DNA of 32,000 nt from Promethearchaeota archaeon (GCA_016933055.1 JAFGBS010000033.1:1-32000), one strand, 5' to 3'; shown: positions 1 through 32,000, counted from the stretch's first letter. Translations and numbers: made by a program. The notes: a model not told the origin generated them from the letters alone.

Positions 1-318
1 GAATACGATTCTAATGGAGCTGTAAAAGGCGCAGTTTCTACAACTCAATATGCTATAGGTTATGTAGGTTTGGGTTATGTTGATCTTAGCCTCCAAGTTT
101 TGGAGATAGATGATGGAGGAGGCTTTGTTGCTCCTTCTGAAGCAACGGTGCAAGATTTATCCTATCCAATTTCCAGAGATCTTTATATGATTACGATGGG
201 GACAATAGATACTCAACCAGAAAAAGTCCAAGCATTTTTTGACTTTATGTTATCCAGAGCGGGTCAGTATATCTCAAAATACGAAGATTTCGTACCATTA
301 CCAGGTTACATTCTGTAA
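1..318 (+). CDS. pstS: Phosphate ABC transporter substrate-binding protein, C-terminal part (5' truncated by window)
   Basis: Frame 1 is open from base 1: EYDSNGAVKGAVSTTQYAIGYVGLGY...SYPISRDLY, matching PstS C-lobe motifs (SN..V...V......IGY, YPI.R.LY). Lies directly upstream of pstC/A, pstB and phoU. Confidence 0.9.
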   Translation, partial: EYDSNGAVKGAVSTTQYAIGYVGLGYVDLSLQVLEIDDGGGFVAPSEATVQDLSYPISRDLYMITMGTIDTQPEKVQAFFDFMLSRAGQYISKYEDFVPLPGYIL

Positions 319-327
319 TTCCATAAC

Positions 328-338
328 TTTTTTTTTTT
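328..338 (+). terminator. Archaeal-type oligo-T terminator/attenuator after pstS
   Basis: Run of 11 T starting 10 nt after the pstS stop codon. U-tracts are the established archaeal intrinsic termination signal. Confidence 0.5.
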
Positions 339-352
339 GAGTTGAAAACGAT

Positions 353-3300
353 ATGTTACAAGAACCTGAAACAAATTACAATCACAAATGTACTGAAATA
401 ATTGAAAAGATTAAGAAATCTAAAGCAAAACCATTCAACCAGATAGTAATAACCAGTATTTTGTATTTTACTGGGATCTTTTCCATTATTGTAGTATTTT
501 TTATTATTCTATTTTTAGTCCGTGAATCTCTTCCATGGGTAAATAATGAAGAGGGATATACGTTATGGGATCTTGTTACCCAAAATGACTGGCATCCGGA
601 ATATTTTAGAGATGAAACCCAATCCGCAACATATGGGGCAGGTGGGATCATTTTTGGTTCCATTTTGGTCACTGTTGGGTCCATGATCATTGCGGTGCCG
701 CTGGGTCTGGGATGTGCAATTTTTATAGCAGAACTTGCTCCTCCCAAAGTAAAGATTTTTTTAAAAACCGCTATAGAATTATTAGCGGGTATTCCTTCAA
801 TTGTATACGGTTTCTTTGGTCTCACGATATTGTTGCCTGCTCTTATGAATCTGTTCCCGGCAAGGGAAAAAACAGGCTTTGCTGGTAGCTCCTGGCTTGC
901 AGCATCTCTTATATTGGGTATTATGGCGCTTCCCACAATCGTTAGTGTAACGGAAGACGCACTTTCAGCTGTCCCTCAGCAATATAGGGAGGCTTCCTTA
1001 GCTATGGGGGCAACAAAGTGGCAGACCATTCGTAAAGTTTTGGTTCCATCTTCAATTTCTGGGATCACAGCAGCTGTTATCCTTGGTATGGGGAGAGCTA
1101 TTGGGGAGACTATGGCAGTTTTACTGGTAGCAGGAAATACTTTAGCTTTTCCGGAAGGTCCATGGGCAATATTTGAACGGGTTCGGACCATTACCGCTAC
1201 AATTGCCACAGAAGCTAAAGAAGCTCCACATCTCGGAGATTGGTTTCATGTATTATTTGTTTTAGGAGTAATTTTGTTTCTTATGACACTCGTCATTAAT
1301 ACTATATCTGGTGTAATATTAAAGAAAATAAATGAAAGGTTTCAACCACCACCCAAGGATGAGGAAATCAATAATATTTCCAAGGAAAATATAGCTTATT
1401 CTGTAGCTTATATTCCCAGCACGATTGATGGAAGTCTACGTGTACAAAATCATGTTTTGAATGATAAGCAAGTAAAAACAATAAAACGTAATTTTGAGGT
1501 GTTTGGAAAGCGCCTAATCCTTTATGGTTGTATATCTACACTTTCATTTGCATTAATGTTAGTAGCTATTGTGGCAATAATAACATTCAATTATAACGTA
1601 ATTTTATATTGTTCGGTAATAGGTAGTATTATTTTTGCAGTAGGAATTCCGACTCAAGTAATTTTTCTTAAAAATATCAAAACCTTAAGGAATCAAATGA
1701 GCCGTGAACATTTCAGCAATTTCTACAGATTTATTCTTCTTAGTTCGATTTTTGTATCTATAGCTCTAGTAGTGTTGATATTTGGTTTGTTTAGTGCATT
1801 GTCAAATCTCAAATTAATGATTGGTTTGACTACAATATCGTCTGTGATGCTGGGATACGGTTTGGGTGTGGAATTTTTCGCATGGATAAGAATTCGAATG
1901 TTTTTTATCATTAATCCTATTATTATCAAACGTAAGGCAATCGAGGGATCTAAATCAATGCATTTATCCTCTCTGATTCGATTTATTCTCATGGTTTTTA
2001 TAACCATTTTTTGTGCACTTATTACTACTTCACTAATCAATCCTAGTGGTACTGAGGGTTTATTGCTATGGTTGAATCAAAATCGAGTGATTACAGGGTT
2101 GGGAATAATTCTGGTTTTAGTAATTACAATCTCTACTTATTTAACAGGAATTTTTAAACTAGGAAGGACTTTTACTCCTCCATTGACAGAAAAGCAACAA
2201 TTTGTCAAAAACTGGTTTGTGAAAATTGCACTATTATTAGTATTGGTCCTATTATTCTTATATGCATTTAATTGGGTTACAGTGGTAATCCTGATTCCTT
2301 TGATTTTTGGAATAGTCTATGTAATTAAAAAAATCAACCCTAAGGTGCATCAAATTATATCTTATACATTAATTACTCTTCTTACTTGCATAGTAGTAGG
2401 AGCACTTGGAATCTTGATTTTTTATATTTATAAAGGGGGTTTAGAAATTCTCGGGACCTCACTCCTCTATGCAGTAGGTGCAATTGCTTTCATCTCAATT
2501 GTGATAAGTTTTTTTAAGCAGACGTTTACTTTGAAAAAACTTTTTATCTGGATTGCACTTATTGTAATTTTAACTGCCATTACGATTCCAACATTGTATA
2601 GAAATGGTTGGACAATAAGAGGAGAGGAAGGAATAATGTTTTTCTTCTCCAAAAACGATCCCCTAGATATCCACGATGGTGGAATTTTAAACCAATTATT
2701 GGGGTCAATTTGGTTGATTTTCTTTTCCATGTTGGTTGCAATACCGATAGGGATTGGAGGAGGAATTTATCTTGCAGAATATTCAAAACCAGGTCCTTTT
2801 TCAAGTATCATCCGATCTGCTATTGATAATCTAAACGGAACCCCTTCTATTGTATTTGGCATCTTTGGATGGTCATTCTTTGTATTTTTCTTAAATTTTG
2901 GTATCTCATTACTAGCTGGAATGTTTACCATGGCGCTAATGGTTCTACCTACATTGATGCGAGTAACAGAAGAGGCAATTAAAGCTGTCCCTCAAGGTTT
3001 GAAGGAGGGAAGTTATGCTATGGGGACCACAAAATGGCAAACTATTCGAAAGATAGTTTTACCTGTAGCAAGACCAAGTATTGTGACAGGAGTTGTTTTG
3101 TCCATGGGTAGGGTGGCTGGAGAAACCGCGCCTATATTATTTACATGTGCCGTATTGCAAAAAAGATTTTCGTGGGGTCCTTTCGATCTTTCTGCAAAAC
3201 CATTTTGGAAGATTTTTACTCCTTTTGGAGAAGGTCTTCAACTCTTACCATACCACGTGTTAGATATGACCACAGAATTACAAGATGCTAGTCGAGCTGG

Positions 3301-3391
3301 TGGAACAGCACTCGTTTTATTAGTTTTAGTACTAGTATTGTTTTCTATAGCGACTTTCTTACGATTGAAATATAAAAAAGCTTTGAAGTGA
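353..3391 (+). CDS. pstC-pstA: Fused phosphate ABC permease PstC-PstA with a large central multi-TM insertion
   Basis: The N-terminal ~325 aa carry PstC motifs ([33 protein letters not shown]). The C-terminal ~260 aa carry PstA motifs ([33 protein letters not shown]). One continuous reading frame joins them. Confidence 0.9.
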
Positions 3392-4161
3392 GGAACATGA
3401 AGAGCAATAATAACATCATTGAATCTGATAAATTTTCGTTTTGGTATGGAAATATTCGCGCACTAAAAGAAATCGACATTCAAATAGAAAAAAATAAAAT
3501 AACTGCTATTATAGGACCTTCAGGCTGTGGAAAAAGTACATTAATCCGGTCATTTAATCGGATGAATGATGTATATGAAAATGCTATATATGGGGGTAGA
3601 ATCACCTTTAAGGGAATAAATATTTTTGATAAAAAGACGGAAATAACGGATCTACGTAAGTGTGTTGGTATGATATTCCAAAAGCCGAACCCTTTCCCGA
3701 TGAGTTTATGGGAAAATATAGCCTATGGACCTAAGACCCATGGCATCCATGAGAAAAGCCATTTAGATGAAATTGTAGAGAGATCGATTAAACTTGCTGC
3801 CTTATGGGATGAAGTTGAAAATCGATTAGGAGAGTCTGCTCTAGGCTTATCAGGAGGCCAACAACAAAGATTATGTATTGCACGAGCACTTTCAATAGAA
3901 CCAGAAGTACTACTGTTAGATGAACCGACATCTGCGTTGGACCCAATTGCAACTGGCAAGATCGAAAATCTCATCATAGAATTAAAAAATAAATATACGA
4001 TCGCCATTGTTACTCATAACATGCAGCAAGCTGCACGAATAAGTGATTATACTGCCTTTTTGTACCTTGGGGAATTGGTGGAATTTGGACCCACAAGGGA
4101 TATTTTTGAACGCCCTAAAGAAAAACTTACTGAAAGATACATTACAGGAAGATTTGGTTAA
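3388..4161 (+). CDS. pstB: Phosphate ABC transporter ATP-binding protein
   Basis: Walker [69 protein letters not shown]. Start is GTG 3388 or ATG 3397. Confidence 0.95.
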
Positions 4162-4172
4162 GGTGAAAAAGA

Positions 4173-4826
4173 ATGGAAAAATTTCATAATGAATTAAAAA
4201 GCTTAAAACGAGACATTTTGGAAATGGGGGATTTTGCATTAGGAATGTTGATAGAATCTATGGATGCTTTTAAAAATTTAGACATGCAGTTCGCTGAAGA
4301 AGTTCACAGCAAAAAAGATAAAATCATGGAACTGGAAACAATCTTAGAACAAAGAACATTAGAATTGATGCTTAAATACCAACCTATGGCAAAGGATTTA
4401 CGAACTTTAGCATGCATCTTTACTGCATTGGTTCATATCACCAGAATAGGGAGATATAGTAAAGATATCGCAAATATACTGCTAAAGGAACTTAAAGATA
4501 AACAGCAACACATGAAAAAGCTCATTACATTATCCAGCATGATTGAAAATGTCGAAAGCATGATAAGAGACGTTTTGACTGCTTTTGATACAAAGGACTT
4601 AAGAATATTGGAAGGATTTTCTGAACGGGATGACATTGTAGATGAACAAAGAATGGAGATATTTCGAGAATGTTTGACATATATGATGGAAGATTCGAAA
4701 AATATCCCATTCTGTATCGCTTATATAATGGTGGCAAGATATTTGGAACGATGTGGAGACCATGCATGTAGAATTGCTGAAAAAATTCATTACATGGTTG
4801 AGGGTAGAATTATTGAAGTACGCTAA
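4173..4826 (+). CDS. phoU: Phosphate signalling/uptake regulator PhoU
   Basis: QPMAKDLR, RIGRY, DDIVD and RYLERCGDHACRIAE motifs. Follows pstB. Confidence 0.92.
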   Translation: MEKFHNELKSLKRDILEMGDFALGMLIESMDAFKNLDMQFAEEVHSKKDKIMELETILEQRTLELMLKYQPMAKDLRTLACIFTALVHITRIGRYSKDIANILLKELKDKQQHMKKLITLSSMIENVESMIRDVLTAFDTKDLRILEGFSERDDIVDEQRMEIFRECLTYMMEDSKNIPFCIAYIMVARYLERCGDHACRIAEKIHYMVEGRIIEVR

Positions 4827-4851
4827 AACAACATAGACAAAGGATGTATTA

Positions 4852-6399
4852 ATGAGGCAAAACGATAAACAAACTGGATATATAAGCGGGGGAATTTTAG
4901 TTGGGGTTGGAGTTCTTTTAGTAGTAAGTTTAGTGATTCTCCCCTTTTATTTTGATAGTCAGTTTGTTGAACCAAAAACCCCAGAAGTATTAATTGCATT
5001 TCGAAATACTTCTTTGGATCCTATTGAACTTGGAGCTTATTCGCTTTATATGGAAAAAATTCACACTCATATAAGAAACAATTTCGGGGGAAATATAAAA
5101 CTAGCGGAATATATCAACGCCACTAAAAGTATGGATATTTTTATAGATATTTGGGACACAATGAGAGCTTTATCTGTCTATGGCGGAGACAAAAATGCTT
5201 CTTTAGTTGGGATCTTTAATGAAAACATACAAACATCTTATGAAACTTCTATACCAGGAATATCTGAAGCCATTAATGGAAACACAAGCTTGGAATATAA
5301 CGAAACGAATACCAACAAACTGATAAATGGTACCAGTTTTTCAGGAGTAATATTACCCGGATTTCTTCAACAGGACTATAATGGTCAACCGGGAATCATC
5401 GCGTTCAATGAAATGTACATGAATCCTTCAAATTTTGGGATATCCTTTGATAATATCATTCAGGCATATAGCCTTACCTCAAATCTACAATTAGATGCAG
5501 TAATAGAATGGTTTCGCACAATTCTATATCCATTTGTTCCTGAATACATTTCCGAAGTGTTAGGTTTTTCAGTCCCTGAAATTCCCATCTCATCAGCAGA
5601 AGATTATATAAAATTGCAATGGGCAGAAAATGCCATAATTATTGATGGATTACATGAAAGGGATAACATTTTTAAGGGATTTGAAGTTACAACAAATTTT
5701 ACAGAATATTCCCAAGTCATAGCGTTATGGGATTCATTTACCAATATAACAATCCTCAAATTATGGTTTTCTGCATTAGATGATAACATTAGTTCAATAA
5801 ACATACTTAAATCAACCTATAGTTTAAATTCTACACAATATATTGCATTAGAAAATTGGTTAATAAATTTAGAAGTCTGTATGCAAGAATTTCTAGCAGT
5901 TGAATTTGATTTTCCAAATTTAGTCAATTTTTATGAGCGTCTATTTTTGAAACAATGGATGGAACGTGTAGTCTATAAGGATGGTTTATGGGAAGGTTTT
6001 GAAATTTATCTTAGAAATCCACTAGATTCTGATGATGCCCTGGATCTTTGGGATGAAACGAATTCTGCTGCCATAACAAATTCAACCGGTATTATAAAAT
6101 GGTATAAAGCTGTTGATGACCGGGATAGCGTAGCTTTTAAGAATTTAGCGAAAATTTATAATTTCGGAGATAGAACTATGGCGGGTATTTGTGATTGGTT
6201 AAGAGTTTGGAGGTTAGAGACCTTTTATACCATAGCAGAAAATCTTAATCTATTTCCTTCGATTCCTATCTGGGGAACTGATTTAAAACAAGCAGTGCTG
6301 AATATCACCAGTTCGCTAAGCGTTTCAAGTATTTTGTCAGTTTTGGGTGGACTCACTGTTGTTTTCGTTAAACAAACAAAAAGATCAAATAAAAATTAA
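4852..6399 (+). CDS. Hypothetical membrane-anchored extracellular glycoprotein with ~115-aa internal repeats
   Basis: Hydrophobic segments at both termini, 12 N-x-S/T sequons, and repeated YSL/QW/GFE/LWD/W..A.DD motifs. Confidence 0.75.
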   Translation: MRQNDKQTGYISGGILVGVGVLLVVSLVILPFYFDSQFVEPKTPEVLIAFRNTSLDPIELGAYSLYMEKIHTHIRNNFGGNIKLAEYINATKSMDIFIDIWDTMRALSVYGGDKNASLVGIFNENIQTSYETSIPGISEAINGNTSLEYNETNTNKLINGTSFSGVILPGFLQQDYNGQPGIIAFNEMYMNPSNFGISFDNIIQAYSLTSNLQLDAVIEWFRTILYPFVPEYISEVLGFSVPEIPISSAEDYIKLQWAENAIIIDGLHERDNIFKGFEVTTNFTEYSQVIALWDSFTNITILKLWFSALDDNISSINILKSTYSLNSTQYIALENWLINLEVCMQEFLAVEFDFPNLVNFYERLFLKQWMERVVYKDGLWEGFEIYLRNPLDSDDALDLWDETNSAAITNSTGIIKWYKAVDDRDSVAFKNLAKIYNFGDRTMAGICDWLRVWRLETFYTIAENLNLFPSIPIWGTDLKQAVLNITSSLSVSSILSVLGGLTVVFVKQTKRSNKN

Positions 6400-6403
6400 T
6401 TAC

Positions 6404-7084
6404 TTATTTTTGGGCAGTTTTTAATACTTCGATATAATCTCCAACATCTTCCACTTTGTCGCTGATTGTTTCAATCATATCCACTAAATTTGAGATTTGA
6501 ATTGCTACAAAATAGTTAAAGGGAAACTCTTTCATTTTATTTAATTCTACATAAATTTCTGATTGAATGATATCGCATTTATGTTCAAGGAATTGAATTT
6601 TTTCACATAGTTTTAAGACTTCTTCCGTTTCAGCATCTCGAAATCGTTTCCATATCGATATCAATAGTTTCGTCCCTTGGATTGCATAATCAATGGATTC
6701 AAGTAATTTATCAAAGATAGTGTCTCCTAAGGACAGTAAATTATCAGGAGGAATACCCATGATCCTACGAGCTGCACCATTTGTCATATTCGCAACCCTA
6801 TCGATTCTTTTTACTATATGGCTCAAGTCTCCTCTAATTTGTGAACTTAGCTCAGATTTTGAGATTTTTCTTAAAATGTCTCTTCTAATGATATCAGCTT
6901 CTCGTTCTAAATTATCTACACGATGAAATATTTCCATTGCCAATTGTGGATTTTTTTCCTTAACGAATATATTGAATCCCCGTTCAAATTCAACAAGAGT
7001 TTCTAATACTTTACGCAGATGCGTTGTTGTACGCTCTAAAATGTCAGCTGAATTTCTATCTCTAAACCATAATTTCAAACTCAT
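6404..7084 (-). CDS. DUF47 / PhoU-like helical protein (TIGR00153-like)
   Basis: LEREADIIRR, KRIDRVAN, LEHKCD and ETISDKVEDVGD follow the two-repeat DUF47 pattern. Confidence 0.85.
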   Translation of the reverse strand: MSLKLWFRDRNSADILERTTTHLRKVLETLVEFERGFNIFVKEKNPQLAMEIFHRVDNLEREADIIRRDILRKISKSELSSQIRGDLSHIVKRIDRVANMTNGAARRIMGIPPDNLLSLGDTIFDKLLESIDYAIQGTKLLISIWKRFRDAETEEVLKLCEKIQFLEHKCDIIQSEIYVELNKMKEFPFNYFVAIQISNLVDMIETISDKVEDVGDYIEVLKTAQK

Positions 7085-7112
7085 TTTTTCTAATTCTCCT
7101 ATATTTTTCGTC

Positions 7113-8336
7113 CTAATTAATTCTGAGGGTTTCCTCTAATTCTTTATTGGAAATTCTCGGGAAAACAATAACAAATTCACTCGGAAAATAAGCCGTTATT
7201 GCTTCATTTACTACAAAATTATGAATAGCAGTGCGAGTAGTAGGAACTTCAATTTTTAATGTTTTTTTCGGTGATGATTTGTTGTTGTTTTCTGTAAGCA
7301 TATATTCTACAGACCAGTTTTCAGGTTTATAAGGTGAAATTAATTCGATTCGCAACCAAGCTCCCATAAACTTCACTCGTTTGATTTTACCGTAAATACT
7401 ATTTGTTTTTGTTTCCCTTTTTTTATGTCTAGCTTTGAAATACTGAGACCTGATAAGGAAGGTCACTTCATCTCCTACTTCAAAATCTTTTTCTGTTTTT
7501 GCATACAAAATGTAATTTTCTTCTGTTTTAACACTTATTTTCGAAAAAGTTTTGTCTTTGAAATAAGTTCCTTCTGCTGGGCTTTTAGATAAAATTTTTC
7601 CTGAAAAGTGATTTATTTCGGTACTGAAAAAGTTAGCTATGAACAAATCCTGCGGATTGTACATGATTTCGTTAGGTGTATCGAACTGACGAATTTTACC
7701 TTGATGTAGCACAATAATTCGTTCTCCCATCATTGCCTCTTGCATATCATTAGTTACATGGATAGTGGTCATATGAAGAAGAGGGCTTTTAGCAATTTTC
7801 TTTACTTCTATTCGTAGATTCATTCGCAACCCTGCATCTAATGATTTAAATGGTTCATCAAGTATCAAGATTCCTCTTTTTTCTAAAGCCATAATTGCCC
7901 TAGCTAGGGCTACCCGTTGCTTCATACCACCTGAGCATTCATAGGGAAAAGCAGAATCCCGATTTGAAAGTCTCACCAAATCAATTACCTCTCGACTCAT
8001 AACATAGGTGTCTTGGTGATCTGATTCTTTCATATGTCGAGCGTAACTTATATTATCCAAAATATTTAGATGTGGAAAAAGAGCGTAGGATTCAAACATA
8101 ACTCCGCAGTTACGCTCTTCTGGAGGAATATTTGTAACCTCTATACCATCAAAAAAAATCTTACCAGAGCTGGGTTTAATTAATCCCGCGATTATTTTGA
8201 TGAGGCTGGTTTTTCCAGCACCCGTTGGTCCCACTAAGGTAACATATTCTCCGTCATCGATAGTTAAACTAATATTATCCAAGATAACCTTATCCTGTAT
8301 TTCGAAGCTAAGATTTTCAATTCTAATCTCAGTCAT
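7113..8336 (-). CDS. ABC importer ATP-binding subunit (CysA/ModC/PotA class, TOBE-like C-terminus); Q-loop and H-switch substituted
   Basis: GPTGAGKT, MFESYALFP (Q to E), CSGGMKQRVALARA, LDEPF, VTND (H to N). Confidence 0.9.
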   Translation of the reverse strand: MTEIRIENLSFEIQDKVILDNISLTIDDGEYVTLVGPTGAGKTSLIKIIAGLIKPSSGKIFFDGIEVTNIPPEERNCGVMFESYALFPHLNILDNISYARHMKESDHQDTYVMSREVIDLVRLSNRDSAFPYECSGGMKQRVALARAIMALEKRGILILDEPFKSLDAGLRMNLRIEVKKIAKSPLLHMTTIHVTNDMQEAMMGERIIVLHQGKIRQFDTPNEIMYNPQDLFIANFFSTEINHFSGKILSKSPAEGTYFKDKTFSKISVKTEENYILYAKTEKDFEVGDEVTFLIRSQYFKARHKKRETKTNSIYGKIKRVKFMGAWLRIELISPYKPENWSVEYMLTENNNKSSPKKTLKIEVPTTRTAIHNFVVNEAITAYFPSEFVIVFPRISNKELEETLRIN

Positions 8337-9475
8337 TGCAGATCCATCTCCTTGGATAAATTTTCAGGATATTTGAATAATCTTAAATCACCGTTAAAAA
8401 AACCAATCTTAACTCCTTCATGTAAATCAAAATGATATTGGAAGACTTCAGGTTTCGCGACTGTGAGTGTGTCTCCGTTGTCAAGTTCGACGATAAAACG
8501 CAGATCTTTTCCAGTTAAAAATTTTTCTAACACTTCTCCATCACTTACAACAATATCCGTCCAATTTGCTTGTGAATGTTCAAAATCATATTGTAGAGGA
8601 AACAGATATACATCCTCAAAGCGGAAACTCACTATCACATTTTCATCCAAAGAAAATTTTTTGTCAGACGAATGAATTGTGAAAGTCGGTCCTCCTAAAC
8701 GTATCCTCACATCGTAATTATCATCTAAATGGACCTTTCGGATATAGCCTTCTAAGATATTGATTCCCCCTAAGAAATTCGCCACAAATATTGAATTAGG
8801 GAACCGATATAATACTTCGGGTTTGTTCTGTTGTAATAAATGTCCATCACGCATGACAATAATATAATCCCCAATAGTCATCGCTTCCTCTTGATTATGA
8901 GTGACTTGGATTGCCGTTAATTTTTGATCTTTTATAATCGCTCGTAATTCCCATCGAAATTCAGCTGATATCTTAGGATCAAGAGATCCCAGCGGTTCAT
9001 CCATTATTAGGATTTTTGCACCACTACAGATAGCTCTAGCTAAGCCCAATCTCTGTAAATCCCCATTTCCCCACCCGATTGGAATTTCGTCAGCGCGATC
9101 TAATAATCCTACTAATTCTAATGCTTTTTCACCCTCTTGAATAATATATTCTTGCGTAAAACCCTGAACTTTCAATGCGTACGTACAGTTCTCAAATACG
9201 GATATTGGGAATATGTTGAAGTCTTGGAAAATAAATGCAATACCACGCTGTTGCGGAGGCTTATCTGTTACATCTATTCCATCAATAAACACTTTTCCAC
9301 TCGTAGGTTGAATTAATCCTGATATTGTTTTGAGCATCGTTGTTTTTCCGCAGCCAGAGGGTCCTAAAAGAAATGCAAAATCACCATCTTTAATTTTTAG
9401 ATTTACATTATTTAGCGCAATAACTCTCCCCTCATCAAATTCTTTTCTAATGTTCCGTAATTCTATATCTGGCAT
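8333..9475 (-). CDS. ABC importer ATP-binding subunit (CysA/ModC/PotA class); signature motif degenerate
   Basis: GPSGCGKT, IFQDF, WGNGDLQRLGLARA in place of LSGGQ, MDEP, VTHN. 4-nt overlap with the next ATPase gene. Confidence 0.9.
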   Translation of the reverse strand: MPDIELRNIRKEFDEGRVIALNNVNLKIKDGDFAFLLGPSGCGKTTMLKTISGLIQPTSGKVFIDGIDVTDKPPQQRGIAFIFQDFNIFPISVFENCTYALKVQGFTQEYIIQEGEKALELVGLLDRADEIPIGWGNGDLQRLGLARAICSGAKILIMDEPLGSLDPKISAEFRWELRAIIKDQKLTAIQVTHNQEEAMTIGDYIIVMRDGHLLQQNKPEVLYRFPNSIFVANFLGGINILEGYIRKVHLDDNYDVRIRLGGPTFTIHSSDKKFSLDENVIVSFRFEDVYLFPLQYDFEHSQANWTDIVVSDGEVLEKFLTGKDLRFIVELDNGDTLTVAKPEVFQYHFDLHEGVKIGFFNGDLRLFKYPENLSKEMDLQ

Positions 9476-9493
9476 TTTATGTTCTCCCTCTGG

Positions 9494-11161
9494 TCAGAAA
9501 ATGTCTTTCTGCTCTGGTTCAAAAAACCGAATTAAAGCTAATAAAAATGCACTGATGATGATGACCATAGTGCTTGCGAATGCTGCTGAAGAGAAAGCAG
9601 ATTGTTCTACCCAATCGACAATCAATACAGGGACTGTACGATCTGCACCCATTACAATTAGGGTTGCACCAGTTTCCCCTAAGCTACGGGTAAAAGCCGC
9701 AATCATCCCTGCAATAATACCGTTTAATATTGCTGGAAATGTTATTCTGCGAAAGGTGGTAATTGGAGATGATCCCAATGTGGCACTTGCTTCTTCATGA
9801 CCTTTGTTAACATTCCTCAACTGAGCAACAATAGGTCTAACCACAAAAGGAAACGAAAATGTCAAGTGGGTAAAGATTATCATACCGATGCCAGGATCAG
9901 CGAAATTAATACCTGCAGGACCCCAGAACATAAATACAGCAAAACCTAAAGCTGCACTTGGAATAGTGAGAGGTACATCCAAAATAGTGTCAAGGACCGC
10001 ATTGAATTTCCCCCAATTTTCCCTCACGAGTATTAATGCGAATGGAATTGCAAATATAACATCGATTAATACTACTATAAAACCAACTTTGAAAGAGTTC
10101 ACTAAAGAAATCCATAAATATGCCCATTTATTATCCGCACCTAACAATTCGCTTAAAGTTTCTTGTACGGTGACTTGACTTATAATATAAAACGATGGAA
10201 TAAGTATTAAAACGGCCATCGAAATAAATGATAAAATTTTCAATCCATATCGAAAACTGGGTTTGGAGATGAATTTTTCCCATTCATAATGTATCGTCCA
10301 AAATTTTTTCGTTGATTTCTTTCGTCTAGCAATCAGTTTTACAATAATTAATAAAATTAAAGAAATAGTAATTAACAATAAGGATAAGAACGAAGCTGCT
10401 GGTAATTGAAGCTGTTTTCGGAGTGCAACTACTACAATAGGAGCCGTTTCCACTAAACCAGCACAAATCATTGTGGCACCAGTTTCCCCCAAACTTCGGG
10501 TAAAAGCGAGAATTCCTCCCGCAATTAATCCCTCCCGAATAAGAGGGAAGGTGATTGTTTTAAAAACCGTCCATCTTGATGCTTTAAGTGTTAAAGCGGC
10601 TTTTTCGAGTAACGGATCCACTTTTTCGATTGCTATTTTTAAATTTCTAACTATATAAGGGTAAGTGAACGCTACATGGACAAAAATAATCAACATTCTT
10701 CCTGGATAAATGTTGAATACACCCCAAAAGAGTAACACGGAAAATCCTAAAGCACTAGTAGGAACTACCATAGGAAGGTCAACCAAGAAATCTAATATTT
10801 TCCGTCCTATGAAATTTCCACGAGTTAATATCATCGCAATCGGGAAAGCAATAAGAAGATCAATAAAAACGGCAATGAATGCCACAAGGAATGATTCCAA
10901 AAGGGCACTCCTCATCATTTGCCATTGAGAATTTCCTAACAATTCATCATGGAAGAGTCTCATACGTATATCACCGACATTATCAATAACATTTGATATG
11001 ATGTTGATAATGGGGGCGGTAATAATCAAAATAAAGAATCCAATGACAATTATATTTAGTAAAATCTTATATCGTCGTTTTGAGAAATGTTCTTCGAGCT
11101 TAAGTAAAAAGGATTTCTTAATATTCTTATTTGGCTCATTCGTGAAAACTGACATTATCAT
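9494..11161 (-). CDS. ABC importer permease with two fused transmembrane domains (ModB/CysT-CysW/WtpB class)
   Basis: Two repeats, each with DLP/DVP...P.SALG, an EAA loop (EKAALTLKAS; EEASATLGSS) and FTRSLGETGAT. Confidence 0.88.
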   Translation of the reverse strand: MIMSVFTNEPNKNIKKSFLLKLEEHFSKRRYKILLNIIVIGFFILIITAPIINIISNVIDNVGDIRMRLFHDELLGNSQWQMMRSALLESFLVAFIAVFIDLLIAFPIAMILTRGNFIGRKILDFLVDLPMVVPTSALGFSVLLFWGVFNIYPGRMLIIFVHVAFTYPYIVRNLKIAIEKVDPLLEKAALTLKASRWTVFKTITFPLIREGLIAGGILAFTRSLGETGATMICAGLVETAPIVVVALRKQLQLPAASFLSLLLITISLILLIIVKLIARRKKSTKKFWTIHYEWEKFISKPSFRYGLKILSFISMAVLILIPSFYIISQVTVQETLSELLGADNKWAYLWISLVNSFKVGFIVVLIDVIFAIPFALILVRENWGKFNAVLDTILDVPLTIPSAALGFAVFMFWGPAGINFADPGIGMIIFTHLTFSFPFVVRPIVAQLRNVNKGHEEASATLGSSPITTFRRITFPAILNGIIAGMIAAFTRSLGETGATLIVMGADRTVPVLIVDWVEQSAFSSAAFASTMVIIISAFLLALIRFFEPEQKDIF

Positions 11162-11170
11162 ACCTCTAAT

Positions 11171-12361
11171 TTACACTGTGTTTCTTGTTAGTAACCATAA
11201 ATCAGGGATCCGTGAGATTACATTCCCATCGGTTGGTGCAATTAATTCTTTAATCATGTCCGGATCATTTGTAACTCCATGATCTGAGTTGAATGATGCA
11301 TCATATATTGTTTGTACATCTGATTCAAGCAATAAAGAACTATTTATCGGTCGAAAACCCGAGCTAATAGCTTTCATAACTAATTCTTTTTGATTTAAAA
11401 AATCGAGGAATTCTTCCGCAACTACTTTTTGTTCTTCAGAAATCCAGTCAGCATCTAATATACAAAAAGGGTGGTCACTAAATAGACACCCTTCATCAGG
11501 ATATATAGCCACCAGTTTCTGTCCAAATTTAACCTCTGCTGTCTGACTATAATCCTGTACCAAATTTTCATACAAAATAGTAAGTTGGAGACTATCAGGG
11601 CCTTGGTCACGCATATATATTCCCAAAAATCCTGTAGATTTTCCATAGAAGATAGCAGCGCTTTCAATTTCTCTCATCCATTGCTGTATGTCAGAATTTG
11701 CTAGGTCATCTAACGAAATTGTGGTAGGATCTTTGTTTAAAAAAGCAGATACCATCATTACAGTTGCCATAAATCCTGAATTCGATTCTCGGGGGTCGGT
11801 ATGTGCTAATTTTACAAGGTTTGGATTATTTTTAATAAGATCATGTAATTCGTGGAAACTAGAAATATTATATTCATTTTGAAAATTCTCCCATGTAGCA
11901 AGAACTACGGGTGAATATATAATCCGTGTGAAGTTTGGAGCGATTATTTTGTTGGTTTCTGTTAGTTGTTCCCACTTTGAGTTTAATATTGGAACCCAAA
12001 TATTTGATGCGGGAGACCAAATTGTTGGTTTTATTTCACCATTTAAAAGAGAAATTAACATATCCCCCGAGCCATAAGGTTGCATATCAATCGAAATAGG
12101 TTTAAGACTTGGATCACTTACCATTTTTTCTTCCCAATATTCCGAAAATAGAACAGATGCTTCCGACATCCATGTGGATTTTTCACTGGAATAAACTACA
12201 GTAAACACAATATGATCATTGGTTCTTTCAGCGAATATTACATTTCCAAATAAACTTCCTGTGATAAATCCAAAAATGACTATTATTAACACAGTTGATG
12301 CAGAAATCTGATCTTTCCGATATAATTTTTGAGATTTTTGGGATTTTTTTCTTTTTTTCAC
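11171..12361 (-). CDS. Membrane-anchored extracellular solute-binding protein (SBP_bac_11-like)
   Basis: Basic N-terminus plus TM anchor, then YSSEK, GSG, IWSPAS..W, SPVVLA.W, HTDP..SNSG, YP.EG....DHP. First gene of the ABC operon. GTG start. Confidence 0.8.
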   Translation of the reverse strand: MKKRKKSQKSQKLYRKDQISASTVLIIVIFGFITGSLFGNVIFAERTNDHIVFTVVYSSEKSTWMSEASVLFSEYWEEKMVSDPSLKPISIDMQPYGSGDMLISLLNGEIKPTIWSPASNIWVPILNSKWEQLTETNKIIAPNFTRIIYSPVVLATWENFQNEYNISSFHELHDLIKNNPNLVKLAHTDPRESNSGFMATVMMVSAFLNKDPTTISLDDLANSDIQQWMREIESAAIFYGKSTGFLGIYMRDQGPDSLQLTILYENLVQDYSQTAEVKFGQKLVAIYPDEGCLFSDHPFCILDADWISEEQKVVAEEFLDFLNQKELVMKAISSGFRPINSSLLLESDVQTIYDASFNSDHGVTNDPDMIKELIAPTDGNVISRIPDLWLLTRNTV

Positions 12362-12366
12362 TCATT

Positions 12367-12480
12367 TCAACCTATAATATTATTGATATGACTATTAGCT
12401 AGGGAAAATAACACCCCAATAATGAATGCAGCCAAGAAGATACAACTAAGTATAAGTCGGTTTTTCGATTTCGACGACAT
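12367..12480 (-). CDS. Putative 37-aa single-helix membrane microprotein (not in ORF track)
   Basis: ATG at 12480 reads MSSKSKNRLILSCIFLAAFIIGVLFSLANSHINNIIG*. The stop lies 5 nt before the SBP start. Basic N-terminus followed by a hydrophobic helix. Confidence 0.4.
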   Translation of the reverse strand: MSSKSKNRLILSCIFLAAFIIGVLFSLANSHINNIIG

Positions 12481-13086
12481 TTCATTTAAATTATCAAGAA
12501 ATACATCATATAAAGAAGATCCAACAAAATTAACTACCCTCTAATAAAACTCCTTTGTACTTCAGTGGATATTTAATACAGTATTTGAAACATTTTTTGA
12601 AATTTCAGTCATATTTCTGTTTAATTAACATAATCGCACTACATATATAATCAATAGTTAACCCGCAACATCCTATCTCCAGAATTCATTTTCGTAAGCA
12701 AAATCTACGTATCGGGGACATACCCTCAATATGGTAAATCTCTCCCGTGTTAATCTAGAATGAGTACGTTAAACTGTTTTTTGGATATTAAGCACACCTA
12801 TGCTAAAAAAGCCTCCCTATTTTTGGGATAGGAAATTTTTAACATAGTTCGTGGTAGGTTATGAGGTAGACACAAAATTCTTTATGAAAAATACAGTATG
12901 AATTCGAAATGTGTTTAGGATCAAAATCCTTATCATTACTATCTATAAGAAGTGTGCTTAATTTGTTATTCAAACAAGCACACATAAAATTAAATAAGTA
13001 GAACAACACACTACAATATAAGTAGTAACATACTAAACTTTCAAATACACTTCCAATCGGTTCGTGTATGCCTGGAGTTAAAGAAC

Positions 13087-13542
13087 ATGGCTCTTTCAAC
13101 AAAATCGTTCAATAAAATATTATCAAAAATCATCAAAAGCGAATCTGGAATCAAAAAAGTGCTACTTGTAGATCGAACTGGATTAACTATTGCACATGTC
13201 AGCAAATTTTCTTATTATCCCGTTGATGTGGATGGGATAGGTGCGATTGCAAGTGCAGTTTTCTGTGCATCAGAAGAACAAGGAAGAAACTTAGAACTTG
13301 GAGAGCTGTCTATAGTCACCAGTGAATTCACTTCTGGAAAAATTTTCGCTGCTAGCTGCGGTAAGGGGGTTCTTTGTCTAATTAGCGATCCTGACATAAA
13401 TCTTGGACTCATACGGCTTGTAATGAAACGGTCTGGTGAAGAATTGAAGACTATTCTTGATGAATTCTTATCTGAGGTTGCTGATGAAGATTTAGAAGCG
13501 GGATTGGATCTCAGCGATTTAGACAACATTTCGTCCAACTAA
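13087..13542 (+). CDS. Roadblock/LC7 (MglB/LAMTOR-like) domain protein with acidic tail
   Basis: GIKKVLLVDRTGLTIA...IGAIASAVFCASE..G..LELGEL...EF..GKIF...GVLCLI...NLGLIRL fits the roadblock fold pattern typical of Asgard archaea. Confidence 0.9.
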   Translation: MALSTKSFNKILSKIIKSESGIKKVLLVDRTGLTIAHVSKFSYYPVDVDGIGAIASAVFCASEEQGRNLELGELSIVTSEFTSGKIFAASCGKGVLCLISDPDINLGLIRLVMKRSGEELKTILDEFLSEVADEDLEAGLDLSDLDNISSN

Positions 13543-13622
13543 ATTTTTTCTCTCTATTCTTATTTTTAACTCCGATGTTTAGTAAACACTACATTTTTAA
13601 TTTTTGAGATGTTTTTTTCCAT

Positions 13623-14162
13623 ATGAAAGTGTTAGCAGTAAATGGTAGTGCGCGTAATAATGGTAATACGCATATGGCATTGGAATTTGTGGCAGAAGAA
13701 TTACGGCAGGAAGGCATTGAAGTGGAAATTGTTGACTTGGTCGACGTGAATCTCCATCCTTTTTCTTTTGGAGGAACTCCTGAAGATGATGTACCAATGC
13801 TAAGAGAAAAATTGAAAGCTGCTGATGGGTTGATTATTGGAAGTCCTACATACTATTCCAACGTGACAAGCCGAACCCAAATGTTTATTGAGAGAATGGG
13901 AGGTTCAGTAGATCTGAAGGGAAAAATCGGAGCTGCCGTTGCCGTTGCACGTCGTGGTGGGGCAAATTTTGTATATGCTGCTATTAACTACTTTTTTGGA
14001 ATTCATGAAATGCCCATTGCAACTTCAACCTATTGGAATATTGTTATTGCACGCAAACCTGGTGAGATTAAAAAGGATGAAGAGGGTCTAAAAACACTGA
14101 AAAATCTTGGAAAAAATATGGCAAAATTACTAAAAGCAACCAAAACTTATTCAAGTTCGTAG
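13623..14162 (+). CDS. Flavodoxin-like NADPH-dependent FMN reductase / Isf-family protein without Fe-S motif
   Basis: NGSAR.NGNT, ADGLIIGSPTYY, ARRGGA, STYWN, DEEGL.T..NLG.NMA. The protein contains no cysteine. Confidence 0.85.
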   Translation: MKVLAVNGSARNNGNTHMALEFVAEELRQEGIEVEIVDLVDVNLHPFSFGGTPEDDVPMLREKLKAADGLIIGSPTYYSNVTSRTQMFIERMGGSVDLKGKIGAAVAVARRGGANFVYAAINYFFGIHEMPIATSTYWNIVIARKPGEIKKDEEGLKTLKNLGKNMAKLLKATKTYSSS

Positions 14163-14217
14163 TTTTTTCTTTACATTCTATTTCTTTTCATATCTATATC
14201 AAAACATAAAGCAGTGA

Positions 14218-17200
14218 TTGTTCTTAATTTCTAAAGAGACAAACAATTTATCCAATGCAAGGGTGAACAGTCTGGCCGAGACCGATAATTATCCTTTGGT
14301 ATCCATTTATAAAAAACCGCAGTGGTATCCATTCACTTCTTTGAAAACAATTCCTCAAGTGTTTCTACCACACCGAGATCTTTTAGAGCATTTTTTTAAG
14401 GAGATTTCAGACCATGTTTTATCTCATGATAATCTTAATTTGGAAAATCTATATTGGTACTTATTATTGGGTAAATATTTGGGAGTAAATTTACACAAAC
14501 TCCCCATTAAAGATGAAATATACAAATTAACTACGAAATGTGCGGTAGAAACCGAAGATCAATTGGGCTTTCAATTCTTGCCTTTTTCCGATAGTTCTCC
14601 AGATATTTGGTCCACAGATTTTGCATTGGTTATTTTTCATTTACTCGGAAAGTTGGAGGATTTTCTTTACCAAGATTTCGACTTAAATCGAAAATCCAAG
14701 GTATTAAATTTTCTCTTATCATGTAAACGTAATTCTCATTATGTTCATTGTAGATCCAATTGCTCAGTATGTAAAAAAACAAGCGAGGAAAAGACGTTAT
14801 TTCATGTGTTAGATATTTTATTGCTATTAGGTGGAGATGGAATTCATTCCTATCGTTCAGTCATGCTAAATTCGCTGAAATCATTGAAATTAGGAAACAT
14901 ACCGCAAAATGTATTCCGGTTGTTAGATTTAAGATTTTTGGGCTCATATGAAGATGTAACCGACGAACAACTCCAGTATTTTGAATCATTCCAAAAAGAG
15001 GATGGGGGATTTTCTTTTTCCACTAAATCCTCTTCTTCTATTAATGAAACCTTTTGGATAGTCTATCTTTTTGATAATTACCGCTTCATTTACCGTGATT
15101 TTCATCCTGGTAGAGTATATTCATATCTGATAGCACAAATTCAATCCATAGATCCTATCCCGGATGCAAAAAATCCCATAAAACTTATGGAGTTTGCCAA
15201 AGTAACCATCATGTTGACTTTTGTTTGGGAAAACCTTGTAGATGAATTGGAAACCCAAATTTTTACCTGGTTAGATAATCCCAATATTCGTTTTGATATG
15301 GAAAAATTAACTCTTCAAACGGGAATTCAGAATTCAGAATATGAAATTCTATCTTACCTTAATCAAAAATATAAACTCACCTTAAAAATTGTGGATAATG
15401 AATCGCGGTTCGTTCAGTTCCTCAACCAACTCGATCCTTTAGATAAATATTTTGCAAAATTTATTTTCCGAAGAATAGATCGATATTCATCGTTAAATAT
15501 CTCAGAGATTGTATCCCATTATAATAAAAATAAACCAAAATCGGCTCGTGTGAATGAAAAAATTCTCGAGAATCTGTTTAACCGTATGATCCAAGAAGAT
15601 TTTTTCAAAGGAAAATTCATCATACGAAAACGACTATTCCGTAGAACTTACTTGTTTAATCGAGATTCCTCCATTTCTAAAATCATCACTTGTAATAAAC
15701 GGGTAAACTATGAGTCTATTTCTGCAGAAAAACGCAAGCTTAGCGACTTAAAAGATGATATATATAACATGCACCGGGAGATAATGCAATCCTCTGAACT
15801 TATTATGCGTGAAGTGGAGAGTCTTATTTTTGCAGGTGAAATTGAATATGCGGAATTACGTTTAAAAAATAATATCAAAAAAGCACTTTTAGATGCAGAA
15901 TTTTTTAATCAATCGATACATCAGCAACTAGATGAATTTGAATACATTAATGCTCCCAAGGCGGTATCGGCTTGTCTGTATGATTGGATGACCTTATATG
16001 ATAATTTACAATCTCAATACCAGAAAATTAATCTAATTATGCTGGAAAAGATTCACGAGAGTGAAAAATTACGGGATCAGAAGCACCTGATTGATCAATT
16101 GGAAACTCAAATTAAAACCAATATATCCGAATTAGAACTTGCATTTAGTGTGTATCAAGAAAGTTTTCGCTATAATTTAGGTAAAGAATATGAACGTAAT
16201 AACGTAAAACAATTGGAGGATGAACTTCATTCATTTAATGACCGAATCAAGGATTTTGACCATTCAGTGATTGAAGTTTCCCAGCAAATTTCAGTAGAAG
16301 ATCGCAAAGTAAAAATCCGGAGAAAAAAAGTCATAGAAAAATGGGTAGAAGAAAAAGGAATTTTTGATGAATATGTGGCATTTTACTACGAGGGGTTTAA
16401 GATCTGGCATGAAAAAATCTCATATATTGATTCCCAGTTTGATTTATTCAAAAATAAAATAGTACAGATTTCTCAGCAAATTTCAGTTAGTTTACAAGAT
16501 AAAAACTATCGCACTACAAAACATTTACTAAACGTAGAATTTAGCAAATTACTGCATGAATTAGAACAAAAATTTAAGGAATTTATTAGACAAATAGATG
16601 AAATCATTCGCAGTCGGAAAAAGCTCTACCTATTAATCACTACTTTGGAAAAAGAGTGGACCCAACAAAAAACTCAACTCGAGCATTTAATTTCCAAAGA
16701 AAGAGAAAATCAACAACAAATAGTAGAATTGGATAAATATGAAAAATCCCGGGAAGATTTTGTTCAATTAATAACTGAAAAAATCACCTATCTTAACTCT
16801 TCCTTTCAAGGATTTGTGGAACAAATCAATGAACAGCTACAAAATCGGAAGATCCCTCAATATGCTGCAATTGATGAGAATTATAAATTTTTACAAAATC
16901 TTCTCTTACAAAATAAAAAAGAAATCCAACAAATCGGGAATGCGAATTCTAAGAAATTCAAAGATTTTCTGGATAAAGTGGAATCTTCCTTAATATTATG
17001 GAATAGTTTTATTATCTCATTTGAAAAACGTCTAAATGATTTACAAGAGGATATGTTGGATGAGGTAGTTCGTTCTGCACTAGTCCAATATTCAAATGAA
17101 AAATCCACAAATCAAGTTGATCTTATAGAATTAAGCGATTTAACAGGTATATCCGGCAAATCTATTCGAAAGAGAATAGAGAGTATGATATCATTCTCCA

Positions 17201-18720
17201 AAATTTCCGGAGAACTAATCAAAGGTTCAAATTATTTAATAATTCATAATGATGAATGGAGGAAAAACCAACGCTTTAATTTGTTCATATCTGGCGAATT
17301 ACGTGAAATTGATGCATTTACAGAACGTATCGTTCAATTATATAATAATTCTATAGAACATAATTCCATAGATTCTTCTTTTGAAGAATTAAATGGAGTC
17401 ATAGAGAATTTTTACACACATCTGACTCACTCTAAAGAATCTGTTAAAATGAAAGTAAAATCTCTAAACTTAGATATAAAAAATGAGATGTTCGTACAAA
17501 ACTTCACTTCGTTTAAATCTAAGTTAAATGATGCAAAAGAATTAGTACATGACATCCATCTTCGCATAGCTAGTGCAATGAAGAGTTTCAAACTTGTCGA
17601 ACAAACCGTGAAATTCTTACAAGAATTTATTGCATCATGGAACATGAATATAGAAATCCATATGGAACAAAATAAGTCTCAACCCTATGAGAAAAATATC
17701 CATTGGATCGAGACAGAATACCAAAAAATTGAGGATCAAATCAGTATAATCGCTAAAAAGTTTTCTGGAGATATGAACACTATATGGAATAAAATTCCAG
17801 AATCCCAGTCCATTCAAAAACTACTTATTTCCCATTTTGAGGGAAAACTGGGTAACCTAGTCACAGACCAAGAAGAACGACGAGAAGATATTGTGAAACG
17901 ACTATTCACCTATGAAAACCAACGAGTGAAAAAAGAATTAGACGGGAAATTGTTTAGTCACCAAGATATTCTAAATAATCATTTAGGAAGAATCCAATTC
18001 GATATCGAAAACCGAATTGAGATTAACGAATTCAAATCTGCAATGCAAAGACTCCATACTAAATTAAATAAAATCAATGATATCATACGTCATTCTGATA
18101 AATCATTAAAGAAGCAACTTAAGAAAATCACATCGAAATCGAAAACTAAGGTAAATATCCAATTCGTAATGCAGACGTGGAAAAAATTCGTTGATGAATA
18201 TCGAATCGTAGTAAAAGAAAAACAGCTAAATTTAGAACTATTGATTATTCAAAAATACGTTGAAAAAGTAATTCGAGCGTTTAAAGATGAATATATCCCT
18301 CTGAATTATTTATCTAAAGAATTTCGCTTAAAACGGGATATAATTCAAGAACGGTTAATCACTCTTATTGGAGAGAATCGCCTGCCGGGTAAATTGTATC
18401 TTGAATTAATGATATATTATGAGAATCCTGAACCCATCCAGAAGTTGGATCAATCCTCGGTAGATATGATCAAAACCTCCAATGTGCACACCTACTTAAT
18501 AATAAATCGTATCCAACGTTTAGCGAAGCAAATTTATCCTATTTTAATGGTAATTGGGTCACTACTTACTATCACACTAAGTGCATTACGTATCGTGCAA
18601 ACAGCTAAATTAGAATGGTGGGTATTACCCGCAGCCCTTGCTGTATTGTTGTTATTTGGCTTTGTATACATTTTATTAAAACGTAAAGATAAGAAAATAG
18701 TGAATGATCTGGATGAATAA
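14218..18720 (+). CDS. Very large hypothetical protein: prenyltransferase-repeat-like N-domain, winged-helix/PCI-like domains, long helical rods, two C-terminal TM helices
   Basis: Uninterrupted 1500-codon frame. QKEDGGFSF and PDIWSTDFAL repeat-like motifs, heptad-rich helical stretches, YIPLNYLSKEF..KRDIIQERLITLIGENRLPGKL, and a hydrophobic C-terminus. TTG start uncertain. Confidence 0.8.
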   Translation: MFLISKETNNLSNARVNSLAETDNYPLVSIYKKPQWYPFTSLKTIPQVFLPHRDLLEHFFKEISDHVLSHDNLNLENLYWYLLLGKYLGVNLHKLPIKDEIYKLTTKCAVETEDQLGFQFLPFSDSSPDIWSTDFALVIFHLLGKLEDFLYQDFDLNRKSKVLNFLLSCKRNSHYVHCRSNCSVCKKTSEEKTLFHVLDILLLLGGDGIHSYRSVMLNSLKSLKLGNIPQNVFRLLDLRFLGSYEDVTDEQLQYFESFQKEDGGFSFSTKSSSSINETFWIVYLFDNYRFIYRDFHPGRVYSYLIAQIQSIDPIPDAKNPIKLMEFAKVTIMLTFVWENLVDELETQIFTWLDNPNIRFDMEKLTLQTGIQNSEYEILSYLNQKYKLTLKIVDNESRFVQFLNQLDPLDKYFAKFIFRRIDRYSSLNISEIVSHYNKNKPKSARVNEKILENLFNRMIQEDFFKGKFIIRKRLFRRTYLFNRDSSISKIITCNKRVNYESISAEKRKLSDLKDDIYNMHREIMQSSELIMREVESLIFAGEIEYAELRLKNNIKKALLDAEFFNQSIHQQLDEFEYINAPKAVSACLYDWMTLYDNLQSQYQKINLIMLEKIHESEKLRDQKHLIDQLETQIKTNISELELAFSVYQESFRYNLGKEYERNNVKQLEDELHSFNDRIKDFDHSVIEVSQQISVEDRKVKIRRKKVIEKWVEEKGIFDEYVAFYYEGFKIWHEKISYIDSQFDLFKNKIVQISQQISVSLQDKNYRTTKHLLNVEFSKLLHELEQKFKEFIRQIDEIIRSRKKLYLLITTLEKEWTQQKTQLEHLISKERENQQQIVELDKYEKSREDFVQLITEKITYLNSSFQGFVEQINEQLQNRKIPQYAAIDENYKFLQNLLLQNKKEIQQIGNANSKKFKDFLDKVESSLILWNSFIISFEKRLNDLQEDMLDEVVRSALVQYSNEKSTNQVDLIELSDLTGISGKSIRKRIESMISFSKISGELIKGSNYLIIHNDEWRKNQRFNLFISGELREIDAFTERIVQLYNNSIEHNSIDSSFEELNGVIENFYTHLTHSKESVKMKVKSLNLDIKNEMFVQNFTSFKSKLNDAKELVHDIHLRIASAMKSFKLVEQTVKFLQEFIASWNMNIEIHMEQNKSQPYEKNIHWIETEYQKIEDQISIIAKKFSGDMNTIWNKIPESQSIQKLLISHFEGKLGNLVTDQEERREDIVKRLFTYENQRVKKELDGKLFSHQDILNNHLGRIQFDIENRIEINEFKSAMQRLHTKLNKINDIIRHSDKSLKKQLKKITSKSKTKVNIQFVMQTWKKFVDEYRIVVKEKQLNLELLIIQKYVEKVIRAFKDEYIPLNYLSKEFRLKRDIIQERLITLIGENRLPGKLYLELMIYYENPEPIQKLDQSSVDMIKTSNVHTYLIINRIQRLAKQIYPILMVIGSLLTITLSALRIVQTAKLEWWVLPAALAVLLLFGFVYILLKRKDKKIVNDLDE

Positions 18721-18733
18721 GAGCGTGTTCGAT

Positions 18734-18979
18734 TTATTCCTCGCCACCCATGAAGTAATCCTCGAAAGCTCTTCGTTCTTCTTCAGATATGGCTTGTGAG
18801 TGTTTTCTTTCTTCAACTATTGCAGTCTTAGACCGGACACGATCTTTTTCTATTTTACTTTTAATTTTATAATCTGGATTTCCTTCTACTTTGAAAGTTT
18901 TTTTACAGACTCTACAATATAGTTCGTTTGAATTGCGTTTCGGTAATAATATCGATTCGCAATCGGGGCAAAATTGCAT
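18734..18979 (-). CDS. RpoM/TFS-like zinc-ribbon protein, N-terminal ribbon only
   Basis: MQFCPDCESILLP...LYCRVC is the typical N-terminal ribbon of TFS/Rpb9. The second ribbon is absent. Confidence 0.8.
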   Translation of the reverse strand: MQFCPDCESILLPKRNSNELYCRVCKKTFKVEGNPDYKIKSKIEKDRVRSKTAIVEERKHSQAISEEERRAFEDYFMGGEE

Positions 18980-19168
18980 TATATTCCTCTAGTATTTCGT
19001 TTTTTTTAGACAATCAAGTCAGTTGTTACATTTAAATCTATCCCTATGTCTGTGCTAATAAAAAGAGCAAAATCACAGATAAGATATTCGTAGTTACTCA
19101 TTCAGACCTTTTATCCCCTTAAACCTTTGATCCTTATCTTTAATAGCAAGATAATCTGATGAGTATAT

Positions 19169-19918
19169 ATGAGATGGGAAGATTTTCAAAAAAAATTTCG
19201 AGTGATGGTGATAGCTCATAGAGGTGCTTGTTATGAAGCTCCCGGAAATACCCTTCTTGCATTCGAAAAAGCAGTGGAAGCTGGTGCAGAAATGATTGAA
19301 TTTGATGTTCACAAAACATCAGATAATCATATTGTAGTCATCCATGATAAAACTACTAAACGCACTTCAGAAATTAATATCAATGTGCATAATTCCACTC
19401 TCCAAGAAGTAAAAGAAATTCCCTTGAAGCAGGATTTACGAATCCCAACATTAGAAGAAGTATTCAAGAAATTTAAGGGAAAATTATATTTTCAAATTGA
19501 AATAAAACAGAGAGAAATAGCACCACTGATATTATCTTTGATAGATCAATATGATGTACATGATCAATGTCTGATTTCTTCTTTCTGGCATAAAGAGCTT
19601 CATTATTTCAAAAAATCAGAAAAAAAACTCTTACTATCCTCTCTGGAACCTACGCTTATTCATTATCCAATTAGAAAATTGCTGCGTAAGTGGATGGTTC
19701 GTAATACTATTAACTCTGGATTTGACGGATTACATCCAAATTATGAATTGGTAACACCCGATTTGGTTTCTTATGCTCATTCCAACAACCTATATGTTCT
19801 ACCTTGGACTGCCGATCATTCCCAAGATTGGCAATACATGCTTGATTGCAATGTAGATGGAATAATGACGAATTATCCCCGAGAACTAGTTCATTTCCTC
19901 AGTAAACAAAACATTTAG
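19169..19918 (+). CDS. glpQ: Glycerophosphodiester phosphodiesterase (GDPD)
   Basis: IAHRGA, GNTLLAF, IEFDVHKTSD..IVVIHD, RIPTLEEV, IEIK, ISSF, WTAD, DGIMTNYP. No signal peptide, so probably cytoplasmic. Confidence 0.92.
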   Translation: MRWEDFQKKFRVMVIAHRGACYEAPGNTLLAFEKAVEAGAEMIEFDVHKTSDNHIVVIHDKTTKRTSEININVHNSTLQEVKEIPLKQDLRIPTLEEVFKKFKGKLYFQIEIKQREIAPLILSLIDQYDVHDQCLISSFWHKELHYFKKSEKKLLLSSLEPTLIHYPIRKLLRKWMVRNTINSGFDGLHPNYELVTPDLVSYAHSNNLYVLPWTADHSQDWQYMLDCNVDGIMTNYPRELVHFLSKQNI

Positions 19919-19943
19919 ATAAATTTAAGAAGGATATAGGATC

Positions 19944-20387
19944 ATGATAGAAGAAAAATCTCCAAAGAAATTGAAAGGATTTGCACGCACTATTGATGGG
20001 CAACTAGGGATTTTAAATGAATCCGAGTACTTCAAAAATAAATATGGAGATCTAAATCTTAGAATCTTATTAATTAACACCGATGAAAGATATGCAGCCT
20101 TAGTTTCCATTAATGACGCTATTGTTGATGTGGATGGCATAAAATTTGATCGAAAAGATCCCAATGAAATCAAGAAACTAATCAAGTCTACAGCATGGAA
20201 CGGCATGCTAAAAGTGGACACCGAGCAATTTTTTGCGATCGCAACAGGAAAAATGAGTACTGGGGGATTATTAAAATTGGTATTAAAAAGAAATTTACGT
20301 GGTATTAAACCAATGTTAAGTTTTTCCAAATTATTTGGAGTTATCGGCCACGAAATGAAGAAAAGAGCAAAAGAAGAAACATCATAA
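19944..20387 (+). CDS. SCP2 sterol/lipid-carrier-like domain protein
   Basis: C-terminal MLKVDTEQFFAIATGKMSTGGLLKLVLKRNLRG resembles the SCP2 pattern (l.....tf..l.tGkl....a...gkl...G). Lies 25 nt downstream of glpQ. Confidence 0.6.
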   Translation: MIEEKSPKKLKGFARTIDGQLGILNESEYFKNKYGDLNLRILLINTDERYAALVSINDAIVDVDGIKFDRKDPNEIKKLIKSTAWNGMLKVDTEQFFAIATGKMSTGGLLKLVLKRNLRGIKPMLSFSKLFGVIGHEMKKRAKEETS

Positions 20388-20402
20388 TAATTAATATAAT
20401 TA

Positions 20403-21017
20403 TTATATATATTCGATACTTTCTTGGTCATCCAATACTCCAGAATCCCTCAAAGTTATTGCTAGATCCTTTACCGCAGTCACTATATCCTTATTATTTT
20501 TTGCTCCAGTACAAATGATGTTCCCACTACTAAAAATGAGAAAACACACTTTGGGTTCCTCTACCTTATAAATTAGTCCTGGAAATACTTCTGGTTCATA
20601 TATCGTACGCTCTAAAGTCAGAGAAATCAAATCTAAATTAATTGGCATATGGAAACTGCCACTGGACACAATATTTTCTACCCTAATCTTGGGTTCTGCA
20701 TCTAATTCGATACACAATTCGATTAAGCGATTTCGTACTTTTGATACGATTAGAGGAATAGATTTTACACTTTTTGTGCCAGTAATAACCACTTTTCCCG
20801 ATCTAAAAAGCAAAATTGTTGACTTCGGTTTTTTAATCTTTATAACTAGTCCGGGGAAATTGGTTTTTTCTTCTACATCTGAGAAATGGCTTGTTAAAGT
20901 TTCTAATTCGATATATGATGCCAATCGTACGGAAGCCACGACATTTTCCACTTTTAGAGAGATTGATGGGGTTTTACTGGTTTCCTTGGGTAGATTTTTT
21001 TGAATTTGATTTATCAT
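20403..21017 (-). CDS. tbp: TATA-box binding protein (possibly a paralog)
   Basis: Two TBP repeats: VENVVAS...FPGL...LLFRSGKVVITG and VENIVSS...YEPEVFPGLIY...LIFSSGNIICTGAK. Confidence 0.93.
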   Translation of the reverse strand: MINQIQKNLPKETSKTPSISLKVENVVASVRLASYIELETLTSHFSDVEEKTNFPGLVIKIKKPKSTILLFRSGKVVITGTKSVKSIPLIVSKVRNRLIELCIELDAEPKIRVENIVSSGSFHMPINLDLISLTLERTIYEPEVFPGLIYKVEEPKVCFLIFSSGNIICTGAKNNKDIVTAVKDLAITLRDSGVLDDQESIEYI

Positions 21018-21029
21018 GGTTATTTTCCC

Positions 21030-22361
21030 TTATGATGATTCGTATAAAATAAAAGAATCTTGCTGATTCTTGAGTAATTTTAATTCTTGGCCGATTTCTG
21101 TTGCACAGCGAATTAAATCAACCTTGGATAATGATTCTGAGACCAATACTATGGAATCCACATCTTTGTGGATGAAAGATAAGCTTTTGATATATATGTT
21201 TAAAACATCAGTTCCAATGATGGTAGCAGTCTCAATCCGATTATTGTGAATTTTTTTGAGATATTCATTTGCTTTATAGTAATATTCCTTCATAATCATT
21301 CCGATTGTGAAGTTATAGTTGGTGGAACAATATTGATTGATAATTGATTGTTCGCGATTTAGGACAAGAGCTATGGTTTTATCAGACGCACCAATGACCC
21401 CTGATAAAATATGCTCTAATTGAATAGATAACGGTGAAACAATCCCAAGGATGTCTTGCATAGCCTTATAAAGAGTTGAGATACGTTCAGATTGAATAGA
21501 AGTAAAGTATACTTGAATATTGAATTGTGATTTAATTTTACCTGCAATCTCTTTGATAATACTCGCTACATGGGTACCTGGTATTAAATCGGATTTATGG
21601 CAAAATGCAAATACTTTACACTTCTCATTGTAGGACTTAGTTATTGCAATAATTCTCTCTAAATTATCTAGGATGATTTCAGGATAATTCCCCCAATATG
21701 GAAAATCAAAATTATAAATTACTACATCGGCAGATTCAAAAGCAATATCTTTTTCGAAACTTTCTTGTGATGATAGATAATGATTTAATTCTTGTCCCGA
21801 GCTATCCGCAATTCCCAGTTCCATATCCAGCCACTGGTATACATAATGAGAAAATCCACGTGTGGGTTCCAAACTGTGTTCCAGAAGTTCTTGGGAGTCT
21901 GCTCCCTCGAAAAATACTTTTTTTATGCTGGTTTTTCCACTTGAAGGAGGACCTATGATTAAGATCTTTTTCGTTAATCTTTTTTGATAAAAACGTTTTG
22001 CAAATTTGGTAAAATCTTTAATTCGATCTTCACGTTTTCCCGCTTCGAATTCCGATATGTGGTCCATCAATAATTTGCGTAATTGATACAAATTGACGTA
22101 TTTTTCTTCGTGTTGTTCAAGTACGAGCAAGATCATTTCATGTCCATATTGCGGAATATTCCGTTTGTTACAATAACTAAAAATGATATAATTCTTGTAC
22201 TTAATTTCCAATAGTTCTGGTTCCATTTCTGCACTAAATTGATGGGTCATGAGAATTTTGTTAATGATCTCATGCGAAATCAAAAAGTTGTGAGGATAGG
22301 TAGCATCTACAACACAACCAATACTATCATCCCAACCAACTAATAACAGACCCATAACCAT
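21030..22361 (-). CDS. Rag/Gtr-like small GTPase with N-terminal longin/uDENN-like and C-terminal Roadblock-like domains
   Basis: G1 GPPSSGKTS, G2 EPTRG, G3 DSSGQ, G4 HKSD and G5 TSI (HKxD/TSI typify the Rag family). N-terminal GLLLVGWDDSIG....TYP. About 130-aa C-terminal alpha/beta domain. Confidence 0.8.
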   Translation of the reverse strand: MVMGLLLVGWDDSIGCVVDATYPHNFLISHEIINKILMTHQFSAEMEPELLEIKYKNYIIFSYCNKRNIPQYGHEMILLVLEQHEEKYVNLYQLRKLLMDHISEFEAGKREDRIKDFTKFAKRFYQKRLTKKILIIGPPSSGKTSIKKVFFEGADSQELLEHSLEPTRGFSHYVYQWLDMELGIADSSGQELNHYLSSQESFEKDIAFESADVVIYNFDFPYWGNYPEIILDNLERIIAITKSYNEKCKVFAFCHKSDLIPGTHVASIIKEIAGKIKSQFNIQVYFTSIQSERISTLYKAMQDILGIVSPLSIQLEHILSGVIGASDKTIALVLNREQSIINQYCSTNYNFTIGMIMKEYYYKANEYLKKIHNNRIETATIIGTDVLNIYIKSLSFIHKDVDSIVLVSESLSKVDLIRCATEIGQELKLLKNQQDSFILYESS

Positions 22362-22538
22362 TGTTAGTTTTCACCTTTTCTTGGAGCTATATATTGGGAG
22401 ATTAAAAGGCTCAATTTCATCCGAATAGAATCTCTTAAAAATGAGGAATTTTGTCGGAGTTATATATCATTTGTGTTGTAAAACAGCCGACAAAAATTGT
22501 CGAAAAATTATAGAAATATTCCAATGCTAGTCATAACA

Positions 22539-23162
22539 TTATGAAGTCGGTACAAGTCGCTTCATCATATTGATCTTCATTTCAATAAATAATCCTCTTA
22601 CTCCTTCTGCAGATTTTGCAGATACTAAATGCACTTTGGAATCATGTCGTTGCTCAAGGGATGCAATTTGTTCTTTAAGATTAGATTCCTCTGAATCTAT
22701 CAAATCACTTTTATTACCTACTAATAAAAAGTCACTGTGTGGAGAGAAGGTTTTAAGATCATTCAACCACCCACTGATATCGTAGGGAGGTTTATTTAAG
22801 TCAAACACTGTCAAAGCCATAAAAGCGTGAGACATGTAATAATTCCGAATTTTTCTAAAAAAAGGTTGTCCCGCCAGATCCCACAGATATATCTTTGTAT
22901 CCTCATCAAATTGGTCATTTAACAGCGTAAATTCTTCATAGGTCAGATGCAAATTCTCAAGTATGTAGTTATCTTTTCCTTGTAAATCCACCATCTCGTA
23001 ATTCTCATCAATCTTCAAAGAAGTTGTGGTAAAATCTGCTCCGATTGTTGGGATATATTGTCCAGCAAAGGTGTTTTTTGTGTACCGCAAAATGATTGAG
23101 GTTTTTCCTACACTTAAATTTCCGATTACGATACATTTCAACATTATATTTGGATTGATCAT
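22539..23162 (-). CDS. Rab-like small GTPase with inter-switch insertion
   Basis: KCIVIGNLSVGKTS, YIPTIGADF, WDLAGQ, VGNKSD, VSAK. No C-terminal cysteine. Confidence 0.9.
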   Translation of the reverse strand: MINPNIMLKCIVIGNLSVGKTSIILRYTKNTFAGQYIPTIGADFTTTSLKIDENYEMVDLQGKDNYILENLHLTYEEFTLLNDQFDEDTKIYLWDLAGQPFFRKIRNYYMSHAFMALTVFDLNKPPYDISGWLNDLKTFSPHSDFLLVGNKSDLIDSEESNLKEQIASLEQRHDSKVHLVSAKSAEGVRGLFIEMKINMMKRLVPTS

Positions 23163-23174
23163 TTTATTTCACCA

Positions 23175-24686
23175 TTATACCATAGGAATTAAGGTAATTT
23201 TCGCAAGAGGCTGATCTTCATCCTCCATTTTCATCCACCATATTCCGGAATAGGGTTTAATACCGTAGAGGAAGATTACGTTATTTTTATAGATCATTTT
23301 AATATGGGTATTAAAAAAATATGAGATATTTTCGATAAACCTTTGTTGTGGAGTACTTATCGAGGTGTCATTTCCTGTTGTTAATCGATTCACGATTGCA
23401 ATTTCAATTGAATTATAATTTCGAACGAATTTAAGATGATTGTAAAATTCTGAGGATAAATCTGAGAACGATCTGTCCCTTAAATTTATGAAATCGTATC
23501 CCATTACTGATATTATAGGACTATAAGAAGAAGATTCTGCAAGTTCCACATAGGTAGCAGTAAACTGTCGTTTGAATTCCATCGGCTCAAAAGGAACTAC
23601 ATAAGGAAGTATATCGTATTTTTTATTGAGTTTCTCGTTCCCTACTGATTCAACTAAATATCGAATATATGCTCGAATACGATCCATTGGTAAATAGACG
23701 AAGATTTTATTTTTATCCACGAATCGAGAATTTATTCCTTCGGCAGTATAGATGATTGTTCCTATATTCTGAGTTACAAAATTACAGATTAAAGGCACTA
23801 TGATATGCGAAAATGCAGTTAGAGGAACATCCGATTCAATTTCCCATAAATTCAACGATTTTGCTTTTAAACCCCCGTGATACAGTTTATCTAGCTCTGG
23901 ATTTCCTGTAGAATATACACTATGGTTTCCAATCGGTTGAATTGCATCCCATTTTTTTACTTTTGAAGTTTCAAGAGCATTATTGTTATTAATTTCATAG
24001 TAGGGGGAGCAATACATAAACTCGTTATTGTTTAAAGTATAATTATAACGTTTTTGACGCCGTTCTATTCCTCGAATTTTATTTATCTCGATCTGCCGAT
24101 GTGTCCTTCCATCTAATTCAGAATCAGTCAGAGTCACAATTCCATCAAAAGTGTAATCTAGAAAACTGCTTATAGTGCGTTCACTTACCACAATCAATTT
24201 TAGATTCAGTTGTCGAACAACCTCAGTAAGTACGGTTTCCCATTCTTGTGATACATTTGCACATGTACCAATAATCGCGTCCCATGAATCAATAACAACA
24301 ATAGCATTTTCATATTCACTGATCTTGTCATACAAAATTTTCAAGAATTCGGGTGCATCTTTGAATTTTATTGTTCGAAGAAGATGTGTTTTTAACTCAT
24401 TGGGATTATCTACAGGAGGAAAATAAGTTCTTGTCGCATCTAATATGTTATTTTCTTTTAACACTTCTCGGATCCAAGGAAATTGGGCATACAAAGACTG
24501 CGGTGCAACGCGCGTAGATATATATATTGCTTCCATATTGCTGCGGAGGATGGATAAGATCGAAAGAGCGAGAGTAGTTTTCCCCGTTCCTGCTTCTCCC
24601 TTGATAAGTAAAGAATATCCTATTTCCCGCTGGGTTAAGGATTCATAGATTTCGATTGGGATATTATTTACTTTGTTTTCTGACAT
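23175..24686 (-). CDS. RecA-superfamily GvpD/KaiC-like ATPase; second ATPase domain degenerate
   Basis: SLLIKGEAGTGKTTLAL, YISTRV, VVIDSW, LDGRTHRQIEINKIRG, then STGNPELDKLYHGG without a second Walker A. Likely start is MSENK at 24686 rather than 24836. Confidence 0.8.
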   Translation of the reverse strand: MSENKVNNIPIEIYESLTQREIGYSLLIKGEAGTGKTTLALSILSILRSNMEAIYISTRVAPQSLYAQFPWIREVLKENNILDATRTYFPPVDNPNELKTHLLRTIKFKDAPEFLKILYDKISEYENAIVVIDSWDAIIGTCANVSQEWETVLTEVVRQLNLKLIVVSERTISSFLDYTFDGIVTLTDSELDGRTHRQIEINKIRGIERRQKRYNYTLNNNEFMYCSPYYEINNNNALETSKVKKWDAIQPIGNHSVYSTGNPELDKLYHGGLKAKSLNLWEIESDVPLTAFSHIIVPLICNFVTQNIGTIIYTAEGINSRFVDKNKIFVYLPMDRIRAYIRYLVESVGNEKLNKKYDILPYVVPFEPMEFKRQFTATYVELAESSSYSPIISVMGYDFINLRDRSFSDLSSEFYNHLKFVRNYNSIEIAIVNRLTTGNDTSISTPQQRFIENISYFFNTHIKMIYKNNVIFLYGIKPYSGIWWMKMEDEDQPLAKITLIPMV

Positions 24687-24933
24687 AGATAGTTCTTCCG
24701 CGTGAATTGCAGATTTTCTTAGGAAATAGATGAAAATGGAAATTCTATTGGGAAGAATCCATCTCAACCTAAATAGTTCTTCTTTCAGAAAAGCGGCAGA
24801 GAATAATTCTAAGAAAGATCGTTGAAAAGGTACCATTTACATGCCATATTGATATTACTGACGTATTATATTAACTTAAAAATATCGTTGGAAAGTTTCC
24901 AGAAGTTCAACTATATCATGAGTTTGATGCATA

Positions 24934-24958
24934 ACTATCAATAGATAGTATCAATAGA
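24934..24958. promoter_or_regulatory. Candidate operator: overlapping inverted and direct repeat
   Basis: ACTATC-AATA-GATAGT (24934-24949) and TATCAATAGA twice (24936, 24949), 24 nt before a small DNA-binding-like gene. Confidence 0.4.
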
Positions 24959-24982
24959 AACATAACAAAAAGGTGTTAAAGG

Positions 24983-25198
24983 ATGTCTAAAAATTTGAAT
25001 CTAAAGGTTTCCGAATCTCTGTTCTATGAGTTTCATCGAGTTAAAGCAAACTTAAAAGCGGGTACCAATCAAGATGCATTAATGAAAATGGTAGTAATAG
25101 CAGAGAAAACATTGCAGAACCTGAAAACAAAAAAAGAAAAAGATCAGTTCCTTCGTTCGTTATCCGAAGAATCTGAAATTTTAGAGATTCAAAACTAA
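24983..25198 (+). CDS. Small ribbon-helix-helix-like DNA-binding protein
   Basis: N-terminal alternating strand KNLNLKV, then two short helices (SESLFYEFHRVKANL; TNQDALMKMV). T-run after the stop codon. Confidence 0.55.
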   Translation: MSKNLNLKVSESLFYEFHRVKANLKAGTNQDALMKMVVIAEKTLQNLKTKKEKDQFLRSLSEESEILEIQN

Positions 25199-25208
25199 TC
25201 TTTTTTTC

Positions 25209-25613
25209 TCACTCTTTATTTTTCGCAGCCATCGAACGAGAAGCAATGACTGATATACCTAACTCCAATAAATTTGGAATTATAACATCCCCCATTTGAA
25301 CAGGCGCTTTCGCTGAAACATGATTTACAACCTTTATAGCATCGAATATTTTTTCTTTCGGAATTGCGACTTGTGATCTAACAGGAAGGACAGGGAGAAC
25401 TCCATTTTCAATTTTGATAGTGGTTATTAGCATTCTTTTAGGGTCCAGATACTCCTCTTTTCCATATTCTACTCCACGGGCACATCCGGCCCCCTCCACT
25501 TGTATTTCCCCTTGCTCGTCCTCAAACACCTGCAATTTGCACGAGTTTGGGCAAATCGTACAAATTATTTCTGGAACATCACCTTGCTTTGGTTTTTTAA
25601 ATTCTACTTCCAT
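25209..25613 (-). CDS. DUF1667 Fe-S/molybdopterin-oxidoreductase-like small subunit
   Basis: ICTICPNSC...GAGCARG..YG.EE..DP.R..TTI, PVRS...IPK. Likely start is MEVEF at 25613, 1 nt after the upstream stop. Confidence 0.85.
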   Translation of the reverse strand: MEVEFKKPKQGDVPEIICTICPNSCKLQVFEDEQGEIQVEGAGCARGVEYGKEEYLDPKRMLITTIKIENGVLPVLPVRSQVAIPKEKIFDAIKVVNHVSAKAPVQMGDVIIPNLLELGISVIASRSMAAKNKE

Positions 25614-25614
25614 T

Positions 25615-26901
25615 TTACGCTTCCTCTTTCGACTTTTTAAGATTTTTCTTAATATTGATGGTGATTTTTTCCCCAATTTCTTCCGGATTCAATTTAATTT
25701 TATAGATAAGCATTTCGCTGGGAATAATGTGCTTGGCTTTTCGCTTATCGAACACTTTTTCATTAGAAACAAATTCAATAATACAATTTTTATCGGGACT
25801 CTTTGGTCGGAAAGAAAATTGAACAATTTTCGAATCTTGTAGGTAATCTATTCGTTGGGGTACAATATAACCCACATTTTCTCCTGGAACCGTCAATATA
25901 GGTTCTAATAATTTTCCCCCACGGCTTGTGTTCGTACTATAAGCATAAGCATTTTCTCCTGCTCGTTCAGCTTCTAGTGTAACCCAATCTACTAAGTCAT
26001 GCACTTGTAATACATTACCACAAGCAAAAATCCCTGGTACCGTTGTTTCTAAATATTCATTCACAGTAGGACCATTAGTTATATCTAATTTGATACCTGC
26101 TTTTAATGATATCTCATTTTCTGGGATTAACCCTACAGAAAATAAAACCGTATCACATTCATATACCTTTTCTGTTCCCTTAATTGGCATCCAATTTTCA
26201 TCTACTTTAGATATTATCACGGATTTTACTCTTTCTTTACCTTTAATATCTGTGATAGTGTGGGACAAATAGAGGGGAATATCATAATCTTGAAGACATT
26301 GCACGAAATTACGGACCAGTCCAGAACAATATGGAAGAACTTCAGCTACAACCAGTACCTTAGCACCCTCTAAAACTAATCTTCGAGCCATAATAAGACC
26401 GATATCACCAGAACCCAAGATAACTACTCGTTTCCCAGGCATATATCCCTCCATGTTGATTAATCTTTGAGCTGTACCTGCAGTATAGATACCTGCTGGG
26501 CGCATGCCAGGGACATTAATAGCTCCTCTTGTACGTTCCCGACATCCCATTGCAAGGATAACTGCCTTTGCATGGATCTTAAGTATACCCCTTTCCGGAT
26601 TCATTGCAGTGATTATTTTATCAGCTGATAAATCTATTACCATGGAGTCGAGAAAAATTTGAACATTTGTTTCTTTCAATAAATCCATGAATCTTTGTGC
26701 GTATTCCGGACCAGTGAGCTCTTCTTTGAAATAAGTTAACCCGAATCCATTGTGAATACATTGCTGGAGGATCCCCCCTAATTCAAAATCTCGTTCAATA
26801 ATAGCGACTCGAGCCCCCCTTTTAGAAGCATTAAGAGCTGCCGCTAAACCTGCGGGGCCTCCCCCGATTATAGCTATATCAGTATCAATAATCTCACTCA
26901 T
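25615..26901 (-). CDS. NAD(P)/FAD-dependent oxidoreductase, partner subunit of G3P dehydrogenase-like complex
   Basis: IIGGGPAGLAAA, GGILQQCIHNGFG, LAMGCRERTRG, ILGSGDIGLIMARR, GIFACGNVLQVHDLVD. Confidence 0.88.
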   Translation of the reverse strand: MSEIIDTDIAIIGGGPAGLAAALNASKRGARVAIIERDFELGGILQQCIHNGFGLTYFKEELTGPEYAQRFMDLLKETNVQIFLDSMVIDLSADKIITAMNPERGILKIHAKAVILAMGCRERTRGAINVPGMRPAGIYTAGTAQRLINMEGYMPGKRVVILGSGDIGLIMARRLVLEGAKVLVVAEVLPYCSGLVRNFVQCLQDYDIPLYLSHTITDIKGKERVKSVIISKVDENWMPIKGTEKVYECDTVLFSVGLIPENEISLKAGIKLDITNGPTVNEYLETTVPGIFACGNVLQVHDLVDWVTLEAERAGENAYAYSTNTSRGGKLLEPILTVPGENVGYIVPQRIDYLQDSKIVQFSFRPKSPDKNCIIEFVSNEKVFDKRKAKHIIPSEMLIYKIKLNPEEIGEKITINIKKNLKKSKEEA

Positions 26902-28385
26902 GGGGTTTCACCTTTCCATGGTTTATTTTCGATAAACTTTGTTCTATCTGTAACCATTTCAGATCCTTCATCATTTTTCGGTATTTCCGTAACCAACTTA
27001 TCTAATTCCCGGGAAAGAATCTTCAACAGTTTTGGAGTACAAAAACCCCCATTACACCTCCCCATTCGGGGTCTTAATCGAACTTTAATCATATCTAAGG
27101 TTGTTGCACCAATTGGCCGGTGGATGGCATCAATGATTTCCGCTTCAGTCACTGTTTCGCAACGGCAAATTACTCTACCCCATTCTGGACGATTCTTTAT
27201 GGCCTGAGCTAAAGTGTCTTCATTCATATCTTTTAATCGCTGTTGAGGAAATCGGATCGGATTCCAAGAATCTTTCTCCCCGAATGATAGCGTTGTATGG
27301 TTCTTAACTATATCAGTGACTAAATCTGCAATTGCAAGACAAGAGGATAAGCCTGGAGAACAGATACCTGCCACATTTATAAAATTTTCAACTTCACTCG
27401 CTTCAATTATGAAGTCTCCATCTCTATCTGAAACTGCACGTAATCCTGCGAAATTAGCTATCGCTTTTCGAAGAGGTATACTTGGTAGTAGCTTTCTCCC
27501 TCCCCTAATGATCTCATTGAGTCCAGCGGAAGTAGTGGACACGTCCTCCTTGTCGTTTTGTGCATTAGAATTTGGTCCTATGAATGTATGTCCCTCTATA
27601 GTGGGACAAACTAAGATGCCTTTACTTACAGGAGTAGGGATAGGGAATAAAATATGGTTTACGGGGATTGCATTACGATCCATTAATATATACTCCCCTT
27701 TCCGGGGTGTAATGGTAAAATTATCCGCTCCAACCATTCTAGCTATCTCGTCTGCATACACTCCCGCAGCATTGATAATTACTTTAGCATTGAGTTGCTT
27801 TTGTCCTGCTTGGATAATAAATCCGTTGGATTTCTGTTGGATTTCGGTTACTGGGCTGGAAAATAAAAGATCCACTCCATTATCATAGGCATTTTCTGCA
27901 AGTCCAATAGTTAATCCAAATGGCCAGATTATTCCAGCGCTAGGAGCATACAATACAGCTTTTACGTTATCAGCAATATTCGGTTCCATAATTTTTATGC
28001 GTTTTATATCTGTAATAATTTCGCTGGGAATATTCCGCTTATCTGCTTGATTTTGTTCCTTTTGTAAATCTTTCATATCCTCATCATTAAATGCAACAAC
28101 GAAAGAGCCCACTCGTTTAAAATCAAAGTTTATTTCTTTTTGGAGTTGATCAAACATCGGATTTCCTTTTACATTCATTTCACTTTGTAAGGAACCTTCT
28201 GAAGATGCATAACCCGCATGTATTATAGCAGAATTTCCTTTGGTGGTTTCTGTAGCCACATCTGCATGTTTTTCAATTAGAATAGTTTTCAGTCGGTATT
28301 TGGATACCCATCGAGCTATGGAACAGCCAATAACACCGCCACCAATTATCGCAATGTCATACGGTTTCATCATATATTCATTCAA
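26898..28385 (-). CDS. FAD-dependent oxidoreductase, glycerol-3-phosphate dehydrogenase/LhgO-like with C-terminal BFD-like [2Fe-2S] domain
   Basis: IIGGGVIG, TKGNSAIIHAG, PRKGEY, FAGLRA, GICSPGLSS, ICRCETVTE, MGRCNGGFC. 4-nt overlap with the next gene. Confidence 0.85.
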   Translation of the reverse strand: MNEYMMKPYDIAIIGGGVIGCSIARWVSKYRLKTILIEKHADVATETTKGNSAIIHAGYASSEGSLQSEMNVKGNPMFDQLQKEINFDFKRVGSFVVAFNDEDMKDLQKEQNQADKRNIPSEIITDIKRIKIMEPNIADNVKAVLYAPSAGIIWPFGLTIGLAENAYDNGVDLLFSSPVTEIQQKSNGFIIQAGQKQLNAKVIINAAGVYADEIARMVGADNFTITPRKGEYILMDRNAIPVNHILFPIPTPVSKGILVCPTIEGHTFIGPNSNAQNDKEDVSTTSAGLNEIIRGGRKLLPSIPLRKAIANFAGLRAVSDRDGDFIIEASEVENFINVAGICSPGLSSCLAIADLVTDIVKNHTTLSFGEKDSWNPIRFPQQRLKDMNEDTLAQAIKNRPEWGRVICRCETVTEAEIIDAIHRPIGATTLDMIKVRLRPRMGRCNGGFCTPKLLKILSRELDKLVTEIPKNDEGSEMVTDRTKFIENKPWKGETP

Positions 28386-28483
28386 ACTAGAATTTTACTC
28401 CATAAAAATAAAACTTATTAATATAAACAATAAAAGAACCGACGGGGGTGTTATATTTATTACATAGAACATAGTTTCATGTA

Positions 28484-29407
28484 TTGGTGAGTTATATGCA
28501 CAAAGATGAATTTGATATCTTTTTACAAACAGTAACAATCAAGGATTTGAAAGAAATCATTACACATTACCAAAGCGTGAAGGGAATCTCAAACTATCGG
28601 AAAGTAGAACTTATTGAAGCCTTTGCAAATTTGTTGTCGGAGGATGATCAGGAAGACGCTTATAAAACTTGGATGCCGAAGAAAATTCAAGACCTTATAC
28701 AAAGAGCAATACAATTAACAGGATGGAGTTCTGCAGAGTTCGAATTAGATGATGAGAGAAAAGAGTATTCTGTGGAAGTAGCATGGTCTGGGGGAGGAAC
28801 CGATAAATGCACCGTCAATGTAAATGCTGATGGAATGCATCACAAGTGCACATGTAAAATTGGAGAGAGTGGTGGTATATGTGTTCATTTAATGACCTTA
28901 ATAGTGATTTTATACTTAAAGGAAGAGATACGTCCTAATCAATTTCCTATTCAGATTGATGAATTCTGGCTACAGACTGCAAAAGATCAAAAAGATGTGA
29001 TCCTCACACGGGTAGCAGACATAAAGGATGCTATTATTAATCTTGATGAATATTGGTTTTTTATTCGCGGTAATAAAATAACCACGAAATGGACAGGCGA
29101 TTATGCCGGAATTAAAACCGTAGACCTCAATTCCATCAATGCAAAAAAGAAAACAAAAACCACGGTAGAAGAGTGGATTGTAAAAAAAGTAGTTGATAAA
29201 CAACTAGAATCTCTTCGTAATACTGGGAGAGTTAGGGAAATTGTTACCGATAAATATGGAGTAATTGATAAAATACTGAACAATGAGAAACAATTTAAAA
29301 GATTACTAGCAGCATTCCAACGTGCGGCAGATAAATTCAAGAGTGAAGAATATCCGCAATCCAAAGAAGAGATTCGTGAAGCACTGCGGATTGGATTGAT
29401 TGAGTGA
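28484..29407 (+). CDS. SWIM zinc-finger protein with N-terminal helix-extension-helix (Rho-N/SAP-like) motif
   Basis: CTCKIGESGGICVH (CxC...CxH) and TIKDLKEI...KGISNYRKVELI. Confidence 0.7.
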   Translation: MVSYMHKDEFDIFLQTVTIKDLKEIITHYQSVKGISNYRKVELIEAFANLLSEDDQEDAYKTWMPKKIQDLIQRAIQLTGWSSAEFELDDERKEYSVEVAWSGGGTDKCTVNVNADGMHHKCTCKIGESGGICVHLMTLIVILYLKEEIRPNQFPIQIDEFWLQTAKDQKDVILTRVADIKDAIINLDEYWFFIRGNKITTKWTGDYAGIKTVDLNSINAKKKTKTTVEEWIVKKVVDKQLESLRNTGRVREIVTDKYGVIDKILNNEKQFKRLLAAFQRAADKFKSEEYPQSKEEIREALRIGLIE

Positions 29408-29484
29408 ATATTAAAAGAAGGTTGAAAAATGATCTAATTACTTATCAATACGATAAATTAGAATAAAAGTAGAAGAAAATTGAT

Positions 29485-30048
29485 CTAAAATTCTACATGA
29501 ATTATTTCCGATTCATCTATGTCTTCAAATTCATCGGCTTCATCATCAAATTTTTCCCCTTCTTCTAACGCTTGCTGATTGGCAATGAATGAGAAAATTT
29601 TTTTGCCTTTTAGAATCTTCGAAAACATAATATGGTCGATTTTGTCGATATATCCATTTTCGTTTAGAGATGCTGAGAAAGCTTCAAAATGAGTCTGATC
29701 TCGAAAGCTAGCAATAAGATGGATTTGTTCATCAGAACCCACACTTGCGAATAGAATTTCGTTGTATTCCTCAGCGAGGTATTTTGCAAAACTCTCAAGA
29801 AACATGGAATCAAGTTTTCCGATGGGCAATTTCTTTAAACGTAGGTTCAACATGCAATGTAGTGATAGTCCAATCTCTTCAGGATTCACAACAATAGTGA
29901 AACTCTCTAAAATGTTTGATTCTTTTAATTTGTGCAATCTGTGATAAATAGTACTGGTTTTTATATCCAACTCTTTGGCTAGATATTTCAGCGATACGCG
30001 AGAGTCTTTCTCCATCGCAGAAAGCAATTTTACATCAATATGATCCAT
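29485..30048 (-). CDS. Lrp/AsnC family transcriptional regulator with acidic tail
   Basis: DHIDVKLLSAMEKDSRVSLKYLAKEL.IKTSTIYHRLHKL.E..I...FTIVVNPEEIG is the classic Lrp HTH. Confidence 0.9.
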   Translation of the reverse strand: MDHIDVKLLSAMEKDSRVSLKYLAKELDIKTSTIYHRLHKLKESNILESFTIVVNPEEIGLSLHCMLNLRLKKLPIGKLDSMFLESFAKYLAEEYNEILFASVGSDEQIHLIASFRDQTHFEAFSASLNENGYIDKIDHIMFSKILKGKKIFSFIANQQALEEGEKFDDEADEFEDIDESEIIHVEF

Positions 30049-30626
30049 TTACGTACACACACCCTTCTTTTTTGTTTGGTGGCAATGGACCCAATGAGAG
30101 GATCCTTGCCGTTGGTTTTGGTTGGGAAATTTTACTTTTTAAATATTTGGGGAAATATTACATACCGGTAAGAAACCCAAATTTCTTTACGGAAGTATTG
30201 GTTGCGGAGTATATTTTCGATTTTCCGATGAAAATCGTGAATTACATTATATCGTCGATTTAAGTCGCAAATTGTCGATGATTGTAAGATTTGATAGATT
30301 TCTTCAATATATATTACTGTATTCTTGTAAATATTCCAAGAAGTATTACAATTATTACTATTGATATAGGGTGTTGCTATGGAGATAATATCCAGATATT
30401 GCTAAGTGTATTTTTGAATACTTAGGTTGAGAATTGTGGAGAAAACTTTTGTGTCATTATCGATCGCATAAGATAGATGAATATTTTGAAAATTCTCTCT
30501 AAATGTTGCTAAATTTAGTTAGCTACAATCTAAATTGGATCAAACTTGTGCTATGATCTAAGGTTTCCTCGAGTTTTCATCATTTATCTCGATAACAACT
30601 TATTTCAAATTCATAAAATACAAATT

Positions 30627-30636
30627 AAAAAAAAAA
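30627..30636 (-). terminator. Oligo-T terminator after the MFS gene
   Basis: A10 on the + strand (T10 on -), 14 nt past the MFS stop codon. Confidence 0.5.
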
Positions 30637-30650
30637 TGAAAATATTGTGG

Positions 30651-32000
30651 TTATTCTCGTCGTAACTTTTTGTAGGTAGGACTAACCTTCCCTTCTTTAG
30701 CTAATTCTTCAATATAGGCTTGTTCTTTTTCCAGATGAATCTGATTTAATTTGGTTTTTTTCTCTTCCCATTTCGGTCCATGTAATTTATAAAAGATCAT
30801 AAAGAATAGAACAAAGAGTAGGGCAGCGGCAGGGATCACAGTATAAGCCAAACGAATCCCAAATATCGCCGATTCGGGCTGAATTGGATTCGGAATTAAC
30901 TCAGTGGGCTCAATAAATCCAAAAAATCCAACTACCCAAAAGAATAACGCATTAGCAGCGCTAATAGCAGGCTTAGTGAACAATGCATTCATACCAGCAT
31001 ATGTGGTCTCTCGTCTTTTTCCAGTCAATAGTTCATCCATATCAATGATTTCGAAATATAACGGAGCATTTAGCAGTGCAGCGGGTGCGTAAGTTATCCC
31101 CAAGAGCGTCATGACAATCAAAGCAAAAAATGAATCTTTTCCGCTCATGATAAATAACTCAATGAATAGAACAATGCTTAAGCTTAATGCTACCATGTAA
31201 GTCCTCTTATTTCCCCATTTTCGTGCTAAACGACTAGCAGGGAATGTGAAAATAAATACCATCAGAAAAATTGCCAGCAGAGGAATAGTAGCCCAAATTC
31301 CTTCATAACCTAAAACGTATCCTACAAATGGGGCCATTAATCCTGTTAATACTACCCACGCAATCTGATAGAAGAAATTACCAAACTCATAAATCAGAAA
31401 TTGAGTGTTTTTAAAGGTTTGAACTATTGATTGGAAAAATCCTAATTTTTCCTCTCTCACAGCATATTCATTTTCAATTAGATTAAAGCTAGGAATAAAC
31501 ACCATCAAAGAACCAACGAATGCAGTTATAATCATCGTCGGTCTAAACCAAGGGCTTATCGCTGATGAAGTACCTGACAAAAACACGGTCGTGAGTATCA
31601 TTGAGCCCAGCATGCCTATTGCTCCTAAATATACCGAGTAGACTTGGACATTTGCACGTCCTTTACCCGTGATGCACATCTCTGATGGTAAAGAGTAAGT
31701 AATCAATCCGATAATGGTAAATATCGTATCAAACAGGAATAGAGCAAGTAAAAAGTTCGCAAATAGAGCCCATTGTCTATTGGCAAAAATCAGATCTAGA
31801 AACGGATACCAGCAAAAAATGAATAAAATTCCGAATACTGGTGCACCATAGCGCAAATATGGAATACGTCTTCCCAACTTAGACTGAGTTTTGTCTTCTA
31901 ATATCCCGAATAAGGGATCATTCAGAGCGTTCCAGATTGCGAAAATTAACATAGCAAGTGCTACTTTTTCAGTGGTTAATCCCAATTTAAACGTGTAGAA
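30651..32000 (-). CDS. MFS transporter, glycoside-pentoside-hexuronide (GPH/MelB) family, 5' truncated
   Basis: IWNALNDPLFG.L.DKT.SKLGRRIPY and DMDEL.TGKRRE..YAG motifs. The frame stays open to the window end. Confidence 0.9.
   Translation of the reverse strand, partial: FYTFKLGLTTEKVALAMLIFAIWNALNDPLFGILEDKTQSKLGRRIPYLRYGAPVFGILFIFCWYPFLDLIFANRQWALFANFLLALFLFDTIFTIIGLITYSLPSEMCITGKGRANVQVYSVYLGAIGMLGSMILTTVFLSGTSSAISPWFRPTMIITAFVGSLMVFIPSFNLIENEYAVREEKLGFFQSIVQTFKNTQFLIYEFGNFFYQIAWVVLTGLMAPFVGYVLGYEGIWATIPLLAIFLMVFIFTFPASRLARKWGNKRTYMVALSLSIVLFIELFIMSGKDSFFALIVMTLLGITYAPAALLNAPLYFEIIDMDELLTGKRRETTYAGMNALFTKPAISAANALFFWVVGFFGFIEPTELIPNPIQPESAIFGIRLAYTVIPAAALLFVLFFMIFYKLHGPKWEEKKTKLNQIHLEKEQAYIEELAKEGKVSPTYKKLRRE

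Follow-up and report, generated by a model that had tools for sequence, protein, structure and literature searches.

What kind of protein is encoded by the long open reading frame at positions 14218–18720 of this Promethearchaeota archaeon contig, and what could it do in the cell? The window (i.e. the whole stretch of 32,000 nucleotides analysed) had earlier been described in a sequence-only reading, which proposed a membrane-anchored scaffold with a prenyltransferase-like toroid, PCI-like winged helices (WHs) and helical rods. We analysed the gene, its relatives and its predicted structure (Table 1).

Gene and distribution

The frame contains 1500 codons counted from TTG 14218, with no internal stops, while the database version of the protein (P0002) starts at GTG 14263. 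Orthologues have just 4–9 residues upstream of a conserved 'AYPYITKFKKEPF' block, so GTG is the better-fitting and likely the true start. The open frame of the sequence-only reading therefore stands, but its length of 1500 aa is likely to be 1485 aa instead.

The protein is real, conserved and specific to Lokiarchaeia-type Asgard archaea. It is not a misassembled fusion, given 28 full-length homologues with 24–69% identity and 98% coverage, and an uninterrupted frame of 1460–1500 aa occurs in dozens of independent assemblies, one of which is a closed 4.36-Mb genome. Full-length single-copy orthologues are present in 74 of the 301 sampled genomes of the phylum and are confined to two sister families (4/6 genomes of one and 69/69 of the other, one copy per genome); the 226 genomes of the phylum outside these families yielded none. 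A survey of Asgard genomes for the architecture, as the sequence-only reading had recommended, thus finds it conserved at full length in both families. Remote relatives of equal length (∼17% identity) are labelled Helarchaeota. No conserved operon was found, and gene neighbours differ between the two families; genomic context therefore yields no clue to function.

Table 1. Features of the gene; positions are counted from the first letter of the window and residues follow P0002
Feature	Positions	Strand	Residues	Basis
Whole gene (likely extent)	14263..18720	+	1485 aa from GTG 14263	orthologue N-termini favour GTG
Alpha/alpha toroid, protein prenyltransferase beta-like	14365..15273	+	35–337	PF00432, PDB profile match, AF2, Foldseek, VIA
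His/Cys cluster, candidate Zn site	14746..14772	+	H162-C163-x3-C167-x2-C170	conservation, Zn-ribbon matches
WH1, small truncated winged-helix-like unit	15280..15426	+	340–388	AF2, weak hhalign link to WH3
WH2, complete winged helix	15427..15696	+	389–478	AF2 (H-S-H-H-S-S), hhalign to WH3
Rod 1, four spectrin-like three-helix-bundle repeats	15709..17103	+	483–947	AF2, structure matches, repeat hhalign
WH3, PCI-like winged helix	17104..17250	+	948–996	Pfam PCI in relatives, PDB profile, VIA
Rod 2, three spectrin-like repeats	17251..18279	+	997–1339	AF2, plectin match, hhalign vs rod 1
WH4, PCI-like winged helix beside the membrane	18280..18432	+	1340–1390	hhalign to WH3, Pfam PCI in P0079, VIA
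Conserved juxtamembrane segment, 'YYENPE...LD..ELEVIK..N'	18433..18528	+	1391–1422	alignment, conservation profile
C-terminal hairpin of two TM helices	18532..18681	+	1424–1446, 1450–1473	hydropathy scan, AF2 helices, alignment

Toroid and His/Cys cluster

Pfam Prenyltrans (PF00432) matches the protein at 27.2 bits (cut-off 26.5) and 24 of 26 family members, reaching 1e-20 in distant ones. The family profile matches RabGGTase beta in the PDB (E 4e-11), and the AF2 toroid superposes on GGTase-II/III beta with Z 23 and an rmsd of 2.7 Å over 259 of about 300 residues (VIA), in an alignment that is collinear from residue 34 to 324. The six-hairpin alpha/alpha toroid with a GGF-type repeat that marks PF00432 members is present (Pfam, VIA). 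These results bear out the N-terminal prenyltransferase-type toroid of the sequence-only reading. As in the beta subunits of protein prenyltransferases (RabGGTase/GGTase-III, GGTase-I and FTase), 'Q..dGGF' and 'PDI.ST..AL' motifs are recognisable.

The toroid nevertheless differs from these beta subunits in that (i) it lacks their conserved Asp/Cys/His zinc ligands; (ii) it has a His/Cys cluster inserted in another repeat; (iii) the obligate alpha subunit was not found, as the alpha-subunit repeats (PPTA, PF01239) gave no match at E ≤ 0.01 in its own genome (91% complete); and (iv) it is fused to 1150 more residues and a membrane anchor. The zinc ligands, in rat RabGGT beta numbered D238, C240 and H290 (the last of these was checked against the RabGGTase beta profile alignment), were mapped onto 46 sequences by motif register ('GGF...D-x-C-Y-S-W-W') and the collinear structural alignment. 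Across these sequences, the D238/C240 equivalents are a variable residue and N/D/S, so that Asp-x-Cys is not kept, and the equivalent of H290 ('DPFHT') is a variable Q/D/T/K rather than His. By these alignments, the toroid has lost the catalytic zinc ligands of prenyltransferases. With these ligands lost and its genome yielding no alpha subunit, it most likely serves to bind a hydrophobic ligand or a peptide and is probably not a prenyltransferase.

The His/Cys cluster takes the place of the 'GGF...' loop in one toroid repeat and follows an HC-x3-4-C-x2-C pattern across the family. H162, C163 and C167 are invariant or almost so (33–46 sequences), and distant members have Zn-ribbon Pfam matches at this position; the cluster is missing in three family members (P0048, P0053 and P0054). 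It is a candidate metal (Zn) site that presumably sits at the toroid's open rim, and such a conserved cluster could mean that the head is an enzyme after all.

Winged helices, rods and membrane anchor

The AF2 model of residues 1–490 (the head; pLDDT 84) has a pTM of 0.80, and the toroid and its adjoining WHs are therefore predicted as a single compact unit. In WH1, a strand-helix-helix-strand-helix order follows a long helix (305–337), and its link to WH3 is weak (hhalign 43%). WH2 has a long K/R-rich beta-hairpin wing and a net charge of +11; it aligns with WH3 at 68% (E 5e-5), and a Pfam PCI match occurs at its position in P0126 (19.9 bits, E 8.5e-4, below threshold). WH3 and WH4 are charge-neutral and homologous to each other (hhalign 97%, E 1e-10). 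The WH3 profile matches cullin-2, DDRGK1, eIF3c and Rpn6 in the PDB; its model superposes on CSN2 with an rmsd of 2.0–2.1 Å over 63 residues, and WH4 on the PCI modules of Rpn, CSN and eIF3e with 3.4–3.7 Å over 102–107 residues (both VIA).

Pfam PCI (PF01399) scores 15.7 bits in this protein against a cut-off of 22, matches 18 of 26 members at E ≤ 0.1 and exceeds the cut-off at the WH3 position of P0070 (38.7 bits) and at the WH4 position of P0079 (29 bits). The structural mark of PCI domains, a WH on a preceding helical bundle, is present (AF2, VIA at 2.0–3.7 Å, hhalign of WH3 and WH4). Significant matches in distant orthologues and superposition on CSN2, Rpn and eIF3e thus support the earlier PCI assignment, while the ESCRT-II relationship (EAP30/Vps25) proposed with it is unsupported in Pfam scans of the protein and 26 members. 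The WH positions proposed earlier agree with the models to within about 40 nt, but WH1 is a truncated winged-helix-like unit rather than a full domain. The toroid, the WHs and relatives carrying the same fused frame, whose absence had been named beforehand as evidence against the sequence-only reading, were all found.

PCI domains of the proteasome lid, COP9 signalosome and eIF3, to which the WHs of cullins and UFL1/DDRGK1 are related, share the WH after a helical bundle. In PCI proteins, however, the WH follows a TPR-like solenoid, whereas in the predicted models here three or four WHs per chain are separated by spectrin-like repeats. PCI domains assemble through their WH beta-sheets into multi-subunit horseshoes, an arrangement that is hypothetical for this protein. 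Partner proteins, or further copies of the protein itself, probably dock at these WHs. For the DDRGK1 WH, the WH3 profile gives E 0.1–0.13, and VIA gives Z 8.4–8.6 for the WHs against UFL1/DDRGK1; neither Pfam DDRGK nor E3_UFM1_ligase matches this protein. Elsewhere in the genome, a 784-aa protein does have a DDRGK/E3_UFM1_ligase-type Pfam match, unlike this protein, and further proteins with PCI matches are present.

The amphipathic helical rods of the sequence-only reading are confirmed as two long helical stretches (465 aa in rod 1 and 343 aa in rod 2), but they are seven three-helix bundles rather than plain coiled coils. Helices of ∼70 and ∼30 residues alternate in the rod 1 model (pLDDT 85–94), and repeat-to-repeat hhalign resolves the rods into seven mutually homologous units of ∼110 residues (4 + 3) that align in register. 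Rod 1 and rod 2 align at 98.4% (E 9e-15) over 295 columns. By these alignments, rod 2 is a copy of rod 1 repeats 2–4, and the [3 repeats + WH] unit is an internal duplication.

In three structural searches, the best multi-repeat matches were spectrin, plectin and alpha-actinin (Z 11–13), including beta2-spectrin repeats 14–16 (311/321 residues, Z 12.9), plectin SR3–4 (205/205 residues, Z 13.1) and, for rod 2, plectin SR7–9 (Z 11.8, model residues 525–854); Z values of 12–13 for helical repeats can be reached by common helical arrangements. Tandem three-helix bundles linked by continuous helices, the structural mark of spectrin repeats (∼106 residues each), are present, with Z in that common helical range. 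Pfam Spectrin (PF00435) matches neither the protein (E ≤ 1) nor 26 members (E ≤ 0.1). The ∼110-residue tandem bundles with continuous linking helices are shared with spectrin, plectin/plakin, alpha-actinin and nesprins. Unlike in those proteins, there is no CH or KASH domain and WHs break up the rod; the conserved aromatic residue, in helix A of spectrin repeats, is here found where the third helix begins.

Only two segments of the protein exceed 1.6 in the hydropathy scan, both C-terminal, which agrees with the two TM helices proposed earlier. They are separated by a loop of ∼3–6 residues and followed by a basic tail of 12 residues, and the hairpin is kept across the homologue alignment. No N-terminal signal sequence was found in the protein; from this and the positive-inside rule, we infer a probable N-in/C-in topology facing the cytoplasm. 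Conservation peaks in WH4 and the juxtamembrane segment and in the first repeat following each WH, as expected if these are interaction sites. The rod model (pLDDT 82) has an overall pTM of 0.35, and the extended rod shape is therefore an assumption.

A toroid head, PCI-type WHs, a spectrin-like rod and a membrane anchor in one protein form an architecture not described before. Beyond the sequence-only reading, our analyses add seven homologous repeats in the rods, the [3 repeats + WH] duplication, and a toroid that lacks the canonical zinc ligands and carries its own His/Cys cluster.

Possible functions

Taken as a whole, the protein is best read as a membrane-anchored cytoplasmic spacer, tether or scaffold with docking domains and a distal toroid head, a reading to which we give slightly better than even chances and which is consistent with the anatomy. 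The C-terminal hairpin would fix the protein in the cell membrane with the rod facing the cytoplasm, and the order outward would be WH4, three repeats, WH3, four repeats and the compact head (two WHs, one strongly basic, and the prenyltransferase beta-like toroid). A spectrin-type repeat is ∼5 nm long, so that an extended rod would hold the head roughly 35–40 nm off the membrane. There the toroid would most likely bind a hydrophobic ligand or peptide, stabilized or equipped by its own metal cluster, and the PCI-type WHs would probably dock partner proteins or mediate self-association. Such a spacer, tether or membrane-skeleton element would follow a logic comparable to that of nesprins, spectrin and bacterial EzrA. 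Nesprins likewise have a C-terminal membrane anchor at one end of the rod and bear a functional head at the other, but their anchor is a single TM helix with a luminal KASH peptide of ∼30 residues instead of two TM helices and the basic tail.

A stricter version, in which the rods oligomerize laterally or antiparallel below the membrane and the head or WHs bind Asgard actin or other filaments and shape protrusions, is unlikely in our view. Seven spectrin-like repeats with a membrane anchor and the universal, single-copy presence of the gene in the clade argue for it. So does nesprin-3 among the Foldseek matches, as its spectrin repeats likewise come with a membrane anchor at the C-terminus. 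EzrA ('bacterial spectrin'; Cleverley et al. 2014, PMC4243239), a membrane-anchored cytoplasmic protein with linear triple-helical-bundle repeats, offers a prokaryotic precedent in its regulation of a cytoskeletal filament. The anchor of EzrA is N-terminal and its five repeats come without toroid or WHs (PMC4243239), and Pfam EzrA gave no match in the protein and 26 members, i.e. no sequence relation was detected. Against the stricter version, Pfam found in the same set neither an actin-binding domain of the CH type nor one for other filaments; self-association is putative, and the likeness to spectrin is structural only.

Alternatively, the head could be a catalytically active enzyme of isoprenoids or lipids that works as a single chain (a cyclase or thiol-alkylating transferase) and uses the relocated metal site at the toroid mouth, with the rod setting its position relative to membrane or substrates. 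Few residues of the protein are as conserved as H162, C163 and C167, terpene cyclases are more distant from the toroid in sequence than protein prenyltransferase beta subunits are, and the cluster lies in the same loop type (GGF loop to inner helix) that holds the prenyltransferase zinc ligands in FTase and RabGGTase structures. Yet all three canonical ligands are absent and the genome yielded no alpha subunit, the 'GGF-x-G-R-x-x-K' loop, which binds diphosphate in FTase, has not conserved its basic residues, four ligands inside nine residues look more like a closed structural knuckle than like an open catalytic site, and three members do without the cluster. We therefore hold an enzyme to be quite unlikely.

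That the WHs, chiefly WH2, hold DNA or RNA at the membrane, making the protein a nucleic-acid tether or membrane-tethered regulator, is very unlikely: WH2 is basic enough for nucleic acid, WH3 superposes on bacterial wHTH transcription factors (Z 8.2–8.7, VIA) and several HTH Pfam families match weakly in P0076, but WH3 and WH4 carry no net charge, their best sequence matches are of the protein-binding PCI/cullin/DDRGK1 type, and the rods and toroid have no obvious part in such a function. An artefact of assembly or annotation (fused genes), or a surface protein outside the cell, has a next to negligible chance. The gene lacks an ATG start and its exact start codon is uncertain, but collinear full-length orthologues and the frame intact across dozens of assemblies, including a closed genome, argue against fused genes; for an extracellular protein, a signal peptide is lacking and PCI, prenyltransferase beta and Zn-cluster domains are cytoplasmic types.

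If the scaffold is read in its widest sense, Lokiarchaeia could have a true spectrin-type skeleton or tether combining the seven homologous repeats, PCI WHs and a prenyltransferase-beta toroid with a relocated metal site, the head being a relic of, or sister to, the ancestor of eukaryotic beta subunits. The probability of this is low. If true, the protein would be an archaeal forerunner or an independent invention of nesprin/spectrin-like membrane–cytoskeleton linkers, and PCI winged helices and a prenyltransferase-beta toroid, otherwise typical of eukaryotes, would be joined in one archaeal protein.

Gene integrity and taxonomic distribution

The large gene is a single unbroken frame, 1500 codons long when counted from a TTG, which agrees with the length given by the sequence-only reading. 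Public collections hold the same protein in two lengths, i.e. 1485 aa (from a GTG; P0002) and 1500 aa (from the TTG). The GTG is taken as the start because aligned orthologues have just 4–9 residues ahead of the conserved 'AYPYITKFKKEPF' block; residue numbers refer to P0002, and counting from the TTG adds 15. Base composition across the window is AT-rich (GC ∼0.33) and shows no break at the gene.

A word-indexed search returned 28 homologues, nearly all of 1460–1485 aa, with 24–69% identity and 98% query coverage; those named are hypothetical or 'prenyltransferase/squalene oxidase repeat-containing' proteins from Asgard MAGs. An exhaustive profile search with residues 335–1485 gave 114 cluster representatives, ∼30 of them full-length (1390–1500 aa) and the others short-contig fragments, and no convincing longer fusion. 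The remotest full-length relatives, labelled Helarchaeota, share ∼17% identity, and searches for the head alone or in other fusions recovered fragments of close relatives only. Database labels across the family are 'hypothetical', 'prenyltransferase repeat-containing' or 'PCI domain-containing'. An orthologue is present in the closed 4.36-Mb genome of Candidatus Harpocratesius repetitus, and a RefSeq copy from the genus bears the name 'PCI domain-containing protein'. These conserved orthologues, including that of the closed genome, indicate a real, vertically inherited and strongly length-constrained gene rather than the misassembled fusion that the sequence-only reading had allowed for.

The C-terminal 1000 residues are present in 74 of the 301 sampled genomes of the phylum, almost always in one copy per genome. 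They occur in 4/6 genomes of the window's family and 69/69 of a sister family, and were found in none of the 226 other sampled genomes of the phylum. The gene is present in 62 of the 64 near-complete genomes of the class, and a scan of species representatives with a 26-sequence alignment as query located 121 loci, every one in Promethearchaeota.

Some genomes also contain a second, shorter relative of 1230–1250 aa (ORFs of 1251 aa). P0124 (1230 aa; labelled Helarchaeota) and P0126 (1231 aa; additionally matching Prenyltrans and PCI) are comparably short, with a weaker match in the rod region.

Coordinates of the large gene, its modules and other loci discussed in the text (nucleotides of the window unless a locus or residues are named)
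Feature	Location	Strand	Remark
Large open reading frame	14218–18720	+	from TTG
Likely start	14263	+	GTG, P0002
Toroid	residues 35–337	+	AlphaFold2 model
WH1	residues 340–388	+	AlphaFold2 model
WH2	15427–15696 (residues 389–478)	+	
Hydrophobic segments	residues 1424–1446 and 1450–1473	+	hydropathy scan
Roadblock/LC7 gene	13087–13542		
81-aa ORF	18734–18979	-	RPB9-type zinc ribbon
Gtr1/RagA-like gene	21030–22361		
Ras-like gene	22539–23162		
KaiC/GvpD-like gene	23175–24836		
81-aa ORF in the 69%-identical relative	L003:4772–5017		equivalent spot
Example of sister-family synteny	L001:5553–14588		
784-aa protein, same genome as window	G000 C17, L008:370–2724	+	
377-aa toroid protein, same genome as window	G000 C27, L005:1384–2517	-	
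259-aa ORF adjoining it	L005:2607–3386	-	
Second, shorter relative	G144:C2:173188–173400		
Second, shorter relative	G258:C1:46164–46316		

A predicted prenyltransferase-like head

The N-terminal toroid expected by the sequence-only reading is borne out by the AlphaFold2 model of residues 1–490 (25-sequence alignment; pLDDT 84, pTM 0.80), which contains an alpha/alpha toroid. Its best Foldseek matches are the beta subunits of GGTase-II/III, GGTase-I and FTase, and terpene cyclases rank below. VIA-align superposes it on prenyltransferase beta with Z 23 and an rmsd of 2.7 Å over 259 residues, collinear through residues 34–324. The family profile finds RabGGTase beta among PDB sequences (E 4e-11), and no cyclases. 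The match to Pfam Prenyltrans is barely over the cut-off in the window protein but as strong as 1e-20 in remote members; beyond the toroid, no Pfam model exists for the combination of modules.

Ligand positions were mapped by motif register, without residue-level superposition, using rat RabGGT beta numbering set by alignment ('WWVL' at 243, H290 in 'DPFHT'). The family loop 'GGF-(14 or fewer residues)-TFW' shares register with 'GGF...D-x-C-Y-S-W-W', such that D238 corresponds to a variable residue and C240 to N/D/S. The H290 position is likewise variable (K/Q/D/T in 46 sequences). We take these three residues, from the literature, to be the zinc ligands of rat RabGGT beta. One toroid repeat carries an almost invariant cluster, H162-C163-x3–4-C167-x2-C170, where other repeats have the GGF loop; zinc-ribbon Pfam models match it in remote members, and three family members have lost it. 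The residue pattern suggests a candidate metal site of the toroid's own, which is probably structural.

The genome encodes one more Prenyltrans protein, of 377 aa on contig C27, which was considered as close kin of the toroid and proved to be a remote relative only (hhalign 43%). This stand-alone prenyltransferase-type toroid adjoins a 259-aa ORF that combines an actin-fold piece (Pfam Actin positions 276–355) with double zinc ribbons.

Winged helices, spectrin-like rods and putative membrane anchor

The PCI-like character proposed for the winged helices is supported for WH3 and WH4 by Pfam matches in remote orthologues and by superposition on PCI modules. WH1, directly after the toroid, is only a truncated winged-helix-like unit. 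The Pfam PCI match at WH3 is weak in the window protein (15.7 bits) and recurs in 18/26 family members; it is significant at WH3 of P0070 (38.7 bits) and WH4 of P0079 (29 bits), and in P0126 PCI matches the WH2 position. Against the PDB, the WH3 profile finds the cullin-2 winged helix (E 0.006), DDRGK1, eIF3c and Rpn6. WH3 superposes on CSN2 at 2.0–2.1 Å over 63 residues, and bacterial wHTH regulators fit it about as well; the last bundle plus WH4 superposes on Rpn, CSN and eIF3e PCI modules at 3.4–3.7 Å over 102–107 residues. Neither the WH4 profile nor that of the WH1/WH2 segment had a significant match among PDB sequences, and an ESM Atlas feature search with WH1/WH2 gave sub-threshold matches only (0.83). 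The suggested kinship with ESCRT-II was not supported, as searches with this protein gave no EAP30/Vps25 match.

WH2 is a complete winged helix with a long wing. Its net charge is +11, and family members retain the K/R-rich beta-hairpin wing; its ligand might be nucleic acid, acidic lipid or an acidic partner. WH3 and WH4 carry no net charge, so that proteins are favoured over DNA as their binding partners. The genome encodes other PCI-hit proteins, among them a 784-aa DDRGK/UFL1/PCI/Vps28-C protein, and these are possible partners of the large protein. The 784-aa protein matches Pfam DDRGK, E3_UFM1_ligase, PCI (49.7 bits) and the VPS28 C-terminal domain, i.e. a winged-helix array joined to ESCRT-I-type modules.

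The two helical rods of the sequence-only reading persist as long helical stretches and can be refined to seven related spectrin-like three-helix repeats. The AlphaFold2 model of residues 478–1485 (46 sequences) has a pLDDT of 82 and a pTM of 0.35, the latter as would be expected of an elongated chain. Helix lengths in rod 1 are 41-31-72-30-65-36-74-31-41, alternating between ∼70 and ∼30 residues and followed by a winged helix; those in rod 2 are 36-31-62-34-72-36-41, followed by a second winged helix and two hydrophobic helices. This alternation implies three-helix bundles set end to end, each one's last helix running on as the first of the next, as in spectrin-type repeats; the model predicts four of them for rod 1 and three for rod 2.

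Structure comparisons are consistent with this arrangement. Foldseek against AFDB/Swiss-Prot is led by spectrin alpha/beta chains, nesprin-3 and desmoplakin (E 1e-5, ∼900 residues aligned), with eIF3a/c/e next. On the Foldseek PDB list, VIA-align gives Z 13.2 for plectin SR7–8 and 12.9 for beta2-spectrin R14–16 (311/321 residues), where helical repeats commonly reach Z up to ∼13; the alpha-actinin rod scores Z 10–11, and plectin SR7–9 on rod 2 Z 11.8. When 48,161 chains were scanned independently of Foldseek, plectin and spectrin repeats once more came out best, and single rod units superpose on generic three-helix bundles at ∼2 Å over ∼110 residues. Since helical repeats often score as high as Z ∼13 and neither the window protein nor 26 family members match Pfam Spectrin, we claim a spectrin-like arrangement, not homology.

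The seven units (SR1–SR7) are related to one another, most pairs aligning in register over 90–115 columns in hhalign. The best pairs are SR4–SR7 (97%, E 1e-11), SR2–SR4 and SR3–SR7 (both 96%). Rod 2 aligns with rod 1 repeats 2–4 over 295 columns (98.4%, E 9e-15), and WH3 with WH4 (97%, E 1e-10). The C-terminal 800 residues thus derive from a duplicated [3 repeats + WH] module. Conservation peaks in WH4, in the adjoining 'YYENPE...LD..ELEVIK' segment and in the repeats that directly follow a winged helix.

A hydropathy scan of the whole protein detects two hydrophobic segments only, followed by 'KRKDKK...', in agreement with the two terminal transmembrane helices of the sequence-only reading; no N-terminal signal sequence is present. 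From these features the C-terminal hairpin would be a tail anchor, and the 1420 N-terminal residues and the tail would be cytoplasmic.

Proposed role and genomic neighbourhood

Every module falls in a known fold class. For the combination, which the sequence-only reading had regarded as uncharacterised, we found no structure, and the whole protein had no match in a single-sequence PDB search; the open-access literature searched likewise yielded no paper on spectrin-like repeats or such an architecture in Asgard archaea. Its putative role is rated as a form of membrane-anchored helical-repeat scaffold. In logic, the nearest analogues are the nesprins, which share the order of head, spectrin-repeat rod and C-terminal anchor, and, in bacteria, EzrA, with a membrane anchor and triple-helical repeats (PMC4243239).

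By its anatomy the protein is best read as a membrane-anchored spacer that would carry a compact head at the tip of a rod built in segments; docking modules of PCI type would lie at three levels (i.e. membrane, mid-rod and head). A spectrin-type repeat measures ∼5 nm, from which the extended rod would be ∼35–40 nm long. For the head, a role in binding without catalysis is the most likely one. An enzyme working through the new His/Cys site is improbable: judged by analogy with prenyltransferase structures, the H162–C170 cluster would lie at the open rim of the barrel, which suits catalysis, but the D238/C240/H290 equivalents are not conserved and a search of the genome, which is 91% complete, gave no PPTA alpha-subunit repeat. 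The charge and wing of WH2 would also suit a nucleic-acid tether, but the neutrality of WH3 and WH4 speaks against one, and we consider this reading very improbable. A cytoskeleton linker in the strict sense, despite the likeness to nesprins, is unlikely.

Asgard archaea are the nearest known relatives of eukaryotes. Throughout a large Lokiarchaeia clade the protein occurs universally and as a single copy, and it unites three modules best known in eukaryotic cell biology. If it does form a ∼40 nm rod on the inner face of the membrane, the rod should show in cryo-ET and would offer a tangible way into the membrane-skeleton or tethering functions of Asgard cells. The degenerate toroid is relevant to where the eukaryotic protein-prenylation machinery came from.

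The neighbourhood of the gene differs between the two families. The window shares its neighbours (Roadblock, FMN reductase, GDPD, TBP, RagA-like, Ras-like and KaiC-like) with the 69%-identical relative only. In the sister family (loci L012–L091) the surroundings are equally fixed but of another kind: genes for a Peptidase_C13-like protein and for a small Ig-like membrane glycoprotein lie upstream, and a convergent 717-aa DEAD-box helicase lies downstream (55–59/80 loci); none of these adjoins the gene in the window. The context therefore provides no functional link, and the gene seems solitary because no same-strand neighbour is kept in both families. Nor does it offer a tie between the protein and the Roadblock/Rag/Ras genes of the window. 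The flanking Roadblock/LC7, Gtr1/RagA-like, Ras-like and KaiC/GvpD-like set lies 3' of the gene in the 69%-identical relative and is absent there in more distant genomes. At its 3' end the gene in the window is met by a small convergent ORF whose product matches an RPB9-type zinc ribbon (Pfam E 5e-6), and an ORF of the same length occupies the equivalent spot in that relative.
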